From Eubacteriales bacterium (GTDB lineage Bacteria; Bacillota; Clostridia; Oscillospirales; CAG-272): 64,000 nucleotides of DNA. How positions within the stretch are numbered: the first letter of the stretch is position 1; the number at the start of each line of letters is the position of its first letter. The notes beneath the pieces were generated by a model, which was not told the origin of the DNA, made no database searches, and was given only the letters and a program-made list of their open reading frames with translations. This document shows positions 1 to 64,000 of this stretch, in pieces. The translations under genes and the position numbers were made by a program. The stretch spans positions 14,938 through 78,937 of the forward strand of contig JAZOOS010000014.1 of the NCBI GenBank assembly GCA_045655185.1. The letters are read 5' to 3'.

Positions 1-957
1 CACCACTACAATATGCCCGGCTATTCGACCGGTGAAGCCAAGGCTCTTCGCAGCCCCGGCCGCCGCGAGATCGGTCACGGCGCTCTGGCCGAGCGTTCGC
101 TGCTGCCGGTTCTTCCCTCGGTAGAGGAATTCCCCTACGCCATCCGTCTTGTCAGTGAGGTCGTCAGCTCCAACGGTTCTACCTCGCAGGCCTCGGTCTG
201 CGGCTCGACGCTCGCCCTGATGGATGCAGGCGTTCCGATCAAGGCTCCCGTTGCGGGTATCTCCTGCGGTCTGATCACCGCCGAGGACGGTAGCTTTGAC
301 ACCATGATCGATATCCAGGGTCTTGAAGACTTCTACGGCGATATGGACTTTAAGGTAGCGGGTACGCACAAGGGTATCACCGCTATCCAGATGGACTTGA
401 AGATCGACGGTCTTACCCCCGAGATCATTCATCGCGCCCTGGTTACCACCCACGCCGCCCGTGATTATATTCTTGACGAGGTCATGCTGAAGGCGATCCC
501 CACCTACCGTGCCGAGCTTTCGCCCTACGCCCCCAAGATGATGTCTATGACCATCGATCCCGATAAGATCGGTAAGGTCATCGGCCCCGGCGGTAAAACC
601 ATCCAGAAGATCGTAGCCGATACCGGCGCAAAGGTCGATATCAACGACGACGGTACCGTCTTTATCGCGGCCGTCAACACCGATAGCGCCCTTGCCGCCA
701 AGGCGATCATCGAAGCTATCGTGTTTGAGCCGGTCGTCGGCACCACCTACGAGGGTGTCGTTACCCGTATCATCCCGATCGGTGCCTTCGTTGAATTCGC
801 CCCCGGCAAAGAAGGTCTGGTCCACATCTCCAAGCTTGCCAAGACCCGCACCGAAAAGGTCGAGGACGTCGTCAACATCGGCGACCAGGTACGCGTTAAG
901 TTCCTGCGTGTAGACGATCGCGGACGCCTGGATCTGTCGATCAAGGATGCCGACTAA
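1..957 (+). CDS. pnp: polyribonucleotide nucleotidyltransferase (PNPase), C-terminal part; the 5' end lies upstream of the window
   Basis: Frame is open from base 1. Translation shows RNase PH-2 ([19 protein letters not shown]), KH ([14 protein letters not shown]) and S1 ([22 protein letters not shown]) motifs. Confidence 0.93.
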
Positions 958-994
958 CCTGCGCGCATAAAAAGAACACAACCGGGGCTGCCGT

Positions 995-1198
995 ATTTAG
1001 GCATAACCGCAAACAAAAAGAGTTGTATTGCTTTTGCAGTGCAACTCTTTTTGACTTCTTCGGTATTCTTTCGGCTTTCAGGCAAAAACAACGTTTTTGC
1101 CTGAAATTATTATATTTTGTTTGCTATCGCCGTTTTCGTTCTTCAACGTACCCGTGTACGTCTATCAGAACGAAGAACGGCAATTTCTGCTCTAAATC
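995..1198. repeat. structured intergenic repeat, copy U1 (same family as 19806-20577 and 41513-41598)
   Basis: Starts ATTTAGGCATAACCGCAAA and ends ATTTCTGCTCTAAATC, which is its imperfect inverted complement. In between lie an A-run/hairpin/T-run (GAGTTG..CAACTC), a TTCGGTATTC box, the short hairpin GGCAAAAAC..GTTTTTGCC, a TTGTTTGCTATCGCC box, and a two-tier hairpin CCGTTTTCGTTC..ACGTAC-CCGT-GTACGT..GAACGAAGAACGG. Confidence 0.7.
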
Positions 1199-1330
1199 CG
1201 TTTGCCCCTTACTTCGGATACCGCGCCGATTCGGGGGTAGTCATTTATGCAAATAAACTCCCACCCCCTCACGCCTTGTATCCTCGTCTTGCGTCCTTTG
1301 AATTCGCGTTCCTTGTTGTGTTTTGTTTGC

Positions 1331-1367
1331 AAAAGAAAAGGAAACGGCAACTGCCGTTTCCTTTTTT
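1331..1367. terminator. bidirectional intrinsic terminator between pnp region and GH28 gene
   Basis: GGAAACGG-caactg-CCGTTTCC hairpin flanked by an A-run and a T-run, immediately 3' of the minus-strand CDS ending at 1370. Confidence 0.6.
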
Positions 1368-1369
1368 GC

Positions 1370-2722
1370 TTATTTCTCGGTGAAGTTTTCCACGAACTCG
1401 GTGAAGATAGCCGGGCGCTCGTCGGGGTTGCGAGTCTCAAAGATGCAGTGGTCAAAATAAACACCCTTGACGTGGCGCATGACCATGCCGTGCGCGGGCA
1501 GCGATTTATGGAAGCCGTACATCGTGACCTCGGGATACATGGTCTCATGCTCTTCCAGCGGCGGCTGAACGGTGTTTTCGGGATCGCACGCGCCATAGCT
1601 GACGATATGCACGTCGCGAAGCGTCAGGTTCTCGATCGGCTGCTCGGCAAGCCCTAAGATCTGCGAGGTCCACTCGTCGGTCAGGGTCCGTTCGGTCCAC
1701 ATCTCGGTCTCCCAAGCCTTGCGGTAGGGGATGATCGAGTAGGTCTCATGAGGCGAATCGGCGTAAACGTTCGAGATCATGATGTTCTTCATCGTACCGG
1801 GAACCATATCGGCCGGGGCGCGCATACGCTTGCCAAGGCGCAAGAAGATCGGGCAGCCGACGTTGCGCATGGTGATATTCGAGATGTTAATGCCCTCCAC
1901 GTGCGCGCCGTCCACGCTCTCGATGGCGATACCCGCGCGCTCGGTGTTCTTGATAACGCAGCCGGTGATGGTGATGTTGCGGAAGTCGCCGTTGGTCTCG
2001 GTGCCAAGCTTAATGGCGCTGGCAAGCGACATAACGACGCAGCCGGTGATGGTAAGGTTTTCGCAGGCCGCCAGGCGGTTGAGGGTATACGAGGCCTTCA
2101 GAACGATGGCGTCGTCCCCACATTCGATATAGCTGTCGGCAATGATGAAATCACGGCAGCCGTCGGGCGAGATACCGTCGACGAGTACGCGCATCGAAAT
2201 GCCGTAGATGCGTACGCGCTCACATCCCGCGAAGTAAAGGCCGAGGTCGGTGGCGCGAAGAACCGTGATCCCCTCGATGATGATATCGCGGCATTCGCGC
2301 ATGGCCATGACCTTGACCGTGCGGTGGTATTCACCGTGCTCTTTATCGGTCCATACGCCCTGCATATCGATGGTTCCGTGACCCGAGAAGCCGATATCCT
2401 CGCAATCGCGGCCAAGGAAGAGCGAGTGGTCGAAATAGGAGTGCGACATATCCTGGAACTTCTGATAGGTGACCTTCTCACGCGGGAGATAATCGTGCTC
2501 AAAATCGGTCGAAGCCAGGATCGTAGCCCCACCCTCGAGGTGGATATGTACGTGCGAGCGCATTTGGATCGTGCCGCACACGAATTTACCGGCAGGGACT
2601 AAAACCGTGCCGCCACCGGCCGCGGCACAATGGTCGATCGCCGCTTGGATCGCCTTCGTCGCAAGGGTCTTGCCGTCAGGGATCGCCCCAAAGTCTAAAA
2701 TAGAAACCATAACTGCCTCCAA
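1370..2722 (-). CDS. glycoside hydrolase family 28 (polygalacturonase-like, right-handed beta-helix)
   Basis: 450-aa ORF. N-terminus is pectate-lyase-superfamily-like (ILDFGAIPDGKT..TKAIQAAID). Internal GDDAIVLK and repeated beta-helix turns (ITGC...) are typical of GH28. Confidence 0.8.
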   Translation of the reverse strand: MEAVMVSILDFGAIPDGKTLATKAIQAAIDHCAAAGGGTVLVPAGKFVCGTIQMRSHVHIHLEGGATILASTDFEHDYLPREKVTYQKFQDMSHSYFDHSLFLGRDCEDIGFSGHGTIDMQGVWTDKEHGEYHRTVKVMAMRECRDIIIEGITVLRATDLGLYFAGCERVRIYGISMRVLVDGISPDGCRDFIIADSYIECGDDAIVLKASYTLNRLAACENLTITGCVVMSLASAIKLGTETNGDFRNITITGCVIKNTERAGIAIESVDGAHVEGINISNITMRNVGCPIFLRLGKRMRAPADMVPGTMKNIMISNVYADSPHETYSIIPYRKAWETEMWTERTLTDEWTSQILGLAEQPIENLTLRDVHIVSYGACDPENTVQPPLEEHETMYPEVTMYGFHKSLPAHGMVMRHVKGVYFDHCIFETRNPDERPAIFTEFVENFTEK

Positions 2723-2794
2723 AAGATTGATTTTATTAAAAAACGAAGTTTCTGTGAAAATCGGTTTTTACGGATAAAAGGGTAATTTTTTCGG

Positions 2795-3394
2795 TTATTC
2801 TTTTTTCTTTTTCGGCTGCATAAGCCCCACCAGCTGCCCCGAAAGGATAACGGTAAGAAGCGAATAGATCAGCCGTTCAAAGGGCAGATACGTAAAGGAA
2901 AGCCCAAGCACCAAAAGATCCGAGAAAAGATAGCAAAGGCGGATATCCACCTTTAAAAGGCGGGAGGCTGCCATCGAAAAGGCGTCGTCTCCGCTTGGCG
3001 CGCCGCCACAGCGAACGCAAAGCCCGACCCCCACCCCGATAAAGACCGCCCCTAACAGCGCCGCTAAAAGCGGTTTATCGCAAACGAAGGGGAAGAGCGG
3101 GGGAAAGCGCTCGCATAGCGCGAAAAAGAGCGAAAAGCTCCCACCCGAAATCATCGAATAAAAGAGAAAGTCCTTTCCAAGAATCCGAATGCCAAAGCCG
3201 TAGCAAAGCAGATTTAAAAGAAGCGAGGAAAGCGCGGGGGAGATCGAAAAATGATGATCCAAAAGAAGCGTAAGCCCCAAAATCCCCCCTTCGGTAATGC
3301 CCGATGGGGCGTGGATATTGTAAAGCCCAAAGGCTAAGATCGCACCCCCTAAAATCGAAAGAAGCACACGGGGGAGTGTAACGAACCTTTTCAT
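2795..3394 (-). CDS. YitT/YczE-type integral membrane protein (DUF161-like)
   Basis: 199-aa polytopic ORF with GITEGGILGLTLL motif. ATGA start/stop overlap with the upstream HAD gene. Confidence 0.65.
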   Translation of the reverse strand: MKRFVTLPRVLLSILGGAILAFGLYNIHAPSGITEGGILGLTLLLDHHFSISPALSSLLLNLLCYGFGIRILGKDFLFYSMISGGSFSLFFALCERFPPLFPFVCDKPLLAALLGAVFIGVGVGLCVRCGGAPSGDDAFSMAASRLLKVDIRLCYLFSDLLVLGLSFTYLPFERLIYSLLTVILSGQLVGLMQPKKKKE

Positions 3395-3969
3395 TTTTCA
3401 AGCGTTTTTTCAAACGGCCAAGGGGTGGGCTGATGATCCTTGATAAGATAGGCTTCCTTGGCAAGGCGCGCCATCGGGGTATCCGAAAGCGAATCCGAAT
3501 AAAAGCATTCGACCTCCCCCTCGGGAAAGACCTCATAGAAGCGGCGGCATTTTTCCTCACCGTAGCAATTTTCCCCGGTATAGGCGCCACTTTTTTTATC
3601 AACGCGCGAGGCGATCAGCGTACCGAAGCCGATCCGCTTTGAGATCTCCTCCAAAAGAAAGGTCGGGGAAGCCGAGATCACCACGTCATCGGGGCGCTTT
3701 ATCGCCGCGTAATAGGGCTCAAGATCTTTTTCGTGCTTGTCCCAGAAAAGCTTTACCTCACGGTCGATATCGTCAATACGGCGAAAGGCCGAAAAAAGCT
3801 TTTCCTTCATTTGGGTCTTGTCGATCCGCTTAAAGCGGTAGGCAAGCGCCGCCTTTATCTGGCGGGGAAGCTCTAAAAGAAGCGAGGGGTGCCGCCAAAG
3901 CAGAAAGCGGTAAAATTGGAAGGTGCTGTCACAAGGATACAGCGTTTTATCAAAATCGTAAGCGTTCAT
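3391..3969 (-). CDS. HAD-superfamily hydrolase (phosphoserine-phosphatase-like subfamily)
   Basis: 192 aa. N-terminal DxDxT motif (YDFDKTL). Lies 3 nt downstream of prfC in the same orientation. Confidence 0.7.
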   Translation of the reverse strand: MNAYDFDKTLYPCDSTFQFYRFLLWRHPSLLLELPRQIKAALAYRFKRIDKTQMKEKLFSAFRRIDDIDREVKLFWDKHEKDLEPYYAAIKRPDDVVISASPTFLLEEISKRIGFGTLIASRVDKKSGAYTGENCYGEEKCRRFYEVFPEGEVECFYSDSLSDTPMARLAKEAYLIKDHQPTPWPFEKTLEK

Positions 3970-3972
3970 CTG

Positions 3973-5565
3973 TCACCGTTTTTCAAATTCACCGAGAACG
4001 AGGCCTTCGTTGTTTTCAAGGGCAAAATTGATGCTCCATTCGCCCGTGAAGATCAAAAGATCTCTTCCGCGCACGTCCTGAACCCTACGGGTATCCGAGG
4101 TGAGGCGAAGCTTATCGTTGCCCATCGGCGCTTCAAGAATATAGCGGATCTTTTCGTGGGGCATCGCGGTGCGGCGCATATCCACGCCGTATTCACTCTT
4201 CATGCGGTACTCAAGCACCTCAAATTGAAGCACGCCGACAACGCCGACGAATACGCGCTCCATACCGGCGCCGGGCTCGAAGAAGATCTGGATAGCGCCC
4301 TCCTCGGCGATCTCCTCCATCCCCTTCTGGAACTGCTTGCGCTTCATCGAATCGATTTGCTCGATCATCGCGAAATGCTCGGGCGCGAAGGTGGGGATCC
4401 CCTCAAAGCGAACGCGGTTTTTCAGGTCACAGACCGTGTCGCCGATCGAAAAGATACCGGGGTCGAAAACGCCGATGATATCGCCGGCGTAGGCGGTCTC
4501 AATGCCCGCCCTTTCCTGCGCCATCATTTGCTGGGGGCGCGAAAGACGGATGTTCTTCCCGCCCTGTACGTGGAAATATTCCTCGCTTCGGTCAAACTTG
4601 CCCGAGCAAATGCGCATAAAGGCGATACGGTCACGGTGCGCCTTGTTCATATTGGCCTGGATCTTAAAGACGAAGGCCGAAAAGGGATCACGCATCGGGT
4701 CAACGCTCCCTTCCACCGTTTTACGGGCAAGGGGCGAGGTCGTCAGCTCCAAGAAGCTTTTTAAGAAAGGCTCAACCCCGAAATTGTTGAGCGCCGAGCC
4801 GAAGAAGACGGGGGAAAGCTTGCCGTGGCGGATCTTGTCAAGATCGAATTCAAAGCTCGCGGCGTCCAAAAGCTCTACCTGCTCGCAAAGCTCTTGCCGG
4901 CGGTATTCGCCGATAAGGCTATCCAGCTTTTCGGTATCCGAAAGCGAGCATTCGACCCCCTCAATGCGAGAGCGGCCGCGGTGCGAATCCGCAAAGGCCA
5001 GGATCTGCCCCTTCTTTCGGTCGTATACGCCGTGGAAGTTCACGCCGCAGCCGATCGGCCAGTTCATCGGATAGGTACCGATGCCGAATTCCTTCTCCAG
5101 CTCGTCAAGCAGATCAAAGGGATCCTGCGCCTCGCGGTCGAGCTTGTTGATAAAGGTAAAGATCGGGATATCCCGCATCGCGCAAACGCGGAAAAGCTTA
5201 CGCGTCTGCGGCTCGATACCCTTGGCGGCGTCAATGACCATTACCGCGCTGTCGGCCGCCATTAAGGTACGGTAGGTATCCTCTGAGAAATCCTGGTGGC
5301 CGGGGGTATCGAGAATGTTGATGCAATACCCGTCGTATTCAAACTGCATGACCGAGGAGGTGATCGAGATACCGCGTTGCTTTTCCAGCTCCATCCAGTC
5401 GGAAACGGCGTGGCGGTCGCTTGATTTTCCCTTTACGGCGCCCGCGGACTGAATGGCGCCGCCGTAAAGCAGGAATTTTTCAGTGAGGGTGGTCTTACCG
5501 GCGTCGGGGTGCGAGATGATCGCAAAGGTACGCCGTCTTTTGATTTCTTGTTCTAAGCTGTTCAA
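3973..5565 (-). CDS. prfC: peptide chain release factor 3
   Basis: 530 aa. Translational GTPase motifs AIISHPDAGKTT and DTPGHQDF. Full-length collinear RF3 architecture. Confidence 0.95.
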   Translation of the reverse strand: MNSLEQEIKRRRTFAIISHPDAGKTTLTEKFLLYGGAIQSAGAVKGKSSDRHAVSDWMELEKQRGISITSSVMQFEYDGYCINILDTPGHQDFSEDTYRTLMAADSAVMVIDAAKGIEPQTRKLFRVCAMRDIPIFTFINKLDREAQDPFDLLDELEKEFGIGTYPMNWPIGCGVNFHGVYDRKKGQILAFADSHRGRSRIEGVECSLSDTEKLDSLIGEYRRQELCEQVELLDAASFEFDLDKIRHGKLSPVFFGSALNNFGVEPFLKSFLELTTSPLARKTVEGSVDPMRDPFSAFVFKIQANMNKAHRDRIAFMRICSGKFDRSEEYFHVQGGKNIRLSRPQQMMAQERAGIETAYAGDIIGVFDPGIFSIGDTVCDLKNRVRFEGIPTFAPEHFAMIEQIDSMKRKQFQKGMEEIAEEGAIQIFFEPGAGMERVFVGVVGVLQFEVLEYRMKSEYGVDMRRTAMPHEKIRYILEAPMGNDKLRLTSDTRRVQDVRGRDLLIFTGEWSINFALENNEGLVLGEFEKR

Positions 5566-5592
5566 GATAGTTTTCCTTTTCTTTTATTGATC

Positions 5593-7191
5593 TTATACGA
5601 GCGCCTCGAAGCGGCGAACCCCACGCCCCCTTATCCAAGCCAGGAGAAGGAGGGAAAGAAGAAGCGGGATCAGCGTAAGGATCGAAAGCACCCAAAGGGG
5701 CGGCAAAATAAACGAGAGAAGGAATCCTCCGACAAGAAGGATAAAGGATAAAAAGCCCGAGGTAAGCATCGAAAAGAGCGAGGCGGCACCTTGCTTTACG
5801 GGTACTAAGAGATTGTTCCATTCAAGCTTCGGGAACAGAAGATTGAGGGTGAGCCCCAAAAGCGAAGCGCACACCGCAAAGATCAAGGGCAGGATAAGCG
5901 AAAGGATCGCTACGGGGAGAGCGGGGGTGAGGGCGATAAGGTAGATGACCCACGCCAGAAAAACGGTGATCGCCGTCGGAATGATTTGCAGAAGAAGCTT
6001 GGAATAAAGAATGGTTCGGGTGGGGACCGGCGAGGTACGCGCGATCCAAAGGCTTTTCCCCTCCAAGGAGACCGAAGCGCAGGAAAGCATCGTCATCGAA
6101 GAGATAAGGCAGCTGGCGAGCGGGGTAAGCACGGGGAGCATTCCCATCAATTCGGGAAGCTCTGCCGAGAGGGCAAACAGGGTATCACGCTCAATCAAAA
6201 GTAGGATCGGCAAAGCGAGCATAAAGAGAAGCCCGATACAACCGTTCAGTATATAGCCCGAGGAGGAAGCAAGATAGAAGAGTTCCTTTTTCGTAAAGGC
6301 CCAAATGGCGCTTGTTTTTTGAACCGTTTTTTCTTTATACGCGCGCTTACGGTGAACGGCGGGCGAGAGAACGGTTTTGAAAAAGGTTTTACTGAGCCAG
6401 TAGTACACCCCGCCAAAAAGCAGAGCCGATACGGCCAAAACGAGCAGAAAATGAAGAAAGGAGCCAAGGGCGGCGCGGCCGAACACGGCAAAGGGAAGCG
6501 CCTTTTGCAAAAAGGAGAGAAGCGGCCCGATCCCCTCCGCGGTGAATCCCTCCATCAGCATCTCGGCCTTTCCCATCAGCCAGAAATAGGCTACGAAAAA
6601 TCCGATCGCGAAAAGAACCGAGGTCAGCTGCTTATAGCGGATCCTTTGTATGATCTTGGTCAAGCACCAGCCAAAAAGGCAGGAGATCGCAAGCGTCGGG
6701 AAGGGGAGAATCAAAAAGCAAAGAAGGCACAGCGCGATATGCCCGAAGGAAAGAGGGGCAACGAGTAGCCATACGATAAAGCCGGGGATGAAGACGATCG
6801 CCTGCATCGCGTAGTTGAGAAGCAGCAAAAAGAGCATGCGGCTACATAGGATCAGATGCGGCGGAATGGGAAGAGACAGCAAAAAGGCGTTATCGCCCGC
6901 CTCAAACAGCTGGCTTTGCGTAAAGACGATACTGCCAAGCAGCATAAAGCCCATCGCGATAAGGGACATAAGGGAAAAGTACGCAAAGGGCTCTCCCAGC
7001 GAAAGGAAGAGCGGGGCCATCGAGCTGAAAACCAAAAGGAAAAGCCCGAAGAAGACGGCAAAGATGTATAAAAAGGCAAGCCCCAAAAGAATAGTAAGCG
7101 GAATGGAATGACGCTTCTTTGCCTTGTTTTTTTGGTTGCCAAAAAACAGCGAAAGGAAACGGATCTTAACCAAAAGCCATAGGGTCCTCAC
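5593..7191 (-). CDS. ABC-2-type exporter permease (polytopic membrane protein)
   Basis: 532-aa highly hydrophobic ORF. GTG start 3 nt after the stop of the ABC ATPase, preceded by GGGGAGG. Confidence 0.7.
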   Translation of the reverse strand: MRTLWLLVKIRFLSLFFGNQKNKAKKRHSIPLTILLGLAFLYIFAVFFGLFLLVFSSMAPLFLSLGEPFAYFSLMSLIAMGFMLLGSIVFTQSQLFEAGDNAFLLSLPIPPHLILCSRMLFLLLLNYAMQAIVFIPGFIVWLLVAPLSFGHIALCLLCFLILPFPTLAISCLFGWCLTKIIQRIRYKQLTSVLFAIGFFVAYFWLMGKAEMLMEGFTAEGIGPLLSFLQKALPFAVFGRAALGSFLHFLLVLAVSALLFGGVYYWLSKTFFKTVLSPAVHRKRAYKEKTVQKTSAIWAFTKKELFYLASSSGYILNGCIGLLFMLALPILLLIERDTLFALSAELPELMGMLPVLTPLASCLISSMTMLSCASVSLEGKSLWIARTSPVPTRTILYSKLLLQIIPTAITVFLAWVIYLIALTPALPVAILSLILPLIFAVCASLLGLTLNLLFPKLEWNNLLVPVKQGAASLFSMLTSGFLSFILLVGGFLLSFILPPLWVLSILTLIPLLLSLLLLAWIRGRGVRRFEALV

Positions 7192-7194
7192 GGC

Positions 7195-7917
7195 TTATTC
7201 CTCCCCGTTGTCCTTGGCGGCAAGATCCAAAAACACCGATTCGAGCGACGCGTCTCCGCGAACCGCGTCCATATCGCCCGAAACAAGCAGCTGCCCGTCC
7301 TTGATAATGGCGACCTTGTCGCAAAGCTTTTCGGCAACGTCTAAAACGTGGGTCGAGAAGAAGATCGCGCCGCCGCGGTCACAGTGCTCGCGCATCAGGG
7401 TCTTTAAGATATGCGAGGCGCGCGGGTCAAGCCCCACGAAGGGCTCGTCAAGCAAAATCAGCTTCGGCTCGTGCAAAAGGGCGCTGATGACGGCCAGCTT
7501 TTGCTTCATCCCGTGCGAATAGGTCGAGATCGGCTGCCCAAGCGCTTCCTTGATCTCAAAAAGCTCTGCGTAATGCGAAATGCGCCCGTTTCTCTCTTCG
7601 GTGCCGACACCGAAGATATCGGCGACGAAATTCAGATAGCGGATGCCGCTTAAAAAGTCATAAAGATCGGGGTTGTCGGGCAGATACGCCATTTTTGCCT
7701 TGCAGGCGAGCGGATCGTCCTTTATCGAAACGCCGTCGATCAGGATCTCTCCCCCCTCAAAGGGAAGGATCCCCGCCGCGGCCTTTAAGGTCGTGGTCTT
7801 GCCGGCGCCGTTGTGGCCGATAAAGGCAAAAAGCTCACCGGGCTTAATATGAAGCGAAAGGGCGTCAACCGCCTTTTTTTCTCCGTACCGCTTCGTCAGA
7901 TTTTCAATTTTCAGCAT
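7195..7917 (-). CDS. ABC transporter ATP-binding protein
   Basis: Start trimmed to MLKIENLTKRYG (ATG at 7917). Walker A GHNGAGKTT, signature-like YSHGMKQK, Walker B LILLDEP. The longer track ORF (to 8280) overlaps the chromate transporter gene. Confidence 0.9.
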   Translation of the reverse strand: MLKIENLTKRYGEKKAVDALSLHIKPGELFAFIGHNGAGKTTTLKAAAGILPFEGGEILIDGVSIKDDPLACKAKMAYLPDNPDLYDFLSGIRYLNFVADIFGVGTEERNGRISHYAELFEIKEALGQPISTYSHGMKQKLAVISALLHEPKLILLDEPFVGLDPRASHILKTLMREHCDRGGAIFFSTHVLDVAEKLCDKVAIIKDGQLLVSGDMDAVRGDASLESVFLDLAAKDNGEE

Positions 7918-7940
7918 AGCGTACTCCTGTAAGGTATTAT

Positions 7941-8531
7941 TTACAAACCGTAGAAAAGCATCCCAAGACCCGCCGCGATAAAGATCAGAAGGATCGGGGA
8001 CATGGCTTTCTTGCGAAGCTTCGAATAGAGGAACAGAACCGCGGTAAGGATCAGCGCGATAAGAAGCGCGAAAAGGTCGAAGGCGCCGAAGCCTTGCGGG
8101 AAGACGGTAAAGATATTTTCCAGCAGCATAAAGGCGCCGGTCACCGCGATGATACCCGTAACGGCAGGGGCGATCGCCGCAAGAACCGCTTTTACGTGCG
8201 GATTGGTAAGATAGCGCCGCAGAAGCGACGAAATAAGGATCATCACGACAAGGGCGGGCAAAACGACGCCAAGCGTACAAAGGGCAGAGCCCAGCACCCC
8301 TGCGAAAAAGCCAAATTCATTTCCCTTGGTGAAGCCGACGTAGGTGGCCATATTGACCATGATGGGGCCGGGGGTCGATTCGCTGACACCGAGGAAGTAG
8401 CTGAATTGCTCTTCACTCAGCCAAGCGTTGCTTAGCACGGCGTCACGAATAAGCGGGATCGCGCCGTAAGCGCCCCCGAAGGTAAACATCCCGATCTTTA
8501 AAAATTCCCAGAAAAGCTGTAAAAAGATCAC
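7941..8531 (-). CDS. chromate transporter (ChrA/CHR family) half-size subunit
   Basis: 196 aa. FLKIGMFTFGGAYGAIPLI..ESTPGP motifs typical of CHR family. Confidence 0.85.
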   Translation of the reverse strand: MIFLQLFWEFLKIGMFTFGGAYGAIPLIRDAVLSNAWLSEEQFSYFLGVSESTPGPIMVNMATYVGFTKGNEFGFFAGVLGSALCTLGVVLPALVVMILISSLLRRYLTNPHVKAVLAAIAPAVTGIIAVTGAFMLLENIFTVFPQGFGAFDLFALLIALILTAVLFLYSKLRKKAMSPILLIFIAAGLGMLFYGL

Positions 8532-9103
8532 GACTCTTTCCCTCCCTTCTTAGGCAAAAAGGAGGTGGCAAGGCCGCAAAGCGCCGCTGCCAAGATCACG
8601 TAGATCGTGGAGACGGGAAGCGAAAAAAGATCAATGGCGATCATAAGAAGCACCGAGGCTGAAAGCAGGCAGATCGGCAGGGGGCGCCGCTTGGTCTTTT
8701 TGATCAGGCGGATGCCGACCCGCAGAATGAGAAGCCCGACCGCGACGCGGATGCCGCGAAAGGCGGCGGCTACCAGCGGGATATCCAAAAAATTATCAAA
8801 GAAATTGGCGATCAAAAGAATAATGCAAAAGGAGGGAAGAACGACCCCAAGCGTCGTCATGATCGAGCCGAGGATCCCGACCTGCTTATAGCCGATGTAG
8901 GTCGCGCAGTTGATCGAGATCGGCCCGGGGGTCGATTCGGCCAGGGCGGTCATATCCGCCATTTCCTCGTGGGTCATCCAGCCATGGCGGGTCACACATT
9001 CTTCCTCGATCAGCGAAAGCATCGCGTAGCCGCCGCCGAAGGTAAAGAGCCCGATCTTAAAAAACGTGCCGAAAAGCGTCCAAAGCCTTTTGAGTTTTTC
9101 CAT
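8528..9103 (-). CDS. chromate transporter (ChrA/CHR family) half-size subunit
   Basis: Start trimmed to MEKLKRLW (ATG 9103). FFKIGLFTFGGGYAML..ESTPGP. 4-nt overlap with the partner gene. Confidence 0.85.
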   Translation of the reverse strand: MEKLKRLWTLFGTFFKIGLFTFGGGYAMLSLIEEECVTRHGWMTHEEMADMTALAESTPGPISINCATYIGYKQVGILGSIMTTLGVVLPSFCIILLIANFFDNFLDIPLVAAAFRGIRVAVGLLILRVGIRLIKKTKRRPLPICLLSASVLLMIAIDLFSLPVSTIYVILAAALCGLATSFLPKKGGKES

Positions 9104-9193
9104 AAAACACCTTCGTTCTAAATTATATCTTATATATTCTATCATATAAATATGGATTATGCAACCGATTTTTCCCATTTTTTGATCCCTTAA

Positions 9194-10672
<1,479 letters not shown>

Positions 10673-10687
10673 TAAAAGTAAAAAGAA

Positions 10688-10725
10688 AACCGTTCTCCGC
10701 CAAAAAGCGGGGAACGGTTATTTTA
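10688..10725 (+). terminator. intrinsic terminator of gdhA
   Basis: 13-bp stem AACCGTTCTCCGC/GCGGGGAACGGTT followed by ATTTT. Confidence 0.6.
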
Positions 10726-10800
10726 TGGAAAAGGGCAGAAAGACCTTTCGGGAAAGCGGGAAGAAAAACCAAATTTTAACAAATTATTCAAGATTTTTCC

Positions 10801-10829
10801 TTGCCTATTTTCGAAAATCCGTGTATAAT
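10801..10829 (+). promoter_or_regulatory. sigma-A-type promoter of SDR gene
   Basis: TTGCCT, 17-nt spacer, TATAAT, about 35 nt upstream of the ATG. Confidence 0.55.
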
Positions 10830-10863
10830 GAAAGCAAGAAGATTTTACAGGGGAGGTATACGT

Positions 10864-11610
10864 ATGCGTATCGCTATTATTACGGGCGCTTCGAGCGGAA
10901 TGGGGCGTGATTTTTCCCGCTTGCTTGCCCATGAGGAGATCGATGAGCTTTGGTTGATCGCCCGAAGAGAAGAGCGGCTGAAAAGCCTTGCGCGTCGCTT
11001 GGATATTCCTTGCCGTACGCTTCCCCTTGATCTGCTTGATAAAAATTCCTTTACCATTTTAGGGGATTGCCTGGCGCTTGAAAAGCCCGAGGTCACCTGG
11101 CTTATCAACGCCGCGGGCTACGGCCTCGTCGGGAAGGTAGAGGATCTTTCGCAGGAAGAGCAGGATAATATGGTCGCCCTTAATTGCATGGCGCTTACCT
11201 CGATCACAAGAGAGGTTCTGCCCTATATGAAGGAGGGCGGGCACATCGTGCAATTCGCTTCGGCGTCTGCCTTCTTGCCTCAACCCGAGTTTGCGGTATA
11301 CGCCGCGACGAAGGCTTACGTATTAAGCTTTTCCCGTGCCCTTAACGTGGAGCTGCGCGAGCGCAAGATCTCGGTCACCGCCGTTTGCGCCGGCCCCGTT
11401 AACACCGAATTCTTGAAGATCGCGGGCGAGCACGAGGAGATCAGGGCCTATAAGCGCTTCTTTGCTGCCGAAAGCCGCAAGGTCGTGCGTAGCGCCTACG
11501 TTGCCGCCAAGCGCCGCCGCGAGGTGGTTGTTCCCTCGATCTCTATGCAGGCCTTACAGCTGGCCAGCAAGATCCTGCCTCATAAAACGATCATGAGATT
11601 GATCAAATAA
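10864..11610 (+). CDS. SDR-family short-chain dehydrogenase/reductase
   Basis: Start at MRIAIITGASSGMG (TGxxxGxG Rossmann motif). YAATKAY catalytic YxxxK. Confidence 0.85.
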   Translation: MRIAIITGASSGMGRDFSRLLAHEEIDELWLIARREERLKSLARRLDIPCRTLPLDLLDKNSFTILGDCLALEKPEVTWLINAAGYGLVGKVEDLSQEEQDNMVALNCMALTSITREVLPYMKEGGHIVQFASASAFLPQPEFAVYAATKAYVLSFSRALNVELRERKISVTAVCAGPVNTEFLKIAGEHEEIRAYKRFFAAESRKVVRSAYVAAKRRREVVVPSISMQALQLASKILPHKTIMRLIK

Positions 11611-11626
11611 GAAAAGTTATATTTAC

Positions 11627-11660
11627 AAAAAGGCATCTTCCGATCGGAAGATGCCTTTTT
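11627..11660. terminator. bidirectional terminator between convergent SDR gene and gpmI
   Basis: GGCATCTTCC-gatc-GGAAGATGCC flanked by AAAAA and TTTTT. Confidence 0.7.
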
Positions 11661-11676
11661 CTTTGCTTTTTGTTCG

Positions 11677-13335
11677 TTAATCTTTGAGGAGCGACTCTTC
11701 CCACATATCGGGGGCTTCAAAGCCGATAAGATTAACGGCGGTGGCTGCTACGTTCGCAAGGCCGAAGTGACCTCTGTCCTCCTTCAGCGCGTAGGAGGCG
11801 GCGCTGAAATTGTCGTAAATGATGCAGGGGACGGCGTTGAGGGTATGGCTGGTCTTGGCCTTCGGGTTGCCCGCTTTATCCAGCTTCGGGCCGCCCGTCT
11901 TCTTGTCGATCTCGCACATCTCGTCGGCGTTGCCGTGGTCGGCCGTGATGATGGCGGCGCCGTGAAGCTCGTCAAGCACGGGGAGGATTCTCGCCAGCTG
12001 AAGATCGAGGGCTTCCATCGAGCATTCGGTGGCAAGGAAGTTGCCGGTGTGACCGACCATATCGCCATTCGGGAAGTTTACGCGAAGCATCTTATACTTG
12101 CCGCTCTTCAATTCTTCAATGAGGCGATCGGTGATCTCGGCACACTTCATCCAGGGGCGCTGCTCAAAGGGAACGACGTCCGAGGGGATCTCGACGTAGG
12201 TTTCCAGCTCCTCGGAGAACTTACCGCTGCGGTTTCCGTTCCAGAAGTAGGTGACGTGACCGTATTTCTGGGTCTCGGAGATCGCCAGCTGCGAAATGCC
12301 GGTTGCGGTGAGGTACTCGCCCATCGTGTTGGTGATCTCAGGCGGGTTGACGAGGTAGTGAGAGGGGATATGCAGATCGCCGTCGTATTCCAGCATACCG
12401 GCGTAGAAGACAAGGGGAACACGCTTGCGGTCAAACTTATCAAAGTCGGCGCCTGCCTCAAAGGTCTTCGAGATCTCGATCGCGCGGTCACCGCGGAAGT
12501 TGTAGAAAACGACGCTGTCGCCGTCCTCGATCGTGCCGACGGGGGCGCCGTTCTCGGCGATGACGAAGGGGGGCAGATCCTGGTCGATCACGTGCAGCTC
12601 GTTTCGATAAGCGGTAACCGCCTCGGCGGCCGAGGCAAACTGACGGCCTTCACCGAGAACGTGGGTATACCAGCCGCGCTCAACCATCGACCAGTCGGCC
12701 TCGTAACGGTCCATCGTGATCTTCATGCGGCCACCGCCCGAGGCGATCATCACGTCAAAGTCGTCCGAGCGAAGTCCTGCCAGAAAATCCTCAAACGGGA
12801 GGATATAATCGAGGGCCGAGGTCTCGCCGACGTCACGCCCGTCGATCAGAATATGCAAACGGCAGCGGCGAACGCCGTCGGCCTTGGCCTTTTCCAGCAT
12901 AGCCTTCAAATGGTCAATATGCGAATGGACGTTTCCGTCCGAGAAAAGGCCGAGGAAGTGAAGCGTGCCCTTTTCGTTCCCCGAAGCGCGGGAAACGAGC
13001 GTTTTCCAGGTATCGGTTGCGAACATCTTACCGTTTTCGATCGACTGGGATACGAGCTTTGCGCCCTGCGCGAAGACCTGCCCTGCGCCGAGGGCGTTAT
13101 GCCCGACCTCAGAGTTACCCATATCGTCATCGGTCGGAAGCCCTACGGCTACGCCGTGAGCGCGCAGGGTCACCATCGGGTAGTTCTTCATCAGCCGATC
13201 AAGCGTCGGGGTATGGGCGGCTGCCACGGCGTTTGCGCCGTTATCGGGGGCAATTCCCACGCCGTCCATAACGATGGTGAGCAGGGGTCCCTCAATGCCC
13301 TTGAATTTTTCGGATCTTTTCAGTGCTTGTACCAT
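11677..13335 (-). CDS. gpmI: 2,3-bisphosphoglycerate-independent phosphoglycerate mutase
   Basis: 552 aa. Metalloenzyme-superfamily motifs (MDGVGI, GNSEVGHNALGAG, ITADHGNADEM). Confidence 0.9.
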   Translation of the reverse strand: MVQALKRSEKFKGIEGPLLTIVMDGVGIAPDNGANAVAAAHTPTLDRLMKNYPMVTLRAHGVAVGLPTDDDMGNSEVGHNALGAGQVFAQGAKLVSQSIENGKMFATDTWKTLVSRASGNEKGTLHFLGLFSDGNVHSHIDHLKAMLEKAKADGVRRCRLHILIDGRDVGETSALDYILPFEDFLAGLRSDDFDVMIASGGGRMKITMDRYEADWSMVERGWYTHVLGEGRQFASAAEAVTAYRNELHVIDQDLPPFVIAENGAPVGTIEDGDSVVFYNFRGDRAIEISKTFEAGADFDKFDRKRVPLVFYAGMLEYDGDLHIPSHYLVNPPEITNTMGEYLTATGISQLAISETQKYGHVTYFWNGNRSGKFSEELETYVEIPSDVVPFEQRPWMKCAEITDRLIEELKSGKYKMLRVNFPNGDMVGHTGNFLATECSMEALDLQLARILPVLDELHGAAIITADHGNADEMCEIDKKTGGPKLDKAGNPKAKTSHTLNAVPCIIYDNFSAASYALKEDRGHFGLANVAATAVNLIGFEAPDMWEESLLKD

Positions 13336-13357
13336 AATTTATCTTCCTTTCGACGCC

Positions 13358-15358
13358 TTAAATGTCGGCGTCCTTAATGTATTTGTAGCCGTTGTCCGAG
13401 ATGAAGCGCTTGCGCTCGGCAAGATCGTCGCCAAGAAGCGTTTCGAACATATAAGCTGTTCTTTCCGCATCGGCGGGGGAGACCGCCACCAAGCGACGGG
13501 TCGCGGGGTTCATGGTCGTTTGCCACATCATCGAGGGCTCGTTTTCACCAAGCCCCTTCGAGCGTTGAAGCGTATACTTTTTATCCCCGATCTCGGCAAG
13601 GATCTTCGTCTTTTCAAATTCGTTATACGCGAAATAGATCTTTCCGCCCGATTCGATCTCAAAGAGCGGCGATTCGGCAATAAAGACCTTTCCCTCGCGA
13701 ATGAGCGTCGGCAATAGACGGTAAAAGAGGGTCAGGAGCAACGTACGGATCTGAAAGCCGTCCTCGTCCGCATCGGTGCAGATGATGATGCGGCGCCAGC
13801 GAAGCGCGTCAAGGTTAAAGGCGACCATATCGCCCTTTACCTTTCCTTCGATCTCTACCCCGCATCCGATGACCCGCAAAAGGTCGCAGATGATCTGGCT
13901 GGAGAAGATCTTCGCGTAGGTGCTTTTCATACAGTTAAGCGTCTTTCCCCGTACGGGAATGATCGCTTGGTATTCGGCATTCCGCCCCAATTTACAGGAG
14001 GTAAGAGCTGAATCTCCTTCTACGATATACAGCTCGCGGATCGAAGGATCCTTCGATCGGCAGTTAACGAACTTTTCGACCCGATTGGCAATATCCATCG
14101 TGCCGGAAAGCTTCTTTTTAATATCTAAGCGGTTTTCCTCCGCCTTCTCGCGAGAACGCTTGTTGATCAGGACTTGATTGGCAAAAACGCCCGCCTCGGT
14201 CGGATTCTCGGCAAAAAAGATCTCAAGCTTCTGCTTGATGAAATCGGTCAGCGCCTTGGCGATAAAGGTGTTGTTGATCGCTTTTTTCGTCTGGTTCTCG
14301 TACGAGGTCATCGTAGACGCGCTGCTGATCACGACGCACAGGCAGTCGGCAATATCGGCAAAGCTGATCTTGGATTCGTTTTTGGTGTATTTGCCTTGGG
14401 ATTTGATATACTGGTCGAGCGCCGCCGTGAAGCCAAAGCGTACCGCCTTGTCGGGCGCGCCGCCGTATTCGAGAAAGCTGGAGTTATGATAGTATTCGGT
14501 AGAGGCGGCGGTGTTAGACACCGAAAAGGCAATATCGGCGCGAAGCTTATAGATCGGCTTGTCCTCACGGTCGCGCCCCTCGGTCTCTAAATGCCAAAGA
14601 ACGGGCGCCGTCATGGCGTTCCCCTCGGTTCGCTCGCTGATATAATCCATCAGGCCGTTTTCGTAACAATAGGTGGTCTCGGTGAATTTCCCGTTCTCTC
14701 CCTCTTGGCGAAGGATAAAGGTGATGCCGGCGTTAACGACCGCCTGGCGCTTCATCGTGACTTCAAAAAACTCGGTCGGGATCGCGATATCGGTAAAGAC
14801 CTCAAGGTCGGGCAACCAACGAATGATCGTGCCGTGGCGCTTCTTTTCCTTATCGGAAAGAGGCGTGACCCGAAGCTCGGTAACCGGCTCTCCCTTTTTA
14901 AAGGAGATGGTGGAAAGTGCTTCGCCGTTATAGGAGGATACCTGCATATAGTCGGAGGCGTATTGGGTGGCGCAGGCGCCAAGGCCGTTAAGACCCAGGG
15001 AGAAGTTATAGGCTCCGTCCCCTTCGTTATTATCGTATTTACCGCCCGCGTACATTTCGCAGAAGATCAGCTCCCAGTTATACCGCCCCTCTTTTTCGTT
15101 GAAGCCGAGGGGAATACCGCGCCCCCAGTCCTCCACCTCGATCGAGCGGTCCTGAAAGACCGTAACGAGTATTTTTTTACCGTATCCCTCGCGCGCCTCG
15201 TCGACCGAGTTCGCAAGGATCTCAAAAAAGGAATGCTCGCACCCCTCCAGCCCGTCCGAGCCAAAAATAACGGCCGGGCGTTTCCGAACCCGCTCTGCCC
15301 CCTTTAAGGAGGTGATGCTTTGGTCATTATATGCCTTGGGCGCTGCTACTTTTGCCAT
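13358..15358 (-). CDS. type IIA DNA topoisomerase subunit B (GyrB/ParE family)
   Basis: 666 aa. GHKL ATPase (EILANSVDEA, DWGRGIP), Toprim (IVEGDSA, CTDADEDG). No A subunit gene is adjacent. Confidence 0.85.
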   Translation of the reverse strand: MAKVAAPKAYNDQSITSLKGAERVRKRPAVIFGSDGLEGCEHSFFEILANSVDEAREGYGKKILVTVFQDRSIEVEDWGRGIPLGFNEKEGRYNWELIFCEMYAGGKYDNNEGDGAYNFSLGLNGLGACATQYASDYMQVSSYNGEALSTISFKKGEPVTELRVTPLSDKEKKRHGTIIRWLPDLEVFTDIAIPTEFFEVTMKRQAVVNAGITFILRQEGENGKFTETTYCYENGLMDYISERTEGNAMTAPVLWHLETEGRDREDKPIYKLRADIAFSVSNTAASTEYYHNSSFLEYGGAPDKAVRFGFTAALDQYIKSQGKYTKNESKISFADIADCLCVVISSASTMTSYENQTKKAINNTFIAKALTDFIKQKLEIFFAENPTEAGVFANQVLINKRSREKAEENRLDIKKKLSGTMDIANRVEKFVNCRSKDPSIRELYIVEGDSALTSCKLGRNAEYQAIIPVRGKTLNCMKSTYAKIFSSQIICDLLRVIGCGVEIEGKVKGDMVAFNLDALRWRRIIICTDADEDGFQIRTLLLTLFYRLLPTLIREGKVFIAESPLFEIESGGKIYFAYNEFEKTKILAEIGDKKYTLQRSKGLGENEPSMMWQTTMNPATRRLVAVSPADAERTAYMFETLLGDDLAERKRFISDNGYKYIKDADI

Positions 15359-15429
15359 GGCCTTTCCTTCCTTAGTGAATTTATTTACAATAAATGAGTA
15401 TAACAGAAAATTCCCCGTCTGTCAAGTTT

Positions 15430-16254
15430 TTAGACGGGGGCAAGAAGCGTTTTCTGTATGCTTTTTTTGTATTGAGTGGGGGAAAGGCCGGTTTCCCGTC
15501 GAAAGAAGAGCGAGAGGTAGTTGGGGGAGGAAAAGTTCATACGGTCGGCAATCTCGGCAATGGGAAGTCCCGCCTCCAAAAGAGAGGCGATCCTTTGGAG
15601 GCGAAGGCGATTGTAATAAACACCCGGAGAGATGCCTGCGTAGGTAGAAAAAAGGGCTTTCATATAGCTTACGCTGATATGGCAGCTTGCACCAAGCGCC
15701 TCGATTGACAGATTTTCCTCCACTGTCTCGGTCATTTTTGTAACGAGGGTGCGGTACTGCGCTGCCCCCACGCTTTCGATCCCCCGCTCTTTGCGGTTTC
15801 CCTTCTGACACAGGCGCAGCAAAAAGGCGGAAAGCGAAAGGGCCCCGATCGCCCCGGTAAGTGGGTCAAGGCTTCGCATATAAAAATCGAAGATCCCCTC
15901 ATACAGCGAAAGAAATTCTTCTCGCTCCTCCAAGGAAAGCGTATAGATCCCTTCGTACAGGGCGGGGGGGACCGTTCCTTCCATGCGAAGGGCTGAAACA
16001 TAAAGATGGGGAGAGGTGCCCTCAGCGCTTCGGATACGGTGAAATTCCATCGGGGCATGCAGGATCAGCTGTCCGGGAAGCAAGCGGTATATGCGCTCGT
16101 TCTCGGTGACCTCTACCTCTCCTTCGAGAACATAGATAAGCTCTGGCTCTTGATGTCTTTCGCCCGAAAAGGTGAAGCTGCTATCCCATAAAAAATCATA
16201 AGCCGAGCAAAAGCCGGTAATGAAAAAAGGAAGCGGTGTTTCGCATAGTTTCAT
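15430..16254 (-). CDS. AraC-family transcriptional regulator (cupin + HTH)
   Basis: 274 aa. N-terminal cupin-like sensor, C-terminal dual HTH (IAEIADRMNFSSPNYLSLFFRRETGLSPTQY). Confidence 0.85.
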   Translation of the reverse strand: MKLCETPLPFFITGFCSAYDFLWDSSFTFSGERHQEPELIYVLEGEVEVTENERIYRLLPGQLILHAPMEFHRIRSAEGTSPHLYVSALRMEGTVPPALYEGIYTLSLEEREEFLSLYEGIFDFYMRSLDPLTGAIGALSLSAFLLRLCQKGNRKERGIESVGAAQYRTLVTKMTETVEENLSIEALGASCHISVSYMKALFSTYAGISPGVYYNRLRLQRIASLLEAGLPIAEIADRMNFSSPNYLSLFFRRETGLSPTQYKKSIQKTLLAPV

Positions 16255-16365
16255 AATTTGTGTCCTTTTTTATATATTTTGTGCCCAAAAAAGGCTTGAT
16301 TTATTCATTTTAGACTTATATCATAAAGATATCATATTTTTTTCAAAAATACAAGAGGTGAAATT

Positions 16366-17643
16366 ATGAAAGAAAAAGTAAAGATCGCTTATATCGGACT
16401 TGGGCGTCGCGGAACGGGCGTTTTGAAGGAATGCTTTGCGAAGATGGCCGATGTGGAGATTTCCTTTCTGTGTGATATTTCAGAAGAAAATATGAAGATA
16501 GCCGCTGAATTTCTTTGCGAAGAGGGCAGGCCGATGCCCCGTCTTACGACCAACTACCGGGAAGCTGTTTCGGCGGCGGATATTGACGCTACGGTCATTA
16601 TGACCAGCTGGGAGAGCCATTTTGAGATTGCGATGGCCTCCATGTATGCGGGCAAATACACTGCGATTGAGGTGGGGATTGCTAACGATATTTCTGAGTG
16701 CTATAAGCTGATTGAGGCTCACGAGGCCACCGGCGCGCCGCTGATGATGCTGGAAAACATCTGCTACGGTCGGCGAGAGATGGCCACCCTTCGTATGGTC
16801 AAGGAGGGTCTCTTTGGTGAGGTTGTACATTGTGCCGGGGCGTACCGCCATTATCTGAACGACGGCGTTCTCTTTAAAAAGCAGAAAGATGGGGAGATGT
16901 TCGTTGATCACTTCCGCCTTTCGGAATTTGGTTCGCGTTGTGGGGAACTGTATCCTACCCATGCCTTCGGGCCTATCTCCAAAATTCTTTCGCTTGGCAG
17001 AGGAAACCGTCTTGTTTCGCTTTCCTCGCACGCTTCCCCTGCCAAAGGAGTGGCTTCTTACATCCGCGACCACGTGCCTGCGGATATTCCCGTTCACGGG
17101 CTTTGCTTCCGCCTTGGCGATATCGTCAATACGGTGTTGCACTGCTCGGGAGGAGAGACGATCCTTCTGACGCTGGATATGACCCTGCCAAGGCCCTACC
17201 GTAGCCGTAGCTTTGAGGTGCGCGGCACTAAGGGCTGCTGCATCGAAAGCTGCCGCGAAAAGGCTACCTACTTCTTGGAGGGAATGAAGGAGGGCGTCTT
17301 TGATAACGAGCAGGATTTTTTCGAAAAATACGAGCATCCACTGCATCGCGAATATCAAAAGGGCGGTGTGATAGGTCCCCACGATGGGGCGGATTATCTT
17401 GCGTGCCGAGCCTTCATTGAGGCGGTGAAGATGGGCACGGATACCCCGATTAATGCCTACGATACGGTTGCCTGGATGGCCATCGGTCCGCTATCTGAGG
17501 AATCGATCGCCAAGGGCGGCGCCCCCGTTTCCTTCCCCGATTTTACCAACGGAAAGTGGATGACCCCCGGTGATCCACTTAAAGGAAAGTATTCGTTGGA
17601 TGTTATCTGCGAGGACAAGGATACCCCCATTGTTCCACGGTGA
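16366..17643 (+). CDS. Gfo/Idh/MocA-family NAD-dependent oxidoreductase (GH109-like)
   Basis: 425 aa. N-terminal Rossmann IAYIGLGRRG. Divergent from the AraC regulator. Confidence 0.8.
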   Translation: MKEKVKIAYIGLGRRGTGVLKECFAKMADVEISFLCDISEENMKIAAEFLCEEGRPMPRLTTNYREAVSAADIDATVIMTSWESHFEIAMASMYAGKYTAIEVGIANDISECYKLIEAHEATGAPLMMLENICYGRREMATLRMVKEGLFGEVVHCAGAYRHYLNDGVLFKKQKDGEMFVDHFRLSEFGSRCGELYPTHAFGPISKILSLGRGNRLVSLSSHASPAKGVASYIRDHVPADIPVHGLCFRLGDIVNTVLHCSGGETILLTLDMTLPRPYRSRSFEVRGTKGCCIESCREKATYFLEGMKEGVFDNEQDFFEKYEHPLHREYQKGGVIGPHDGADYLACRAFIEAVKMGTDTPINAYDTVAWMAIGPLSEESIAKGGAPVSFPDFTNGKWMTPGDPLKGKYSLDVICEDKDTPIVPR

Positions 17644-17675
17644 ATAACCAAAAAGTAAAGAAAACGATACAAAAA

Positions 17676-17712
17676 GAAAAGCCGTGGTTGCGGCTTTTCT
17701 TTTTTCTTTTTT
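17676..17712 (+). terminator. intrinsic terminator
   Basis: GAAAAGCCG-tggttg-CGGCTTTTC followed by a long T-run. Confidence 0.6.
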
Positions 17713-17863
17713 TGGAATCCTTAAAGGCAAGCTTATCAAAAAGGGCGCAAGGCGCCCCCCACGGTGCTTACGAAACCGAAAAACTTTTTTCATTCGGGCT
17801 TGCATTTTTTGAAATGTGCTACAATCTTATTTGGACAGATCAACGATACCGTTCGGAGGGAAT

Positions 17864-18187
17864 ATGAACGTCTTATATCTTATAATGGCGATGACCTTTT
17901 CGGCCATGATAACCGTTGACAGTAGGCTGTATAATCAGCGCAACCGCGAACGAAGCCACGTAACCTGCTTTTATAACCTGCTTGCTTCCTGCTCCGCCTC
18001 GCTTGGCTGGCTTGCGCTTTTCGTCTTTGATTTTTCCTTTGACGTCGGCATCCTTCCGTATTCTTTGATCTACGGGTTCGGATACACCGCCTTTACGGTG
18101 GGGATGCTTGGGGCGTTGAAGCACGGATCTACCTCGCTAACGGGGCTTGCCATTGGCGCGGTAGCGCTTGTTTTTCTGAATTTGTAA
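17864..18187 (+). CDS. small hydrophobic membrane protein (about 3 TM; possibly a truncated DMT/EamA-like fragment)
   Basis: ATG 17864 with GGAGGG 4-9 nt upstream. 107 aa, hydrophobic. Followed by a strong terminator. Confidence 0.5.
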   Translation: MNVLYLIMAMTFSAMITVDSRLYNQRNRERSHVTCFYNLLASCSASLGWLALFVFDFSFDVGILPYSLIYGFGYTAFTVGMLGALKHGSTSLTGLAIGAVALVFLNL

Positions 18188-18203
18188 GGCGATATAAAAG
18201 AAT

Positions 18204-18237
18204 AGGGCGCACCGAATCGGTGCGCCCTGTTTTTTTA
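18204..18237. terminator. bidirectional terminator
   Basis: AGGGCGCACCG-aat-CGGTGCGCCCT followed by GTTTTTTT. Lies between convergent small genes. Confidence 0.7.
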
Positions 18238-18265
18238 TGAAAGATACCTACTTATCGCAAGAAAA

Positions 18266-18517
18266 TCAATCGGCGAAGACGGTGATCTTATCGGCCGTGA
18301 TCTCGGTGAAAAGGTCAACGATCCAGATAATAACGTTTCCGATACCGGTGAAGAGAACGAGCAGCCCGACGATCAGGGTAACGACGTTTCCTTTTTCAAG
18401 GAAGCGGAGAACGCGGTAGATGCCCCCGATGAAAACACCGAAAAAAAGCTGCAAAAGGACCTTTAAGAGCTTCGGTAGAGCTTCGTACGCTGCGGTGATG
18501 GTTTTTTTCTTTGCCAT
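18266..18517 (-). CDS. small membrane protein, 83 aa, unknown function
   Basis: AAGGAGG 7 nt upstream of the ATG. Two predicted TM helices. Confidence 0.6.
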   Translation of the reverse strand: MAKKKTITAAYEALPKLLKVLLQLFFGVFIGGIYRVLRFLEKGNVVTLIVGLLVLFTGIGNVIIWIVDLFTEITADKITVFAD

Positions 18518-18609
18518 GGTGATGCCTCCTTCTTATTTGTTACTTTTAGTATATTGTTTTTTCGGATAAAAAACAAGAGCTTTCCGAATTTTTTAAAAAG
18601 TTTTTAAAA

Positions 18610-19020
18610 TTAAAAGCCGTAGGCCTTTTCCTTGCAGAATTCGATCTGCTCACCGTCCGGCCCCTCCACAAAGGCAAGGCGCAGGGTGATCTTTTTCGGG
18701 GAGGATTCAAGCGGCATATCCTTCGGGGGGATGATGGATTTCGCGCCGGCATCTAAGGCGCGCTGATACGCTTCATCCACGTTTTCAACCGCAAAGGCGA
18801 CGTGTAGCCATTTTCCCATCGCGCTATATTCATCCGAGCCCTTGGCAAACAGCTCCAGCTTGCCGCCGTCACCGATATCGAGCAGCATAATCTTTTCTTT
18901 TCCTTCGCCCCAGCTGACGTAAGGGGTGAAGCCGAGCGCTTGGTAAAAGGCAAGCGATTTTTCAAAATCCTTGGCAACAATCGCTACGTGCGCGTAACGG
19001 ATTCCTTTAATAAGCGACAT
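18610..19020 (-). CDS. VOC-family protein (glyoxalase/bleomycin-resistance/dioxygenase fold)
   Basis: Start trimmed to MSLIKGIRYAHVAIVAKDFEKSLAFY. 136 aa, typical VOC length and N-terminal pattern. Confidence 0.85.
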   Translation of the reverse strand: MSLIKGIRYAHVAIVAKDFEKSLAFYQALGFTPYVSWGEGKEKIMLLDIGDGGKLELFAKGSDEYSAMGKWLHVAFAVENVDEAYQRALDAGAKSIIPPKDMPLESSPKKITLRLAFVEGPDGEQIEFCKEKAYGF

Positions 19021-19050
19021 AAGATAACCTCTTTTCCTCGTGGTACTTTT

Positions 19051-19079
19051 ATTGTACCATATTTTTTCTTTTGGCGCAA
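19051..19079 (-). promoter_or_regulatory. promoter of VOC gene with its -10 inside a palindrome
   Basis: Minus strand TTGCGC, 17-nt spacer, TACAAT. The -10 lies inside TGGTAC-N7-GTACCA (19041-19059). Confidence 0.5.
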
Positions 19080-19117
19080 TCGTTTGCCTGCGTTTTTGAA
19101 AAAAATAAATCGGGGGC

Positions 19118-19146
19118 TTGACAGGTGGGGGGCGCTGTGCTATAAT
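19118..19146 (+). promoter_or_regulatory. consensus sigma-A promoter of lexA
   Basis: TTGACA (19118-19123), 17-nt spacer, TATAAT (19141-19146). Confidence 0.6.
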
Positions 19147-19192
19147 AATCCCAAAGTGGGCTTTATGTCCCAAATCAAAAAAGAGGTTCGCT

Positions 19193-19795
19193 ATGAGAAC
19201 GAAGGACGAGCAATTCTTTTGCGTTATTATGAACTTTATCGACAGCTATACCGAAAGCAACGGCTTTTCCCCCACCGTGCGTGAGATCGCGGAGGCGACG
19301 GGGATCCCGCGCTCTACGGTACAGCGCTATCTTACCGATATGATCACCGACGGGCGGGTAAGAAGCGGCGGTCGGCGCAGCTACGTGACCGAAAACGCGC
19401 GCCAGATGCGCCGTGATTTTATAAGGGTTCCGATCCTTGGCGCGGTCTCTTGCGGCCTCCCGATCTATGCCGAAGAGAATATTGAGGAATACGTGCAGCT
19501 TCCCGCCGTTCTTTTCGGTACGGGCGATTTTTATATGCTGCGCGCCAACGGCTATTCGATGATCGACGTTGGTATCAGCAACGGCGATTACGTCCTCATT
19601 CGCCGCCAGCAAACGGCCGAGCCCGGTGAGATCGTCGTCGCGCTCGTGGAGGATGAGGCGACCTTAAAGCGCTATTACCCGGAGCCCGAGCGCCATCGCA
19701 TCCGTCTGCATCCCGAAAACAAGATTATGGACGATATCTACGTTCCCGACTGTGAGATACAGGGGATCGCCGTTAAGGTCCTAAAGGATCTTTGA
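19193..19795 (+). CDS. lexA: LexA-family repressor / S24 self-cleaving peptidase
   Basis: Start at MRTKDEQ (ATG 19193). Winged-helix N-domain (GFSPTVREIAEATGIPRSTVQRYL). S24 domain with Ser (GYSM) and Lys (ATLKRYY). The cleavage-site position reads Cys-Gly (GAVSCGLP). Confidence 0.85.
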   Translation: MRTKDEQFFCVIMNFIDSYTESNGFSPTVREIAEATGIPRSTVQRYLTDMITDGRVRSGGRRSYVTENARQMRRDFIRVPILGAVSCGLPIYAEENIEEYVQLPAVLFGTGDFYMLRANGYSMIDVGISNGDYVLIRRQQTAEPGEIVVALVEDEATLKRYYPEPERHRIRLHPENKIMDDIYVPDCEIQGIAVKVLKDL

Positions 19796-19805
19796 GTGGC
19801 TTCAT

Positions 19806-20034
19806 ATTTAGGCATAATCGCAAATAAAAAAGGGATTGGTGTTGCTCTGCTTCGCCTTCCCTTTTTTACTTTAAGAATTTTATTGCCTTTGCGTTCTTTC
19901 TAACGAGTTTTAGGTTGAAAAACGTTCGTTTTTCCTCATTTTGATTATATTTTTTATTTGCGATCACCGTTTGTTCCCTCTCGACGTACTTTTGTACGCC
20001 TTCGGAGAGCAAACGATGATTTCTGCTCTAAATC
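19806..20034. repeat. structured intergenic repeat, copy U2
   Basis: Same module order as U1. Ends are ATTTAGGCATAATCGC / ATTTCTGCTCTAAATC. Long hairpin CGTTTG..CTCTC-GACGTAC-tttt-GTACGCC-GAGAG CAAACG. Confidence 0.7.
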
Positions 20035-20052
20035 TGTGCGCCCCGACCTCGT

Positions 20053-20274
20053 ATTTGCGCATAATCGCAAACAAAAGGGTTTGTAATGCTTTGCATCGCA
20101 ATCCCTTTTTCTTTTTAAAAATTTTTTGCTTTTGTATTCCTTCTTACCATTTTTAAGGTTGAAAAACATTCGTTTTTCTTCCAAAAAATCAAATTTGTTT
20201 GCTATCCCCGTTCTTTGATTTCGACGTATAGTATACGTCTATCAATCAAAGAACGGGCATTTCTGCATCAAATC
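20053..20274. repeat. structured intergenic repeat, copy U3
   Basis: Ends ATTTGCGCATAATCGC / TTTCTGCATCAAATC. Long hairpin CCCGTTCTTTGATT..GACGTATA-g-TATACGTC..AATCAAAGAACGGG. Confidence 0.7.
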
Positions 20275-20294
20275 CGTACGTCTTGGGCTTGTTG

Positions 20295-20500
20295 ATTTGG
20301 GCGAAATCGAAAAGGAAAAGGGATTATATGTTTTTGCATATGGTCCCTTTTTTACATCTTCGGTATTCGGTTGTTTTTAAGGTTGAAAGCCGTTGGTTTT
20401 CTGCCGTCTTTTTTTGTATTCCTTTTCTATCGCCGTTCTTCGGGCTCGACGTACCGTTGTACGCCTCACGCCCGAAGAACGACAATTTTTCCTCCAAATC
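20295..20500. repeat. structured intergenic repeat, copy U4
   Basis: Ends ATTTGGGCGAAATCG / TTTTTCCTCCAAATC. Long hairpin CGTTCTTCGGGC..GACGTAC-cgtt-GTACGCC..GCCCGAAGAACG. Confidence 0.7.
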
Positions 20501-20519
20501 TACGGCGCCCTTTTTGTTG

Positions 20520-20577
20520 ATTTGGGTGAAACCGAAAAAGAAAAGAGGAACCGATGCTTTATCGGTTCCTCTTTTCT
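20520..20577. repeat. structured intergenic repeat, partial copy U5 (5' end plus first hairpin); doubles as terminator of the DUF362 gene
   Basis: ATTTGGGTGAAACCGAAAAAGAAAA + GAGGAACCGAT-gcttt-ATCGGTTCCTC + TTTTC, abutting the stop codon at 20578. Confidence 0.6.
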
Positions 20578-21735
20578 TTATTTTCTCTTTTGGTGCGTTA
20601 AGATTTTGGCAAGCGCCGTGCGCTTGACCTTCATCGCGCCCACGGGGCAGAATTCCTGGCAACAGAAGCAACGGATGCAAAGGCTGCGGTCGATCCTCGG
20701 CCGCTTATCCTTCATCACGATCGCCTTGGCAGGGCAGACCTCGGCGCATTTTTTGCAGCCGATGCACGCATCCTTTTCGGGAGTCGGGCGGGAGGCCAGC
20801 GCCTTCTCGGCAATTTTCCCAAGCCACTTACCGAGAATACCGGGTAGCTGATTGGCAAATTGCAGGCTATGCCGCTCGGTAATCAGCTGAAAATCATCTA
20901 CGCGGAATTCCGAAAGCCCTTCGGGGGGCGTTTCTTCTTCGTCAAGAAGCCCACGCTTGACGGCGTTCGTAACGGTGGGGACCTCGTTCTTGTTAAGCCC
21001 GATCAGCGAAAGGGCGGCAAGGTCTAAGGCGTAGGGAGAGGGGGAGGCCAGCAGCACGCCGACCTTGCGGGGAGAGCCCGCCGTGGGGCCGTTTCCTTCC
21101 ATCCCGACGACGGCGTCGATCAAGGAAAGGCGGCAGGGGAGAAATTCGTTAAGATCGATCAGCATATCGGCAAATCGACCTTCGTCCGCATGGGTGAAAT
21201 GATACTCCAGCTTCATCGTGCCGGGAATGATACCGAAAAGGTTTTTCACCGCGCCCGAATAACCCATCATACCGTGAGTCTTCAGCTTGGCGAAATTGAT
21301 TACGGCGTCCGCCTTGCGCAGCCAAGCGGCCACCGAGATGCGGCGGATCTCGCGCCCCTCTTCAAAGGGGACCTCTTCAATCGAAAAATCGTCGTTCAGC
21401 TTCGCGCCGACCTCTTCGACCGCGTGCATACCCGATGCGCGGTAGACCTGTGAAAGCCAAACCGCCGTAAAGGGCCCTCCGGGGCTATCCCCCACCGTGA
21501 CCTCGGCGCCCCGCTCGATAAGCAGGGCGCAAAGGGCGCGAACGAGTGAAGGATGCGTCACGGCGGCGCTTTCGGGCTTCATGGGGGCAACGAGATTGAC
21601 CTTAACGGCGATCTTCATTCCCTCGTTTACCCAGGAGAGTGCGCCCGTTTCAATCAGCAAGGAGCGAAAAGCTTCTTCAATGTGCCCGCTCTCGTAGTCA
21701 GAACAGGGCGAATAGTAAACCATACTTTGCATCAT
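20578..21735 (-). CDS. DUF362 domain protein with C-terminal 2x[4Fe-4S] ferredoxin domain
   Basis: 385 aa. DUF362-like N-terminal body. C-terminal CIGCKKCAEVCP and CIRCFCCQEFCP cluster motifs. Confidence 0.85.
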   Translation of the reverse strand: MMQSMVYYSPCSDYESGHIEEAFRSLLIETGALSWVNEGMKIAVKVNLVAPMKPESAAVTHPSLVRALCALLIERGAEVTVGDSPGGPFTAVWLSQVYRASGMHAVEEVGAKLNDDFSIEEVPFEEGREIRRISVAAWLRKADAVINFAKLKTHGMMGYSGAVKNLFGIIPGTMKLEYHFTHADEGRFADMLIDLNEFLPCRLSLIDAVVGMEGNGPTAGSPRKVGVLLASPSPYALDLAALSLIGLNKNEVPTVTNAVKRGLLDEEETPPEGLSEFRVDDFQLITERHSLQFANQLPGILGKWLGKIAEKALASRPTPEKDACIGCKKCAEVCPAKAIVMKDKRPRIDRSLCIRCFCCQEFCPVGAMKVKRTALAKILTHQKRK

Positions 21736-21809
21736 TTGTTCTCAGAGCCGAAGACCTGCTCTATGTAGGTCTTGGCGCCGCTGCCGAAGGTAAATAACGA
21801 GAATTTCAT
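21732..21809 (-). CDS. candidate 25-codon micro-ORF (MKFSLFTFGSGAKTYIEQVFGSENK)
   Basis: ATG at 21809 with AAGGAG 8 nt upstream. Its TGA overlaps the ATG of the DUF362 gene (ATGA). Not in the ORF track because it is too short. Confidence 0.3.
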   Translation of the reverse strand: MKFSLFTFGSGAKTYIEQVFGSENK

Positions 21810-21839
21810 AGAAAGCTCTCCTTACGCGTCCTAAAATAA

Positions 21840-23540
21840 TCAGTCGATGGATTTATCGAGAACGAAGCGCTTGATCTTCTTCGAGGTGTTCTTTTCAAAC
21901 TCCTCATTACGGATCTTGACCTTGCCGACCGCCTTGTAGGAAACGGTACGGGCGTTGATCTTGCGGACCTCTTCTTCAAAGTACTTCTGCACGTCGGTAA
22001 CTCCATCAGCGGTGAGCATCTCAAAGTCGGGATAGATCTCGGCTACGATTACCTCAAGCTCGGGGCGGCTCTTGCTTTCGCCGGCGTAAACGACGGCCTC
22101 GTTGACCCCGCGTACGCGCGAAAGCTCACATTCGATCTCCTCAGGGTATACGTTCTTTCCGTTCGAGAAGATGATAAGGTTTTTAAGACGGCCGGTGATA
22201 TAGATCCAGCCCTCTTCGTCAAGGCGCCCGTAGTCGCCGGTGTGGAACCAGCCATCCTCGTCAAAGACCTCAGCGGTCGCCTCGGGATTGTTGTAGTAGC
22301 CCATCATAACGTTCGGGCCCTTTACGCAGATCTCGCCCTCGCCGTTTTCGTCGGGGTTGTCGATGCGTACCTGCTCGCCAATGATCGGGGTGCCGACGCT
22401 GCCTGCCTTCTGGAACTTGTTGCGGTTGCAGGAGATAAGCGGCGCGCACTCGGTGATGCCGTAGCCGTTCAGAATGGTAAGGCCGATCGCGTCAAAGGTG
22501 TCGATGATATCCTGATTTAAGGCAGCGCCGCCGCAAATAACCATCTCCAGCTTTCCGCCAAAAGCCGAAAGCACGCTGGAGAAAAGCTTGCGACGCAGGT
22601 CGATCCCCACCTTGCGAAGGGCGTTGGAAACCTTCATCATTTTACGAAGCAGCTTGGCCTTGCCTTCCTTTTCGGCGGTGGCCCAGATGCGCTTGTAGAA
22701 GGTCTCAACGAACAGCGGGACAAGGATAAGGTGCGTCGGCTGGACTTCCTTTAACTCGCCAAGCAGATAGCGAAGACCGCTGGAGATGCAGATCTCCGAG
22801 CCCTGCGCGAAATGACCGACGAAGTTGACGGTCGAGCAGAAGGTGTGATGCGGGGGAAGCACGCACATCGTGCGGGGGGTAATGGCGAAGTTGTACATAC
22901 CCTGCGTCATATCCGAAACGATGTTGGTCTGCGAGAGCATAACGCCCTTGCCGGAGCCCGTGGTACCTGAGGTAAAGACGATGGTGGAAAGACGGTCGGG
23001 GTCGATCTCGTAATCGTAATAGGCGTTGTCGCCGCCCGCAAACAGGGCACCGCCGCGCTTGATAAGGCCGCCAAAGCCTTCTTCGGTCATATTGTCCTCG
23101 GAAAGCGAAAGCAGGGTGATGTCTAACCCTTCGATCGCCTTTTGAGCCTTTTCTAAGCTCTCTTCGCCTACGAAAGCGTAAGAGCATTCGGCGCTGCGAA
23201 GGATATACGCCATATCCTCGGGCGGCAACTCTTTATCGATCGGGACGGTGACCGCGCCGACAGACATTAAGGAGAAATACGAGATCATCCAAGAGTAAGA
23301 GGCGGCGCCGATGATAGCTACGCGCTTGTCGGTAAGACCCAGCGCCAAAAGGGCGGTGCCGAGGTCACGCTGGTCGCACTTGGCTTCCTCGTAGGTCTTG
23401 GTGGCCCATTCCTTGTCGTGCGGGTTCTTTTTGTAGGATACCGCGGGTTTATTCGGGAATTTCTTGGCAACGTTTTCGGTCATAATACGAAAATCACGGA
23501 AGACCGTGGTCTCGTATAACGGATAATTTTTCTGTTTCAT
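21840..23540 (-). CDS. long-chain-fatty-acid--CoA ligase (AMP-forming, ANL superfamily)
   Basis: Start trimmed to MKQKNYPLYE. AMP-binding motif FTSGTTGSGKGVMLS. 566 aa. Confidence 0.9.
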   Translation of the reverse strand: MKQKNYPLYETTVFRDFRIMTENVAKKFPNKPAVSYKKNPHDKEWATKTYEEAKCDQRDLGTALLALGLTDKRVAIIGAASYSWMISYFSLMSVGAVTVPIDKELPPEDMAYILRSAECSYAFVGEESLEKAQKAIEGLDITLLSLSEDNMTEEGFGGLIKRGGALFAGGDNAYYDYEIDPDRLSTIVFTSGTTGSGKGVMLSQTNIVSDMTQGMYNFAITPRTMCVLPPHHTFCSTVNFVGHFAQGSEICISSGLRYLLGELKEVQPTHLILVPLFVETFYKRIWATAEKEGKAKLLRKMMKVSNALRKVGIDLRRKLFSSVLSAFGGKLEMVICGGAALNQDIIDTFDAIGLTILNGYGITECAPLISCNRNKFQKAGSVGTPIIGEQVRIDNPDENGEGEICVKGPNVMMGYYNNPEATAEVFDEDGWFHTGDYGRLDEEGWIYITGRLKNLIIFSNGKNVYPEEIECELSRVRGVNEAVVYAGESKSRPELEVIVAEIYPDFEMLTADGVTDVQKYFEEEVRKINARTVSYKAVGKVKIRNEEFEKNTSKKIKRFVLDKSID

Positions 23541-23678
23541 AATAAGAGTTCCTTTTTTATTTTGGATTTTAAAGTGAACAAAAATCAATTTATTATACTA
23601 CATTCTTGTTGAAATGTCAACCCTTTGCATGGTTTCGCGCCCTCTGGAAAAGAAAAATGAAAAAATTTCAAAAACCCC

Positions 23679-23707
23679 TTGCATATTCCGAAAAAGTGTG
23701 CTATACT
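23679..23707 (+). promoter_or_regulatory. promoter of tRNA-Val
   Basis: TTGCAT, 17-nt spacer, TATACT, ending 12 nt before the tRNA 5' end. Confidence 0.55.
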
Positions 23708-23718
23708 ATCATCTGTTC

Positions 23719-23795
23719 GGAGGCATAGCTCAGTTGGTTAGAGCGCATGCTTGACATGCATGAGGTCATAGGTTCAACTCCTATTGTCTCCACCA
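23719..23795 (+). tRNA. tRNA-Val (anticodon GAC), CCA encoded
   Basis: Cloverleaf by eye. Acceptor GGAGGCA/TGTCTCC, anticodon stem CATGC/GCATG with loop TTGACAT, T-arm ATAGG-TTCAACT-CCTAT, 3' ACCA. Confidence 0.95.
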
Positions 23796-23833
23796 AAAAA
23801 ATAACGGCTTCATAATGAAGCCGTTATTTTTTT
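23796..23833. terminator. bidirectional terminator after tRNA-Val
   Basis: A7 + ATAACGGCTTCA/TGAAGCCGTTAT hairpin + T7. Confidence 0.7.
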
Positions 23834-23838
23834 ATCCA

Positions 23839-23943
23839 AGCCGACGAAGGAGGCTTGGCATGGCATCAACGCCCGAGGGCGTTGAATGGAATCACGGCAA
23901 CACCGTGTATGGCATCGGCCAAGGCCGTATGCTTTCGTCGGCT
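23839..23943. other. unassigned 105-nt GC-rich multi-helix element (strand unknown)
   Basis: P1 AGCCGACGAA/TTCGTCGGCT, P2 GGCTTGGC/GCCAAGGCC, P3 CAACGCC-cgag-GGCGTTG, P4 CACGG-caaca-CCGTG. Junction strands are ATGGCAT, AATGGAAT and TATGGCAT. Confidence 0.35.
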
Positions 23944-23996
23944 CAAACTTATACCGAAACAAATTTAGGTTTTTATAAAAACAATGATTTGAGCGT

Positions 23997-24197
23997 TTAT
24001 ATAGTAAGCGGTCGTGTGTCGTTGCTTTCTTCTTTACTTTTCAGGTCAAATTCGGGGAAGCAAAGCAAATAGTAGTCGCATTCGTCGCAGCAGCATTCAT
24101 AGCCTTGCGCTCCGTTGCCGAGGCAAGCGGTGGGCTCTTTGGGCGTGATCTCTACGCCACTGATATCTGTCACTGTTTCGAAAATACCTATATTCAT
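23997..24197 (-). CDS. hypothetical Cys-rich small protein (66 aa; C-x9-CCC-x2-C-x5-C)
   Basis: ORF-track entry. Six Cys lie within 22 residues (CLGNGAQGYECCCDECDYYLLC). Weak SD. Preceded by a hairpin plus T-run on the same strand. Confidence 0.4.
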   Translation of the reverse strand: MNIGIFETVTDISGVEITPKEPTACLGNGAQGYECCCDECDYYLLCFPEFDLKSKEESNDTRPLTI

Positions 24198-24417
24198 ACG
24201 TTCACGTCATCGCCATATAAAAAGTGCGCCCCAAAAGGAACGCACCGAAAAAATGCTTCCCCCCTCAATTGTTGTCACACGAATTGCTCCCCAATAACGG
24301 AATGAGAAAAGAGAGAAAACACTTTTTACCAAAGTATTTTCCCGTTTTGGGGATAAATATATGCAATTCATGTGACGATTACAGTTTATCACATTTTCGG
24401 TTTGCTGTCAAGAAAAG

Positions 24418-24451
24418 AGGACAGAGAAGCTAAAATTCTCTGTCCTTTTTG
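24418..24451. terminator. bidirectional terminator downstream of MBL-fold gene
   Basis: AGGACAGAGAA-gctaaaa-TTCTCTGTCCT with flanking A/T runs. Confidence 0.6.
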
Positions 24452-24482
24452 TCGAAAAAACGGGGTTTCCTCGTGGTCTCGC

Positions 24483-25355
24483 TTACTGCGCCCCGAGCAA
24501 TTCCTTATTGATAAGGTTGATCATAATAGAGGTATTGAGGTTGATGGCGTCCTCGGGGGAGACGGTTTTGATATAGCCGTGCCAATATTCGGCCTTGAAC
24601 TCCTCGGTGATCTCCTCCACCGTCTTGCCGGCCGAGAGGGCTTTTTGGATATCGGCGGCCGTCTTTTGGGCGGCTTCCTTCATATGCGTTAAGAAGAAGC
24701 GGGTCATTTCTTCGTCAAGCGGGCCGTAATGGGGCGCGACCATACGCTTGACGGGCAGCTTTTCGACCTTTTCGATCGAGGCGATCGAATCGGCGTAGCT
24801 GACGAGGTAAGAGGGAACGATGGTCTTATCCCCATCGTAAACGCCGAGCGTTTCGCAGGAAAGGAGAAGCCCTTCCGCTTCCGAGAAGAAGCCGACCGAG
24901 CAGCGCGTGTGCCCCGGCAGGGCAAGCACTGTAAAGGAAAGATCGCCCGCCTTGACGGTATCCCCCTCGTTGACGGGGATATCGACCCGCAGCTCGTCAC
25001 CCAGAAATTCATAATCGGTGATGCCGCACTTTTCGGCGTGCTTGGAATCCAGCTCACGCATCACCCGCTTGGCGCCGTCCCGCTTAAAGATGCCCGCGGC
25101 GTATTCGCCCGCCACCACCGTGGCATCGGGATAATGCCGCAAAACGGCGGCGCAGCCGAGGGCATGATCGTAGTGCGAGTGCGAAAGAAAAATGAAATCA
25201 AGCGGGCGCTCACCGAGAACCGCCTTGATCTTTTCGGCAACGCCGTGCCCCGAAAAGCCGAAGCCCACGTCGTGCAAGATGCTCACTTTCCCGTCGTCCA
25301 GCAAAAAGGCGCTGTCGCCCTCCACGCTTCGTACGTCGTAGATCGTGATTGCCAT
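24483..25355 (-). CDS. MBL-fold metallo-hydrolase
   Basis: Start at MAITIYDV (ATG 25355, AAGAAGGA upstream; the track start is a TTG). HSHYDH zinc motif. Confidence 0.85.
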   Translation of the reverse strand: MAITIYDVRSVEGDSAFLLDDGKVSILHDVGFGFSGHGVAEKIKAVLGERPLDFIFLSHSHYDHALGCAAVLRHYPDATVVAGEYAAGIFKRDGAKRVMRELDSKHAEKCGITDYEFLGDELRVDIPVNEGDTVKAGDLSFTVLALPGHTRCSVGFFSEAEGLLLSCETLGVYDGDKTIVPSYLVSYADSIASIEKVEKLPVKRMVAPHYGPLDEEMTRFFLTHMKEAAQKTAADIQKALSAGKTVEEITEEFKAEYWHGYIKTVSPEDAINLNTSIMINLINKELLGAQ

Positions 25356-25434
25356 GTCTGTTCCTTCTTTCAATATAATAAGAGATTTATGATTTTTGCT
25401 GTGGCTTTGGGAAGCTGGCCCCTTGCCGCCAGGA

Positions 25435-26160
25435 TCAAAGAATGCGCTCGATCTCCTTTAACGATCTGACGTTATAGGTGATCGCCAAGTCGGTAGGGAT
25501 CGGCTTTTTTGTGGGGTTATAGAAGCAGGTCTGCATGCCGAAGCGGATCCCCCCCGCCATATCGGAGGAAAGCGAGTCGCCGATCACCGTGACCTCGCAA
25601 GGCAGGATCTCTTGCGCGGCGGTTTCATTCAAGCGCTGCATACAGATGCGGAAAAAGTCCTCGCTCGGCTTTTGAAAGCCGATCTCCTCAGAGATAAACA
25701 GATGCGAAAAATACGGGAGCATCCCGCTTATTTTCAGCCGATTTACCTGTTGGTGATACGGGCCGTTGCTGGCGGCGCAAAGAATATATTTTTGGCTAAG
25801 ATAGCGCAAAAGCTCCATGGCGCCGTTTTCGGGAATGGCGCTGTCAAACAAGCGATCCCGAAAGTATGCTTCAAAGGCTTCGCCGTCTGCCTTTATCCCA
25901 AGCTCTGCAAAGATCAGGTTCCAGCGGTTTTTCTTCAATTCCTCGAAATCGATCTCGCCCCGCTCCAGCGATTGCCATAAGCCGCTGTTGATTCGGTTGA
26001 ATACGGCGAACATCCCGTCTTCATACCGATCGATCCCGAATTTCGGAAAGCCGCTTTTCATCGCGTCCTTCACGTATTCGTCAAAGCTTAACAGCGTGTT
26101 GTCAATATCCAAAAAAATCGCCTTCAAGTCGCGTTTTCCCCCTATCCTCGTTTTTGTCAC
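25435..26160 (-). CDS. HAD-IA hydrolase (YjjG-type 5'-nucleotidase-like)
   Basis: DIDNTL motif I, later GDSLSSD motif. The start is uncertain: GTG 26160, or TTG 26127 giving MKAIFLDIDNTL. Confidence 0.8.
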   Translation of the reverse strand: MTKTRIGGKRDLKAIFLDIDNTLLSFDEYVKDAMKSGFPKFGIDRYEDGMFAVFNRINSGLWQSLERGEIDFEELKKNRWNLIFAELGIKADGEAFEAYFRDRLFDSAIPENGAMELLRYLSQKYILCAASNGPYHQQVNRLKISGMLPYFSHLFISEEIGFQKPSEDFFRICMQRLNETAAQEILPCEVTVIGDSLSSDMAGGIRFGMQTCFYNPTKKPIPTDLAITYNVRSLKEIERIL

Positions 26161-26414
26161 GAAGGGCTAAGCCCCCTTCCCATAGGAGACGGTATACAGA
26201 CCCTCGCGATTGGTAGCGCCTCGGTTCCCATCGGGTAGTTTACGGGGTCGAAATACGCTTTGTCGGGGCGGGGAGGGTCTTTTTCAAAAGCATTATAACA
26301 CGAAAGCACCGAAAAAACAAGAAAAAGCAGAAAAGGCGAAAGGAAAAAGAGCAAAAAGGACTGCTTGCGCAGTCCTTTTCTCAAAAGCATACAAAGGTTT
26401 TTACGCTGCCTGTG

Positions 26415-26960
26415 TCACAGCAGCTCTTCGTTATAGACGGCCCGGCTACCGCCGATGAACTTCGGGCGGGTACGGGCGGCCAGAACGGTTGCTTCGCCGA
26501 TCTTATTGTTGGTGAGCCGAAGCGGGACCGCCACCCTTTTCAGATGCATGCCGATCAAGGTGAAGCCGATATCAATGCCGGCATCGGCTCGAATCTCTTC
26601 TACGACCACGGGGCACTTAAATCGGGCGTAGGCCGCCGTAGCCATAGATCCGCCTGCCTTTGGTTGCGGTATGACGTTAACCGCTTCCGCAAACGGAAGG
26701 GCCTCCCGCTCTATGACGATCGCGCGGTTCAGATGCTCGCAGCACTGAAAAGCAAGATGGATACGGTATTCTTTTGCAACCGCGTAAAGGGCTTCAAATA
26801 CGGTCTTGGCTACCTCGGGGTCAGAATCGGTCCCGATCCGGGATCCCACGATCTCACTCGTGGAGCATCCGATCACCACGATATCGCCCGCCCCAAGCTT
26901 TGCCGCCTCGCAAAGCTCTGCCATAACCGCCCTTGCTTGTAGCGTAAGCTGCTCTTTCAT
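26415..26960 (-). CDS. TIGR01440/UPF0340 (YwlG-like) family protein
   Basis: 181 aa. IVVIGCSTSEIVGSRIGT motif characteristic of the family as I recall it. Confidence 0.8.
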   Translation of the reverse strand: MKEQLTLQARAVMAELCEAAKLGAGDIVVIGCSTSEIVGSRIGTDSDPEVAKTVFEALYAVAKEYRIHLAFQCCEHLNRAIVIEREALPFAEAVNVIPQPKAGGSMATAAYARFKCPVVVEEIRADAGIDIGFTLIGMHLKRVAVPLRLTNNKIGEATVLAARTRPKFIGGSRAVYNEELL

Positions 26961-26986
26961 TTCATTAGCTCCTATTGAATAACTCT

Positions 26987-27955
26987 TTACGGATTTATAC
27001 CGACGTAGCCGCTTTCCTCGATGATATACTGTCCTTCATCCGAAAGCATCCAGTTGATCAGCGCGTCTACGTTGGGGTTTTCGTTGCCTTCGTAGGTAAC
27101 GGCATAGACCGGGGCAATGATCGGATAGATGTTGTGCCGTATGCTTGCGGCGCTTGGCGCCACGCCGTTGACCGCGATCATCTTGATATCGGGGTGCTTA
27201 ACAATGCCTTCGATGTAATAACGGAAGGAGTAGCCGATCGAGCTGGTTTGGTTTTTATAGGTCGCCACTTGCTCAATAATGCCGCCCATAAACCCGATAA
27301 GCTCTTCTGTGTCGGGTTCAAGCATGGGGACGTTCCCCATAAAGCGAAGCATCATGCTTTGGCTTCCGCTCCCCTCGTTTCGCTGAAAGGGGACGATCTC
27401 CTCGTCGTTTCCGCCGACCTCGCTCCAGTTGGTGATCTCTCCGGAATAGATCTTTCGGATCTGTTCGGCTGTGAGCGAGGTGACGGGATTATCCTTATGC
27501 ACGAAGAACACGAACGCTTCCCAGCCAAGCTGTGTGTACGTAAAGGTCGTGCCGCATTCTTCGGCGTAGGCTATCTGCTCGGCCGAGGGGGCGGCGCCAA
27601 TAAAGATATCGGTCTTTTTCTCGGCCAGCTTTTCGTAGCCGCCGACCGTGTTGTTATATTCAAATACCCCGTCATAAAGCGTGGTCGTGTTGGGGTAGAC
27701 CGCGTTGACAAAGGCGGAATAAACCGGGAAGGCCGCCGTCGCCCCGTCGATGATCGGCAGATTTTCCGTAAGCTTCAACGTTTTACTGTCGTATTTCACG
27801 ATCTTGCTGTCATCGGTAAAGGGCAGGTATTCGTCCGCGTAGATATAGGGCGCCGTATCTATGCTTTCGGGCCCGAAAATCAATTCCAAAAGCGCGCAAG
27901 AGGATAAGGAAAACAGGCAAACGAGCGAAAGAATCACACAAAGAAATTTTTTCAT
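26987..27955 (-). CDS. PstS-family phosphate-binding lipoprotein (orphan; no pstCAB nearby)
   Basis: Start trimmed to MKKFLCVILSLVCLFSLSSC (lipobox). PBP-like body (GATAAFPVY, NEGSGSQ). Confidence 0.8.
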   Translation of the reverse strand: MKKFLCVILSLVCLFSLSSCALLELIFGPESIDTAPYIYADEYLPFTDDSKIVKYDSKTLKLTENLPIIDGATAAFPVYSAFVNAVYPNTTTLYDGVFEYNNTVGGYEKLAEKKTDIFIGAAPSAEQIAYAEECGTTFTYTQLGWEAFVFFVHKDNPVTSLTAEQIRKIYSGEITNWSEVGGNDEEIVPFQRNEGSGSQSMMLRFMGNVPMLEPDTEELIGFMGGIIEQVATYKNQTSSIGYSFRYYIEGIVKHPDIKMIAVNGVAPSAASIRHNIYPIIAPVYAVTYEGNENPNVDALINWMLSDEGQYIIEESGYVGINP

Positions 27956-27992
27956 AATTTTACCGCCTTTCTTTTTGCTTTTGCTTAATAAA

Positions 27993-28021
27993 ATTATAGC
28001 ATACAAGGCTTTCTTTGTCAA
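27993..28021 (-). promoter_or_regulatory. consensus promoter of the PstS-like gene
   Basis: Minus strand TTGACA (28016-28021), 17-nt spacer, TATAAT (27993-27998). Confidence 0.6.
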
Positions 28022-28088
28022 TGTTATTCCTTCTGTGGTGCCGCGGCGGTGTAGGGGAACCCGTCTTGTAGGGGGCGCTACCACCAAA

Positions 28089-28172
28089 GCTCTTGCCATG
28101 CAAGAGCTTGCTTCAAAAGTGGAATTATCCCAACCAACAAAAAAGGACTGCGTGTGCAGTCCTTTTTTGTTG
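28089..28172 (-). repeat. tRNA-Gln-like degenerate repeat, copy C (terminator-like hairpin plus 5' block only)
   Basis: Minus strand: CAACAAAAAAGGACTGC-acac-GCAGTCCTTTTTTGTTG, then TTGGGATAATTCCACTTTTGAAGCAAGCTCTTGCATGGCAAGAGC. The 5' block is near-identical to blocks at 30188-30250 and 30380-30443. Confidence 0.7.
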
Positions 28173-28346
28173 CGATAAACGTGCGAAAAGGTGTCTAAAT
28201 AAGGAAAAAAACGAAGAAAATGTCAACTTGTTTTAATAATTCAGTTAATTTTAATTTTGAATTATTGTCACGGGTGTCACATCATTACTGAAATCATACT
28301 AATGCCAAAGGCGTGGATTCCTTCCGTAAAATAGCTTAAGTAATAT

Positions 28347-28850
28347 TCAACTGAGATATTTCTTTTCAAACTCGAAGTTCATTTTTTTAAATGGAAAATC
28401 CAGCTTGTAATCTTCCCCCTTGCATGTCTTATATAATCTTATTCGTATTTTTATCAAGGCAATGACCAAAGGAAATATTTTTTCAAGGCAAAGTATTGCA
28501 TATTCACTGCAAGACGGAACACACATGCATCTTTGCCGAGTTTCCTCTTTTGCATAATGCTGATAGCATTTCACTGTTTGAACCAAACAGAATCTTACAT
28601 ATAATTCGAATATGAAAAGAAGCAAAAGGAGAAACACGAGTATACTATGCACTGTAGAAGTCTTCTGCCAAACAAATGAGAAAAGAATTGCACAAAGCAA
28701 CAGTAACGGTATAGTAGAAAACAATAAGATTACGTGCCACTTTTTTGTATCTGGCCTTTTAAATTGCCTTCGGCAGATGAATTGCTCAAGTTTTCTCTGT
28801 TTTGCATATTCCTTTCGGCAAAGATGAACATCCGCTTGAATAGATGACAT
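28347..28850 (-). CDS. 2-TM membrane protein with C-terminal YidD-like (PF01809, haemolytic domain) module
   Basis: 167 aa. CYQHY..RQRCMCVPSCSEYAILCLEK..RLYKTC matches the YidD pattern YQ-x(n)-CRF-x-P[ST]CSxY..A...R..RC. TAATG overlap with the upstream gene. Low GC. Confidence 0.65.
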   Translation of the reverse strand: MSSIQADVHLCRKEYAKQRKLEQFICRRQFKRPDTKKWHVILLFSTIPLLLLCAILFSFVWQKTSTVHSILVFLLLLLFIFELYVRFCLVQTVKCYQHYAKEETRQRCMCVPSCSEYAILCLEKIFPLVIALIKIRIRLYKTCKGEDYKLDFPFKKMNFEFEKKYLS

Positions 28851-29491
28851 TAGTTCTTCTTATCTGAGAAAGAGATACAGCCGGCCTTCTTAGGCATTTC
28901 ATAGGAAGGATCGACCTTCTTAATCTTTTCAGCGTAGAACTCAGCCTCTCCCTTAGGAGGATAAGCGTACCACTTCTGTGCGAGCGATACGTATTCTTTC
29001 CAAGCCAATACAGCAATTGCTATAGCGCCGTTATCGCCGTTATAAAGCTTTTCGATTTCGTTACCAAGATCGCGTATTGCAAACATACCATTCTTACAAG
29101 TGGAAACGATTGCGTTCTGATCAAACACCTTAACGTAAGAATCTCCGACCTTGGTTTCGTGGTTCTTTTTGTTCATATATCTGTTCAAGGACCATGCCTC
29201 CGGAATAAATGCATTCACTATTTCGGAAATGGTTGCATACTGCTCTGTCACCGAAGCGTCGGAATTTTTTACCATCTTGATTGCCGATAAAACTACCTGG
29301 CATACGTTAGAAAATCTCTTGGGGATTTCTCCGTTTTGGCCTTCATACAATGCATAAAAAGCATAGAAAAATTTTGCTTCGCCGTCATCGGGATTTTCTT
29401 CTCTGGCCTTGTTGTAGTAGGTTTTTGCATCTTCACTGTTACCTTCTGCGCGCGCCTGACGTGCTAAGGTTAAGTACTTGTTGTTTTCCAT
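28850..29491 (-). CDS. hypothetical soluble protein with TPR-like N-terminus (213 aa)
   Basis: Start trimmed to MENNKYLTLARQARAEGNSEDAKTYYNKA (ATG 29491, AAGGAGAG upstream). No TM segments. Low GC. Confidence 0.65.
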   Translation of the reverse strand: MENNKYLTLARQARAEGNSEDAKTYYNKAREENPDDGEAKFFYAFYALYEGQNGEIPKRFSNVCQVVLSAIKMVKNSDASVTEQYATISEIVNAFIPEAWSLNRYMNKKNHETKVGDSYVKVFDQNAIVSTCKNGMFAIRDLGNEIEKLYNGDNGAIAIAVLAWKEYVSLAQKWYAYPPKGEAEFYAEKIKKVDPSYEMPKKAGCISFSDKKN

Positions 29492-29515
29492 AGAGGTTCT
29501 CTCCTTAATGTTATT

Positions 29516-29558
29516 ATTCCAAATCGGAATTATATGCATTATAATTCCAATTCGGAAT
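29516..29558. promoter_or_regulatory. two copies of a 15-bp palindromic operator ATTCCAA(A/T)TCGGAAT
   Basis: Copies at 29516-29530 and 29544-29558, plus a half-site ATTCC at 29584-29588. All lie in the divergent XRE/operon intergenic region. Confidence 0.55.
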
Positions 29559-29566
29559 TTTGTCAA
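29538..29566 (-). promoter_or_regulatory. perfect consensus promoter of the TPR-like/YidD-like operon
   Basis: Minus strand TTGACA (29561-29566), exactly 17 nt, TATAAT (29538-29543). The whole spacer is operator copy 2. Confidence 0.6.
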
Positions 29567-29616
29567 GGCTTTTTCGATATATAATTCCAAAAAAGAATAA
29601 AAAAAGAAGGCTTTTT

Positions 29617-29892
29617 ATGAAAGTTCGCAAAAAAGAATATGGAAATGCCAATATGGTTGGCAAGAAAATCGAGCAATTGAGGAAAGACAAGGGAATCAAG
29701 CAAAAGGATTTTATTGCAAAAATGCAAGTAATGGAGTGCGATATTAATCCAACCAGCTATTCAAAGCTTGAGGGGCAAGTGCGAAGCGCAACCGACAAGG
29801 AGATATTTGTAATATCAAAAATACTTGATGTGCCAATGGAATCCTTGTTTGGAGAATTAGATATAGAAGAAAAAAGAATGCCGTTGGAATGA
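29617..29892 (+). CDS. XRE-family (HTH_3) transcriptional regulator
   Basis: GKKIEQLRKDKGIKQKDFIAKM...SYSKLEG...KEIFVISKILDVPMESLF is a classic Cro/C1 HTH. An alternative start is ATG 29653. Confidence 0.8.
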   Translation: MKVRKKEYGNANMVGKKIEQLRKDKGIKQKDFIAKMQVMECDINPTSYSKLEGQVRSATDKEIFVISKILDVPMESLFGELDIEEKRMPLE

Positions 29893-29940
29893 ACGCAGAC
29901 TCACGATAAGATACAAGAGCGGCTTGGATAAACAAACAAA

Positions 29941-29982
29941 GAACGTTTGTCAGCAGACAAACTTTCTTTGTTTATTAGCTGA
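29941..29982 (+). terminator. terminator of the XRE gene
   Basis: CAAAGAACGTTTGTC-agca-GACAAACTTTCTTTG followed by TTTATT. Confidence 0.55.
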
Positions 29983-29983
29983 A

Positions 29984-30279
29984 ATAGTTGGGTATTCGCC
30001 TGTGGCAGATAACCAAGCGTGCACGAGTCTGAGCTTGCACAAGCGAGGCACGCGCAGGTTGCTCTGCGAGCACTTCGACACCGTCGAAGTAAGCCAAGGG
30101 GCGGCGCCACCACGGCGGCGCGCTCGCGGAGAGCAAGATTTTTCGCCGAGAAATCGCCTCGCGAGCGGGCGATGTTCTTTCGGCTCAAATGTGAACCAAC
30201 GCTCTTGCCATGCAAGAGCTTGCTTCAAAAGTGGAATTATCCCAACCAACCAAAAGGGCACGCCGAAGCGTGCCTTTGG
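29984..30279 (-). repeat. tRNA-Gln-like degenerate repeat, copy B (hairpin + 5' block + about 180-nt GC-rich insert + 3' block)
   Basis: Minus strand: CCAAAGGCACGC-ttcg-GCGTGCCCTTTTGG; then TTGGGATAATTCCAC..GCTCTTGC-atg-GCAAGAGC GTTGGTTCACATT; then the insert; then GCCACAGGCGAATACCCAACTAT. Confidence 0.7.
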
Positions 30280-30298
30280 CTTTCGTTTGAATCAGCGA

Positions 30299-30473
30299 TT
30301 GGGATAGTTGGGTATTCGCCTGTGGCGAAGATTCTTCGGCTTGCCGCCGATCAGCAAGCTATCGTCGCTCTGCGCCGAGAATGTGAACCAACGCCCTTGC
30401 CGTGCAAGAGCTTGCTTCAAAAGTGGAATTATCCCAACCAACCAAAAGGGCACGCCGAAGCGTGCCCTTTTGG
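30299..30473 (-). repeat. tRNA-Gln-like degenerate repeat, copy A (hairpin + 5' block + about 55-nt insert + 3' block)
   Basis: Same architecture as copy B. Begins TTGGGATA and ends CCAACTATCCCAA, so its two ends can form the same acceptor/T-stem pairs as the adjacent real tRNA-Gln. Confidence 0.7.
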
Positions 30474-30474
30474 T

Positions 30475-30551
30475 TGGCTGGGATAGTTGGATTTGAACCA
30501 ACGAAATGCCAGAGTCAAAGTCTGGTGCCTTAACCGCTTGGCTATATCCCA
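30475..30551 (-). tRNA. tRNA-Gln (anticodon TTG), CCA encoded
   Basis: Minus strand TGGGATATAGCCAAGCGGTTAAGGCACCAGACTTTGACTCTGGCATTTCGTTGGTTCAAATCCAACTATCCCAGCCA. Acceptor TGGGATA/TATCCCA, anticodon loop CTTTGAC, T-arm GTTGG-TTCAAAT-CCAAC. Confidence 0.95.
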
Positions 30552-30749
30552 ATAACGCAAAAGAGTATACCATATTTTTCGGTCGGTGTCAATCACCTTT
30601 TCGGTTATTTTTCGTTTTTTTGCAAAAAGAACGTTTTCGGGGCGAATGCGCCGCGGAAACGGTTTTTCTTGCGTTTTGGGAAGCGACGTAGTATAATGAT
30701 AGAAGAATTCGGACAAAGAAGAGGCCGTCAGCCTTTGGGGAGATACCGT

Positions 30750-31268
30750 ATGGAAGAGAAAAGACCCTTTGAAATAGAACGGAAATTTTTGATCGAGATG
30801 CCGAAAGAGGCCGATCTTCTTTCAATGGAAGGGGCTTTTTGCGACGAGATCCTGCAAACCTATCTCGTATCCCGAGGTGGGCTTACCCATCGTGTGCGGC
30901 GGCGTGCGCACGGCGGCGAGGTTGGCTATACCGAGACCAAAAAGACCCGCCTTACCGATCTATCCTGTATTGAGGAGGAGCGGCAGATCGGGAAAGAGGA
31001 ATACGAGGCGCTCTTGCGCCTTGCGGACGGGGCGCTTTCCCCCATTGAAAAGAAGCGGTATTGCATTCCGTACGGCGGGCGCCTGTTGGAGGTGGATATC
31101 TACCCCTTCTGGCAAAGAAGCGCTGTTTTGGAGGTGGAGCTTCCCACCGAGGAGGCCGCCTTTTCTCTGCCGCCCTTTATCCGTGTGATTCGCGAGGTAA
31201 GCGGAGAGGTGGCCTACAAGAACCTTTCGTTGGCCCGACGTATACCCAACGAGCCCGAATTCTTGTGA
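30750..31268 (+). CDS. CYTH-domain protein (CyaB/thiamine-triphosphatase-like)
   Basis: Start at MEEKRPFEIERKFL (the EIERKFL motif is the CYTH signature). 172 aa. Confidence 0.85.
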   Translation: MEEKRPFEIERKFLIEMPKEADLLSMEGAFCDEILQTYLVSRGGLTHRVRRRAHGGEVGYTETKKTRLTDLSCIEEERQIGKEEYEALLRLADGALSPIEKKRYCIPYGGRLLEVDIYPFWQRSAVLEVELPTEEAAFSLPPFIRVIREVSGEVAYKNLSLARRIPNEPEFL

Positions 31269-31403
31269 AAAAACGCTTTTTATAAAATAATAAGAAGAAA
31301 AAAACGAAAATAAAAAAGCCGTAAAAACGGTTATTTCATCGGCTTTTTGTTATTCTTTACGAAAAAAGGGTGAAAAAAAGGGGGATATTTCCCGAAAAAG
31401 GGC

Positions 31404-31432
31404 TTGCTTTTTTTGAACAAATCGTGTACAAT
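31404..31432 (+). promoter_or_regulatory. promoter upstream of the purine riboswitch
   Basis: TTGCTT, 17-nt spacer, TACAAT, about 30 nt upstream of the aptamer. Confidence 0.5.
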
Positions 31433-31461
31433 AAGAAGCAAGTTACAGAAGCAGAAGAAAT

Positions 31462-31597
31462 CCAATATAAATTCGGAATATCGGCCCGAACGTTTCTACC
31501 GCACGCCAAAGATGCGACTATTGGTTCCCCTTCTTTTTTCTTTATTTGTTTAGGGGTTTTTGGCAGTCGCACGGTACAACGGGGCGTCTGCTTTTTT
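31462..31597 (+). promoter_or_regulatory. purine (guanine/xanthine-type) riboswitch with terminator expression platform
   Basis: Aptamer 31462-31524. P1 CCAATA/TATTGG, P2 TTCGG/CCGAA, conserved J2/3 GTTTCTACC, J3/1 GAC with C at the specificity position. Terminator GCAGTCGC/GCGTCTGC + T7 at 31562-31597. Directly upstream of xpt. Confidence 0.8.
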
Positions 31598-31614
31598 TGA
31601 TTTTTGGGGGAGCT

Positions 31615-32190
31615 ATGAAGGCACTGGAAGAGAAGATCCGCCGCGAGGGCGTTGTACTGACCGAGGATATCTTAAAGGTTGGCAGCTTTTTGAACCAGCA
31701 GGTTGACGCCGCCTTTATGTTAGAGATCGGGCAGGAGATCGCGCGCCTTTTCAAAGAGGACAAGGTCGATAAGGTCTTAACGCTCGAATCCTCGGGCATC
31801 ATTATGTCGGTGCCGGCGGCCGCCGCGCTCGGCGTACCGCTTCTTATCGCCAAAAAGAGCCCTGCTTCTACCCAAACCGGGAAGACCTATTCCTCAAAGG
31901 TCACCTCCTTTACCCACGGAAACACCTATTTCGCGACGGTCGGCGCCGAATACCTCAAGGCGGGTGAGCGCGTTCTGATCGTAGACGATTTTTTGGCCCG
32001 CGGGGCGGCCCTTGTCGGTCTTTGCGATATCGTAAAGCAGGCGGGTGCCGTGGCTGTCGGCGCGGCGATCGTGATCGAAAAGCAGTATCAAGGCGGCGGG
32101 GACAAGCTGCGCGCCGAAGGGCTGCGGATCGAATCGCTTGCTAAGATCGTGAAAATGAGCCCTACGGAGGGCATCACCTTTGCCGATTAA
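31615..32190 (+). CDS. xpt: xanthine phosphoribosyltransferase
   Basis: Start at MKALEEKIRREG (GGGGGAG upstream). PRPP-binding VLIVDDFLARG motif. 191 aa. Confidence 0.9.
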   Translation: MKALEEKIRREGVVLTEDILKVGSFLNQQVDAAFMLEIGQEIARLFKEDKVDKVLTLESSGIIMSVPAAAALGVPLLIAKKSPASTQTGKTYSSKVTSFTHGNTYFATVGAEYLKAGERVLIVDDFLARGAALVGLCDIVKQAGAVAVGAAIVIEKQYQGGGDKLRAEGLRIESLAKIVKMSPTEGITFAD

Positions 32191-32258
32191 ATCGGCCAAA
32201 AACGGTTACAAGGGCAAAGCCCTGTAAATAAAAAACAAAAAAGCGGAGGAAACCCAAA

Positions 32259-33488
32259 ATGAAAAGAATTCTTTCTTTGATCCTGGTCGTTGCCATGCTC
32301 GCTACCGGTATGCTGATGTTTGCATCCTGCGGCGGCAAAAACCCTGGCGATGTCAAGGCTGCTCTGATTGCCCTTCACGGCACAGATTCTACCTATGACA
32401 AAAACTTTATCGATGCTTTCAAGCAGGCTTGCCAGAACAAGGGCCTGAAAGAGGAGAACTACAAGATCATCGTCAATATTCCCGAAGGCACCGAGTGCTA
32501 TAACGAGGCTGCCAACTTTGCCGATGAAGGATTTGACATCATCTTTGCCGACTCCTTCGGTCATGAGTCGTTTATGATTCAGGCTGCCGAGGAGTTCCCG
32601 GAGGTTCAGTTCTGCCACGCCACCGGTACGCGCGCTCACACCGAGAACCTTTCTAACTTCCAGAACGCCTTTGCCTCGATCTACGAGGGCCGTTACCTTG
32701 CCGGTGTTGCCGCCGGTATGAAGCTTGTTGAGCTTTACGGTGATGCCGAGGGCAACGTCAGCGATGCCAACGCCAAGATCGGCTACGTCGGCGCTTTCCC
32801 CTATGCCGAGGTTAAATCGGGTTACACCTCCTTCTTCCTGGGCGTTCAGTCCATCGTTCCCAATGCCACGATGGAAGTTCGCTTCACCAACTCTTGGTAC
32901 AGCCCGCTGAGAGAAAAGACTGCCGCCGAGGCTCTGATTGACGCCGGCTGCAAGCTGATCTCGCAGCACGCCGACTCGATGGGTGCCCCCAATGCCTGTG
33001 AGACTGCCGGTATCCCCAACGTTGCTTACAACGGCACCACCGGTAAGGAAAACACCTTCATCATCGCTTCCAAGATCAACTGGGTCCCCTACTTCGAGTA
33101 CATGCTCGATTGCGTTATCAACGGCGAGGACATCATGGCTGACTACACCGGTACTATCGCGACCGGCTCGGTCGAGATCACGGTTCTTGGCGACGCTGCC
33201 GCCGAGGGCACCCAGGCTAAGCTCAACGAAGTCAAGGCCAAGCTGAACGACGGTACCCTGAAGGTCTTCGATTGCTCGAAGTTCACCGTTGACGGCCAGC
33301 ACCTCACCACCTACAAGGCTGACGTTGACGATGCGGGCGATTTCATTCCCGAAACCGAGGTCATCAAGACCGAAAACGGCGTTACCTACTTTGCCGAGAG
33401 CTTCTATCGCTCGGCCCCCTACTTCGATATCGACATCGACGGTATCACCATCGGCTCCAACGTTGATAACATTCCGGAGTTTGAATAA
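32259..33488 (+). CDS. BMP-family (PnrA/Med-like) nucleoside-binding lipoprotein of ABC transporter
   Basis: Lipoprotein signal MKRILSLILVVAMLATGMLMFASCGG. 409 aa. Followed by a cognate ABC ATPase and two permeases. Confidence 0.9.
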   Translation: MKRILSLILVVAMLATGMLMFASCGGKNPGDVKAALIALHGTDSTYDKNFIDAFKQACQNKGLKEENYKIIVNIPEGTECYNEAANFADEGFDIIFADSFGHESFMIQAAEEFPEVQFCHATGTRAHTENLSNFQNAFASIYEGRYLAGVAAGMKLVELYGDAEGNVSDANAKIGYVGAFPYAEVKSGYTSFFLGVQSIVPNATMEVRFTNSWYSPLREKTAAEALIDAGCKLISQHADSMGAPNACETAGIPNVAYNGTTGKENTFIIASKINWVPYFEYMLDCVINGEDIMADYTGTIATGSVEITVLGDAAAEGTQAKLNEVKAKLNDGTLKVFDCSKFTVDGQHLTTYKADVDDAGDFIPETEVIKTENGVTYFAESFYRSAPYFDIDIDGITIGSNVDNIPEFE

Positions 33489-33513
33489 AAAAGCATAACG
33501 TTAAAAGCATAAT

Positions 33514-33547
33514 GGCGGAGCCTTGGCTCCGCCTTATGCCGTCTTTT
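33514..33547 (+). terminator. intra-operon hairpin after the binding-protein gene (possible partial terminator or mRNA stabiliser)
   Basis: GGCGGAG-ccttgg-CTCCGCC followed by a weak T-tract (TTATGCCGTCTTTT). Confidence 0.3.
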
Positions 33548-33584
33548 AGCCCCCCGACCTATTTCCCTTTACGGAGGACAAATC

Positions 33585-35282
33585 GTGGAAAAACAACCTA
33601 TTATTGAGCTGCAGGGCATTACCAAAACCTTCGGCAAGGTAATCGCCAATCACAACGTAACCATGGATATTCGCAAGGGCGAGATCCTTTCGGTCCTTGG
33701 CGAAAACGGGTGCGGAAAAACCACCCTGATGAATATGATCGCGGGGATCTATTATCCCGATGCGGGTAAGATCCTTATTAACGGCGAAGAGGCTAAGATC
33801 ACCTCTCCCCGTGACGCTTTTTCCTATAAGATCGGTATGATCCATCAGCATTTTAAGCTGATCGACGTCTTTTCGGCCACCGAAAACATCGTTTTGGGGG
33901 TTGAGGACGGTAAATACAATTTAAAAGAGGCCAAAGCCCGTATTCTCGCCATGAGTGAAAAATACGGTTTCCATATAGATCCCGATAAAAAGATCCACGA
34001 GATGTCGGTTTCCGAAAAGCAGACGGTAGAGATCATTAAGGTGCTCTACCGTGGTGCGGATATTCTGATCCTTGACGAGCCGACGGCGGTTCTCACCCCC
34101 CAGGAGATCCGTATGCTTTTCAACGTTCTGCGCGCCATGCGCGAAGACGGGAAGTCGATCGTTATCATCACCCATAAGCTCAACGAGGTTATGGAGATAT
34201 CGGATCGCGTAGCCGTCCTTCGCAAGGGTGAGCATATCGCCACCGTCAACACCGCCGATACCAATGAGCAAGCGCTGACCGAGATGATGGTCGGTCAGAA
34301 GATCGAGCTGAATATTGACCGCCCGATGCCTCGAGGGGTAGCGGATAGGCTTGAGATCAAGAATCTTTCCCTCGTGAACGCGGAAGGCGTAGAGGTTCTG
34401 CACGATATCAACTTTACGGCGCGGTCCGGCGAGATCCTCGGTATCGCGGGTATTGCGGGATCGGGCCAGCGTGAGCTTCTTGAGTCCATTGCGGGATTAA
34501 AGCAGCTTGAATCGGGCGAGGTCATTTTTACCCGTCCGAAAAAGAATCTTCCCGTATCCTTTTATCACAAAACGCTTGCCGAGGTCAAAGCCCTTGCCGC
34601 CGCCGGTAAATTCCATTATGAGGATGGCTCACCGGTCAGCTTTGACGGGAAGAGCAATAAGGAGATCCGCAACCTCGTGAATGCCGGCAAGGTTCTTTTC
34701 AATGAGGATGACGTGATGAGCCTGCGCGATAAAACGCCGCTTCAGATCCGTGAGCTGGGCGTTCGCCTTTCCTTCGTACCCGAGGACCGCCTCGGGATGG
34801 GCCTTGTCGGTAATATGGATATCGTTGATAACATGATGCTTCGCAGCTACCGCCGCGGAAAGTCGGTCTTCGTCGACCGTCATAAGCCCGCCGAGCTTGC
34901 CGAAACCATCATCAAGGATCTACAGGTATCGACCCCCGACAGCCATACCGCCGTCCGTAAGCTTTCGGGCGGTAACGTACAAAAGGTTCTCGTCGGGCGT
35001 GAGATCGCGGCGGCCCCCGCCGTCTTAATGGCGGCTTACCCCGTACGGGGCTTGGATATCAATTCGTCCTACACCATTTACAATCTTCTCACCAAGCAGA
35101 AGGAAAAGGGTGTGGCCGTTCTCTTCGTTGGCGAGGATCTTGACGTGCTTTTGGCGCTTTGCGACCGTATTATGGTCATCAGCGGCGGTAAGATCACGGG
35201 TGTCGTAGATGCCCGTACCGCCAAGAAGGACGAGATCGGCCTTTTGATGGTAAAATCCAAAAAGAAGGAGGAGGAAGCATGA
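33585..35282 (+). CDS. ABC transporter ATP-binding protein, duplicated NBD (nucleoside/sugar type)
   Basis: GTG start with GGAGG upstream. Walker A GENGCGKTT and GIAGSGQ, Walker B ILILDEPT. 565 aa. Confidence 0.9.
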   Translation: MEKQPIIELQGITKTFGKVIANHNVTMDIRKGEILSVLGENGCGKTTLMNMIAGIYYPDAGKILINGEEAKITSPRDAFSYKIGMIHQHFKLIDVFSATENIVLGVEDGKYNLKEAKARILAMSEKYGFHIDPDKKIHEMSVSEKQTVEIIKVLYRGADILILDEPTAVLTPQEIRMLFNVLRAMREDGKSIVIITHKLNEVMEISDRVAVLRKGEHIATVNTADTNEQALTEMMVGQKIELNIDRPMPRGVADRLEIKNLSLVNAEGVEVLHDINFTARSGEILGIAGIAGSGQRELLESIAGLKQLESGEVIFTRPKKNLPVSFYHKTLAEVKALAAAGKFHYEDGSPVSFDGKSNKEIRNLVNAGKVLFNEDDVMSLRDKTPLQIRELGVRLSFVPEDRLGMGLVGNMDIVDNMMLRSYRRGKSVFVDRHKPAELAETIIKDLQVSTPDSHTAVRKLSGGNVQKVLVGREIAAAPAVLMAAYPVRGLDINSSYTIYNLLTKQKEKGVAVLFVGEDLDVLLALCDRIMVISGGKITGVVDARTAKKDEIGLLMVKSKKKEEEA

Positions 35283-36448
35283 AGCAAACCGAGCATATCA
35301 AAAAAGAACCGCTTTTTCACATTGTAAAACGGGACAGCTTGACTCCAAAGAAGAAAGTGATCCTATACGCTCTCACCATCTTTCTCGGCCTTTTGGTGGG
35401 GGGCATTATCTGCTCTTTGCTTTCTAAGAAAAATTCGATCGATTTCTTCGTCTTTCTTTTTGAAGGAGCGATAGGCTCTTCGCGCCGTATATGGATCCTT
35501 TTGCAGGATACGGCGCTTCTCCTCGGCGTTTCGCTTGCCTTAGTTCCTGCCTTTAAGATGAAGTTCTGGAACCTTGGCGGAAACGGGCAGATCCTTGTGG
35601 GGTGCCTTGCCTACGTTGCCTGTATGTTTTACCTTGGCGGTAAGGTTTCGGATAGCGTTATTGTGATCCTCGGCCTTGTCAGCGGTGTTCTGGCCGGTGC
35701 ACTTTGGGCGCTGATCCCCGCGATCTTCAAGGCTTTCTTCGACACCAACGAATCGCTTTTCACCTTGATGATGAACTACATTGCCTCAGGCTTGGTTTGG
35801 ATGTTTCTTACGATTTGGCTCAAAAACGGTGAGACTATGTTAAGACCTATCGAAAAAGGAAACATTCCGGAACTTGGAAACAAATATCTTTTGACCATTC
35901 TCGTCTTTTTCTTGCTTGCCGGCGCAATTCACGTATACCTTAAATACAGTAAGCAAGGGTATGAGATTTCGGTCGTTGGGGAAAGCACCAAGACCGCCCG
36001 TTACATCGGGATCAACGTGAAAAAGGTCATCATTCGCACGCTTATTTTGTCGGGCGCGATTGCGGGTCTTGTCGGCGCCTTTCTCGGTGGGGCTATCGAG
36101 CATACGGTTGCCGCGGATACCGCCAAAAACATGGGCTTTACCGCCATTATGACGGCTTGGCTCGCCAATTTCAATCCGCTTGTGATGATTGCCTCTTGCT
36201 TCTTTATATCCTTCATCACCAAAGGAATGGTTAAGGTCAGAAGCGAATTCGGCTTTACCAGCGGCGCGATCTCCAATATTGTTGTCGGTATTGTGTATTT
36301 TGCGGTTATCAGCGTTTCCTTCTTTATCTCCTATCGGGTCATTTTCCGTGACGGGGCCTTTGACGGGGTTAAGAAGCTTTGGGAATGGATTAAAAACTTT
36401 TTTAAAAAAAGCAACGAAAAAAATAAGGATGAGGAGGGCGACGCATGA
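35279..36448 (+). CDS. ABC transporter permease
   Basis: 389-aa polytopic ORF with a 4-nt overlap with the ATPase gene. Confidence 0.85.
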   Translation: MKQTEHIKKEPLFHIVKRDSLTPKKKVILYALTIFLGLLVGGIICSLLSKKNSIDFFVFLFEGAIGSSRRIWILLQDTALLLGVSLALVPAFKMKFWNLGGNGQILVGCLAYVACMFYLGGKVSDSVIVILGLVSGVLAGALWALIPAIFKAFFDTNESLFTLMMNYIASGLVWMFLTIWLKNGETMLRPIEKGNIPELGNKYLLTILVFFLLAGAIHVYLKYSKQGYEISVVGESTKTARYIGINVKKVIIRTLILSGAIAGLVGAFLGGAIEHTVAADTAKNMGFTAIMTAWLANFNPLVMIASCFFISFITKGMVKVRSEFGFTSGAISNIVVGIVYFAVISVSFFISYRVIFRDGAFDGVKKLWEWIKNFFKKSNEKNKDEEGDA

Positions 36449-37422
36449 TTTCCTTTTTAGTTGGCGCGATCGCGCTTTCAACCGTATTTCTTTTTGGGTG
36501 TGTCGGTGAGATCATCACCGAAAAGGCGGGTCACTTAAACCTCGGTATCCCCGGCATTATGTGCGTGGGGACGGCGGGGGGCTGCTATGCCATTACATTG
36601 TATATGCGCACGCTTTCCGATCCCCGTGAGGCTTCGTGGTTTCTTCTTATTCTTTTTTCCGTGCTGCTTGGCTTTTTGTTCGCGGCGGCTCTTGGTGGGA
36701 TCTACGGCCTTTTGACCGTATCGCTGCGTTGCAACCAAAATATCACGGGGCTTGCCGTTACGATCTTTGGAAACGGCTTTACCCAGTTTTTTATGGAAAC
36801 TTTTGTCGCAAACGGTGATATTGATCAAGCAAATTTGCAGATTGCGGGTAAGATCGTTTCAGAGCACTTGCCTTTTGCGGATTCGCTTGGTGCCATTGGG
36901 AAAATTTTTCTTTCTCACGGTGCCTATGTGTATTTGGCTATTGTGGTGGCCGTTCTTGCCGCGTGGTTCTTAAAGCGGACGCGCGCAGGGCTGTATCTTC
37001 GCGCTGTGGGTGAAAATCCTGCAACGGCGGATGCCGCAGGCATCAACGTAACGGCGTATAAATACGGCGCGATCCTTATCGGAAGCGGTATCGCGGGTCT
37101 TGGCGGAGTCTTTTATATTATGGACCTTAATAAAGGCTGCTGGGAAAATGCGGCTACCATCGAAGGGCTTGGCTGGCTTTCGATCGCCCTCGTTATCTTT
37201 ACGCTGTGGAAGCCGAACCTCAGTATCCTCGGCTCGTTTGTGTTTGCTGCTCTGTATATCGTAGCCGAATATCTCAACGGAAACAGTACGCAGAAAGAGC
37301 TTTTCAATTTGATCCCCTATGTGATGACGATCGTCGTTCTGATCTTCACCAGCATCAAGGGAAGCAAGAACAACCAGGCCCCTGCCTCGCTCGGTCTGCC
37401 GTATTTCCGCGAAGAGCGTTAA
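36445..37422 (+). CDS. ABC transporter permease
   Basis: 325-aa polytopic ORF with a 4-nt overlap with the preceding permease gene. Confidence 0.85.
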   Translation: MISFLVGAIALSTVFLFGCVGEIITEKAGHLNLGIPGIMCVGTAGGCYAITLYMRTLSDPREASWFLLILFSVLLGFLFAAALGGIYGLLTVSLRCNQNITGLAVTIFGNGFTQFFMETFVANGDIDQANLQIAGKIVSEHLPFADSLGAIGKIFLSHGAYVYLAIVVAVLAAWFLKRTRAGLYLRAVGENPATADAAGINVTAYKYGAILIGSGIAGLGGVFYIMDLNKGCWENAATIEGLGWLSIALVIFTLWKPNLSILGSFVFAALYIVAEYLNGNSTQKELFNLIPYVMTIVVLIFTSIKGSKNNQAPASLGLPYFREER

Positions 37423-37437
37423 AACGTCAAAAAAGAG

Positions 37438-37462
37438 AAAGCCCGACCCGGTCGGGTTTTTT
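37438..37462 (+). terminator. intrinsic terminator of the xpt-ABC operon
   Basis: CCCGAC-ccg-GTCGGG followed by TTTTTT. Confidence 0.55.
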
Positions 37463-37534
37463 CTTGCCCCTTGCAAAAGGATTTTCGGTGTGCTATACTA
37501 TATAAGATAAGCAAAAGGAAGAAAGGAGAAGAAA

Positions 37535-38842
37535 ATGGTTACCGTATCGGGTGTTGAAAAGCGCTCTCGCGCCGCGCGCGCCGGGATCAAGGCGGGCGAT
37601 ATTCTTCTTTCGATCAACAATCACGAGATCCGTGATGTGCTGGATTATCGCTTTTACCTATCCGAAAGAGTGGTAGAGCTTTTGCTTCACCGCGGCGAAA
37701 AGCTTATAAAAAAGAAGATCAAAAAGGATACCTATGACGATATCGGTCTTTGCTTTGAGAGCGCCTTGATGGACAGGAAGCAGTCCTGCAAAAATCATTG
37801 CATCTTCTGCTTTATCGACCAGCTGCCGAAGGGCATGCGCGAAAGCCTGTATTTTAAGGATGACGATGCGCGCCTTTCCTTTTTGCACGGCAATTATATT
37901 ACGCTTACCAACCTACGTGACGAGGATATCGACCGTATTCTTACGATGCATATCTCGCCGATCAACGTATCGGTGCATACGACCAATCCAATCCTTCGTG
38001 TCGAAATGATAAAAAACCCGCGCGCCGGCGAGGTGCTTTCTTACCTTGACCGCTTAGCAAAGGGGGGGATCACCCTCCGCGGTCAGATCGTTTTGTGCCG
38101 TGGGATCAACGATGGGGAAGAGCTGGATCGAAGCCTATCCGATCTATCTAAGCTGTATCCCTCGCTTGACAGCGTTTCGGTCGTCCCTGCCGGGCTTACC
38201 GACCACCGCGCGGGGCTTACCCCGCTTACCCCCTTTGATAAGGAGAGCGCCGAGGAGGTCATCCGCCAAGTAGAGGGCTTTGCCGAAAAGCACCTTTTGG
38301 AGAAGGGAAGCCGCCTTGTGTACCTTGCCGATGAATTCTATCTTCTTGCGGGCAAGGATATGCCGCCCGAAGAGGCGTATGAAGAATATCCTCAGATCGA
38401 AAACGGGGTGGGGATGACCCGCTCGTTTTACGAGGAAGCGATGATCGGCCTTGCGCAAGATTGCCCGAAGCTTGAAAAAACGCGTCGCATCTCGCTGGCG
38501 ACGGGTGTCGCATCGACCCGTCTTATGCAAAGTATCGTTGACAAAGTATGCGAAAAAGAGAAGAATTTGTCCTGTTCTGTCTATACGGTTGAGAATAGAT
38601 GGTTTGGGAAGAATATCACCGTATCGGGGCTGTTAACCGGCCACGATATCGGCGAGCAGCTGAAAGGGCTGGATCTTGGCGAATGTCTTATCCTGCCGCG
38701 AAACACCCTGCGCGCCGACGGAGATCTGTTTTTGTGTGGGATGAGCCCCGAGGAGCTTTCGGAAAAGCTTTCGGTTCCGATCGTTTTTATCGATGAGGAT
38801 GGGGCCGCCCTCATTGAAGCCCTTTTAGGGGGAAAGGAGTAA
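37535..38842 (+). CDS. DUF512 protein (PDZ + radical-SAM-like domain)
   Basis: 435 aa. N-terminal PDZ-like GIKAGDILLSINNHEI, CxxxC-type CKNHCIFCF motif. Conserved position upstream of der. Confidence 0.85.
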   Translation: MVTVSGVEKRSRAARAGIKAGDILLSINNHEIRDVLDYRFYLSERVVELLLHRGEKLIKKKIKKDTYDDIGLCFESALMDRKQSCKNHCIFCFIDQLPKGMRESLYFKDDDARLSFLHGNYITLTNLRDEDIDRILTMHISPINVSVHTTNPILRVEMIKNPRAGEVLSYLDRLAKGGITLRGQIVLCRGINDGEELDRSLSDLSKLYPSLDSVSVVPAGLTDHRAGLTPLTPFDKESAEEVIRQVEGFAEKHLLEKGSRLVYLADEFYLLAGKDMPPEEAYEEYPQIENGVGMTRSFYEEAMIGLAQDCPKLEKTRRISLATGVASTRLMQSIVDKVCEKEKNLSCSVYTVENRWFGKNITVSGLLTGHDIGEQLKGLDLGECLILPRNTLRADGDLFLCGMSPEELSEKLSVPIVFIDEDGAALIEALLGGKE

Positions 38843-38845
38843 AAA

Positions 38846-40186
38846 ATGGGAAAGCCGATCGTGGCCGTCGTAGGGCGGCCGAACGTAGGGAAAAGCACCC
38901 TGTTTAATAAGATCATCGGGGAAAGACGCTCGATCGTTGAGGATACCCCGGGGGTCACGCGTGACCGTATTTATGCCGACGCTGAGTGGAACGGCCGCCG
39001 TTTTCTTCTGGTTGATACCGGCGGTATCGAGCCTAAGACCGACGACGTCATCTTAAAGCAGATGCGCCTGCAAGCCGAGATCGCGGTTTCGACCGCCGAC
39101 GTGATCGTGTTCCTTTGCGATATCCACGCGGGGGTTACGGCCGATGACCGTGATATCGCGGTGTATCTCAAAAAAAGCGGGAAGCCGATCCTTTTGGCCG
39201 TTAATAAGGTCGATAAGGTTGGGGCGTTGCCGCTGGAATTTTACGAATTTTACGAGCTGGGGCTCGATCACGATCCGATTGCGATCTCTTCGCTTCACGG
39301 CTCGGGTAGCGGCGATCTTTTGGATGAGATCGTCAGCGCCTTGCCCCCCGAAGAGGTGGAAGAGGAGCAGGAGGGCGTTATCGGCGTTGCCGTTATCGGG
39401 AAGCCGAATGCCGGCAAATCCTCTATCGTCAATCGCCTTGTTGGGGAAGAAAAGCACATTGTTTCGGATATTCCGGGTACGACGCGCGATGCCGTCGATA
39501 CCGCGTTTGCCAACGAACACGGAACCTTTAACTTTATCGATACGGCGGGTATCCGCCGCCAGAGCAAGGTGGAGGATCGCATTGAAAAGGTCAGCGTTCT
39601 GCGTGCCAAGACCGCGGTCGAGCGCGCCGACGTTTGCCTTTTGATGATCGACGCTTCCCAAGGCATCACCGAGCAGGACGAGAAGATCGCCGGCATCGCG
39701 CACGAGGCGGGGAAGGCGACCATCATCGTCGTCAACAAATGGGATCTTGTGGAGAAGGATAACGGCACGGTTAAGGAGTTTACCGACAAGATCCGCTTGG
39801 CGCTGGCGTACATGACCTATGCGCCCATCCTCTTCGTTTCGGCTAAGACCGGTCAGCGGACGCATCTCTTGTTTGAAAAGATCGTCGAGGTCTATCAGTC
39901 GGCTAAGCGCCGCGTTACGACGGGCATGCTGAATGATCTGTTGAACGATGCGATCATAAGGGTTCAGCCGCCCTCCGACAAGGGGCGCCGCTTGAAGATC
40001 TATTATATGACGCAGCCTGCGGTATCCCCGCCGACCTTCGTCATCTTCTGCAACAGCGCCGCGCTCTTCCATTTTTCTTATCAGCGCTATCTTGAAAACT
40101 GTCTGCGTGAGAGCTTTGGCTTTGAAGGCACGCCGATCAAGATCGTCATTCGCCAGAAGGGCGAGGAGATCCCCGACAATCTGTAA
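38846..40186 (+). CDS. der: ribosome biogenesis GTPase Der (EngA)
   Basis: Two tandem G domains (GRPNVGKST, GKPNAGKSS) and a KH-like C-terminus. Confidence 0.95.
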   Translation: MGKPIVAVVGRPNVGKSTLFNKIIGERRSIVEDTPGVTRDRIYADAEWNGRRFLLVDTGGIEPKTDDVILKQMRLQAEIAVSTADVIVFLCDIHAGVTADDRDIAVYLKKSGKPILLAVNKVDKVGALPLEFYEFYELGLDHDPIAISSLHGSGSGDLLDEIVSALPPEEVEEEQEGVIGVAVIGKPNAGKSSIVNRLVGEEKHIVSDIPGTTRDAVDTAFANEHGTFNFIDTAGIRRQSKVEDRIEKVSVLRAKTAVERADVCLLMIDASQGITEQDEKIAGIAHEAGKATIIVVNKWDLVEKDNGTVKEFTDKIRLALAYMTYAPILFVSAKTGQRTHLLFEKIVEVYQSAKRRVTTGMLNDLLNDAIIRVQPPSDKGRRLKIYYMTQPAVSPPTFVIFCNSAALFHFSYQRYLENCLRESFGFEGTPIKIVIRQKGEEIPDNL

Positions 40187-40218
40187 GACGGGCGCTACGC
40201 TTATTTTGAGGTATATCT

Positions 40219-41502
40219 ATGTTTATCGATTCGATTAAAATTTACGTAAAGGCCGGGGACGGCGGTAACGGCGCCGTAACCTTCCATCGCGAGAAATACG
40301 TGGCGGCGGGCGGGCCCGACGGCGGCGACGGCGGAAACGGCGGACACGTTATTTTCCGTGTCGACAAGGGGGCCAACACCCTGCTTGCCTTCCGCTATAA
40401 GCGCAAGTTCGTGGCCGAAAGCGGGGACGGCGGCCGTGGCGATAAGTTTCACGGCAAAAGCGGAGAATCGCTGTATATTCCCGTACCGCAGGGCACCCTG
40501 ATCCGTGAAGCGGAGACGGGGAAGATCATTCACGATATGTCCGACGGTGAGGATTTCATCATCTGCCGCGGCGGTCGCGGTGGCTGGGGTAACCGCCATT
40601 TCGCTACCCCCACGCGCCAGATCCCACGCTTTGCCAAAAGCGGGACCCGCGGAGAAGAGCGAGAAGTGCTTTTAGAGCTGAAAATGATCGCGGACGTGGG
40701 GCTGGTCGGTTTCCCGAACGTGGGGAAATCGTCTTTGCTTTCCCGTCTTTCCGCCGCAAGACCCAAGGTGGCCGACTATCATTTCACCACCCTTTCACCG
40801 AATCTTGGCGTCGTTCCCGCGGGGGACGGTGGCCACGGCTTCGTGATCGCCGATATCCCCGGGCTTATCGAGGGCGCGGCGGACGGCTTGGGGCTTGGGC
40901 ACGATTTCCTTCGCCATATCGACCGTTGCCGTTTGTTGCTTCACGTGGTGGATATCGCGGGCACTGAGGGCAGAGATCCCAAAGAGGATCTTGATAAGAT
41001 CGACCGCGAGCTTTCGCTTTACAGCGAGGAGCTTGCGAGTCGCCGCCAGATCGTGATCGCCAACAAGAGCGACGCGATCGACCGAGAGGATCCCGCGGTA
41101 AAAGAATTCGAGGAATACGTTTCCTCTCTTGGCAGACGGCTGATCTTTGTTTCGGCCGCCACCGGGGAAGGGCTTCGCGAATTGGTCAGGGCTACCGAGG
41201 AAGCGCTTGTCGATCTGCCGGGCATTACGGTATACGAGCCCGAGGTCACGATGGAGGAACGGACGACCCGCGGCGCGGGGCAAAAGGAAACGACTGTTCG
41301 CCAAGAGAACCGCGTCTTCTTCGTCGAGGGCGAGTGGCTGCGTAATCTTCTCGGCCAGGTCAACTTTGAGGATCGCGAATCAATCGCCTTCTTCCAGCGT
41401 ATTCTCTTAAAGGAAGGGATCATTGATCGCCTTCGTGAAAAGGGAATCGAGGAAGGCGAGCTGGTCAATATCTACGACTTCGAATTTGAGTTTTACGATT
41501 AA
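40219..41502 (+). CDS. obg: GTPase Obg/CgtA
   Basis: N-terminal Gly-rich Obg fold (GGDGGNGG), G domain GFPNVGKSS, C-terminal OCT domain. Confidence 0.95.
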   Translation: MFIDSIKIYVKAGDGGNGAVTFHREKYVAAGGPDGGDGGNGGHVIFRVDKGANTLLAFRYKRKFVAESGDGGRGDKFHGKSGESLYIPVPQGTLIREAETGKIIHDMSDGEDFIICRGGRGGWGNRHFATPTRQIPRFAKSGTRGEEREVLLELKMIADVGLVGFPNVGKSSLLSRLSAARPKVADYHFTTLSPNLGVVPAGDGGHGFVIADIPGLIEGAADGLGLGHDFLRHIDRCRLLLHVVDIAGTEGRDPKEDLDKIDRELSLYSEELASRRQIVIANKSDAIDREDPAVKEFEEYVSSLGRRLIFVSAATGEGLRELVRATEEALVDLPGITVYEPEVTMEERTTRGAGQKETTVRQENRVFFVEGEWLRNLLGQVNFEDRESIAFFQRILLKEGIIDRLREKGIEEGELVNIYDFEFEFYD

Positions 41503-41512
41503 GGACTATCGT

Positions 41513-41598
41513 ATTTAGGCATAATCGCAAATAAAAAGGAGTTATACTGCTTTGGCAGTGTAACTCCTTTTACCTTTTTCGTATTCTATCTTTTTATT
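41513..41598. repeat. structured intergenic repeat, partial copy U6 (5' end, first hairpin, TTCGTATTC box); acts as a bidirectional terminator
   Basis: ATTTAGGCATAATCGCAAATAAAAA + GGAGTTATACTGC-tttg-GCAGTGTAACTCC + TTTT...TTCGTATTCT, between convergent obg and ppiB. Confidence 0.65.
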
Positions 41599-42069
41599 TT
41601 AAATAAGCGTAATGGATTTGATGCGCTGAATAACGCGCGGGCGGTCGTTATAATCGGTGGGTACCGAAGCAATACGGTCTACAGCCTCGATTCCTTCAAT
41701 GACCTTGCCGAAGGCGGCGTATTGCCCGTCAAGATGAGGGGCATCGGCGTGCATAATGAAGAACTGCGAGGAAGCGGAATTGGGGTTCATCGCGCGCGCC
41801 ATCGAAAGAATGCCGCGGGTGTGGCGAAGATCGTTCTTGTGACCGTTGGCGGCGAATTCGCCGACGATATTTTCCTTCGCGCCGCCCATGCCGGTGCCTT
41901 GAGGGTCACCGCCCTGGATCATAAAGCCGGGGATCACGCGGTGGAAGATCAGGCCGTCGTAAAAGCCTTCCTTCACCAGCTTTTCAAAATTCGCGACGGT
42001 TTTGGGGGCAATTTCGGGGTACAGCTCTACCTTCATCGTGTCGCCGTTTTCCATTTCAATGAGTACCAT
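41599..42069 (-). CDS. ppiB: cyclophilin-type peptidyl-prolyl cis-trans isomerase
   Basis: 156 aa. FHRVIPGFMIQGGDP and SQFFI motifs. Confidence 0.9.
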   Translation of the reverse strand: MVLIEMENGDTMKVELYPEIAPKTVANFEKLVKEGFYDGLIFHRVIPGFMIQGGDPQGTGMGGAKENIVGEFAANGHKNDLRHTRGILSMARAMNPNSASSQFFIMHADAPHLDGQYAAFGKVIEGIEAVDRIASVPTDYNDRPRVIQRIKSITLI

Positions 42070-42134
42070 GATATTTCTCCTTCATATTTTAAAGTTTTAT
42101 GGAATATACTAACGCTAAAAAGCGAGGTATAGCG

Positions 42135-43220
42135 ATGGAACTGAAAAGCTTTGATTATAAGAGGGCGGCGGCGATCTTCATCTGCCTTTTCGGCGCTTTG
42201 GCGGTGATCTATATCGGGTTCCGCTTTCTTTTGCCGGTAGCCGTCCCCTTTTTACTGGCGTGGGGGGTGGCGCTTTGCTTGCGCCCCTTGAACGTATGGC
42301 TTCATAAAAAGACAAGAATACCGCTTCGGGCCCTTTCGCTTATTACGGTTCTTTTGGGGCTTTTCCTTTTGCTTTCGTTTGTTTCTTACCTTGTTTTCCG
42401 TTTGGTAAACGAGATACGGGGCTTTGCCTCCGCTCTTTCCGAGGATCCCGATGCGTTTTCGGGGATCTTGCGGTTTTTGGAGCCCTTGCTTCGGGGAAAC
42501 GAGGGGGTAGGGGGAGAGGGACTTTCACTTTATGAGGAACTGAAAAAATACCTTGAGATTCTTTTGGTCAACGGGGTTGGGGAGCTGCTTTCGGGGATCC
42601 CTTTGTGGATCGGGAATGCGGTATTAAGCCTTCCCGAGGGGCTGCTTTTCCTCTTTGTAACCGTGATCGCGGCCTGCTATTTCAGTATGGATCTAACCAA
42701 GATCCACAAGACGGTTCGTGATGTTTTGCCAAGTAAGCTTTGCATAAAGCTGTCCGAATGGCGGGAAAAGACCTTTCATACGGGCGCGCTATATGTGCGT
42801 GCGTATCTTATTCTCACTGCCGTGATCGCCGTCATTCTTCTTTTTGGCTTTTTGATCCTTGGGGTCGATTACGCCCTGCTTCTTTCGCTTCTTTTCGCCC
42901 TGCTTGACTTTTTGCCGGTCATCGGGGTCGGCACGCTTCTTATTCCCTGGTGCCTCTTCTCCTTCGCGACAGGCAATCTCTTCTTAGGCATCGGCCTGCT
43001 TGTTCTCTTTGCGGTGATCGAGATCACGCGCCAGATCATAGAGCCGAGGCTTGTCGGCGGTAGCCTCGGGGTATCGCCGCTTCTTTCGCTCTTTTCGCTT
43101 TACGCGGGGGCAAAGCTTTTTGGGCTTATCGGGATCCTTCTCGGGCCCCTGGCGGCGGTCTTTTTAAAAAGCACGCTTTCTCCGCTTTTGACCGCAAAAA
43201 ACAAAAAACCCGTCGCATGA
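42135..43220 (+). CDS. AI-2E/PerM-family transporter (YtvI-like)
   Basis: Start at MELKSFDYKR. 361-aa polytopic protein with a family-typical C-terminal region (EPRLVGGSLGVSPLL). Confidence 0.8.
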   Translation: MELKSFDYKRAAAIFICLFGALAVIYIGFRFLLPVAVPFLLAWGVALCLRPLNVWLHKKTRIPLRALSLITVLLGLFLLLSFVSYLVFRLVNEIRGFASALSEDPDAFSGILRFLEPLLRGNEGVGGEGLSLYEELKKYLEILLVNGVGELLSGIPLWIGNAVLSLPEGLLFLFVTVIAACYFSMDLTKIHKTVRDVLPSKLCIKLSEWREKTFHTGALYVRAYLILTAVIAVILLFGFLILGVDYALLLSLLFALLDFLPVIGVGTLLIPWCLFSFATGNLFLGIGLLVLFAVIEITRQIIEPRLVGGSLGVSPLLSLFSLYAGAKLFGLIGILLGPLAAVFLKSTLSPLLTAKNKKPVA

Positions 43221-43234
43221 CGGGATTTTGTCAG

Positions 43235-43420
43235 TCAGATACGCTCGACCTTGCCGGAACGTAAGCAACGGGTGCAAACGTAAACGCTTTCGTGCGTGCC
43301 GTTTACAACGGCCTTGACCTTACGGATGTTGGGCTTCCAAGTACGGTTGGTCTTACGGTTCGAGTGCGAAACGTTATGACCGAAAACAACGCCTTTTCCG
43401 CAAACACTGCATTTTGCCAT
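43235..43420 (-). CDS. rpmB: 50S ribosomal protein L28 (Zn-ribbon C+ form)
   Basis: Start at MAKCSVCGKG (AGGAGGTG 6 nt upstream). HSNRKTNRTWKPN motif. CxxC..CxxC. Confidence 0.9.
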   Translation of the reverse strand: MAKCSVCGKGVVFGHNVSHSNRKTNRTWKPNIRKVKAVVNGTHESVYVCTRCLRSGKVERI

Positions 43421-43601
43421 TACTGACACCTCCTGTAGTTATCCTATCCCGCGTGGGGGATAATCTATCTTAATTTTTTTATTACAAAATTCACGCGAAT
43501 AATAGTATATCACACCCTTTCTAAAAATGCAAGTGTTTTTTTCTCTTTTTTTAAAAAAAGAAAAAATGTTTTGAAAGCCCCTCTTTTTTCGGAAATAAAC
43601 C

Positions 43602-43630
43602 TTGTATTCCCTACGGTTTTATGCTACAAT
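43602..43630 (+). promoter_or_regulatory. promoter of small acidic membrane-anchored protein gene
   Basis: TTGTAT, 17-nt spacer, TACAAT. Confidence 0.5.
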
Positions 43631-43661
43631 TAAGCCAACGAAAGAAAAAGGAGTATACGTT

Positions 43662-43859
43662 ATGTCTAAGTTTTTTACGTTTGTTGGGTACGTCGTCAGT
43701 GTGCTGGCGGCGGCGTTCGGTATTGTTTATCTGATCAACAAGCTGACCGATAAAGAGATCGACGACGAATTGTGCGAGGAGATCGAAGAGGAGTGCGAGG
43801 ACGAGGCTGAGGGCGATTTGCCCGATGAAGACGAGGCCGAGGTTCCGCTCGCCGAATAA
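43662..43859 (+). CDS. small protein: one N-terminal TM helix plus a highly acidic tail (65 aa)
   Basis: AAGGAG 8 nt upstream of the ATG. Sequence MSKFFTFVGYVVSVLAAAFGIVYLI followed by a D/E-rich tail. Strong terminator downstream. Confidence 0.5.
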   Translation: MSKFFTFVGYVVSVLAAAFGIVYLINKLTDKEIDDELCEEIEEECEDEAEGDLPDEDEAEVPLAE

Positions 43860-43865
43860 TTTTTT

Positions 43866-43910
43866 AAAAAGCGCCCCCGATAAGGCTTCTTATCGGGGCT
43901 TTTTCTTTTT
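43866..43910 (+). terminator. intrinsic terminator
   Basis: CCCCGATAAG-gctt-CTTATCGGGG followed by a T-run. Confidence 0.65.
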
Positions 43911-44110
43911 TTAAAAAGGCGAAAAAAGGCGAGGCGCGCCGTTTTATATCTAAAAATAATATGAACGAAATGAGAAGCGGCGTTCATATTCGGAGAAAAA
44001 CGGGTTGCTTTGACAGCGGTCGACTTTTCTTTGTGAAGAGAGAATGAAGCGTTTGTTAAATCCTTCTTTAATAAAGAAGAAAAGAAAAAAATATTTTTTT
44101 CGCCAATGTC

Positions 44111-44139
44111 TTTACAAAGAAAAAGCAAAGTGCTATAAT
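44111..44139 (+). promoter_or_regulatory. promoter of the EIIC-like gene
   Basis: TTTACA, 17-nt spacer, TATAAT. Confidence 0.55.
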
Positions 44140-44170
44140 AATAAACAATTTTAAAAAGGGAGATGTGAAA

Positions 44171-45265
44171 ATGGAAGCTATCAAACGTTTTTTGAACAGA
44201 AAAGACATCGTTTTTTCGGCTAAGCGATACGGGATCGATGCCCTGGGCGCTATGGCGCTCGGCCTTTTCGGCTCGCTTTTGATCGGTACGATCTTTAACG
44301 CCATCGGGCTTATCCCGGGGCTTGCGTTCTTTAAGGAGATCGGCGCGTACGGCTCGAAGGTCGCGGGGGCCGCGATGGCGGTCGCGATCGCCTTTGCCTT
44401 AAAGGCACCGCCCTTCGTTATGTATTCGTCGGCCCTTGTCGGTATGATCGCCAACACCGAGGGGGGGGCAGGCGGCCCGCTTGCCGTTCTGCTTATCACC
44501 ATCGTGGCGGTTGAGTTCGGTAAGGCGGTATCTAAGGAAACCAAGGTCGATATCCTCGTGACCCCCTTCGTGACGGTTTTTGTCGGCGGCGGACTTTCGC
44601 TTCTTCTGGCGGGCTATATCGGCACGCTGGTTGGATACGTCGGTAGCTTTATCGGCTGGGCTACGCTTCAACAGCCCTTCGTGATGGGTCTTATCGTTTC
44701 GGCGGTCGTCGGTATCGCCCTGACTCTTCCCATCAGCTCGGCGGCGATCTGCGCGGCGATCGGGCTTTCGGGCGCGATGGTAAACGGCGCTGTTCCCCAG
44801 AATGCCGAGGGGTTAGCGCTTGCCGGTGGCGCCGCGATCGCGGGTTGCTGCGCCCATATGGTCGGATTCGCGGTGATGAGCTATCGGGAGAACCGTGTCG
44901 GCGGTCTTTTGTCGCAGGGCATCGGAACCAGTATGCTGCAAATGCCGAACCTTGTCAAAAATCCTCGCCTGTGGATCCCCCCGGTGCTGACCTCGATGAT
45001 CACGGGCCCGCTTGCTACCTGCCTTTTCGGCATGAAAATGTACGGCGCGGCTATCAATTCGGGTATGGGTACCTGCGGGCTGCTTGGGCCGATCGGAATG
45101 ATCCTCGGCTGGTACGGCGGCGAATACCCCACCTCGGTTACCGCCCTTGATTGGATCGGGCTCTTCTTGATCTGCTTCATCCTTCCCGCTGTGCTCTGCT
45201 TCCTGTTTGGAGAGCTTTTGCGCCGCTTGGGCTGGATCAAGGAAAACGACCTGAAATTGGATTAA
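44171..45265 (+). CDS. PTS EIIC-domain membrane protein (PfoR-like family)
   Basis: ATG 44171 lies 8 nt after GGGAG (the track start is GTG 44165). Polytopic, Gly/Ala-rich. The family assignment is from memory of PfoR/COG3641-like sequences. Confidence 0.7.
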   Translation: MEAIKRFLNRKDIVFSAKRYGIDALGAMALGLFGSLLIGTIFNAIGLIPGLAFFKEIGAYGSKVAGAAMAVAIAFALKAPPFVMYSSALVGMIANTEGGAGGPLAVLLITIVAVEFGKAVSKETKVDILVTPFVTVFVGGGLSLLLAGYIGTLVGYVGSFIGWATLQQPFVMGLIVSAVVGIALTLPISSAAICAAIGLSGAMVNGAVPQNAEGLALAGGAAIAGCCAHMVGFAVMSYRENRVGGLLSQGIGTSMLQMPNLVKNPRLWIPPVLTSMITGPLATCLFGMKMYGAAINSGMGTCGLLGPIGMILGWYGGEYPTSVTALDWIGLFLICFILPAVLCFLFGELLRRLGWIKENDLKLD

Positions 45266-45275
45266 TGATCCTTAT

Positions 45276-45310
45276 AAAAAGGGATGCGCGAAAAGCGCAT
45301 CCCTTTTTCT
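45276..45310. terminator. bidirectional terminator between the EIIC-like gene and asnB
   Basis: AAAAA + GGGATGCGC-gaaaa-GCGCATCCC + TTTTT. Confidence 0.7.
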
Positions 45311-45314
45311 TTTT

Positions 45315-47135
45315 TTATACGATCGTTACTTGATAGGCAGTCAAGAAGGCGTCAAGCCCAACGAGCCACCCAAGAAGCTGCGGACGCCCCATCAGCTGCC
45401 CAAACCAGGTGACGTCCTCCCCCGAAAGGAGAGAAGCAAGCCTTTTTCTGTCAAGAAGCGAAGAAAGCGGGCAATCCTTGCTGCTAAGCCTTTCTTCCAG
45501 CATTTTTCGCACCGTTTCCTCGTAGCGCGGGTTATGCGTTTTCGGATAAGGGCTTTTCTTTCGGTTTAGGATCTTATCGGGGAGATACGGGCTCATCGCC
45601 CGCCGAAGCAGGGCCTTTTCCACCCCACCCTTGAATTTTAGCGACCAGGGCAGATTATACACGTACGAAAGAATGCGGTGGTCGGCAAACGGCACGCGCA
45701 CTTCAAGCCCCCTTGCCATACTCATGCGGTCCTTACGCGCAAGCAGATTCGCCATAAAGTAGTTGACCGAAAGGTAGCAGGCGATCTTCGCGTTTTTATC
45801 CTCTTCGCTCTCTTCCCCCGTAAGAGGGGCGCTGCAAACGGCCTCGTTAAAGACCTCGCGCAGCCTTTCCTCTTTCCCGGTTTTACCGACGATCTCGGGG
45901 ATGAAAAGCGAGGCGCGTACCGAAGAGTCGTGAACCCATGGAAAGACGTCGCGCTGTAGCATTTCGGGGCGGTAGAACCAAGGATATCCCCCAAAGATCT
46001 CGTCGGCGCATTCCCCCGAAAGGGCAACCGTGTGCCGCCGTTTTATTTCGCCGCAGAAATAAAGAAGCGAAGAGTCAACGTCGGCCTGCCCCGGCATATC
46101 CCGCATGATCGCCGCTTCCGAAAGCAAGGCGGCGACCTTTTCGGTGGGGGCGGTGAGAACCGTGTGGTCTGTCGAAAGCTCACCGGCAAGATAGACGGCG
46201 TAATCGTCGTCACGGTTTGGTTGAAAGAGCGTGGGGGCGTAGCTTTTGTTATCCTCGTATTCAAACGAGTAGGTGGAAAGCGTGCGCCCTTCTTTTTTAT
46301 ATTCCAGCGCCGCTACCGATGTGATGATCGAAGAATCAAGCCCCCCCGAAAGGAAGGTGCAAAGCGGTACGTCGCTTACCAGCTGACGGCGAATGGCGTC
46401 GTAAAGCAGGTCGTGCGTATGCGCGATCATTTCGCTTTCGCTTTCTTTCGGCGTTTCCTCGGCCTTTAGCTTGAAATAGGGATACAGCCGAAGCCCATGG
46501 CGACTGACGGTACCGCAAAAGCCCGCCCTTACCTGCTTGATGCCGCGAAGAACGGCACTTCCTTGCAGCGTAACAGGGGTGGTGTATAACAGCTCAAACA
46601 GACCGTCGCCGTCAAGCTCGGCAGGCATGCCGCTGCCCCGAAGGATCGCCTTGATCTCCGAGGCAAAATAAAAGCGCCCCCCGTATTCGGCGTAGTAAAG
46701 CGGTTTGACCCCCAAACGGTCACGCGCTAAAAAAAGTCGATCCTCCTCTTCGTCGTACACGCAAAAGGCAAAGATTCCATTCAGATGATGAACACACTCT
46801 TCCTTATATAAGGCGTAGCTGTAAAGAAGCAGCTCGGTGTCGCAACGTGTTTTGGGGTGGATCCCACGGGCAAGCAGCTCGCAAAGCAGCTCTCGACCGT
46901 TATACAGCTCTCCGTTATAAACGATCGTATAGGTATGCCCCTCGTATTTTACCGTCATCGGCTGGGCGCCAAGGGCGGGATCGATGACCGAAAGGCGATT
47001 ATGCCCCAAGGAAACATGCTTCCCATAAAAGGTACCGCTGTCGTCGGGACCCCTATGCTTCATCGTTGCCCCCATCTCTTCGATCGGCACGGGCCGACCT
47101 CTTTCATAATCGTAAATTCCGCAAATAGAACACAT
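45315..47135 (-). CDS. asnB: asparagine synthase (glutamine-hydrolysing)
   Basis: Start trimmed to MCSICGIYD (Ntn Cys2; GAGGAGGG upstream). SGGLDSS PP-loop. The track ORF extension to 47438 overlaps topB. Confidence 0.9.
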   Translation of the reverse strand: MCSICGIYDYERGRPVPIEEMGATMKHRGPDDSGTFYGKHVSLGHNRLSVIDPALGAQPMTVKYEGHTYTIVYNGELYNGRELLCELLARGIHPKTRCDTELLLYSYALYKEECVHHLNGIFAFCVYDEEEDRLFLARDRLGVKPLYYAEYGGRFYFASEIKAILRGSGMPAELDGDGLFELLYTTPVTLQGSAVLRGIKQVRAGFCGTVSRHGLRLYPYFKLKAEETPKESESEMIAHTHDLLYDAIRRQLVSDVPLCTFLSGGLDSSIITSVAALEYKKEGRTLSTYSFEYEDNKSYAPTLFQPNRDDDYAVYLAGELSTDHTVLTAPTEKVAALLSEAAIMRDMPGQADVDSSLLYFCGEIKRRHTVALSGECADEIFGGYPWFYRPEMLQRDVFPWVHDSSVRASLFIPEIVGKTGKEERLREVFNEAVCSAPLTGEESEEDKNAKIACYLSVNYFMANLLARKDRMSMARGLEVRVPFADHRILSYVYNLPWSLKFKGGVEKALLRRAMSPYLPDKILNRKKSPYPKTHNPRYEETVRKMLEERLSSKDCPLSSLLDRKRLASLLSGEDVTWFGQLMGRPQLLGWLVGLDAFLTAYQVTIV

Positions 47136-47183
47136 AAGATGCCCTCCTCGTTGTAGTATATGATGGGGGATGGAAATCGGGGT

Positions 47184-47220
47184 ACAAAAAAGGCCAAACG
47201 GCAAAATGCCGCTTGGCCTT
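47184..47220 (-). terminator. terminator of topB
   Basis: Minus strand AAGGCCAAGCGGCA-ttttg-CCGTTTGGCCTT followed by TTTTTT. Confidence 0.6.
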
Positions 47221-47226
47221 TTAAAA

Positions 47227-49452
47227 TTATTTTTTGAAAACGAGCGGATTTTCGGGATAGGGCGGCAGATCGGGCGGGGGCATATAGCCGCCGTATGCGG
47301 AGGCCCTTTCTGTATTTCTCGGTCTTTCGGGGAAATCAAATACCGCTTTTCCCTCTTCAAGGCGCAAAGCCGCCGAAAAGCTGCGCCCCGTCTTTTGCGA
47401 AACAAAGCCCTCCAAAAGATCGGTCTTTCCATCGCCAAGAAGCTTTTTTACGGCGGATTTCGGGATCGTACGCCCGCAGATCACCTCTTTGATTGTAAAG
47501 CGGCAATCCTTTTCGCGGTAATTGGCGCAGCCGTAGCCGAAGGAGGTTCGGCGCACGATGCCCCCGCAAAGCGGGCAAGGGCCGACCTCGTCACCGAAAA
47601 GCCCCGTGTCGGTATCCCTTTCGGGGGGCGCTTCTTTCTTTTCAAAGACCGAAGCGATCTCACGCTCGGCAAGCTTCACCGAATCAAGCACACTGCATTC
47701 TCCGCGATAGACGCGCTTTAAGGCACGGCCAAGCTCACTCGTCTTGTATTTATCCATGCTGATACCAAGGCGGGTCATCGCCTCGATCAGATACACGCCG
47801 TCGGGCAGAATGGTGTATACATCCTTTTTCAGCTGTATGTAATTGCTCTTCTTGGCGTTATCAATGATGCCGGTACGGGTTGCTTCGGTACCAAGTTCGA
47901 GCCCCTCGAAGATCGCGCGGTAATCCTCGCTGTCGTCCCCCTCGCCCTCACCCTCCTCGGCGTCCGGCTTGGCGGCCTTTTCTTCCTTGAAGGGGTTTTT
48001 GAGGTAATTGTTCAGCGTTTCGATCGTATAGTGCTTCGGGGGAGAGGTCTCCTTTTCGGCGGGGGCAAAGGTGACGGTGACGGCCTCGCCCTCCTGTAAG
48101 GGGGGCAGGATCTTATCCTTGATCGAGGCTTCGTCGTACTTGGTCCAACCGGGGGAAAGGATCGCGGTTCCCTTCAAGGTGAATTTTTCAAGCTCTCCGA
48201 CGCTGATCTCCAATACGCTTTTTACCACCTCGCAGGGCTCGGCGCAAAAGACGGCGACGAAACGGCGAAAGACGGTGGAGTATACCTTGCGCTCATCCTC
48301 CGAAAGCGCATCCTTTTCGGGGATCTTATAGGTCGGCGTTAGGGCAGAGTGGGATTCGATCTTGCTGTCGTCAAAAATGCTTTTGCTGTCCTTAAAGGTA
48401 ACGGGGTAGCCGAGCTTTTTTACGTTCCCGAGAATGGTCTTGACCTTGTCCTTCTCGGCAACCGCTAAGTATTCCGAGTTGGTACGGGGATAGGTGAGAT
48501 ACCCGTCCTCGTAAAGCTTTTGGATGATCGAAAGGCTGTCGGTCATGGACATCTTGTATTTTTTGCCGAGGATGTTCTGAAGCTTGGAGAGCGAATACAG
48601 CTTTCCGGGGGAAAGTGTGTCCTTCTTGCTCTTTTGCGAGGTAACAATCGCGCCGATGCGGTTCAGCGCCTCGCAATAGGCCTCGGCTTCCTCTTTCTTG
48701 TTAAGAGGGAATTTCTTTTTCGAGGTAAGCTCCACCGCCGTGCCGTCGGTCTCGGCGCGGCTTTGCGCCACGAGATATTTTTCGGGCACGAAATGGGCGA
48801 TGGCGTTGTCGCGGTCGTAGATCGCCTTGACGATCGGCACGATAACCCGCCCAACGCGCAAAAGCTTGCCGGTCTTTAAGGTAGCGTAACGGGTCAGATT
48901 GACCCCGTAGAGCCAGTCGATAAAGGTGCGGGCGTACCCTTCATCCGCCAAGCGGTCGTACTGACTTTCGTCGGCCGCCTCAAGAAGCGCCTTCTTGATG
49001 GTTTCGGGCGTTTGGTCGGGCAACCACAGGCGGCTTTGCTTCTTTTTCGTGTGCAGGGCCTTGTTTACGCAGGTTCTGACGATGATCTCACCCTCGCGGT
49101 CGGCGTCTCCCGCGTTGATGATCTCATCAACGTCCTCTCGGTTGCAAAGCGCTTCAATGGTCTTGAATTGGCGGATCACGCCGTCATCGGGGCGCTTGTC
49201 GTCCCCCCGCCGCAGCTCATAGCGGAATTCCTTCGGAAAACAGGGGAGATTATCTATGCGCCAACGCGCTTTTTCGTTGGTTTGAACCTCGGAATAGGCC
49301 TCGATATCCACCAAGGAGAAAAGATGCCCGAAGGCCCAGCTGATAAAATATTCACCGCATTCGAGATACCCGTTCTGCCGCTTGACCTCTTTCCCGATGC
49401 CGGCGGCGATGTTGCGGGCAAGCGAGGGCTTTTCGGCAATGATCAGCTTCAT
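47227..49452 (-). CDS. topB: DNA topoisomerase III (type IA) with C-terminal zinc ribbons
   Basis: 741 aa. Toprim MKLIIAEKPS, type IA core, C-terminal CPLCGG..CANY and related Cys motifs. Confidence 0.9.
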   Translation of the reverse strand: MKLIIAEKPSLARNIAAGIGKEVKRQNGYLECGEYFISWAFGHLFSLVDIEAYSEVQTNEKARWRIDNLPCFPKEFRYELRRGDDKRPDDGVIRQFKTIEALCNREDVDEIINAGDADREGEIIVRTCVNKALHTKKKQSRLWLPDQTPETIKKALLEAADESQYDRLADEGYARTFIDWLYGVNLTRYATLKTGKLLRVGRVIVPIVKAIYDRDNAIAHFVPEKYLVAQSRAETDGTAVELTSKKKFPLNKKEEAEAYCEALNRIGAIVTSQKSKKDTLSPGKLYSLSKLQNILGKKYKMSMTDSLSIIQKLYEDGYLTYPRTNSEYLAVAEKDKVKTILGNVKKLGYPVTFKDSKSIFDDSKIESHSALTPTYKIPEKDALSEDERKVYSTVFRRFVAVFCAEPCEVVKSVLEISVGELEKFTLKGTAILSPGWTKYDEASIKDKILPPLQEGEAVTVTFAPAEKETSPPKHYTIETLNNYLKNPFKEEKAAKPDAEEGEGEGDDSEDYRAIFEGLELGTEATRTGIIDNAKKSNYIQLKKDVYTILPDGVYLIEAMTRLGISMDKYKTSELGRALKRVYRGECSVLDSVKLAEREIASVFEKKEAPPERDTDTGLFGDEVGPCPLCGGIVRRTSFGYGCANYREKDCRFTIKEVICGRTIPKSAVKKLLGDGKTDLLEGFVSQKTGRSFSAALRLEEGKAVFDFPERPRNTERASAYGGYMPPPDLPPYPENPLVFKK

Positions 49453-49492
49453 ATTCCTTCTCCTTTCTTTTTAATAACGGTCAGACGGTATT

Positions 49493-49521
49493 ATTATACC
49501 GCCGTGGATTTCTTTTCGCAA
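49493..49521 (-). promoter_or_regulatory. promoter of topB with its -10 inside a palindrome
   Basis: Minus strand TTGCGA, 17-nt spacer, TATAAT. The -10 is embedded in CGGTAT-N4-ATACCG (49486-49501). Confidence 0.5.
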
Positions 49522-49548
49522 GGGGAATTTTGTAGACGAGGCTTATTT

Positions 49549-50622
49549 TCACTTCTTTTTCTTTTCTTCTTCCTCAAGAAAACGCAAAAAGCTGCGGAAG
49601 GCGCCGGGGAGGGCGTAGGTATCCTTCAATTCCTCGTAGGTTACGAACAGGAAGGGGGCGCTGCCCTCGTTTTTACATTCGACCGAATAGCCGCGCATAT
49701 GCCATTCAAGGTGAGAAAAGATATGCTTGGCGTCGGTAGCGCGAGAAAGGCGAAAGGCGGTAAGACCCATTGATCTTACGGCTTCCTTTGCCTCTTTTTC
49801 ATCAAGATGGGCGGGGCAGGCGGGGAATTCCCACATATTTGCCAACAGCCCCGAAGAGGGGCGCTTGTTTATCGCGATCTTATCGCCGCAACGCAAGAGA
49901 AATACGGTTTTTTCTTCAACCGCGCGCGGCTTTTGCGGGGCACGGTATGGGATTGATTTTGTAATGTTTTGTTTGCAAGCTTCGCAAATTTCGGCGAGAG
50001 GGCAAACCGCGCAGCGCGGATTTTCCCCCGGTGTGCAAAGAACCTCGCCAAGTTCCATTAAGGCTTGCGTCAGGTCGGATGCGTCGGCGGGCTCCTTCGG
50101 ATAAACGGCCTCCAAAAGGGCGCTGATCCGTTTGCGGACAGTCGCTTGCAAAACGTCGCTTTCATCGGCCAAAAGACGGCAGATCACGCGCAGAACGTTC
50201 CCGTCTACGGCGGGGGCGGGGCGACCGTATGCGATCGAGGCAATAGCCCCGGCCGTATAGGCACCGATCCCGGGAAGCGTGAGCAGCTCTTCTACCGTGT
50301 CGGGGATGACGCCTTGGAAGTCGGTCATCACCTTCAAGGCGGCCTTTTTCAGGTTTCTTGCGCGGCTGTAATAGCCAAGGCCCTCCCAGCATTTCATAAG
50401 GACCTCGTCCTCGGCCTCGGCAAGTGCTTTTACGGTGGGAAAGGATTTAAGAAACCGCTCGTAGTACGGAATGACCGTCTCAATGCGGGTCTGCTGCAGC
50501 ATGATCTCGGAGATCCAAACGCGGTAAGGATCGGCGTCGGCGCGGAAGGGAAGCGGGCGCTTGTTTTCGCGGTACCACGCAAGAAGCGGCGCTATGGCGA
50601 CGGCGATCTTTTCTTTTTCCAT
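49549..50622 (-). CDS. mutY: A/G-specific adenine DNA glycosylase
   Basis: 357 aa. HhH-GPD (LPGIGAYTAGAI), Fe-S loop C-x6-C-x2-C-x5-C, C-terminal NUDIX-like domain. Confidence 0.9.
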   Translation of the reverse strand: MEKEKIAVAIAPLLAWYRENKRPLPFRADADPYRVWISEIMLQQTRIETVIPYYERFLKSFPTVKALAEAEDEVLMKCWEGLGYYSRARNLKKAALKVMTDFQGVIPDTVEELLTLPGIGAYTAGAIASIAYGRPAPAVDGNVLRVICRLLADESDVLQATVRKRISALLEAVYPKEPADASDLTQALMELGEVLCTPGENPRCAVCPLAEICEACKQNITKSIPYRAPQKPRAVEEKTVFLLRCGDKIAINKRPSSGLLANMWEFPACPAHLDEKEAKEAVRSMGLTAFRLSRATDAKHIFSHLEWHMRGYSVECKNEGSAPFLFVTYEELKDTYALPGAFRSFLRFLEEEEKKKK

Positions 50623-50707
50623 ACGGCTTTCTCCTTCCCGTTTTTTTCAAGTATATCACAATTTTTGAAAATCGTAAAGTTTTTTTCATCTTTTTTCGTT
50701 TTCGTCA

Positions 50708-50736
50708 TTGACAAAGGTTTATTTATTTGATATACT
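50708..50736 (+). promoter_or_regulatory. consensus-like promoter
   Basis: TTGACA, 17-nt spacer, TATACT. Confidence 0.55.
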
Positions 50737-50780
50737 ACGACTGTATATAATATTATTTGCGTGAAGCACAGGAGGCAGCT

Positions 50781-51506
50781 ATGGAATATTTTAAGATTTC
50801 TCTTCGTCCCCATAAAAAGATCGTCAACGTCGATTACTGTGAGGGCTTGATTTGGGAAAGCTTTGATGTTCTTTCCAAAACGGGGCAGGTATACCCGAAT
50901 TTTCAGGTGGTAAACGAGGGTGAAAGCTGTTACTCTGTTTATCTTTTGATGCCCGGTGCCGACGCGCTTGATTTTAAGTATTGCTCCGAGGATACAGTCG
51001 CCGCTGTCGAAAAGCTGGCGGGCATCTTCTCGCTTCGCATCGAGTCGGTCGGCAACTGCATCACCTGCGAGGATTCCTGCGCCTGCGAGGCCCCCTCGTG
51101 GTATTCGCTTTACACCGATATGATGGCCGAGGAAAGCCCTGTGCTTTGTGGCGATTGCGGCAAGCCGGTTCCGCTTTACAAGCTGCCGGTGATCCTCGAT
51201 AACGAGGGGCGCAGCGTCTTCCTCAACTGGCAAGAACAGTTTAAGGCCATGCAGAAGCTTGACGTTTACAACTATTCTGCCGAGCTGGAGAAGGAAATGT
51301 ACAATCCCGCTTCTCGCCTCAATAAGACTGCCAGAGGTCTTTGCCGCGCCTTGGAGAAGGCCAAGAACGTTCCGGTCTTCTGCCATATGGAGCGCGCTAA
51401 GGCAAACGGTACCGCTTGCCCCGTCTGTGGGAACGAGATGGTCAATTTCGCGGGTGAAGGTATTTCCGGCCTTGCTTGCGAAGCCTGCCGTGTTACCGCC
51501 CACTGA
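50781..51506 (+). CDS. Zn-ribbon-containing protein (DUF2310-like, tentative)
   Basis: ATG 50781 with AGGAGG upstream. 241 aa. CGDCGKP and CPVCGNE..CEAC ribbons. The family name is from memory only. Confidence 0.65.
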   Translation: MEYFKISLRPHKKIVNVDYCEGLIWESFDVLSKTGQVYPNFQVVNEGESCYSVYLLMPGADALDFKYCSEDTVAAVEKLAGIFSLRIESVGNCITCEDSCACEAPSWYSLYTDMMAEESPVLCGDCGKPVPLYKLPVILDNEGRSVFLNWQEQFKAMQKLDVYNYSAELEKEMYNPASRLNKTARGLCRALEKAKNVPVFCHMERAKANGTACPVCGNEMVNFAGEGISGLACEACRVTAH

Positions 51507-51569
51507 ACCAAAAAGAATACATAAAGCGAAAAAGAGCCCTCGGGCTCTTTTTTGACGAAAGAGGGAAAA

Positions 51570-53018
51570 ATGAAAAACCGTAAGGAAGTATCCGAAAGGA
51601 TCGGCGCGTACCTTTCTTCCAAGAGAGAAGAGATCTTTGAGCGCCTTGCCACGCTTTGCCGTATCCCCTCGGTGGAAGGGGCGCCTACCGAAGGAAAGCC
51701 CTTTGGTGATGCCGTCGATCGGGCGATGAAGAGCGCTTTATCCTTTTTCAGCGAGGAGGGGTTTATCCCCTTTTCTGACCGAGAGGGGCGCTTTTCCCTT
51801 GCTACCTTGGAGGGCGGAGAGCGCCGTATCGGCCTTTTCGGGCACTGTGACGTCGTACCTGCGGGGGAAGGCTGGACGGTAAGCGGCCCCCACGAGCCAC
51901 ACCGCCGTGACGGCTTCTTTTTCGCGCGTGGGTGCGAGGATAACAAGGGGGGCATCGTTGCCTCGCTGTATGCGATGAAGGCGATTAAAGAGCTTTCCTT
52001 GCCCTTCTCGTCCACCCTCGTCAGCTTTATCGGCGCAAATGAGGAGAGCGGTATGAAGGATATAGAGGCCTTTGGCGAGCTTTTTCCGATGCCCGACGTT
52101 TCGCTTGTACCCGATAACGATTTCCCGCTTTCGCTCGGGGAAAAGGGGAGGGCTGAGGGCTGGCTCGTCAGTCCGGCGCTTTCCTCGGCTGTTCTTGATT
52201 TTTGCGGCGGGGAATGCTTTAATATCGTTTTGGACCGCGTTACGGTCACGCTGGCCTACGGAGAGGCGCTGTACCGCGAGCTTTGCGAAAAGAAGGATCC
52301 TTCGGTCGAGTATGCGGTCGAAAGAGATGATGAGCATATTCTTTTGACCGTGCGCGGTATCGCGGCGCACGCCAGCACCCCCCGCGGCTCGGTAAACGCC
52401 GCCGAGAGGGCCGCGTATCTGCTTTCCACGTGCGAAACGCTGAATAAACAGGATCGGGATATCATGGCAATCGCTTCGCGCCTTTTAAGCGATCCCTTTG
52501 GGGAAACGCTCGGTATCGCGGGGACAGACGGCGCCTTCGGCGCCCGTACGGCTGCTTGCGGTATGGTAAGGATCAAGGACGGCTGTCTTACCCTTTCCGA
52601 GGATATCCGTTACGGAAGCGCCACCTCGTGGGATACCCTTTCAAAAATCATCGACGCTACGCTTATACCGTACGGCTGGCGCTTTGCATGCGGCGAGGCG
52701 ACAGACGGCTTTGAATTGGAAGAGGACAGCCCGCTGTCAAGTGCCCTGCTTCACGTTTACCGCGAGGAAAGCGGTGACGGGGAGGCGATGCCCTACCGAA
52801 GCGGCGGCGGTACCTACGCCCGCCATCTTACGAACGCATACAGTGTGGGGCTTGCTTGCCCCGTGAATGGAGAAAGGCGTACCTACCCCTTGCCGACGGG
52901 GCATGGCGGCGTTCATCAGGCCGACGAGTGTATTTGCGAGGACGAGTATCTGCTGGCTATCCGTATCCTTACCATGATGCTCCTTTCGCTGGACGAAGCG
53001 CTTTCAAATGAAGCATGA
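51570..53018 (+). CDS. M20-family dipeptidase (PepV/Sapep-like)
   Basis: GHCDVVPAG metal-binding motif and NEESGM catalytic-base motif. 482 aa. Confidence 0.85.
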   Translation: MKNRKEVSERIGAYLSSKREEIFERLATLCRIPSVEGAPTEGKPFGDAVDRAMKSALSFFSEEGFIPFSDREGRFSLATLEGGERRIGLFGHCDVVPAGEGWTVSGPHEPHRRDGFFFARGCEDNKGGIVASLYAMKAIKELSLPFSSTLVSFIGANEESGMKDIEAFGELFPMPDVSLVPDNDFPLSLGEKGRAEGWLVSPALSSAVLDFCGGECFNIVLDRVTVTLAYGEALYRELCEKKDPSVEYAVERDDEHILLTVRGIAAHASTPRGSVNAAERAAYLLSTCETLNKQDRDIMAIASRLLSDPFGETLGIAGTDGAFGARTAACGMVRIKDGCLTLSEDIRYGSATSWDTLSKIIDATLIPYGWRFACGEATDGFELEEDSPLSSALLHVYREESGDGEAMPYRSGGGTYARHLTNAYSVGLACPVNGERRTYPLPTGHGGVHQADECICEDEYLLAIRILTMMLLSLDEALSNEA

Positions 53019-53913
53019 TCCCACCCTCTGTACCGCTTGCCCAAGGCGGTGCGGGGCTGACCGCGTAAGCGGCAGGGGCGGCTTTTGCCACGCCCCCGAT
53101 ACGGTTCTTCTTTCGCGCGCCGCCTTGCATATGTGGGAAGAGCCTTGCCTTTCGGGCACGCGCGGTTCCGGTACAGTTTTCTTTACAGGTTGCCCGCTTT
53201 CCTGCGTTTATTGTCAAAATAAGACGATAAGTCGCGGAGAAAACGGTTATCCCGTTACCGAGGAAAGATTCGTTTCGATCCTCCTTTCCCTGCAAGAAAA
53301 GGGGGCGCACAACGTCAATCTTGTCACCCCTACGCACTACGCGCCCTTTCTTGCTTCGGCCTTGAAGCGCGCGAGGGAAGCGGGGCTTACGATCCCGATC
53401 GTTTATAACTGCGGCGGCTACGAGGGGCTTGAGGCCTTACGTTCTCTTCGTGGGCTGATCGATATTTATCTGCCCGATTTCAAGTACGCCGATGCCGAGG
53501 CGGCGCGGCGCTATTCTGCGGCCCCCGATTATTTCGAGGTCGCCAAGGCGTCTCTTCGTGAGATGGTCGATCAGTGCAAAGAAGCCCTTTTTGATCAAGA
53601 CGGAATCATGCAAAAGGGCGTGATCGTTCGCCACCTGATGCTCCCCGGGAATTACCGCAATTCGCACGATGTGATCAAGTATCTGGCCACGACCTACGGC
53701 AACAAGATCTATATCAGCCTTATGAACCAATATACCCCGATCGGGGATATCGGAGAGCGTTTTCCGGAGCTTGCCTCCACGGTTTCGGATAAAGAATACA
53801 GGCGGCTCGTTGCCTATGCCGTGCGCCTTGGCGTCACGCAGGGCTTTACCCAAGAGGGGGGCGCCGCCACCGAAAGCTTTATCCCCGCCTTTGACGGCGA
53901 GGGCATTTTATAA
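53008..53913 (+). CDS. radical SAM protein (PflX/YjjW-like activase family)
   Basis: GCPLSCVYCQN CxxxCxxC motif. 301 aa. 11-nt overlap with the M20 gene. Confidence 0.85.
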   Translation: MKHDPTLCTACPRRCGADRVSGRGGFCHAPDTVLLSRAALHMWEEPCLSGTRGSGTVFFTGCPLSCVYCQNKTISRGENGYPVTEERFVSILLSLQEKGAHNVNLVTPTHYAPFLASALKRAREAGLTIPIVYNCGGYEGLEALRSLRGLIDIYLPDFKYADAEAARRYSAAPDYFEVAKASLREMVDQCKEALFDQDGIMQKGVIVRHLMLPGNYRNSHDVIKYLATTYGNKIYISLMNQYTPIGDIGERFPELASTVSDKEYRRLVAYAVRLGVTQGFTQEGGAATESFIPAFDGEGIL

Positions 53914-53945
53914 AAAGAGACCGAAGAAATCTTCGGTCTCTTTTG
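53912..53945. terminator. bidirectional terminator between the radical SAM gene and polA
   Basis: GAGACCGAAG-aaat-CTTCGGTCTC flanked by A-run and T-run. Confidence 0.7.
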
Positions 53946-53946
53946 T

Positions 53947-56490
53947 TTAATCCTTGCTTTCAAGCCAGGTCTTTCCTACTGTGATATCGACGGTAAGGGG
54001 GATTGAAAGGGTGGCGGCCTTTTCCATTTCCTCTTTGAGAATGGCTTTGGCGCGCTCGGCACAGCTGACGTGCGCTTCAAGGATCAGCTCGTCGTGTACC
54101 TGCAGGATCAGCGAAGCGTCGATCCCTTCTTCCTTTAAGCGACGGTCTACCGCGATCATGGCAAGCTTGATAATATCGGCGGCGCTTCCTTGCAGGGGGC
54201 TGTTCATAGCCGCCCTCTCACCGAATTTGCGCGTCGGGTATTGCGGGGCCCTCAGCTCGGGCAGGTAGCGCCGACGGCCGAGAAGCGTTTCGGTGTAGCC
54301 GTTCTGCTTGGCGCCCTCGATCACCCCGTCAAGATAATCCTTAACGCTTGGGAACTGGGCGAAATAAGCCTCTTGATATTGCTTGGCGTCCTTGACCGAG
54401 ATATGAAGATCGGCCGAAAGCGAATAGGCGGAAATACCGTAGATGATACCGAAATTTATTGCCTTGGCGCGTTTGCGAAGCTCGGGCGTTACGGCGTATT
54501 CGGGGATCGAGAAGGCGGCGGCCGCCGTGCGGGCGTGGATATCGGCCCCGCTTCGGTAAGCGTCTTGCATCGCTTCGTCGCCCGACATATGCGCCAGAAG
54601 CCGAAGCTCGATCTGCGAATAGTCGGCGTCGATCAATACGTACTCGTCGCTCTTCGTAATAAAGAAGCGGCGCAGCTGGCGCCCCAGCTCGGTCTTTACG
54701 GGGATGTTTTGCAGGTTCGGCTCGGCCGACGAAAGGCGGCCGGTGGCCGTTAAGGCCTGCTTGAATTCGGTGTGTACGCGCCCGTCCTCCGAAACCGCGG
54801 CCAAAAGGCCTTCGACGTAGGTGGAATAAAGCTTGGTCAGCTGGCGGTACTCTAAGATCGCGTCAATGATGGGGTGATGGTTTCTCAGCTCGTTGAGAAC
54901 GTCGGCATCGGTCGAATAGCCGCTTTTCGTCTTTTTGGCGGCGGGGAGCCCCAGCCGCTCGAAAAGAACCTCGCCGAGCTGCTTAGTCGAATTGATGTTA
55001 AAGGATACGCCCGCCATCTCGGTGATCGCCTCGGCATCGGCGTTGATCGCCCCCTGAAGCTCTACGCCGAAGGCGGCAAGCCCCTCGGTATCCACGCGGA
55101 AGCCGCGCTCTTCCATTTCGGCAAGCACCTTGGCAAGCGGTGTTTCGATCTCTTCGAAGAGCGAAAGCCCCCCGATCTCCCGAAGCTGCGCGTAAAGAGC
55201 CTCTTGTAAGTCGAAAAGAAGATGCGCCGTCGGTTGCCCCGCCTCGGGATAGACCGAAAGGTAGGAGCCGAGAAGAGAAGCGAGCTTAGGCTGCCCGCCC
55301 GAGGAATTAATAACGTAGGAGGCGAGCATCAGATCGCAAAGCAACGCCCCGGGGGCGACGCCGTTTTGATAGAGAAGCCGATAAAGCGGCTTGGCGTCAA
55401 AGGTGATAAGCGTAGCGCTTGCTTCAAAAAGAGGCGCGATCGAAGAAAGCTCGCCGCGATAGACGAGATTTCTTCCCTCCGAGGAAAGGTATAAGGCGCC
55501 CTTTTCCATAATGAGCGCGATTTTTTTGCCGAGAAGCGAAAGGACCCCCTCGGCGTCGGTTTCTTCGTAGCATACGCCCTCGCTCTTTTTTTCGCAAGCA
55601 GAGGGGGCGGGGGTGTTCTCTTCCTTTTTAAAAAGGTGGAAGCGGGCAATCAGATTGCCAAACTCAAACCTCGTAAAGCATTGATAAAGCGCTTCCTCGT
55701 TGATGCCCTTGTAAGCAAAGCTTTCAAAAGGAAGATCAAGCGGCACGGCGGTTTCAATCGTAGCCAAAAAACGCGAAAGATAGGCGGCCTCCTTATCCTT
55801 TGTAAGCTTTTCCCTTACCCCCTTGGAGATCGAGGGGGACTCAATGCTTTCGTAAACACCGTCCAGCGTTTTGAATTCGGCGATCAGCTTTAAGGCGGTC
55901 TTTTCGCCAACGCCGCCAACACCGGGGATATTATCCGAGGAGTCGCCCATTAAGGCCTTGGCATCGATAAGCTCGGCGGGCTCGATTCCGTATTTTTCAA
56001 AGAAAACGTCGCGGTCAAAGCATACGGTTTCCTTGTTTCCTGCCAAAAGGACCCGTGTTTTTCCGTCGATCAGCTGCAAAAGATCGCGGTCACCGCTCAG
56101 AATATACGCTTCGGTATCGGCTTCCTTCGCCGCCATTCTGGCAAGCGTGCCCTGCAAATCGTCGGCTTCATAGCCCTCTTTTTCAAGAACCGTAAGCCCC
56201 ATAGCCCGAAGGCATTCCTTCGCGTAATCAAACTGCTCGCGAAGCTCGGGCGGGCAGGGCTTTCGGTTGGCTTTATAAGGCTCGTACGCTTTTTTGCGGA
56301 AGGTGGGGGCGTGTACGTCAAAGGCGACGGCGGCGTAATCGGGCGAGAGGGCGGAAAGATGACGCTGCAAGATCTGTACCATACCGTATACCGCGTTGGT
56401 GTTCTTTCCGTCCTTGGTGGTTAAGGGGCGAATACCGTAAAAGGCGCGGTTCAGAATACTGTTTCCGTCAACGACCAGAAGCTTTTTCAT
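53947..56490 (-). CDS. polA: DNA polymerase I
   Basis: 847 aa. 5' nuclease N-terminus. Pol motifs DYSQIELR, KAINFGIIYG, QVHDEL. Confidence 0.95.
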   Translation of the reverse strand: MKKLLVVDGNSILNRAFYGIRPLTTKDGKNTNAVYGMVQILQRHLSALSPDYAAVAFDVHAPTFRKKAYEPYKANRKPCPPELREQFDYAKECLRAMGLTVLEKEGYEADDLQGTLARMAAKEADTEAYILSGDRDLLQLIDGKTRVLLAGNKETVCFDRDVFFEKYGIEPAELIDAKALMGDSSDNIPGVGGVGEKTALKLIAEFKTLDGVYESIESPSISKGVREKLTKDKEAAYLSRFLATIETAVPLDLPFESFAYKGINEEALYQCFTRFEFGNLIARFHLFKKEENTPAPSACEKKSEGVCYEETDAEGVLSLLGKKIALIMEKGALYLSSEGRNLVYRGELSSIAPLFEASATLITFDAKPLYRLLYQNGVAPGALLCDLMLASYVINSSGGQPKLASLLGSYLSVYPEAGQPTAHLLFDLQEALYAQLREIGGLSLFEEIETPLAKVLAEMEERGFRVDTEGLAAFGVELQGAINADAEAITEMAGVSFNINSTKQLGEVLFERLGLPAAKKTKSGYSTDADVLNELRNHHPIIDAILEYRQLTKLYSTYVEGLLAAVSEDGRVHTEFKQALTATGRLSSAEPNLQNIPVKTELGRQLRRFFITKSDEYVLIDADYSQIELRLLAHMSGDEAMQDAYRSGADIHARTAAAAFSIPEYAVTPELRKRAKAINFGIIYGISAYSLSADLHISVKDAKQYQEAYFAQFPSVKDYLDGVIEGAKQNGYTETLLGRRRYLPELRAPQYPTRKFGERAAMNSPLQGSAADIIKLAMIAVDRRLKEEGIDASLILQVHDELILEAHVSCAERAKAILKEEMEKAATLSIPLTVDITVGKTWLESKD

Positions 56491-57350
56491 TATTCCTCTT
56501 CCTTTTCTTCCATAAGATCTTCCTGCCCTTCGGTCACAAAACGGAGAGAGGGGGAGGATTGACGGTTAACGGTCAAGAGCGTTGCGACGGTGCGCGCCGT
56601 GGCATAAAAGAAGATCGCCAACAGCACGAAGTCCGGCATCGTATCGAAAAGGAGCGGGGCGCCGACCGCGGCGTGGTACACAAGATTCGGCAGGGAAAGC
56701 GACGCCGAGAAGAGAAGGGTAAGCAGGGTGATATAAGTATGAAGCGCCCATTTCGCGCGGCCGAGGGCGATACGGCTTTCCCCGAGGAAGAAGAAGGCCG
56801 CGAGCAAAAAGGCCGCTTGACAAAGAAGCTTGTGGGGGTTATTCAGCATCATCTGCCCCTCGAAATAAAGGTAAAAGGCGTAAAAGACCGAAAGACCGAC
56901 CGGGAAAAGCGAAAGCATTGCCCGTTTGGTCCCCGAAATATCAAAGAGAGAAAGAAGGAAGGCGATGCCGCTGAGCAGGGCGCAAAGCGCCGCAAGGATC
57001 GCGAAGAGAGAGGCAAACGCCGTGCCGCCCCCGACCTTGGTAAACAGCGAGTAAGAAAAGAAAAGGAAAACCGCCGCCGAGAAGGACGAGGCAAAAAGGG
57101 TAGGTATATCCCGATAATCGCCGTTGAACACGAAAAGCTCCGAAAGCTCGTGCGAGAAGACCGCGCCAAATACCACGCCCCCGATGAGAATGGCCGTGAA
57201 GGCGATCGAGAGAGTAGACGAGGTGAAGTATCCGGTCGCGGCGTCAAGATGCCCCAGAAGGGCAAGAATACGAAGCGTGATGACGGCAAGGGCGAGCGCT
57301 ACGGTGATCAAAAGAAAGCTAAGATGGATGCGCTTGGTTTTCGTTGACAT
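56490..57350 (-). CDS. polytopic membrane protein, unknown function, cotranscribed with polA
   Basis: 286-aa hydrophobic ORF. 1-nt stop/start overlap with polA. Confidence 0.6.
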   Translation of the reverse strand: MSTKTKRIHLSFLLITVALALAVITLRILALLGHLDAATGYFTSSTLSIAFTAILIGGVVFGAVFSHELSELFVFNGDYRDIPTLFASSFSAAVFLFFSYSLFTKVGGGTAFASLFAILAALCALLSGIAFLLSLFDISGTKRAMLSLFPVGLSVFYAFYLYFEGQMMLNNPHKLLCQAAFLLAAFFFLGESRIALGRAKWALHTYITLLTLLFSASLSLPNLVYHAAVGAPLLFDTMPDFVLLAIFFYATARTVATLLTVNRQSSPSLRFVTEGQEDLMEEKEEE

Positions 57351-57585
57351 AGGTTTTCTTCCTTTTTATTTAATATATAGGCCTTTTGAGGGCGTAAAAA
57401 GTATCGTCTCTTCTATTGTACCTCTTAATTGTGAATAAAATGTATCGAAGCCGCTTTTTGGACAAAAAAAGAAAAAAGTCCAAAAAACCCAATAAAATCA
57501 GGGCAACTATACAAATTGCACAAAAAACTGGGAAAAATTCTACATTTTTTCTATATAATTTTTTCGGGAAATTTTGTCACCCCTC

Positions 57586-57614
57586 TTGCAATCAAAAAAG
57601 GCTTGTTATATAAT
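57586..57614 (+). promoter_or_regulatory. promoter of the S10 ribosomal protein operon
   Basis: TTGCAA, 17-nt spacer, TATAAT. Confidence 0.55.
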
Positions 57615-57734
57615 ATTTGCTGGTATGCGTTGAAGTGGGAGATTGCTGCCTACCCTGGGGCAGGGAACTTCCATGGAGTATGTCCGTTAAACGGGCGATG
57701 TCGAATAGTATGCCGTAGGGGGCATACCTTCCTG

Positions 57735-57774
57735 CCGACCGAATCATCCCTTTTGGGGTGGTCGGGTTTCTTTT
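57735..57774 (+). promoter_or_regulatory. terminator-like hairpin inside the ~230-nt S10 operon leader (candidate attenuator)
   Basis: CCGACC..CCC-tttt-GGG..GGTCGG followed by GTTTCTTTT, 70 nt upstream of the rpsJ ATG. Preceded by the long helix GGCAGGGAA../..TTCCTGCC. Confidence 0.35.
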
Positions 57775-57846
57775 GGAGACAGAATGAAACGCACGGCAGG
57801 GTGTGAAACAAGACAGCCCTCCATTAAATAAAAGGAGGAAATTCAA

Positions 57847-58155
57847 ATGGCAAACGCAAAGATCAGAGTTCGTCTTAAGAGCTACGACCACACCCTCGTG
57901 GACGCGGCGGCCGCTAAGGTCGTTGAGGTGGCTAAGAGAAACGGTAGCGCTGTTTCCGGCCCCATTCCGCTTCCCACCGAGCGTGAGATCATCACCATTC
58001 TCCGCGCTGTTCATAAGTATAAGGACAGCCGTGAGCAGTTCGAGACCAGAACTCACAAGCGCCTTATCGACATTTTGAATCCGCAGGCTAAGACCGTGGA
58101 AGCTCTTATGAGCATCGAGCTGCCTGCCGGTGTCGAGATCGAAGTTAAGGCTTAA
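57847..58155 (+). CDS. rpsJ: 30S ribosomal protein S10
   Basis: [15 protein letters not shown]..; AGGAGG upstream. Canonical operon position. Confidence 0.97.
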
Positions 58156-58249
58156 TCAAATTTAGTTTTCCCACCACATCCTTGTGGTCACGTTGGCGTT
58201 CCGAGCGATCGGGAAATTCAAAGCGTCAACCAATAACTAGGAGGAAAAA

Positions 58250-58882
58250 ATGAAAAAAGGCATTATCGGAAAGAAGCTGGGTATGACCCAGATCTTCGAT
58301 GAAGTCGGAAACGTGATCCCCGTTACCCTGATCGAAGCCGGTCCTTGCGCCATCGCGCAGAAGAAGACCGCCGAGAAAGACGGGTACGAGGCTCTGCAGC
58401 TGTCCTTTGACGATTGCAGAGAAAAGGTTCTTTCGAAACCGGAAATCGGCCACCTGAAGAGTGCCGGTCTCGGTGCCAAAAGACATCTGAAGGAATTTCG
58501 TCTTGCGGATTGCAGCGCTTACAACGTGGGCGACGTGATTTCTGCCGATACCTTCGCCAGCGGCGATAAGGTCGACATTACCGGAATCACCAAGGGCCAC
58601 GGCTACACGGGCGCTATCAAACGCTGGAACCACCACATCCTGCGGATGACTCACGGTACGGGTCCTGTACACCGTCAGGTCGGTTCTATGGGTGCCAACT
58701 CGACGCCCTCCCGCGTTTACAAGAACAAGAAAATGGCAGGCCAGTACGGTAACGAGCAGGTAACCATCCTGAATCTTGCTGTCGTTAAGGTCGATGCAGA
58801 GAAAAACCTGATCGCGGTCAAGGGCGCCGTTCCCGGTGCCAAGGGCGGTATCGTCTTCATCCGCGATTCGGTGAAAGCATAA
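58250..58882 (+). CDS. rplC: 50S ribosomal protein L3
   Basis: MKKGIIGKKLGMTQIFDE..; operon order. Confidence 0.97.
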   Translation: MKKGIIGKKLGMTQIFDEVGNVIPVTLIEAGPCAIAQKKTAEKDGYEALQLSFDDCREKVLSKPEIGHLKSAGLGAKRHLKEFRLADCSAYNVGDVISADTFASGDKVDITGITKGHGYTGAIKRWNHHILRMTHGTGPVHRQVGSMGANSTPSRVYKNKKMAGQYGNEQVTILNLAVVKVDAEKNLIAVKGAVPGAKGGIVFIRDSVKA

Positions 58883-58900
58883 CGGAAGGAGGAACAAACA

Positions 58901-59524
58901 ATGCCTACTATGAAAGTTGTTGATATGGCCGGCAAAGAGGTTGGCTCGATCGAGCTGTCCGAAAAGGTGTTTGGCGCCGAGGTTAACGCCGCGCTCCTCC
59001 ACACCGCTGTCAGAGCTTATCTTATGAATCAACGTCAGGGCACGCAATCCACCCTCACCCGCAGCGAAGTCTCGGGCGGCGGTAAGAAGCCCTGGAAGCA
59101 GAAGGGCACCGGTAGAGCAAGACAGGGCTCGACCCGTTCCCCTCAGTGGGTACACGGCGGTATCGCCCTGGGCCCGAAGCCCCGCACCTATCATATTGAG
59201 ATGAACCGCAAGGCTAAGCAAGCTGCTATGTTCAGCGCCTTCTCTTCTAAGGTAGCCGCCGGCGAGATGATCGTCGTCGACGCCATCAATGCGACCGAAT
59301 ACAAGACCAAGGCTATGACCGAGATGCTCGCCGCGCTGAACGCTGGCAAGAAGACGCTGATCGTTCTGCCCGAGGTCAATGCCTTCGTCGTGAAGAGCTG
59401 CGCCAACATCCCCGGTGTCAAAACGGCGGTCTGCAACGCGATCTGCACCTATGACATCCTGAATTGCGATACCTTCATCATCGCCAGTGATGCGGTCAAG
59501 AAGATTGAGGAGGTTTACGCATAA
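58901..59524 (+). CDS. rplD: 50S ribosomal protein L4
   Basis: KPWKQKGTGRARQGS motif; operon order. Confidence 0.97.
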   Translation: MPTMKVVDMAGKEVGSIELSEKVFGAEVNAALLHTAVRAYLMNQRQGTQSTLTRSEVSGGGKKPWKQKGTGRARQGSTRSPQWVHGGIALGPKPRTYHIEMNRKAKQAAMFSAFSSKVAAGEMIVVDAINATEYKTKAMTEMLAALNAGKKTLIVLPEVNAFVVKSCANIPGVKTAVCNAICTYDILNCDTFIIASDAVKKIEEVYA

Positions 59525-59817
59525 TGAGAAGCATTGAAAACGTCATCGTAAGACCTCTTATCACCGAAAAGAGCATGGACGGCGTTGCCGAGAAGCGTTA
59601 CTGCTTCGAGGTTGCTGCCGATGCCACCAAGGCCGATATCGCGGCGGCAGTCGAAGCGATGTTCGGTGTTGAGGTTAAGAGTGTCAACACGATCAACATG
59701 AAAAAGAAACCGAAGCGCCTTGGCGTTCACGCCGGTTTCACCAGCGAGTGGAAGAAAGCGATCGTTCTTCTGAAGGAAGATTCCAAGACGATCAGCTTCT
59801 TCGACAGCATGAACTGA
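59524..59817 (+). CDS. rplW: 50S ribosomal protein L23
   Basis: VIVRPLITEKS motif; operon order. Confidence 0.96.
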   Translation: MRSIENVIVRPLITEKSMDGVAEKRYCFEVAADATKADIAAAVEAMFGVEVKSVNTINMKKKPKRLGVHAGFTSEWKKAIVLLKEDSKTISFFDSMN

Positions 59818-59835
59818 TAAGGGAGGAAGAAGAAA

Positions 59836-60666
59836 ATGGCTGCTATCAAATATAGTCCTACTACTCCGTCCCGCAGAAATATGTCGGCGCCCTCTTTCAG
59901 CGAGATCACCAAGTTCGAGCCTGAGAAGTCGCTCTTGGTCGTTAAGAAGAAGAACGCGGGCCGTAACAGCTACGGTAAGATCACCGTTCGTCACAAGGGT
60001 GGCGGAAACAGACAGAAGTACCGCTTGATCGACTTCAAGCGTCAGAACGAGAGCCCTGCGACGGTCGTCGGCATTGAGTACGACCCCAACCGCACGGCTT
60101 ATATCGCCCTTCTGCAGCATGAGGACGGCAAGAAGAACTACGTTATCGCGACCGACGGTCTGCGCGCCGGCGACGTGATCTACGCTTCGGCCGATGCCGA
60201 TATCAAGGTCGGTAACACCCTGCCGATCGCCAACATTCCCGTTGGTACCTTTATTAACAACATTGAGCTTTATCCCGGCAAGGGGGCCCAGATGGTCCGT
60301 TCCGCCGGCGCCTCGGCCCAGCTGATGGCGAAGGAGAACGGGATCGCCCAGGTCCGTCTTCCCTCGGGTGAGGTTCGTATGGTTCGCCTCGATTGCAAGG
60401 CGACCATCGGTCAGATCGGTAACATCGAGCACGACACCGTTAAGCTCGGTAAGGCCGGTAAGACCCGCCACAAGGGTATCCGTCCGACCGTTCGCGGTTC
60501 GGTTATGAACCCCTGTGACCACCCTCACGGCGGTGGTGAAGGTAAGTCCCCCATCGGTCGTCCCGGCCCTGTAACGCCTTGGGGCAAGCCCGCCCTCGGT
60601 TACAAGACCAGAGACCGTAAGGCAAGGACCGATAAGTTCATCGTTAAGCGCAGAAATGCGAAATAA
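59836..60666 (+). CDS. rplB: 50S ribosomal protein L2
   Basis: [18 protein letters not shown] motif. Confidence 0.97.
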
Positions 60667-60684
60667 GCGGAAGGAGACAAGAGT

Positions 60685-60966
60685 ATGAGCAGAAGCCTGA
60701 AAAAAGCCCCTTACGTAAAGCCGGAGCTTTACAACAAGATCGTTGCTATGAACGAAAAGGGCGAAAAGAAGGTTTTGAAAACCTGGTCTCGCGCCTCCAC
60801 CGTTTTCCCGGATTTCGTTGGGCATACGATCGCCGTTCACGACGGTAGAAAGCATGTTCCGGTGTATATCACCGAGGATATGGTAGGTCGCAAGCTGGGC
60901 GAATTCGCCCCCACCCGTACCTTTAAGGGCCACGCGGGTTCGAAGACCTCCAACAACGGGAAATGA
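60685..60966 (+). CDS. rpsS: 30S ribosomal protein S19
   Basis: [28 protein letters not shown]. Confidence 0.97.
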
Positions 60967-60983
60967 AAGGAGCAGACCTAAAA

Positions 60984-61325
60984 ATGGAAGCGAAGGCATA
61001 TCTGAAGTATATCAGAATTTCTCCGCGTAAGGTAAAGATCGTTCTCGATCTTATCCGCGGCAAGGATACCGAGGTCGCCATGGCGATCCTCGAGAACACG
61101 CAGAAGAGCGCATCCGAACCGCTGATCAAGCTTTTGAAGAGCGCCGTTGCCAATGCGGAACACAATTTCAATATGAACGCCGGAAACCTTTACATTTCCG
61201 AGTGCTTCGTCTGCCCCGGCCCGACTCTGAAGAGAGTACAGCCGAGAGCGCAGGGAAGAGCGTTCAGAATCTTAAAGAGAACCAGCCATATCACCATGGC
61301 AGTAAAAGAGAAGGAGGTCGGCTGA
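60984..61325 (+). CDS. rplV: 50S ribosomal protein L22
   Basis: Start at [16 protein letters not shown] (AAAGGAG upstream). Confidence 0.95.
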
Positions 61326-61326
61326 G

Positions 61327-62112
61327 ATGGGACAGAAGGTTAATCCCCACGGACTGCGCGTTGGCGTAATCAAGGGTTGGGATTCCAGATGGTTTGTGGA
61401 AGACGAAGTCTTCGGCGATACCCTGGTTTCTGACTACAACATCAGAGAATATCTGAAGAAGAAGCTTCAGGCAGCCGGCTGCCCGAAGTTTGAGATCGAG
61501 CGCGACAAAGAGCGCGTTCGTGTATTCGTGCATTGCGCGAAGCCCGGTATGGTCATCGGCCGCGGCGGCGTGGAGATCGAAAAGCTCCGCGTTGAGCTGG
61601 AGGCTATGGTTGGCCGTCCCGTAATCGTTAACGTCGTTGAGATCCGTAACCCCGACCTCAACGCTCAGCTGGTCGCCGAGAGCATCGCGGCTCAGCTGGA
61701 AAAGCGTACCTCTTTCCGCCGCGCGATGAAGCAGGCCATCGGCCGCACCATGCGTCTTGGCGCGAAGGGTATCAAGGTTTGCTGCAGCGGCCGTCTCGGC
61801 GGCGCCGAAATCGCCCGCTCTGAGCATTACCACGAGGGAACCATTCCGCTGCAGACTCTCCGTGCCGATATCGAATACGGTTTCTATGAAGCCAATACCA
61901 CCTACGGTAAGATCGGTATCAAGGTTTGGATCTACAAGGGTGAAGTTCTTGCCGAAAGCGCAGAGCGCGCCGCCAGAACCGACCGAACCGAGAGACGCCC
62001 CCGCCGCCCCGGCAACGGCAACAACAACGGTCGCCGTCCTGCAGGCGGTAACAGCGAAGGCAGAGGTCCCCGCCGTTTTGATCACAGAAGAGCAGAGGAG
62101 GGAACCAAATAA
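61327..62112 (+). CDS. rpsC: 30S ribosomal protein S3 (with an about 40-aa Arg/Gly-rich C-terminal tail)
   Basis: [13 protein letters not shown]..; KH domain. Confidence 0.96.
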
Positions 62113-62543
62113 TGTTAATGCCTAAAAGAGTAAAGTACAGACGCGTTCAGCGCGGCCGTATGAAGGGCAAGGCCAGCCGTGGTACCACGTTGGCGTTCGG
62201 CTCTTACGGTCTGGTCGCTTTGGAACCCGCCTGGATCAAGAGCAACCAGATCGAGGCTGCCCGTATTGCTATGACCCGTTATACCAAGCGTGGCGGTAAG
62301 GTCTGGATCAAGATTTTCCCGGATAAGCCCGTAACCGAAAAGCCTGCCGAAACTCGAATGGGTTCCGGTAAGGGTTCGCCCGAATACTGGGTGGCCGTCG
62401 TTAAGCCCGGCCGCATCATGTTCGAGATGGAAGGCATCCCGGAAGCGGAAGCAAGAGAGGCCATGCGTCTTGCTATGCATAAGCTGCCGATCAAGTGCAA
62501 GTTTATCACCAAAGACGACGTGGTAGAAGCAGAGGAGGAATAA
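62112..62543 (+). CDS. rplP: 50S ribosomal protein L16
   Basis: [11 protein letters not shown]..; TAATG overlap with rpsC. Confidence 0.96.
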
Positions 62544-62546
62544 GCC

Positions 62547-62735
62547 GTGAAAGCAAATGAATTGAGAGAGCTCAGCACTGAGCAGCTCGAAAAGAAGCTC
62601 GCCGAGCTTAAGAGCGAATTATTCAATCTCCGTTTCCAGCACGCTATCAATCAGCTTGATAACCCGCACAGAATTCCCGAGGTCAGACACGACATCGCAC
62701 GCGTCATGACGCTTCTTGGCGAGAAGAATGTCTGA
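62547..62735 (+). CDS. rpmC: 50S ribosomal protein L29
   Basis: GTG start; [18 protein letters not shown]. Confidence 0.95.
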
Positions 62736-62749
62736 GGAGGTAGAGAAAC

Positions 62750-63007
62750 ATGATTGAACGTAACCTGAGAAAAACCAGAGTAGGCAAGGTCATCAGCACG
62801 AAGATGGATAAGACCATCGTTGTCGCGATCGAGGATAACGTCCGTCACCCCAAGTACGGCAAGATCCTGAAGCGCACGACCAAGATCCACGCCCATGATG
62901 AGCAGAATGCCTGCAACGTTGGCGACAAAGTTTCCGTAATGGAGACGAGACCCCTTTCCGCAACCAAGCGGTGGCGTCTTGTTGAAATTATCGAGAAAGC
63001 GAAATAA
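62750..63007 (+). CDS. rpsQ: 30S ribosomal protein S17
   Basis: [22 protein letters not shown]. Confidence 0.96.
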
Positions 63008-63065
63008 GTTTCAACAATTATAAGTAGGCAGGTCAAAAAGCTTGTCGAAAAAGGAGGAAACCTAA

Positions 63066-63434
63066 GTGATTCAACAGCAGTCATTAATGAAGGTCGCCGA
63101 CAATACCGGCGCCAAAGAGCTGATGTGTATCCGTGTGCTTGGCGGTTCTGCCAGACGCTACGCGGGCATCGGCGATATTGTCGTCGCGTCTGTTAAAAAG
63201 GCAGCGCCCGGCGGCATGGTAAAAAAGGGTGACGTTGTCAAGGCTGTTGTCGTCAGAACTGTGAACGGTGTCCGTCGTGCCGACGGCTCGTACCTCAAGT
63301 TTGACGAAAACGCCGCTGTCATCCTGAAAGACGATAATACGCCTAAAGGTACCCGTATCTTTGGGCCTGTAGCAAGAGAGCTCCGCGATAAGGATTTCAC
63401 CAAGATCCTTTCTCTGGCTCCCGAAGTACTTTGA
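63066..63434 (+). CDS. rplN: 50S ribosomal protein L14
   Basis: GTG start; [18 protein letters not shown]. Confidence 0.96.
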
Positions 63435-63452
63435 TCGGAGGAAAAACGAATT

Positions 63453-63782
63453 ATGAATACGCTTCATATTAAGAAAGACGATCTGGTCGTTGTTCTCTCC
63501 GGCGACGATAAGGGAGTTCGCGGCAAGGTCCTGGCCGTCTCGCCTAAAGAAGGCAAGGTTATGGTCGAGGGCGTTAACAAGGTCAAAAAGCACAATAAAG
63601 CCCGCAGACAGGGCGAGACCAGCAGCATCATCGAGACCGAAGGCGCGATCTACGCTTCTAAGGTTCAGCTGGTATGCCCCAAGTGCGACAAGGGCGTGCG
63701 TGCCCGTTACGTCTTCCAGGAAGACAAGAACGGTCAGCAGGTCAAGGTTCGCGTTTGCGCCAAATGCGGCGAGAAAATCTGA
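63453..63782 (+). CDS. rplX: 50S ribosomal protein L24 (variant with CxxC...CxxC)
   Basis: KKDDLVVVLSGDDKG KOW motif. C-terminal CPKC..CAKC. Confidence 0.95.
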   Translation: MNTLHIKKDDLVVVLSGDDKGVRGKVLAVSPKEGKVMVEGVNKVKKHNKARRQGETSSIIETEGAIYASKVQLVCPKCDKGVRARYVFQEDKNGQQVKVRVCAKCGEKI

Positions 63783-63799
63783 GTGGAGGAGAGTAGAAA

Positions 63800-64000
63800 A
63801 TGTCTAGATACAGTGAACTTTACAAAAACGAAGCCGCTCCCGCCCTCATGAAGAAGTTTTCCTACAAGAGCCCGATGCAGATCCCGCGCTTTGAGAAGAT
63901 CGTGATCAACGTCGGCTGCGGCGACGCCAAGGAAAACAGCAAGGTTATCGATTCGGTTATCTCGGAGATCTCCATGATCGCCGGCCAGAAGGCGGTTCCG
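63800..64000 (+). CDS. rplE: 50S ribosomal protein L5, N-terminal part (runs off the window)
   Basis: ATG 63800 after GGAGGAG. MSRYSELYKNEAAPALMKKF..IPRFEKIVINVG. Confidence 0.93.
   Translation, partial: MSRYSELYKNEAAPALMKKFSYKSPMQIPRFEKIVINVGCGDAKENSKVIDSVISEISMIAGQKAVP

Follow-up and report, generated by a model that had tools for sequence, protein, structure and literature searches.

Among interspersed repeats, BOX, RUP and SPRITE (PMC3049150) and bcr1 and others (PMC3184786) are precedents for elements whose terminal inverted repeats (TIRs) pair, whose arrays are modular, and which resemble terminators, are enriched where convergent genes end and show compensatory changes. The pneumococcal BOX element (boxA-boxB(n)-boxC; Martin 1992, Croucher 2011, PMC3049150) is small, non-coding and dispersed in a Firmicute. 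It is modular or mosaic and tightly folded, with both ends hybridised together, and its internal part can be missing or multiplied while the fold as a whole stays intact (PMC3049150). BOX elements are co-transcribed with neighbouring genes and are over-represented between convergent genes (PMC3049150). SPRITE, a single long hairpin with a U-rich tail and simple A-run/T-run outer ends, looks like a terminator, lies near gene 3' ends that are mostly convergent, and has been proposed to be co-opted as a terminator; neither a target duplication nor a parent insertion sequence (IS) is established for it (PMC3049150).

The bcr1 repeat of the Bacillus cereus group (~155 bp) and the ERIC/YPAL-type enterobacterial repeats are interspersed and have a cruciform-like RNA structure kept by compensatory changes, and bcr1, ERIC and YPAL are transcribed (PMC3184786). 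REP/BIME elements of gamma-proteobacteria occupy extragenic gene 3' ends with a convergent bias and in mosaic clusters, and their proposed roles are termination and mRNA stabilisation (PMC3184786). REP are GC-rich 20-40-nt palindromes in alternating orientation that carry a GTAG/CGTC tag and are mobilised by RAYT.

The repeat described here lies in a 64,000-nucleotide stretch of Eubacteriales DNA, referred to as a whole as the window. The repeat family itself is new; its kind is already known from BOX, SPRITE, bcr1 and ERIC. It is like BOX in its small size, non-coding nature, dispersal, modularity and fold, but whole units repeat head-to-tail here whereas BOX repeats one internal module, the units carry an intrinsic-terminator-like hairpin, and their placement is far stricter, 0-13 nt past a co-oriented stop codon. 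In this comparison by description no sequence similarity to BOX was noticed; BOX makes target-site duplications, and none were found here. With SPRITE they have in common the terminator-like look, the simple outer ends, the position near mostly convergent gene 3' ends, and that neither a target duplication nor a parent IS is established; they differ in having five helices in ~235 nt, in a terminator-like hairpin buried near the 5' end, in forming arrays and in lineage. Like bcr1 and the ERIC/YPAL-type repeats they are interspersed and keep their structure by compensatory changes, but bcr1 has flanking 5-bp direct repeats and no fixed position relative to stop codons, whereas the element here has no visible duplication and a fixed post-stop position and orientation. 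They share with REP/BIME the extragenic 3'-end location, the convergent bias and the mosaic clusters; however, they are far longer, as a first-pass annotation of the window had remarked, keep a single orientation and have no such tag, and no RAYT was seen in the window.

Repeat units in the window

The first-pass annotation had reported a multi-unit repeat in the spacer between lexA and a convergent DUF362 gene, and an HMM built from its units and run over the window confirmed this repeat. Four full copies were found, all on the + strand, at 20295-20500 (E 2.8e-55), 995-1198 (E 3.6e-54), 20053-20274 (E 3e-49) and 19806-20034 (E 2.8e-48). The same search recovered the partial unit U5 (20520-20592) and an extra copy at 41513-41593 (E 3e-11), directly past the Obg gene. 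The 3.5 copies in the spacer and the solo copy at 1 kb were therefore as first described, whereas the truncated copy at 41503-41598 had been overlooked. Identity between window units is only ~63%, and Tandem Repeats Finder reported no array at the lexA/DUF362 spacer because the units are too diverged. The units and neighbouring genes, with helices numbered P1 to P5 as described below, are as follows.

19193..19795, + strand: LexA-like gene (Pfam Peptidase_S24); the array follows its 3' end
19796..20044, + strand: U2, full unit, beginning 1 nt past the lexA stop codon (19793-19795); P2 at 19817-19831/19950-19964, P3 (terminator-like hairpin) at 19822-19835/19858-19871
20045..20284, + strand: U3, full unit abutting U2; P2 at 20064-20075/20194-20205, P3 at 20073-20089/20093-20109, P5 outer tier at 20204-20220/20244-20260
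20285..20510, + strand: U4, full unit abutting U3; P2 at 20306-20317/20419-20430, P3 at 20316-20330/20337-20351, P5 at 20429-20445/20470-20486
20511..~20592, + strand: U5, truncated unit with 5' box and P3 hairpin only; P3 at 20537-20579, with perfect 19-bp arms, A-run and T-run, scoring as a terminator on both strands
20578..21735, - strand: convergent DUF362/4Fe-4S gene (Pfam DUF362 and Fer4); its stop codon abuts the last half-unit
984..1208, + strand: U1, solo full unit, 27 nt past the PNPase stop codon (955-957)
1209..1368, + strand: candidate decayed unit 3' of U1, a weak match (E 0.004 in a small search)
41503..41598, + strand: U6, truncated unit with 5' end, P3 and module 3 (E 4.9e-14)

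The spacer (19796-20592) thus holds three full units and one truncated unit, head-to-tail. U5 overlaps the stop codon (20578-20580) of the convergent DUF362 gene, and U6 runs from directly past the stop codon of Obg (41500-41502) to that of a convergent cyclophilin gene (41599). Besides the LexA-like and DUF362 genes, the PNPase C-terminus and Obg were recognised by Pfam among the flanking genes. The stretch at 1209-1368, which contains a 5'-box-like GGGGGTAGTCATTTATGCAAATAAAC, a TTTTGTTTGC box and a bidirectional terminator at 1334-1367, is tentatively assigned as an extra decayed unit.

The units could not be matched to a described RNA. Rfam 15 gave no match in the repeat at the gathering threshold, and at E up to 10 gave just generic hairpin matches to P3 of U5, all far below the cut-offs. 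The initial view that the units cannot be assigned to a known RNA family holds in this respect; they do, however, form an interspersed MITE-like family of the BOX/SPRITE/bcr1/ERIC kind. We also considered whether the units encode protein, and rejected it: the array ORF has no Pfam match, no ORF is kept from unit to unit or from ortholog to ortholog, the indels that separate units have lengths that are not multiples of three, and the five mismatches between the window and its relative L054 show no codon periodicity. A start-stop mini-ORF (an SD-like AAAGGGG followed by AUU-UAG) is likewise not conserved between units.

Structure of the unit

Each unit is a long imperfect palindrome of ~235 nt (about 225-250) with five helices, bounded by a TIR of ~20-24 nt. 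P1 joins the paired termini, (AAA)GGGGCTGTCAC-ATTTAG-GCA with TGC-N-CTAAAT-C-GTGAC..GCCCC(TTT). P2 pairs an A-rich 5' box, ATCGCAAAyAAAA, with an internal T-rich box, TTTTrTTTGCkAT (the TTTGTTTGC box), and encloses both P3, an intrinsic-terminator-like hairpin preceded by an A-run and followed by a U-run, and P4, a short hairpin. P5 is a two-tier hairpin that branches off. The module order originally proposed was recovered with every one of its seven modules present, and the helices proposed with it stand, whereas P2 had been overlooked; inside the window P2 covaries as ATCGCAAATAAAAAA/TTTTTTATTTGCGAT, ATCGCAAACAAA/TTTGTTTGCTAT and ATCGAAAAGGAA/TTCCTTTTCTAT. What had been taken for 18-20-bp spacers between units are really the outer parts of the terminal helix (3' ...AAATC-YGNNN-GCCCC and 5' GGGCTKNNN-ATTT), and complete units abut with zero spacing (...GCGCCCC directly followed by GGGCTTCGG...). 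That the outer GGGGC/GCCCC stem represents the split arms of a resident terminator was ruled out, as this stem is conserved at loci unrelated to each other. Copies can do without the middle module, as in L047, and the 3' box of one unit can pair with the 5' box of the next.

The same minimum-free-energy architecture was obtained for all 17 copies first folded. Covariation was counted on a MAFFT alignment of 33 copies from ~12 MAGs, with the structure derived from per-sequence folds. In this alignment 86.9% of cells pair, compared to 39-50% in slid registers, and both sides have changed in 36 of 61 pairs (205 cells, a count that overstates the number of independent events since the copies are related). 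None of 500 shuffles reached any of the observed measures. The TIR accounts for 19 paired positions (columns 10-29 with 260-281), of which 86% of cells are paired. P1 and P2 covary though they pair across 150-230 nt, and in P3 and P5 structure is conserved more than sequence. The covariation first seen between window units therefore holds across the 33 copies from other genomes and, together with one minimum-free-energy fold in every copy, strongly backs the proposal of selection on a folded single strand. A cUUCGg motif is present in ~13 of the 33 aligned P5 arms; in RNA, tetraloops of the UUCG type have unusual stability.

Placement and orientation relative to genes

Of 48 array starts, at least 38 are preceded by a co-oriented ORF that stops 9-24 nt before ATTTAGG, a distance that corresponds to ~0-13 nt before GGGGC. 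About two thirds of the scorable arrays (25/39) lie between convergent genes. Orientation tracks the upstream gene and not the replicon; in L045, copies of opposite orientation share a stretch of 8 kb, and each follows its own gene. The upstream genes, which we take from their C-termini to include GroEL, LeuRS, GlyRS, RF3, YchF, YebC, a helicase, permeases and regulators, have no functional theme.

In two cases a filled site could be compared with a site lacking the element. The window gene ending at 37422 is followed by a plain A-run, hairpin and T-run (empty site 37423-37470), and its ortholog in JAZNDS (L113) has A + B elements exactly at that position; L124 compared with L116 provides the second case. 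The filled sites replace the terminator and do not interrupt sequence, and no clean insertion event was seen.

Strand preference and the terminator-like hairpin

P3 has the features by which intrinsic terminators are predicted, namely a stable stem-loop with a U-run immediately behind it, on the sense strand just past a gene. Its folding energy ranges from -6 to -27 kcal/mol, with most copies at about -15 to -27, and most copies have the A-run and T-run flanks. The earlier suggestion that this first hairpin terminates a minus-strand RNA is not favoured, as P3 has 48 G-U pairs on the + strand versus 14 on the - strand and is 4.1 kcal/mol stabler on the + strand (p 7e-6). G-U pairs also exceed A-C mismatches in P1 (48:13) and P4 (21:6). 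The P5 outer tier shows the opposite trend (26 G-U versus 38 A-C), and folding of the whole unit is not stabler on the + strand (mean +3.5 kcal/mol, favouring the - strand). Overall, the strand evidence is mixed. P1, P2 and P5 extend downstream of the P3 terminator, so they would form in RNA only on read-through transcripts.

Distribution, array dynamics and divergence

Scans with DNA patterns found dozens of copies behind unrelated genes in ~12 MAGs, at least 10 of them in the fetched SIG696 loci alone. The carrier MAGs are labelled Eubacteriales, Oscillospiraceae or Clostridia and represent a clade of uncultured Clostridia from gut and rumen. In several cases a contig ends within a copy. Plasmids and phages gave no match by blastn, scans of viral contigs gave 0 matches and 3 chance matches, none recognised by the family HMM, and one metagenome scan with a U2-specific 22-mer gave a single chance match. 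An exact-protein look-up with LexA matched JAZRFI only, and none was matched with Obg. A locus scan based on PNPase brought up no relative above 83% identity; none of those obtained has the element, with no copy past pnp in 80 more distant relatives (0/80), and they thus offer no clean empty site for comparison with U1.

Copy number at the lexA site varies among relatives from 3.5 (the window) to 1.5, ~0.6 or 0. L054, with a LexA 97% identical to that of the window, has 1.5 units, and its one full unit is a recombinant of U2 and U4 with the junction in the conserved GACGTAC core. L053, with an identical LexA protein (96% nucleotide identity), has only a 3' remnant and 0.5 unit. L125, L111, L103, L115 and L024 likewise have arrays of n + 0.5 units.

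Divergence between orthologous copies, unpaired linkers included, is 3-10 times slower than at third codon positions. Between the window and L054, the 5' part of U2 is identical at 190 of 195 positions, whereas third codon positions are 77.6% identical in lexA and 66.8% in the DUF362 gene, and mismatches persist up to 21 nt before the stop codon. Between L124 and L116, the element is 95.2% identical versus 84.2% at third positions, and among the differences is a compensatory change from C-G to U-A.

A second element family, B, has the same outer terminus, GGGGCTGTC(A/T)CAT, and forms mosaics with the units; other small elements are nested inside copies. We call the unit family interspersed and MITE-like because of its TIRs, its many dispersed copies, the polymorphism between close relatives and these mosaics. 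The MITE traits seen are a non-coding length below ~500 bp, dispersed multicopy occurrence, TIRs and presence/absence polymorphism. The first-pass annotation had set a plain MITE against a selected structure; the units are MITE-like, but no convincing target-site duplication was found when flanks were inspected by eye, and no parent IS was found. The left-hand flanks are rich in A and the right-hand ones in T, an inverted and not a direct arrangement. As first noted for transposase and reverse transcriptase, no domain of either kind, nor of an integrase, occurs among the 56 window ORFs, and a search of 1.2 Mb of fetched loci for an autonomous IS with the same termini (a second, distant inverted terminus copy) returned only A and B ends. 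With no autonomous element and no window transposase, the case for mobility is drawn solely from dispersal and polymorphism; such mobility would act in trans, presumably through an enzyme that recognises the shared terminus.

Proposed origin and function of the units

We lean towards reading the units as a MITE-like structured repeat of the BOX/SPRITE/bcr1 kind that has been co-opted as a terminator/3'-UTR cassette. A non-autonomous mobile or recombining element would take the slot directly past the stop codon of a co-oriented gene, displacing the ordinary terminator. P3 would then end the upstream transcript and, because of its A- and T-runs, could also stop the convergent transcript. RNA that reads through may fold into the compact five-helix structure, which may buffer the 3' end of the mRNA against exonucleases. 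The n + 0.5 arrays would expand and contract by homologous recombination between units. Both termination at P3 and stabilisation of the RNA are predicted properties of the units.

A further-reaching reading, which we consider unlikely, is that the units and the B family are an undescribed class of self-propagating "terminator cassettes" that home just past stop codons and swap out the resident terminator. Their mechanism would be transcription-linked or hairpin/RNA-guided and not ordinary cut-and-paste, and the five-helix RNA would act sequence-specifically in the 3' UTR, e.g., in protein binding or in control of mRNA decay or ribosome release. Such a role would explain why orthologous copies evolve 3-10 times more slowly than synonymous sites.

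It seems rather unlikely that the units are single-stranded DNA hairpin elements of the IS200/IS605-PATE or REP/BIME type, with the fold read by a Y1/HUH transposase encoded elsewhere and arrays arising from insertion next to an element's own end. The one-strand preference in P1, P3 and P4, the zero spacing between units, the lack of target-site duplications (also for the nested small elements) and the conservation of structure above sequence in P3 and P5 would all suit such elements. However, orientation follows the upstream gene, even for facing copies within 8 kb, and not the direction of replication; the TIRs are long, whereas IS200/IS605 ends have none; the left flank has an A-rich run only and no conserved tetranucleotide; and cUUCGg in the P5 arms suits RNA better than DNA. 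A PATE derived from IS200/IS605 has subterminal hairpins but no TIRs, a fixed tetra- or pentanucleotide 5' of its left end and an orientation tied to replication; the units depart from it in the TIRs, the orientation and the A-rich left flank. They depart from REP/BIME in the unit length (~235 nt, versus 20-40 nt for REP), in the occurrence of all units on one strand with no conserved GTAG/CGTC end, and in that the window encodes no Y1 transposase.

Tandem sRNA genes comparable to LhrC, Qrr or PrrF are quite improbable. Each would have its own promoter and end at the P3 of the next unit, and n + 0.5 would be read as T-(gene-T)n; every full unit is indeed followed by another terminator-like hairpin, several genomes show this layout, conservation between orthologous copies is strong, and pairing of a 3' box with the next 5' box is possible. 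But no sigma-70-like promoter was found inside any unit on either strand; a TTGACA-like motif past P3 has no -10 partner, and conservation is lacking in an AT-rich stretch ahead of P2. P1 and P2, the helices with the best support, connect sequence on the two sides of P3, so the folded entity spans the supposed gene boundary, and placement 0-13 nt past a stop codon is not expected of free-standing sRNA genes.

Very unlikely, finally, is an unselected fold, in which decaying selfish palindromes keep their complementarity by intrastrand template switching and gene conversion between copies: very recent duplicates do differ by concerted changes in both arms (P3 copies with CTGT/ACAG and TGGT/ACCA in L024; U5 P3 with AACCGA/TCGGTT in the window versus AAACGA/TCGTTT in L054), the P5 outer tier lacks a + strand G-U excess and copies are often truncated or interrupted, but covariation of P1 and P2 across 150-230 nt, the excess of G-U over A-C in P1, P3 and P4, which a strand-symmetric DNA process is not expected to give, the slow divergence that extends to unpaired linkers, and the strict placement and orientation all speak against it.

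Significance

Strict post-stop, co-oriented placement and strong conservation between orthologs are unusual for selfish repeats, which makes the family a good test case for a mobile repeat becoming a functional 3'-UTR element. The conserved fold is a ready covariance model for annotating genomes of the clade. If the co-option of a MITE-like repeat is true, an abundant clade of uncultured gut and rumen Clostridia would have swapped many of its ordinary terminators for a shared mobile structured cassette. This would affect the annotation of transcript ends and 3' UTRs in these MAGs, and would bear on assembly break points, where contigs end inside copies, and on the insulation of convergent genes.

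Copies in the window and the true limits of the unit

When an HMM made from the four units of the first-pass annotation was searched against the window, all four were recovered on the + strand together with the partial U5, and a truncated sixth copy, overlooked earlier, was added:

995-1198 (+): U1, solo unit after pnp, E 3.6e-54; corrected limits 984-1208
19806-20034 (+): U2, E 2.8e-48; corrected 19796-20044
20053-20274 (+): U3, E 3e-49; corrected 20045-20284
20295-20500 (+): U4, E 2.8e-55; corrected 20285-20510
20520-20592: U5, partial; corrected 20511-~20592
41513-41593: U6, truncated, directly 3' of the Obg gene, E 3e-11

All seven modules described for the unit were found. Pairwise identity among units is only ~63%, which is why Tandem Repeats Finder gave no report in the array region. 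Pfam identified the neighbours as a LexA-like protein, a DUF362/4Fe-4S protein, the PNPase C-terminus and Obg, confirming lexA and DUF362 as the genes flanking the array (U2-U5). The units do not encode protein, as judged by Pfam and by comparison of the window with orthologs.

Comparison with copies from other genomes showed that the unit begins (AAA)GGGGCTGTCAC-ATTTAGGCA and ends TGC-N-CTAAAT-C-YGNNN-GCCCC(TTT), and is thus longer than first drawn. The 18-20-bp stretches taken for spacers are the outer ends of units; complete units therefore abut with zero spacing. Separately, the stretch 3' of solo U1 (1209-1368) carries a 5'-box-like GGGGGTAGTCATTTATGCAAATAAAC, a TTTTGTTTGC box and a bidirectional terminator (1334-1367), and may be a decayed additional unit.

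A covarying five-helix fold

Seventeen copies folded singly gave a common architecture almost every time. P1 pairs the unit termini. P2, a helix unseen in the first pass, pairs the 5' box with an internal TTTGTTTGCTAT box ~120 nt downstream and covaries within the window (AAATAAAAAA/TTTTTTATTT, AAACAAA/TTTGTTT, AAAGGAA/TTCCTTT). It encloses P3, an A-run, variable hairpin and U-run whose stem is 11-18 bp in most copies and very different in sequence between them, and P4 (GAAAACC-N3-GGUUUUC); the two-tier hairpin P5 sits on a branch.

The covariation originally claimed was borne out on an alignment of 33 distinct full copies, with a consensus structure from per-sequence folds from which P3 pairs were removed because MAFFT was unable to align the variable hairpin. 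Standard pairs occupied 86.9% of 1993 cells, in a structure tested on the very sequences from which it was derived, compared to 39-50% when the 3' partners were slid by 1-3 columns. Both-sided changes were seen in 36 of 61 pairs (205 cells, a count that overstates independent events because the copies are related), with double changes in P1 (10/19 pairs), P2 (6/11) and the outer tier of P5 (14/16). None of 500 shuffles matched any of five measures, and RNAalifold, run on this alignment too, independently recovered P2 and P5.

An A-C opposition is a G-U pair on the opposite strand, and G-U outnumbered A-C in P1 (48:13) and P4 (21:6). P3 had 48 G-U pairs on the + strand and 14 on the -, and was more stable on the + strand by 4.1 kcal/mol in 30/33 copies (p 7e-6). 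The outer tier of P5 was reversed (26:38), and whole-unit folding energies gave the + strand no advantage. The strand signal is clear in P1, P3 and P4, but not in P5. About 13 of 33 P5 arms contain a cUUCGg motif, which hints at RNA, since UUCG tetraloops are unusually stable in RNA. The features that bear on the choice between RNA and DNA as the folding molecule are orientation and G-U asymmetry.

Placement behind stop codons

The most striking property of this family (family A) is its co-oriented placement immediately after stop codons. Of 48 array starts, at least 38 follow a co-oriented ORF, usually >100 aa, with 9-24 nt separating its stop codon from ATTTAGG (~0-13 nt from the GGGGC terminus). 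The genes upstream are mutually unrelated. One locus, L045, carries copies of either orientation inside an 8-kb stretch, every one following a gene of its own, and element orientation therefore tracks transcription, not replication. Of the scorable arrays, 25/39 lie between convergent genes, and the final half-unit is a predicted bidirectional terminator beside the convergent gene's stop. As a side observation, at the orthologous loci L124 and L116 a conserved 30-codon ORF for a Cys-rich hydrophobic peptide, MNNCLCHLFDDNCTWIIIIALIILCCCCHG, lies directly 5' of the element, its stop codon followed by the element.

A second small repeat, family B, with the sequence AAAGGGGCTGTCTCATTAAGAAT ... ATTCTTAATGAGACAGCCyCTTT, shares the outer terminus of family A and carries terminator-like hairpins of its own (L044:3836-3960, L006 and L012 in the MAG SIG696; L048, L033; L058:3118-3222; L113:~7880-7975). 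It is absent from the window. Often it stands 3' of A, and the A+B composite fills the entire gap between two convergent genes, its outer termini abutting both stop codons. Copies of the unit on three SIG696 contigs (L004, L028, L041) contain yet another element, TTCCTAAAAC...GAAAAAACAATTATCAATTGTTTTTTCTCGTTTAC, of ~110 nt. It lies within the 3' strand of P2, and L004 has it in P5 as well; no clear target duplication is seen around it.

Terminator replacement, turnover and constraint

The permease gene that ends at 37422 in the window is followed by a plain terminator of the A-run/hairpin/T-run type (37423-37470). At precisely that position its ortholog in the related MAG JAZNDS (L113) has an A+B composite, between the stop codon and the next promoter. 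L124 and L116 form a second filled/unfilled pair. In L116 (~3450-3585), the 5' box is interrupted by an insert of ~130 nt that brings an A-run/hairpin/T-run of its own; the orthologous L124 copy is intact.

The lexA site differs among relatives:

Window: 3.5 units
JAZNDS: 1.5 units
JAZRFI: 3' remnant and half unit only
Four further relatives: simple terminator, different neighbour gene

The full JAZNDS unit is a U2/U4 recombinant with its junction in the conserved GACGTAC core and with P5 pairing lost. Arrays of n + 0.5 units also occur elsewhere (3.5 in L125; 1.5 in L103, L115 and L024), L111 has at least 2 units, and one locus has 0.5 unit in L034 and 1.5 in L024. Array length would change via recombination between units.

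When the window is compared with JAZNDS, 195 nt of U2 following the lexA stop are 97.4% identical, linkers included, compared to 77.6% at lexA and 66.8% at DUF362 third positions; the lexA third-position differences recur regularly up to 21 nt before the stop. Another orthologous copy, compared between JAZRFI and JAZNDS (L124 and L116), is 95.2% identical compared to 84.2% at third positions, and its ten differences include one C-G to U-A compensatory pair. Such slow divergence of orthologous copies fits purifying selection, although in the window/JAZNDS case it may instead reflect a recombination tract coinciding by chance with the element.

Range of the family

Two DNA-pattern scans, using one genome per species, found dozens of true copies in ~12 MAGs of human- and ruminant-gut origin, which carry the labels Eubacteriales, Oscillospiraceae, Clostridia or Acutalibacteraceae; other matches were due to chance, in unrelated phyla. 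Two MAGs are nearest to the window: JAZRFI/SGB_7430, which has exactly the LexA protein of the window and is 96% identical at the nucleotide level, and JAZNDS/SGB_1951. In 80 more distant relatives (PNPase ≤83% identical), no copy follows pnp and plain terminators are present instead. Several MAG contigs (L002, L023, L005, L028 and others) terminate inside copies; the family probably breaks short-read assemblies, and MAG copy numbers are therefore underestimates.

Nothing similar to the unit was found in plasmid, phage or viral collections, and Rfam had no match in the repeat, in agreement with the earlier failure to assign it. Rfam matches above the gathering score elsewhere in the window were:

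23719-23792 (+) and 30478-30551 (-): tRNAs
31443-31540 (+): purine riboswitch, just 5' of phosphoribosyltransferase ORF 31546-32190
57622-57698 (+): S10-Clostridia ribosomal leader

Three long ORFs had no Pfam match (5593-7191, 58226-59221 and 59515-60999, all -); the latter two probably arise from reading the ribosomal-protein operon on the wrong strand.

Relation to other small repeats

Spread of family A by an ssDNA/HUH mechanism or by transcription-linked homing is possible. The 56 window ORFs include no transposase, reverse transcriptase, integrase or Y1 enzyme, as the first-pass annotation had largely reported; the fetched loci held no autonomous element with family A ends, and no target-site duplication was visible at the flanks inspected. 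The units have no sigma-70-like promoter site on either strand, which argues against tandem sRNA genes.

By analogy, the unit reads as a MITE-like element that has been recruited to serve as a terminator or 3'-UTR cassette, because its behaviour resembles that of small structured repeats of Firmicutes and enterobacteria. Its termini pair and it is modular and repeated, like BOX, which has paired ends and repeated modules (PMC3049150). Like SPRITE, which is terminator-like, lies near 3' ends of convergent genes and has neither duplication nor parent IS established (PMC3049150), it is terminator-like and near convergent 3' ends. Compensatory changes preserve its fold, as they keep the RNA cruciform of bcr1 and ERIC (PMC3184786). 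Unlike all of these, family A combines a strict post-stop, co-oriented position with head-to-tail arrays of whole units, five-helix complexity, replacement of resident terminators and strong conservation at orthologous sites.

Follow-up and report, generated by a model that had tools for sequence, protein, structure and literature searches.

A cassette of 1.6 kb next to a tRNA gene carries three genes in the 64-kb window analyzed here, i.e. the entire stretch of 64,000 nucleotides from a Eubacteriales bacterium. Two of them encode a soluble protein of 213 aa (P213) and a membrane protein of 167 aa with a YidD-like C-terminus (TM-YidD), and the third, in divergent orientation, encodes a small XRE-family helix-turn-helix (HTH) protein. 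Our preferred interpretation, put forward tentatively and with less than even confidence, is that of a module gated by a repressor, with TM-YidD holding P213 on the inner side of the membrane, as a stripped-down, mobile variant of sub-membrane systems that are associated with SPFH proteins. A literature search found no paper on this arrangement, in agreement with an earlier note on this DNA that had regarded it as undescribed.

The cassette was acquired horizontally and occupies a variable slot next to tRNA-Gln

The features of the locus are as follows (strand in brackets).

28076-28172: left repeat copy, adjoining the PBP gene; also in L047, which has no module
28135-28151/28156-28172: perfect hairpin in the left repeat, likely a bidirectional terminator
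28230-30461: variable cargo slot, from the PBP gene to tRNA-Gln; absent from L047, the closest relative (blastn)
28336-29896: conserved module proper; alignable to its copies in other genomes, similarity ending on both sides
28347-28850 (-): TM-YidD, 167 aa; basic N-terminus, TM hairpin, YidD-like Cys-rich domain
28850-29491 (-): P213, 213 aa; predicted to be cytoplasmic and all-alpha, with eight helices
29516-29531: putative operator O2, ATTCC-N6-GGAAT(T), 7 nt downstream of the -10 box, over the likely transcription start
29544-29560: putative operator O1, AATTCC-N6-GGAATT, filling the promoter spacer
29566->29538 (-): promoter of the P213/TM-YidD operon, TTGACA-17-TATAAT, 12/12 match to the sigma-70 consensus
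29617-29892 (+): XRE-family HTH gene, 91 aa, divergent from the operon; presumed to repress the operon and its own gene
29931-29976: bidirectional terminator after the XRE gene; hairpin, then T/A runs
29984-30279: right repeat unit A, with a 23-nt box at its start and a 90-nt D1 copy (30188-30277) at its end
30304-30472: right repeat unit B, immediately next to the tRNA-Gln 3' end
30475-30551 (-): tRNA-Gln (UUG), anchor of the variable hotspot (Rfam tRNA, 65 bits)

The GC content of the module is 0.377 as compared to 0.53 in the remainder of the window, and the GC3 values of its genes (0.35-0.48) lie below those of the host genes (0.6-0.77). The stop codon of the P213 gene and the start codon of the TM-YidD gene share the sequence TAATG, pointing to translational coupling. 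The copy of the module in genome L003 is 89% identical at the nucleotide level. A 39-nt repeat core is present in exactly three copies, at positions 28100, 30212 and 30404, where none is expected by chance, and the 23-nt box opening right repeat unit A recurs at 30304. The repeat units matched no Rfam family, tRNA-Gln being the only hit of the Rfam search in the repeat region. The three cassette genes are the whole gene content of the variable segment, which contains no integrase or recombinase gene.

In the two closest relatives, L047 and L048, the module is absent, while the flanking genes are 88-95% identical and retain their order (p199, tRNA-Gln, PBP, DUF436, HAD; PBP denotes a phosphate-binding-protein-like lipoprotein gene). 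At the slot, the module is replaced in L047 by 436 nt that contain a small hydrophobic ORF, and L048 holds a different cargo flanked by units 92% identical to right repeat unit A. Because the closest relatives keep the flanks but carry other cargo, horizontal acquisition of the cassette is confirmed. The marks of a tRNA-linked islet are present here: a tRNA gene next to it, direct repeats on its flanks and, in close relatives, a site that is empty or differently filled. The three ORFs, their AT-richness, the TAATG overlap, the bracketing repeats and the foreign origin had all been proposed in the earlier note, and each was borne out by the ORF list, the composition, the sequence, the repeat core and the empty-site comparison, respectively.

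The cassette resembles the tRNA-linked, recombinase-free CIMEs of Streptococcus in that it is located downstream of a tRNA gene without an integrase, in that its direct repeats start at the tRNA 3' end, and in that close relatives are empty or differently filled at this site. Unlike CIMEs, it measures merely 1.6-2.2 kb, and its flanking repeats are local sequence that varies between genomes (26-258 nt, 73-98% identical). As the repeats are genome-specific, Campbell-type or flank-mediated homologous recombination fits better than a dedicated att site.

A consensus promoter is overlapped by conserved palindromes

The -35 box of the operon promoter (29566-29561) and its -10 box (29543-29538) are separated by 17 nt, and inverted repeats overlap this perfect promoter, which the earlier note had described as a repressor-occluded consensus promoter. 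Across nine aligned genomes, conservation of the regulatory region extends to single bases: the -35 sequence TTGACA is invariant, and in 8/9 genomes the half-sites of the operator palindromes are kept while the central N6 varies. The XRE protein matched the PHROG repressor families phrog_8 and phrog_3 (E 3.5e-8 and 6e-8), PADLOC HTH_VI (E 3e-6) and Pfam HTH_3, the latter with 20.5 bits (E 5e-4) against a gathering score of 23, and the orthologous HTH genes at other loci encode HTH_3, HTH_19 or HTH_31 domains. A divergent small HTH gene also accompanies the gene pair in most relatives, answering the earlier note's question as to whether the three genes co-occur elsewhere. Judged from these sequence features, the XRE protein probably represses the operon through the predicted palindromic operators.

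In its layout the cassette is reminiscent of type II toxin-antitoxin, abortive-infection and C-protein modules controlled by XRE/Cro-CI proteins, with which it shares a low-GC mobile context, a small HTH gene in divergent orientation and a strong promoter overlapped by putative palindromic operators. In contrast to these, none of its parts has a match among known toxin, antitoxin or defence families.

TM-YidD belongs to a membrane-anchored subfamily of YidD

YidD, formerly known as haemolytic domain or DUF37 and now as membrane protein insertion efficiency factor, occurs in nearly all bacteria. The canonical protein has ~70-90 aa, lacks TM helices, possesses a peripheral amphipathic helix and is encoded next to rpmH-rnpA-yidC. 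It is thought to aid YidC/Sec-dependent insertion, its biochemical role being poorly understood, and we know of no YidD with a catalytic activity.

TM-YidD starts with a basic N-terminal stretch of 38 aa including a helix (residues 2-27), followed by two predicted TM helices (39-60 and 69-87), whose charge bias indicates an N-in/C-in topology, and by a YidD-like domain (~88-153) that is predicted to be cytoplasmic. This domain carries the YidD motif Y-[QR]-x-x-...-C-x-[FY]-x-P-[ST]-C-S-x-Y-[AG] ... R-[IL]-x-x-C within the block YQHYAKEETRQRCMCVPSCSEYA...IRLYKTC. The pattern YQ.YA...R..C.C.PSCSEYA...RL..TC.G. is invariant; residues Y96, Q97, C108, P112, S113, C114, S115, Y117, A118, R138, L139 and C143 do not vary across 25 sequences, and four Cys residues of the domain are invariant (C108, C110, C114, C143). 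The protein scored 24.9 bits (E 1.7e-5) against Pfam PF01809, below the gathering score of 27, and 20.2 bits (E 4e-4) against TIGR00278, which has a cut-off of 40. Along its entire length it shares 36% identity with a Bacteroides protein that carries the annotation YidD (E 2.6e-23), and L041, a full-length relative in the same subfamily, passes the PF01809 cut-off with 47.5 bits. Many related clusters carry a precomputed PF01809 assignment, NCBI labels relatives within the subfamily as YidD, and BLASTP against an E. coli YidD sequence aligned the motif block (E 5e-4). Since relatives within the subfamily pass the curated cut-off that the window protein narrowly misses, membership of TM-YidD in the YidD family, as a TM-anchored member, holds by transitive homology. 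The YidD-like character and the two TM helices noted earlier were thus both recovered. Foldseek searches of the confident TM-YidD model against the PDB returned nothing, in agreement with PDB sequence searches, and no solved YidD structure was found in the PDB.

Like YidD, TM-YidD holds the family motif (Y-Q...C-x-x-x-P-[ST]-C-S-x-Y...C) in its C-terminal ~65 residues and exposes this domain, as predicted, at the cytoplasmic face of the membrane. Unlike YidD, it is twice as large, a basic helix and a TM hairpin replace the peripheral amphipathic helix, and it has an extra invariant Cys (C-x-C) and no His after the last Cys. Its gene is located away from rnpA/yidC, always follows a partner gene for ~210 aa, and is part of a horizontally mobile operon beside the gene of a presumed XRE repressor. 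No neighbors of the rpmH/rnpA/yidD/yidC type were detected in the window or at the ~120 loci inspected, nor was a second yidD gene found in the 64-kb window. The protein is not peculiar to this islet: it is part of a subfamily that occurs in Clostridia, Bacteroidota, Spirochaetes and Acidobacteria.

P213 is strictly paired with TM-YidD and ends in an invariant Gly-Cys tail

The start codon of P213 is an ATG preceded by AAGGAG 8 nt upstream, and its homologues all begin with MENNKYL. A match to TPR_14 (residues 6-44, 25 bits, gathering score 23.5) upholds the TPR-like N-terminus described previously, but P213 is not a tandem-TPR protein: it has a single TPR-like unit, and no good superposition with TPR structures was obtained (Foldseek TM <=0.42, E >=4e-3). 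Foldseek searches with the confident model (pLDDT 92) against PDB and BFVD gave generic TPR/helical matches only, as did PDB sequence searches. The C-terminus is invariant, reading WKE...Y..KI.K..P.Y.MPKKAGC(I/V)S(F/L), although its last ~10 residues are predicted to be disordered. Of 46 distinct homologues encoded next to TM-YidD, 44 end with ...PKK.GC(I/V).., the Cys being followed by 3-8 variable residues rather than by a strict C-terminal box.

Adjacent, co-directional genes for P213 and TM-YidD were found at ~35 loci in a first genome scan and at a further 20 in a second (~55 at species level), among them many gut bacteria; the distribution is patchy, as the first scan detected the module in 39 of 185,579 species representatives. 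In most close relatives the two genes either overlap or are no more than 2 nt apart. Throughout the TM-YidD subfamily, the gene immediately upstream encodes a partner of 205-225 aa, whose identity depends on the type of operon (P213, hyp224 or a 216-aa protein). An apparent P213-TM-YidD fusion protein in L007 was discarded, as a stop codon is present. In one lineage the module lies between ftsY and ylxM-ffh; its other contexts are unrelated.

The wider P213-like family comprises 925 clusters at 50% identity. In remote members a membrane device in cis takes the position of the tail: some have a CFI-box-CTERM domain (NF041770, E ~1e-20), others at least one TM helix, SHOCT together with TMs, or a short amphipathic helix. 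One remote member is fused to a TIR domain. Genome and metagenome scans for P213-like proteins with amphipathic-helix tails yielded no confirmed locus. The proteins combining Zn ribbon, P213-like domain and CFI box share with P213 a helical domain with the hairpin ARxA...YY...P..EA.F and the motif WK..V...Y..KI.KY.P.Y, and in these fused relatives the first residues of the CFI box align with the Gly-Cys of the P213 tail. They differ in that one polypeptide chain unites this domain with a Zn ribbon at the N-terminus and a CFI-box domain of 69 aa at the C-terminus. P213 lacks both of these additions, and TM-YidD is encoded by a separate gene downstream of its own; a TM-YidD gene was found near just 1 of 80 CFI-box loci. 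Kinship of CFI-box-CTERM with the YidD domain, for which the similarity of YY.ISP and YQ..ISP had made it a candidate, was rejected (hhalign probability 0.1%), as was homology of a Bacteroides Zn-ribbon-TPR protein with P213 (1.3%). Because CFI box and YidD lack detectable homology, the parallel between anchoring in cis and in trans is one of position and not of descent. Our literature search found no paper on CFI-box-CTERM.

Relatives of both proteins reside in operons with YdjI-type SPFH proteins

Among 80 TM-YidD loci, 50 are "type B" operons, most of which contain a Zn-ribbon-TPR gene and ~30 an SPFH gene of the Band_7_1 type, which in the scanned cases also encodes SHOCT or GYF_2. A gene with Band_7_1 and double Zn ribbon, i.e. 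YdjI architecture, is located upstream at 24 of 80 loci encoding Zn-ribbon-P213-like-CFI-box proteins. YdjI-type SPFH, Zn-ribbon and multi-TM proteins are thus encoded in operons of TM-YidD relatives and, separately, in those of remote P213-like proteins. The module and the 64-kb window contain no SPFH gene, and the SPFH link accordingly rests on the relatives and not on the window locus.

YdjG and YdjH, two small membrane proteins of B. subtilis, bring soluble YdjI and PspA, which are encoded in the same operon, to the membrane (PMC8581546), and SHOCT-like and Zn-ribbon partners have been predicted to act as inner-leaflet anchors (PMC11237479). The proposed recruitment of P213 to the inner leaflet by a membrane protein of its own operon would resemble pspA-ydjGHI (samGHI), and homologues of P213 and TM-YidD occur in operons with Band_7_1 proteins of YdjI architecture (plus Zn ribbon/SHOCT). 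However, the window module has no homologue of SPFH, PspA, YdjG or YdjH, its proteins are unrelated in sequence to Ydj proteins, and it is under presumed XRE control instead of sigma-W. Nothing connecting YidD with SPFH, PspA or SHOCT was found in the literature.

Discussion

Gene anatomy, conservation, co-occurrence, operator palindromes, acquisition and the context of relatives were observed directly and form the basis of our model. The XRE protein would bind the two AATTCC-N6-GGAAT palindromes in the promoter spacer and at the start site and thereby hold the coupled operon off until some cue lifts repression. TM-YidD would form an N-in/C-in hairpin displaying its Cys-rich, YidD-fold domain on the cytoplasmic face and would serve as membrane receptor or anchor for the flexible P213 tail, so that expression of the operon would place P213 on the inner leaflet. 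Docked there, P213 may serve as a scaffold or adaptor for processes beneath the membrane, in maintenance or under stress, like those that YdjI-type SPFH proteins organize. We infer contact of the two proteins, membrane recruitment and the physiological role from several converging lines. The strict pairing and coupling of the genes suggests an anchor, as does the P213 tail, which appears to behave like an anchoring element and is replaced by a membrane device in cis in remote relatives. The varying partners of TM-YidD together with its cytoplasmic YidD domain, and the independent presence of TM-YidD and CFI-box relatives in SPFH operons, point in the same direction. Regulation of the module is suggested by the invariant TTGACA and the conserved half-sites, and the empty searches for defence, phage and plasmid homologues gave no signal for rival explanations.

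The features shared with XRE-controlled cassettes could also reflect a conflict module silenced by the XRE protein, in which TM-YidD perturbs membranes and P213 acts as sensor or antidote. The earlier note leaned towards a toxin, abortive-infection or defence function, and the old name "haemolytic domain", the consensus promoter beneath two putative operators, a constant TM protein with exchangeable upstream partners, the patchy spread and the TIR-fused P213-like relative are in keeping with it; moreover, tightly repressed mobile cassettes in cargo hotspots are the usual habitat of conflict systems, and this low-GC cassette lies in a tRNA-linked hotspot where relatives have other small cargo. 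However, PADLOC found no match for P213, TM-YidD or the partners in type B and C operons, leaving operon types A, B and C blank, and PHROG none for P213, TM-YidD or their relatives in other operon types. Neither protein has relatives among the 2.9 million viral contigs of IMG/VR; in the plasmid collection P213 had none and TM-YidD a single match, a Bacteroides finegoldii record with housekeeping genes around it, and the best Pfam Cpta_toxin E-value for the module proteins was 0.059. The slot is a variable cargo hotspot in which no defence-island, prophage or plasmid setting was found, and in other genomes the neighbors are housekeeping genes rather than the defence islands for which the earlier note suggested looking. 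Relatives are embedded in SPFH operons, and P213 is more conserved than is usual for a sensor (65-93% identity among the best 120 clusters). We therefore consider a conflict module possible but doubtful. A leftover lysogeny or immunity module of a prophage or integrative element, devoid of a present function of its own, would account for the tRNA-adjacent site with direct repeats and no integrase and for the phage-like repressor, but is scarcely credible in view of the missing IMG/VR and PHROG homologues, the base-by-base conservation of the regulatory region and three intact genes with purifying selection evident across hundreds of clusters.

SPFH proteins such as HflK/C are connected with membrane-protein quality control, and this, together with the YidD homology, the TPR-like hairpin of P213 and the position between ftsY and ylxM-ffh, would suit a biogenesis accessory in which TM-YidD aids YidC/Sec insertion and P213 hands over clients as a TPR-type co-chaperone. 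Yet that position is confined to one lineage, yidC, rnpA or sec genes were linked at no locus inspected, and a housekeeping role is at odds with XRE repression, horizontal acquisition and patchy spread, making this explanation unlikely. Even less likely is an enzyme-substrate pair, in which the YidD domain modifies or covalently captures the tail Cys of P213, for example by S-acylation, a thioester or a shared zinc site, so that P213 would be anchored chemically and not just by binding. The tail PKKAGC(I/V)S(F/L), with its invariant Gly-Cys and basic-then-hydrophobic order, resembles lipidation motifs, the TM-YidD domain has four invariant Cys residues, and the CFI box of fused relatives starts with the same Gly-Cys; but this motif resemblance is the sole basis, the variable residues after the Cys form no strict box, the PDB gave no structural neighbor, and an enzymatic YidD would be without precedent to our knowledge.

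Irrespective of mechanism, the data define a TM-anchored YidD subfamily in at least four phyla, with an upstream partner gene and often in YdjI-type SPFH operons, and tie three uncharacterized families, namely the P213-like, CFI-box-CTERM and type B partner proteins, to sub-membrane scaffold systems of gut anaerobes. The two-gene version in the window is the simplest such system, consisting of P213, TM-YidD and one presumed repressor, and as its putative operators are defined, it offers a testable hypothesis for the binding partner of the YidD domain. Should the cassette serve in conflict after all, it would represent a new kind of conflict cassette with a membrane effector. More speculatively, and in our view with rather little probability, the YidD fold may be a docking or processing module at the cytoplasmic face for short Cys-containing C-terminal tails. 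TM-YidD would then capture the Gly-Cys tail of P213 or modify it, by S-acylation or by sharing a zinc site, and would be the in-trans equivalent of the CFI-box-CTERM anchor. If true, the YidD family, including housekeeping YidD, would gain an assay that is tractable and, for the first time, a defined molecular ligand.

Anatomy of the cassette

The cassette carries three genes, found with the same coordinates, strands and TAATG overlap as in the layout drawn by the earlier note. The overlap joins the stop codon of the gene for P213, a soluble protein, to the start of TM-YidD, which encodes a protein with a YidD-like C-terminal domain.

28347-28850, minus strand, TM-YidD, 167 aa
28850-29491, minus strand, P213, 213 aa, AAGGAG ribosome-binding site
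29516-29531, palindrome ATTCC-N6-GGAAT
29543-29538 (-10) and 29566-29561 (-35), minus strand, operon promoter, 12/12 consensus
29544-29560, palindrome AATTCC-N6-GGAATT
29617-29892, plus strand, XRE HTH gene, 91 aa
28076-28172, 29984-30279 and 30304-30472, repeat units of the interval between tRNA-Gln and the PBP gene (phosphate-binding-protein-like lipoprotein)
30475-30551, minus strand, genuine tRNA-Gln

The composition of the module is foreign to the host, in agreement with the AT-rich islet noted before: GC is 0.377 vs 0.53 for the window, and GC3 of the three genes is 0.35, 0.48 and 0.40 vs 0.6-0.77 in 37 long host ORFs. The GC content of the pair is slightly to markedly below that of the flanks in nearly every genome with the module.

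When nine intergenic regions of the clade were aligned, TTGACA of the operon promoter proved invariant. One palindrome fills the 17-nt spacer exactly and the other begins 7 nt past the -10. In 8 of the 9 genomes the half-sites are conserved and the central six bases variable, as expected for a putative operator of a dimeric HTH protein; the exception, locus L045, has a different palindrome instead. With 20.5 bits at a gathering score of 23, the XRE protein is a weak match to HTH_3; phage repressor PHROGs match it with an E-value of about 5e-8. Distant module versions possess a different HTH gene of 66-69 aa in the same divergent position. The consensus promoter named in the earlier note is present, and we infer repression of the operon by the XRE protein.

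The module was acquired at a tRNA-Gln cargo hotspot

With the neighboring PBP-like lipoprotein as query, a search of species-representative genomes identified two close relatives, L047 and L048. In both, the flanking genes share 84-95% protein identity with the window (88-94% DNA identity for the flanks of L047) and the order p199, tRNA-Gln, gap, PBP, DUF436, HAD is kept, and none of the three module genes is present. In L047, a 436-nt stretch with a single small hydrophobic ORF takes the place of window positions 28230-30461, and L048 contains 1.35 kb with two unrelated ORFs between 92% identical copies of the window's repeat units. The ORF of L047 (1139-1306; ~55 aa, MEPLEFLFDFILNWFNF...ISKLIISFIV) is very hydrophobic and is preceded by its own consensus-like promoter; those of L048 (6526-6924 and 6962-7534; 132 and ~180-190 aa) have no Pfam match. 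The most similar module resides in a metagenome-assembled genome (L003; 89% nt, 87-93% aa), whose PBP protein, encoded on separate contig L110, is just 66% identical; the module's similarities are incongruent with descent. DNA similarity of modules between genomes ends sharply at 28336 and 29896. Thus, the module was acquired, as the earlier note had assumed.

The tRNA-Gln-like repeat that was said to bracket the islet could likewise be traced: the 39-nt core of a ~90-nt repeat occurs in exactly three copies (28100, 30212, 30404; chance expectation none), the last of which adjoins the 3' end of tRNA-Gln. On the tRNA strand, the unit consists of a terminator hairpin followed by TGGGATAATTCC...GTTGGTTCACATT and then ...CCCAACTATCCCA. 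It matches no Rfam family and is a degenerate tRNA-Gln-like sequence that has an insertion in the T-arm region. Further units are located at 6028-6367 and 7722-7906 in L048 and at 1372-1446 in L047. The tRNA-Gln-to-PBP interval is a cargo hotspot made of repeat units, and the cargo between them differs among the three closely related genomes.

Elsewhere, too, the module is found just downstream of tRNA genes and between direct repeats of local sequence.

Insertion sites of the module in other genomes
L045: tRNA-Met; direct repeats of 38 nt, 95% identical
L005: tRNA-Tyr; direct repeats of 27 nt
L001: tRNA-Met; 26-nt copy of the tRNA 3' end and a 63-nt repeat
L007: tRNA-Gly, 60 nt from the XRE gene
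L003: 258-nt repeats, 98% identical, at 10-267 and 2185-2442, module between them

Each L003 repeat spans the promoter and the initial ~60 codons of a gene of the 23S_rRNA_IVP type (four-helix bundle), and two nearly identical copies flanking the module indicate that a 258-nt target was duplicated on insertion. The L001 islet also contains a member of this gene family (318-671), upstream of the module. No recombinase is present with the module. As the repeats are variable, host-derived sequences, single-crossover or flank-mediated homologous recombination seems to fit better than a dedicated att site. In one Christensenellaceae lineage (L002/L018, 3934-10645), the cassette and guaB lie between ftsY and ylxM-ffh and thereby interrupt the usual signal-recognition-particle gene arrangement smc-ftsY-ylxM-ffh-rpsP; this placement is probably a coincidence of the insertion site.

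TM-YidD carries a YidD-family domain on a membrane stalk

The TM-YidD family comprises about 300 clusters from gut Clostridia metagenomes, with the invariant block YQ.YA...R..C.C.PSCSEYA...RL..TC.G...D.P. The protein itself scores just under curated profile cut-offs; its membership in the YidD family is supported by a full-length alignment, at 36% identity, with a Bacteroides protein that bears the annotation YidD (E 2.6e-23) and by subfamily members exceeding the Pfam cut-off (47.5 bits). These proteins already go by the name YidD at NCBI, so their assignment to the family is no novelty. In the AF2 model (pLDDT 91), a helix at the N-terminus is followed by a long TM hairpin and a compact C-terminal domain, and hydropathy together with an 11:1 Lys/Arg bias predicts an N-in/C-in topology; no solved structure resembles the protein. 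Based on homology, model and topology, the two-TM protein of the earlier note is predicted to expose a YidD-family domain to the cytoplasm on a TM stalk. In contrast, canonical YidD is small, lacks TMs and is encoded in the rnpA-yidC neighborhood, none of which applies to TM-YidD.

The conserved tail of P213 is replaced by membrane devices in remote relatives

P213 is represented by about 320 clusters at 65-93% identity, and 925 clusters were recovered when 1.84 billion representatives were searched with a profile. Its AF2 model (pLDDT 92, pTM 0.87) has eight helices. Of the TPR-like N-terminus proposed earlier, one TPR-like hairpin remains as the single recognizable element; Foldseek gave nothing better than TM 0.42. 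Conservation peaks at the C-terminus (WKE.V.L.QK.Y...Y..KI.K..P.Y.MPKKAGC(I/V)S(F/L)), the last ten residues of which are predicted to be disordered. The Gly-Cys tail is kept in 44 of the 46 distinct P213 genes in the retrieved loci, TM-YidD being the next gene downstream of all of them.

In remote P213-like proteins, the place of this tail is taken by an in-cis membrane device, and most of these proteins also have an N-terminal Zn ribbon.

Devices at the position of the P213 tail
1: 69-aa CFI-box-CTERM domain, whose first residues GCY(I/V)ATAVYGS align with P213 AGCISF
2: one or more TM helices
3: SHOCT and TMs
4: short amphipathic helices, e.g. ...PKENKIRKLILSLISFLGRK

CFI-box-bearing relatives occur in at least 595 species among the representatives with matches (Clostridia, Bacteroidota and others), and most of the best-matching ones show the full Zn-ribbon, P213-like, CFI-box architecture (e.g. 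P0346, P0362 and P0376; ~345-365 aa; loci L200-L279). A literature search gave no mention of CFI-box-CTERM. Among the 80 best CFI-box loci, TM-YidD is nearby in one, and 24 have, immediately upstream, a gene for a Band_7_1 SPFH protein with double Zn ribbon (YdjI architecture), which often has a multi-TM gene after it. One protein (P0348, 622 aa) unites Zn ribbon, TPR, TIR_2, P213-like domain and CFI-box-CTERM and matches NCBIfam Thoeris type III ThcB4 weakly (E 1e-4); nothing else hints at a connection with immunity.

TM-YidD operons share their vocabulary with SPFH systems

A broader scan for TM-YidD detected 80 species loci.

Operon types of the TM-YidD subfamily
Type A, 20 loci: P213, TM-YidD
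Type B, 50 loci: Zn-ribbon-TPR, hyp224, TM-YidD; often Band_7_1 SPFH (with SHOCT or GYF_2) and a multi-TM protein
Type C, 3 loci: another 216-aa partner, TM-YidD
Unclassified, 7 loci

Type B is found in Clostridia, among them the cultured Ruminococcus albus AR67, and also in Treponema, Bacteroides/Prevotella and an acidobacterium. In examples (L120, B. finegoldii NZ_OY725907.1 59805-63994; L041 2648-6565; L039 4473-8566) the order is (HTH), Zn-ribbon-TPR, a hypothetical protein of ~225 aa, TM-YidD, Band_7_1 SPFH with a SHOCT or GYF_2 tail, and a multi-TM protein of ~230-250 aa; the hypothetical and multi-TM proteins match no Pfam family. At type C loci (L040 4983-6399, L158, L189, L194), the 216-aa protein, as well as a 95-aa putative DNA-binding protein, precedes TM-YidD. 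The 216-aa partner is unrelated, providing further evidence for an interchangeable partner upstream of TM-YidD. In 16 type A loci of the Christensenellaceae type, a third gene overlaps the TM-YidD stop codon (L002 6461-6985; L042 7461-7976; L044 7467-7991). Its product of ~170 aa has a Zn ribbon (CPxCGS...CxYC), a coiled coil, a TM segment and a conserved C-terminal YTxLISKL; the window's clade has no such gene. Taken together, the P213-like architectures, the operon types and this third gene indicate that Zn ribbon, helical domain, membrane anchor and SPFH are a recurring vocabulary, distributed over one polypeptide or several. YdjI, a soluble SPFH protein, and PspA of B. subtilis depend for their membrane localization on two membrane proteins of the operon, YdjH and YdjG, the latter consisting of Zn ribbons and TM (PMC8581546). 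A comparative study proposes inner-leaflet complexes of Band-7, Zn-ribbon and SHOCT-like partners (PMC11237479).

Discussion

In the best-supported mechanism, the XRE protein would gate a strong promoter, the operon would yield coupled amounts of P213 and TM-YidD, and the cytoplasmic YidD domain would act as membrane receptor for the P213 tail, thereby bringing P213 to the same place as its cis-tethered relatives. We propose this docking model tentatively, at somewhat less than even confidence, because the contact is putative, neither the module nor the 64-kb window contains an SPFH gene, and the lifestyle of the cassette also suits a conflict system.

The toxin or defense system envisaged in the earlier note appears unlikely. 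The combination of one constant TM protein with changing upstream partners, the inferred tight repression, the location as hotspot cargo and the single TIR fusion among P213-like relatives speak for it, but no PADLOC, PHROG or viral signal was obtained, the neighbors are housekeeping genes, conservation is high, and the sole match in a plasmid collection is a Bacteroides record flanked by housekeeping genes. That TM-YidD serves as a dedicated insertion helper is improbable, and chemical modification of the tail cysteine we consider more doubtful still. Descent of the module from a prophage is very improbable.

The mobile XRE-gated minimal version, which the earlier note had called an arrangement not yet described, appears indeed to be undescribed in the searchable literature. 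The same appears to hold for the TM-anchored YidD subfamily with its obligatory partners, for the P213-like family with its alternation of tail and anchor, and for the association of this subfamily and this family with YdjI-type SPFH operons. If P213 is docked at the membrane by TM-YidD, the physiological output would, by association with SPFH systems, probably be of the sub-membrane scaffold or stress kind.

Follow-up and report, generated by a model that had tools for sequence, protein, structure and literature searches.

What are the tRNA-like sequences that recur downstream of the tRNA-Gln gene on the minus strand of the window, the whole stretch of 64,000 nt analysed here? The sequence-only reading had described two units, A and B, and a truncated unit C beyond a small islet, and had proposed either scars of repeated integration and excision at the T-loop of a tRNA-Gln gene or a family of tRNA-like structured RNAs. 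Inspection of the sequence found all the elements that it had listed for the three units in place on the minus strand. The relatedness of the units was borne out by an exact 34-mer, TTGGGATAATTCCACTTTTGAAGCAAGCTCTTGC, shared by A (30437-30404), B (30245-30212) and C (28133-28100) and found 0 times in 100 shuffles, and a repeat search recovered a 90-nt direct-repeat family together with the terminator hairpins. In the direct-repeat search, ATAGTTGGGTATTCGCCTGTGGC was common to units A and B and TGGGATAGTTGG to unit A and tRNA-Gln.

Units A, B and C beside the tRNA-Gln gene

Each unit reproduces part of the 3' half of the tRNA beside it and encloses a conserved module. The parts present in the window are the following.

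30592-30564, minus strand: promoter of tRNA-Gln, TTGACA-17-TATACT (promoter scan)
30475-30551, minus strand: tRNA-Gln(UUG), source of the copied 3' half in the units (ARAGORN; Rfam tRNA, 65.4 bits)
30441-30474, minus strand: terminator T1, hairpin AAAAGGGCACGC-TTCG-GCGTGCCCTTTT (sequence, fold prediction)
30410-30440, minus strand: unit A, inverted block, a diverged reverse complement of the tRNA-Gln 3' end (alignment)
30393-30411, minus strand: unit A, hairpin GCTCTTGC-acg-GCAAGGGC, the P2 apex (sequence, fold)
30384-30392, minus strand: unit A, direct copy of the T-stem 5' strand GTTGG and T-loop TTCA (repeat search, three-way alignment)
30312-30383, minus strand: unit A, conserved core (model R1 match at 30395-30306, 89.9 bits, E 1.7e-24; covariation)
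30300-30311, minus strand: unit A, direct copy of the T-stem 3' strand CCAAC and acceptor 3' strand TATCCCA, without CCA (repeat search)
30249-30277, minus strand: terminator T2 between units A and B, a copy of T1 minus its outer left arm (terminator scan, 30274-30257; repeat search)
30192-30248, minus strand: unit B, inverted block, hairpin GCTCTTGC-atg-GCAAGAGC and copy of the T-stem 5' strand and TTCA (97% identity to unit A)
30135-30191, minus strand: unit B, left part of a variant core (R1 match at 30203-30113, 20 bits, E 0.0016)
30007-30134, minus strand: unit B, nested insertion of ~130 nt within Pc (absent from the compared units of the related locus L004)
29980-30006, minus strand: unit B, right part, with Pc 3' half GCCACAGGCGAATAC, T-stem 3' copy CCAAC and degenerate acceptor copy TATTTCA
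29931-29976, no strand assigned: bidirectional terminator hairpin 3' of unit B, at the islet border (repeat search, terminator scan)
28173-29930, no strand assigned: low-GC islet between units B and C (GC 0.28-0.43; Pfam)
29617-29892, plus strand: HTH_3 regulator of the islet (Pfam)
28850-29491, minus strand: TPR-like protein of the islet (Pfam)
28347-28850, minus strand: YidD-like membrane protein of the islet (Pfam)
28089-28172, minus strand: unit C, a shortened copy (repeat search, shared 34-mer)

In the repeat search T1 is the centre of an inverted repeat with 29-nt arms (30427-30455 and 30460-30488, 93% complementary) that reaches into the tRNA-Gln 3' end. The 5' block of the units had been likened to a tRNA 5' acceptor strand, and it does resemble one because it is actually a diverged reverse complement of the tRNA 3' end (TGG/T/TGGGATA/...), which extends the terminator palindrome. 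In unit A this block is made of TGG (anti-CCA), TGGGATA (anti-acceptor 3') and then anti-T arm; it aligns at 25 of 32 positions with the reverse-complemented final 32 nt of tRNA-Gln, and a three-way alignment agrees. The hairpin that follows, reported before as a perfect 8-bp one in A and B, is perfect in B and in C, whereas in A it carries the sequence listed above; at its position in L004 a compensatory change is seen (GCCTTTGCC/GGCAAAGGC).

The inserts had been called GC-rich, yet their local GC of 0.54-0.61 is merely slightly above that of the flanking host genes (~0.5-0.6). That of unit A is structured, as had been noticed, and is not arbitrary, being the conserved module (30383-30312) in the order CAT, Pa stem, internal loop GCAGAG/GGCAA, Pb hairpin, Pc hairpin CTTCGCC-aca-GGCGAA and linker TAC. 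The 3' copy behind it, CCAACTATCCCA, is identical to tRNA-Gln at 12 of 12 nt, CCA not being included. The insert of unit B resolves into a divergent copy of the module and the nested insertion (30134-30007): Pa is retained (ATTTGAGCC/GGCGAAAAAT), Pb is swapped for ATCGCC-CGCTCGCGA-GGCGAT, and Pc starts. Within the nested insertion the 3' 69 nt form a small repeat in its own right, matched by blastn at 84-86% identity in L104 (2236-2304) and L158 (5376-5437), and a core of the unit B type is complete in L004 (52 bits; R1 matches 8113-8203 and 9811-9901). By repeat search the right part of unit B is identical to unit A over 23 of 23 nt, and its acceptor 3' strand, which reads TATTTCA, is degenerate as had been claimed.

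Unit C has its own, different terminator hairpin (28172-28135), an inverted block (28136-28106) and the following hairpin (28107-28089); homology stops at TTTGGT, and the promoter of a PBP gene comes next (28021-27993). The related locus L003 has a still shorter remnant where unit C sits, and contig L001 ends just before reaching unit C.

The conserved core and its fold

The module, of ~72-75 nt, stands in place of the three 3' nucleotides of the copied T-loop, and its fold consists of a long arm Pa-Pb with the invariant internal-loop bases GCAGAG/GGCAA and a short hairpin Pc, closed by the copied T-stem. The module is preceded by a variable hairpin and by the inverted tRNA 3'-end copy, which makes the tRNA terminator hairpin longer. 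The structure was derived by hand and then tested by pair counting and with a covariance model, and it is a conserved fold with covariation. Base pairing reached 94% in the seed alignment (85% in shuffles) and 92% over all matches (74% in shuffles), the pairing percentage of the A3 alignment being inflated somewhat by its fitting to the model, and it fell to 29-48% on sliding the pairing register. Double compensatory changes were present at 15 of 28 pairs in the seed and at 27 of 28 over all matches. RNAalifold applied to the MAFFT alignment returned a poor structure because of register shifts in that alignment, and this structure was discarded.

Relatives were reached via the neighbouring PBP protein and later via the core pattern. 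The covariance model R1 recovers 125 copies from 85 loci or sources, in ~60 species-level MAGs of uncultured herbivore-gut Clostridia, and the core pattern was found in 73 stretches of GTDB genomes, all of them Clostridia MAGs from animal guts; many matches lie at locus or contig ends. As a probe, the exact 21-mer GGGATAATTCCACTTTTGAAG from the 5' block had no match in genome, viral or metagenome collections and was unsuitable because the 5' block is tRNA-specific, and GGTTCACATTTGAGCCG gave chiefly chance matches in unrelated phyla. Core identity is 0.76 within a tRNA type and 0.65 between types, so that the core subtypes partly track tRNA type, consistent with mainly vertical descent under selection.

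The earlier failure to match the units to any known RNA class held up in a search of Rfam 15, where nothing came near the gathering threshold over the units and the sole hits, in the window and in related loci, were chance-level miRNA and sRNA matches on the terminator palindrome. Group II intron domain V, T-box, known ribozymes and a tmRNA-like domain were considered and dropped, their likeness being restricted to subfamilies with no Rfam match. ARAGORN and the Rfam tRNA and tmRNA models report true tRNAs only, which speaks against tRNA-like recognition of the units. The acceptor/T minihelix proposed for unit A can form there, since a 7-bp acceptor-like stem folds beside the T-stem, but it is not a conserved feature and does not extend to the family, in which the acceptor 3' copy has 51% identity to the tRNA and NCCA 21% across 49 units. 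What stands of the suggested tRNA-like RNA family is therefore a large unannotated family of structured elements on the tRNA-sense strand, and not the minihelix idea.

Linkage to tRNA genes, flanks and neighbourhood

Among the 96 matches with enough flank, 70 have a same-strand tRNA or tmRNA at most 800 nt upstream. First copies (n=49) lie 71-157 nt downstream of their tRNA or tmRNA, the usual distance of the module being ~75-130 nt; unit A of the window begins 35 nt past tRNA-Gln. The module is linked to 16 tRNA species and to tmRNA, and 1.0 Mb of related loci chosen irrespective of the motif held 2 matches, both flanking a tRNA-Ser. Tandem arrays comprise A, B and the shortened C in the window, three copies in L122 and two copies each in L110, L111, L113, L116, L125, L136, L156, L162 and L163; orphan copies also exist.

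The flanks are of local origin, copied from the adjacent tRNA gene. The T-stem 5' and 3' copies are respectively 87% and 93% identical to the local tRNA, with T-stem pairing retained in 95% of cells, and the complementarity of the inverted block to NCCA and to the acceptor strand is 80-81%. At positions that differ between the tRNA and its copy in the unit, the inverted block agrees 74 times with the tRNA and 7 times with the unit, which refutes co-variation of this block with the unit's own tRNA copy; intramolecular P1/P2 pairing is therefore not demonstrably selected. A snap-back cDNA origin of inverted block and copy is not supported either, since the two diverge independently from the tRNA and the loop of T2 has the same orientation as that of T1. 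The junction is constantly T(T/C)CR, followed by CAT...core, and the base at position 57 matches the local tRNA (TTCA in the window tRNA-Gln, tmRNA and Cys; TCCG in the tRNA-Gln of L007). The sequence 3' of the core is the local continuation after A58 or the D-loop AT; this fixed-target pattern is what is observed, and not transposition itself.

Three copies from three species (L010, L153 and L168) are placed differently, upstream of tRNA-Ser and antisense to it, inside a pseudo-copy of the first ~22 nt of this tRNA at GCTTCG^AT. No closing stem, obvious promoter or terminator was found at these three copies, which fit DNA-level insertion better than read-through RNA. The two copies of L010 that lie 5' and 3' of one tRNA-Ser have a distinctive Pb (CGACAAGCTCGCTTGTCAGGCG) in common, while the differences between their Pa stems are compensated, suggesting paralogues from a local copy event.

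Strand was called after restriction to good matches and addition of the comparison of G.A with pyrimidine-pyrimidine mismatches. In these good matches G.U outnumbered A.C by 24 to 11 and G.A outnumbered pyrimidine-pyrimidine by 52 to 6 (wobble count over all matches, 59 vs 40), an excess of G.U that is modest, with G.T and G.A mismatches being also the most stable ones in single-stranded DNA. Among downstream hairpins, T-runs prevailed by far over upstream A-runs (27 against 6). Judged by these signals, the units are read on the tRNA-sense strand. In the promoter scan the tRNA-Gln promoter is the sole one upstream of units A and B, with none between T1 and these units. Sense-strand terminators commonly separate units, and a second one commonly follows a unit.

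No recombinase is linked to the units, in line with the earlier remark that no integrase accompanies them: a Pfam scan of the islet between B and C revealed neither recombinase nor integrase, and the 141 ORFs nearest to the copies include 126 Pfam families, none with more than 3 members. Two of these ORFs are large serine recombinases, and among the families with at least two members there was no tyrosine recombinase; in L166 one unit lies directly 3' of a large serine recombinase gene. Thus, regarding the question whether the units travel with integrases, related loci have no recurrent one, and the relatives form instead a family of structured elements. No transposase, HUH/Y1 included, was seen in the ~600 kb around the copies (8-20-kb loci), the core pattern had 0 matches in 2.9 million viral contigs, and unit A had no blastn match in phage or plasmid records. 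An AlwI-type restriction-modification pair lies in L134 between ~300-bp repeats of unit and array, and islet borders are found at differing places across loci. The units mark sites at which islets, those for defence among them, accumulate.

Explanations and known systems

The explanation to which we tentatively incline is a previously undescribed tRNA-linked repeat family, probably a structured RNA that arises when polymerase reads through the terminator. That the units are transcribed, that they are processed and that they have any function in trans are points that we infer from sequence. Since the units have no promoter of their own and sense terminators lie between them, they would be transcribed by polymerases reading through the tRNA terminator, by analogy with the T1-sRNA-T2 arrangement of E. 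coli rrn operons. The long duplex in which the tRNA 3' end, the terminator and the inverted copy take part could, with the T-arm-like stem, direct nucleases to free a stable folded RNA of roughly 100-140 nt, whose conserved loops presumably bind a protein or RNA partner and whose level would follow transcription of the tRNA operon. Arrays may grow and shrink via recombination between the tRNA-derived direct repeats, and these repeats, at a tRNA hotspot, would let unrelated islets lodge between units. Against a read-through RNA stands that the acceptor-like stem of a tRNA-processing substrate is retained in about half of the units, and the explanation leaves unaccounted for how the flanks come to match each local tRNA.

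A broader proposal, which we hold to be possible rather than probable, is that the core represents a new element class whose specificity is for the T-loop sequence, universally conserved in tRNA-type genes. As a structured RNA, it could use copies and anti-copies of the host-tRNA 3' half to gain access to the maturation, surveillance or charging of tRNA; as a new kind of miniature mobile element, it could home to TTCR^A in tRNA-derived DNA. Either way its origin would be shared with the E. coli tRNA-linked repeats.

The ~72-nt core might alternatively be a miniature non-autonomous mobile DNA element, like IS200/IS605-derived PATEs or REPINs, that inserts 3' of YTTCR in single-stranded or hairpin DNA without target duplication, an account we regard as rather unlikely. 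Its targets would be the T-loop coding sequence of each tRNA or tmRNA gene and the antisense D-loop of tRNA-Ser, its survivors would be insertions in non-functional partial tRNA copies, and its hairpins would be recognised by a transposase encoded elsewhere. Such an element agrees with the constant junction and its position 57 base following the local tRNA, with the tRNA-Ser copies of three species, whose orientation is set by the motif and not by transcription, and with the paralogue-like 5' and 3' copies of L010; hairpins at both ends, tandem and orphan copies and a mismatch spectrum also compatible with sense-strand single-stranded DNA can be added. However, besides the lack of a transposase around the copies, there are no dispersed copies at other TTCGA sites, both matches in the 1 Mb of unbiased sequence flank a tRNA, and core subtypes that track tRNA type across species argue against recent mobility. 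The constant partial tRNA duplicate, and the inverted copy of the 3'-side units, would be left unexplained, and the invariant internal-loop bases and sense terminators point to RNA. A reading that we consider improbable makes the units cis elements, at the level of DNA or transcript, without a product of their own; an extended palindromic terminator and insulator would block read-through from very strong tRNA promoters into downstream genes, and the structured part would serve just as an extra roadblock or RNase entry site. The units do without exception follow a tRNA terminator and precede the next gene, the inverted copy lengthens the terminator stem by an acceptor/CCA complement (~80%), and a second sense terminator is common. 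Nevertheless, a simple insulator has no need for invariant loop nucleotides or for a three-helix fold conserved across ~60 species, and unit-less tRNAs of the same genomes (tRNA-Val of the window, tRNA-Gln of L003) have ordinary terminators and no inverted copy.

Integration and excision scars, one of the two explanations offered at the outset, would make the direct repeats attL/attR cores left by integrase-mediated islands at tRNA 3' ends and the core former attP arm DNA. This att-scar reading is largely refuted, and we give it very little credence. Repeats of the tRNA 3' part do bracket the units, islets with foreign composition or cargo do lie between them (in the window and, with the AlwI-type pair, in L134), and the unit of L166 directly follows a serine recombinase gene. 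Yet the repeats enclose a conserved fold with abundant compensatory changes, which in stems would be unexpected for protein-binding arm sites, and no integrase is linked or recurrent (2 of the 141 nearest ORFs being serine recombinases). A nearly identical core at 16 tRNA species and tmRNA goes beyond any single integrase lineage, the units are absent from viral, phage and plasmid collections, and islet borders differ between loci. Compared with att remnants of tRNA-targeting islands, the units thus share the tRNA 3'-segment direct repeats at a hotspot that also holds foreign islets, and they differ in all these other respects.

The tRNA-linked repeats (TLRs) of E. coli have been known since 1978; the group includes the 178-bp repeats of tyrT with rtT RNA (Rfam RtT) and the rrA, rrB and rrF sRNAs behind 5S rRNA. 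It is these repeats that the units described here most resemble, and a literature search for an existing description of the units found the E. coli work alone. The rrn-operon copies of E. coli have a terminator on either side and are expressed by read-through followed by processing, and the function of the tRNA-linked copies is unexplained (PMC8144298). Both groups directly follow stable-RNA genes, on the same strand and often as tandem arrays, and each E. coli repeat terminates in a copy of the upstream tRNA or rRNA 3' end. That copy spans the last 18-19 nt, whereas the units here copy mainly the T-stem, its 3' copy being always there (93% identity), and less the acceptor strand (51%) and CCA (21%). 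Sequence and structure are not homologous; the RtT model had no match at E<=10 in window positions 27800-30800, nor at E<=1 in ten related loci. Here, in addition, part of the copied T-loop gives way to a conserved module of three helices, each unit has an inverted tRNA 3'-end copy ahead of it, a 5' D-loop variant occurs, and the hosts are Clostridia.

The units provide an independent and much richer example of a phenomenon that in E. coli tRNA operons is still without function or origin. As handles they offer their occurrence in ~60 species and at tmRNA and 16 tRNA species, a fold with strong covariation and loop bases that do not vary, and flanks copied and inverted from the adjacent tRNA. 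For experiment these are the binder of the GCAGAG/GGCAA loop and the cutter of the putative transcript, and for evolution the way in which flanks match the local tRNA. If the core were a new T-loop-specific element class, the decades-old E. coli puzzle would become tractable by comparative genomics. The units are also an annotation issue, as they are unannotated, mimic tRNA fragments and may break short-read assemblies.

Other likenesses are more partial. PATEs and REPINs are similarly small, hairpin-rich and non-coding, with a fixed short target and no obvious target duplication, alternating orientations and a position after genes or terminators, while the units have no cognate transposase in the sequence searched, are confined to tRNA-derived sequence and have flanks copied from the adjoining gene. 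With the tRNA-like domain of tmRNA, YrlA and other tRNA mimics, unit A shares an acceptor-like 7-bp stem and a T-stem around a large insertion; this insertion sits in the T-loop instead of the anticodon-arm position, the units go unrecognised by Rfam and by detectors of tRNA and tmRNA, and acceptor pairing is not conserved in the family. The Gut-1 RNA motif (Rfam RF01706) is, like the units, an unexplained motif of gut metagenomes, and it consists of short hairpins with a constant GUGAAAU-type linker, which makes it a separate element class. In these MAGs it occurs just past a tRNA terminator, in L114 (45 bits vs a threshold of 50).

Anatomy of the units behind tRNA-Gln

All the elements listed by the sequence-only reading were found in units A, B and C, the tandem repeats behind tRNA-Gln, and a 90-nt repeat family was recovered by repeat search, together with a 23-mer that A and B share at their 3' ends, and a 12-mer common to A and the tRNA. 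The 34-mer TTGGGATAATTCCACTTTTGAAGCAAGCTCTTGC occurs exactly three times in the window, against a chance expectation of none. The locus is composed of the following features:

30592-30564, minus strand: strong promoter of tRNA-Gln(UUG)
30551-30475, minus strand: tRNA-Gln(UUG)
30440-30300, minus strand: unit A, behind the tRNA-Gln terminator hairpin
30248-29980, minus strand: unit B, followed by a bidirectional terminator
28173-29930: islet of GC 0.28-0.43 (versus about 0.55), encoding an HTH_3 regulator, a TPR-like protein and a YidD-like membrane protein
28172-28089, minus strand: unit C, truncated, directly upstream of the PBP_like_2 gene promoter

The block at the start of the unit had been likened to a tRNA acceptor 5' strand; the resemblance exists because the block is the reverse complement of the tRNA 3' end, and the identification was corrected: its start, TGG-T-TGGGATA-ATTCC-ACTTTTGAA-GCAAG, corresponds in diverged form to the reverse complement of the tRNA CCA, discriminator, acceptor 3' strand and T arm (the inverted block). 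Next come a hairpin (P2 apex), the T-stem 5' strand copied directly together with the first four T-loop bases (GTTGG-TTCA), the core (formerly the "insert") and finally the 3' copies, in which the T-stem 3' and acceptor 3' strands are repeated directly but CCA is missing. The terminator is the middle of a far longer inverted repeat, with arms of 29 nt that are 93% complementary. Unit A folded alone forms a 7-bp acceptor-like closing stem.

Fold and distribution of the core

The aligned copies of the core share an invariant GGTTCGCAT, followed by Pa, an internal loop, Pb, Pc, a 3-nt linker and the T-stem 3' strand. Pa is a 9-bp stem with a sliding bulged A or, in one subfamily, a tandem G.A; GCAGAG and GGCAA are invariant in the internal loop; Pb is a CAAGC-TY-GCTTG hairpin alternating with CGAGC/GCTCG, and Pc is a 6-bp hairpin. 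In a seed of 31 sequences, 94% of cells are paired versus 85% when shuffled and 38-44% when the partner is slid, and 15 of 28 pairs show changes on both sides. A search with the covariance model built from this seed, R1, returned 125 copies from 85 sources. Over all R1 matches 92% of cells are paired (74% shuffled, 29-48% slid), with compensatory changes in 27 of 28 pairs; this alignment being fitted to R1, its pairing percentages are flattered, and it is the seed figure that is model-independent. Among stem mismatches in the 83 best copies, G.U exceeds A.C (24 versus 11) and G.A exceeds pyrimidine-pyrimidine (52 versus 6), a bias that puts the structure on the tRNA-sense strand.

Unit A scores 89.9 bits with R1 and unit B 20 bits (E 0.0016). 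Unit B retains Pa, the T-stem copies and Pc; its Pb is of a different type, complete in the related locus L004 (52 bits), and its Pc is interrupted by a ~130-nt insertion (30007-30134, minus strand). The 3' 69 nt of this insertion have 84-86% identity to L104 2236-2304 and L158 5376-5437, in other contexts, positions and orientation, and make up a separate small repeat family.

The exact 5' block was not found in any collection searched. Relatives were reached via loci carrying the neighbouring PBP protein, three of them being close: L004 has three units around an islet unlike that of the window, L003 only a stump of the 5' block, and L007 a unit downstream of a distinct tRNA-Gln of its own and a second one downstream of its tmRNA. 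The flanks of the two L007 units derive from the respective local gene, and their insert is homologous across both contexts. A search pattern from the unit A insert, AGAGCG-N5-AGCT-N-GCT-N5-GCGGCAAG-N-CG, matched 73 stretches in ~60 assemblies among GTDB species representatives, all of them Clostridia, Eubacteriales or Oscillospiraceae MAGs from ruminant and other animal guts, and 11 metagenome contigs. There were no matches among 2.9 million viral contigs, nor did unit A show similarity to any phage or plasmid record. The 1830-nt metagenome contig L001, which carries the PBP and DUF436 genes of the window, breaks off 68 nt before the PBP gene, without quite reaching unit C. Many of L102-L182 likewise end near a match: 31 of the 127 R1 matches are no more than 300 nt from the end of their locus or contig, and short-read assemblies may be broken by these repeats.

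Linkage to tRNA genes, copied flanks and islets

A same-strand tRNA or tmRNA lies at most 800 nt upstream of 70 of the 127 R1 matches; 31 are too near the locus edge to judge and 26 are orphans, several of which have a tRNA 3' end that is degraded or was not called, or are separated from their tRNA by an inserted island. First copies are 71-157 nt behind the tRNA. The linked genes are tRNA Met, Gly, Ser (2 anticodons), Gln (2), Val (2), Glu (2), Cys, Thr, Arg (2) and Ala, plus tmRNA. In a motif-blind 1.0 Mb of related loci two R1 matches were obtained, both flanking tRNA-Ser. Between cores of one tRNA type the identity is 0.76, against 0.65 for cores of different types, and for 31 of 69 the closest core belongs to the same type; this partial tracking of tRNA type points to inheritance that is vertical in the main.

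The inverted block, a diverged reverse complement of the final ~30 nt of the local tRNA and typically ~30 nt long itself, is present in the spacer of all 49 first copies; tRNAs without units (tRNA-Val of the window, tRNA-Gln of L003) have ordinary terminators and no inverted block. In the direct copy the T-stem strands retain 87% and 93% identity, with 95% of T-stem cells paired, and the acceptor strand (51%) and NCCA (21%) are both lost. In the inverted block the complements of NCCA (81%) and of the acceptor strand (80%) are kept, that of the T arm is lower (~70%), and many copies carry G-to-C changes opposite the T-stem 3' strand, self-pairing falling to 72.5%. Where direct copy and tRNA disagree, the block agrees with the tRNA 74 times and with the copy 7 times. 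Because the copy loses acceptor and NCCA and the block follows the tRNA, the acceptor/T minihelix proposed earlier, which does form in unit A, is not a conserved feature of the family.

Three minus-strand matches lie upstream of tRNA-Ser genes (L010 6700-6789, L153 1868-1958, L168 6024-6114). Here the core is found in reverse orientation within a direct pseudo-copy of that tRNA's first ~22 nt, inserted at GCTTCG^AT on the minus strand of the D-loop; the closing stem and inverted block are absent from these three copies, and promoter or terminator is not evident. Taking the 3'-side and D-loop contexts together, the core therefore always lies directly after T(T/C)CR, within a partial duplication of the neighbouring tRNA. 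In L010 a distinctive Pb is common to the 5' and 3' copies and their Pa differs by compensated changes, which suggests that the two are paralogues. The L010 promoter region is duplicated around the upstream copy, with ~70-nt repeats at 6600-6680 and 6795-6870. The -10 region and the first base of tRNA-Ser are separated by a perfect palindrome, ATATGATGCA...TGCATCATAT (L010 6830-6862, L153 1990-2030), which resembles an operator or processing hairpin.

Clustering of 1,148 ORFs around units gave no recurrent real family (largest cluster 7 members, UvrA-like), and the 141 nearest ORFs comprise 126 Pfam families of at most 3 members each, two ORFs being large serine recombinases. One of these genes, L166 4497-6101, ends directly upstream of a tRNA-Glu-type unit without preceding tRNA, which suggests an integrated element between a tRNA and its unit. 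Islet contents vary by locus, and their borders fall at different points within units. No recombinase was found in the window islet (28173-29930), which has its own consensus promoter (29566-29538, minus strand); the ~60 nt before the unit C terminator are common to the window and L003, whose islet is different and smaller, and the L004 islet holds small ORFs. A further islet, flanked by ~300-bp direct repeats that each consist of one unit plus a AATGATGT-hairpin array, is the following:

L134 2262-5158: 3.4-kb islet behind tRNA-Glu, with an AlwI-type restriction endonuclease and a D12-class adenine methyltransferase

Possible read-through RNA or mobile element, and other structured elements

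Taken together, the units belong to an unannotated, widespread and strongly covarying family of structured elements at the 3' flank of tRNA-type genes, in keeping with the structured RNA-like reading proposed earlier; the finding is real and of more interest than a local curiosity. The other proposal, scars of integration and excision, was largely rejected because there is no integrase, the fold of the insert is strongly conserved, one core occurs at 17 different stable-RNA genes and copies are lacking from the viral, phage and plasmid sequences searched. No Rfam 15 family matches the units, and the elements are best filed as a variant of tRNA-linked repeats. The sole described counterpart of the family is the tRNA-linked repeats (TLRs) of E. 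coli, with 22 copies spread over 10 loci, each copy closing with the final 18-19 nt of the tRNA or rRNA before it; the rrn copies sit between two terminators and are produced by read-through, the function of the tRNA-linked copies being unknown (PMC8144298).

By this analogy the units are tentatively read as RNAs arising from polymerase read-through of the tRNA terminator, which is the reading preferred here. No promoter belonging to the units was found in a scan of the window, the structure is read on the sense strand and downstream hairpins have trailing T-runs far more often than leading A-runs (27 versus 6), so that read-through RNAs are the simplest reading. Polymerase reading past the tRNA terminator would yield the unit RNA, and the long duplex of tRNA 3' end, terminator and inverted block, with the T-arm-like stem, could provide the signals for its processing; for these units, transcription, processing and function alike are inferred. 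The main rival, a miniature mobile DNA element targeting TTCR^A, accounts for the D-loop copies and the fixed junction but leaves unexplained the absence of any transposase in the sequence around the copies, the lack of dispersed copies, the tracking of tRNA type by the core and the constant partial tRNA duplicates, and is considered rather unlikely. The two readings are not exclusive, and neither accounts for the match of the flanks to each local tRNA.

Other structured elements were also seen. A ~105-nt element (window 23839-23943, plus strand) lies right behind the terminator of tRNA-Val(GAC) (23719-23795), with a long closing stem, AGCCGACGAAGG/GCTTTCGTCGGCT, enclosing short hairpins with (A/T)ATGGNAT linkers; its fold z-score is -8.45, terminator included, it has no Rfam match, and it appears to be a second type of tRNA-linked element. 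Short hairpins of variable stem, spaced by a constant linker, form arrays beside tRNA terminators or beside the units, and from its score in L114 the Gut-1 motif may be a tRNA-linked element. The arrays, and two window elements above the Rfam gathering score, are:

L003 880-1100; L134 5500-5390 and 2040-1940 (minus strand): hairpin arrays, linker AATGATGT
L114 2362-2438 and 2458-2541: hairpin arrays, linker GTGAAGT, Rfam Gut-1 45 bits versus a threshold of 50
Window 31443-31540, plus strand: purine riboswitch, upstream of a phosphoribosyltransferase-like ORF (31546-32190)
Window 57622-57698, plus strand: S10-Clostridia ribosomal protein leader
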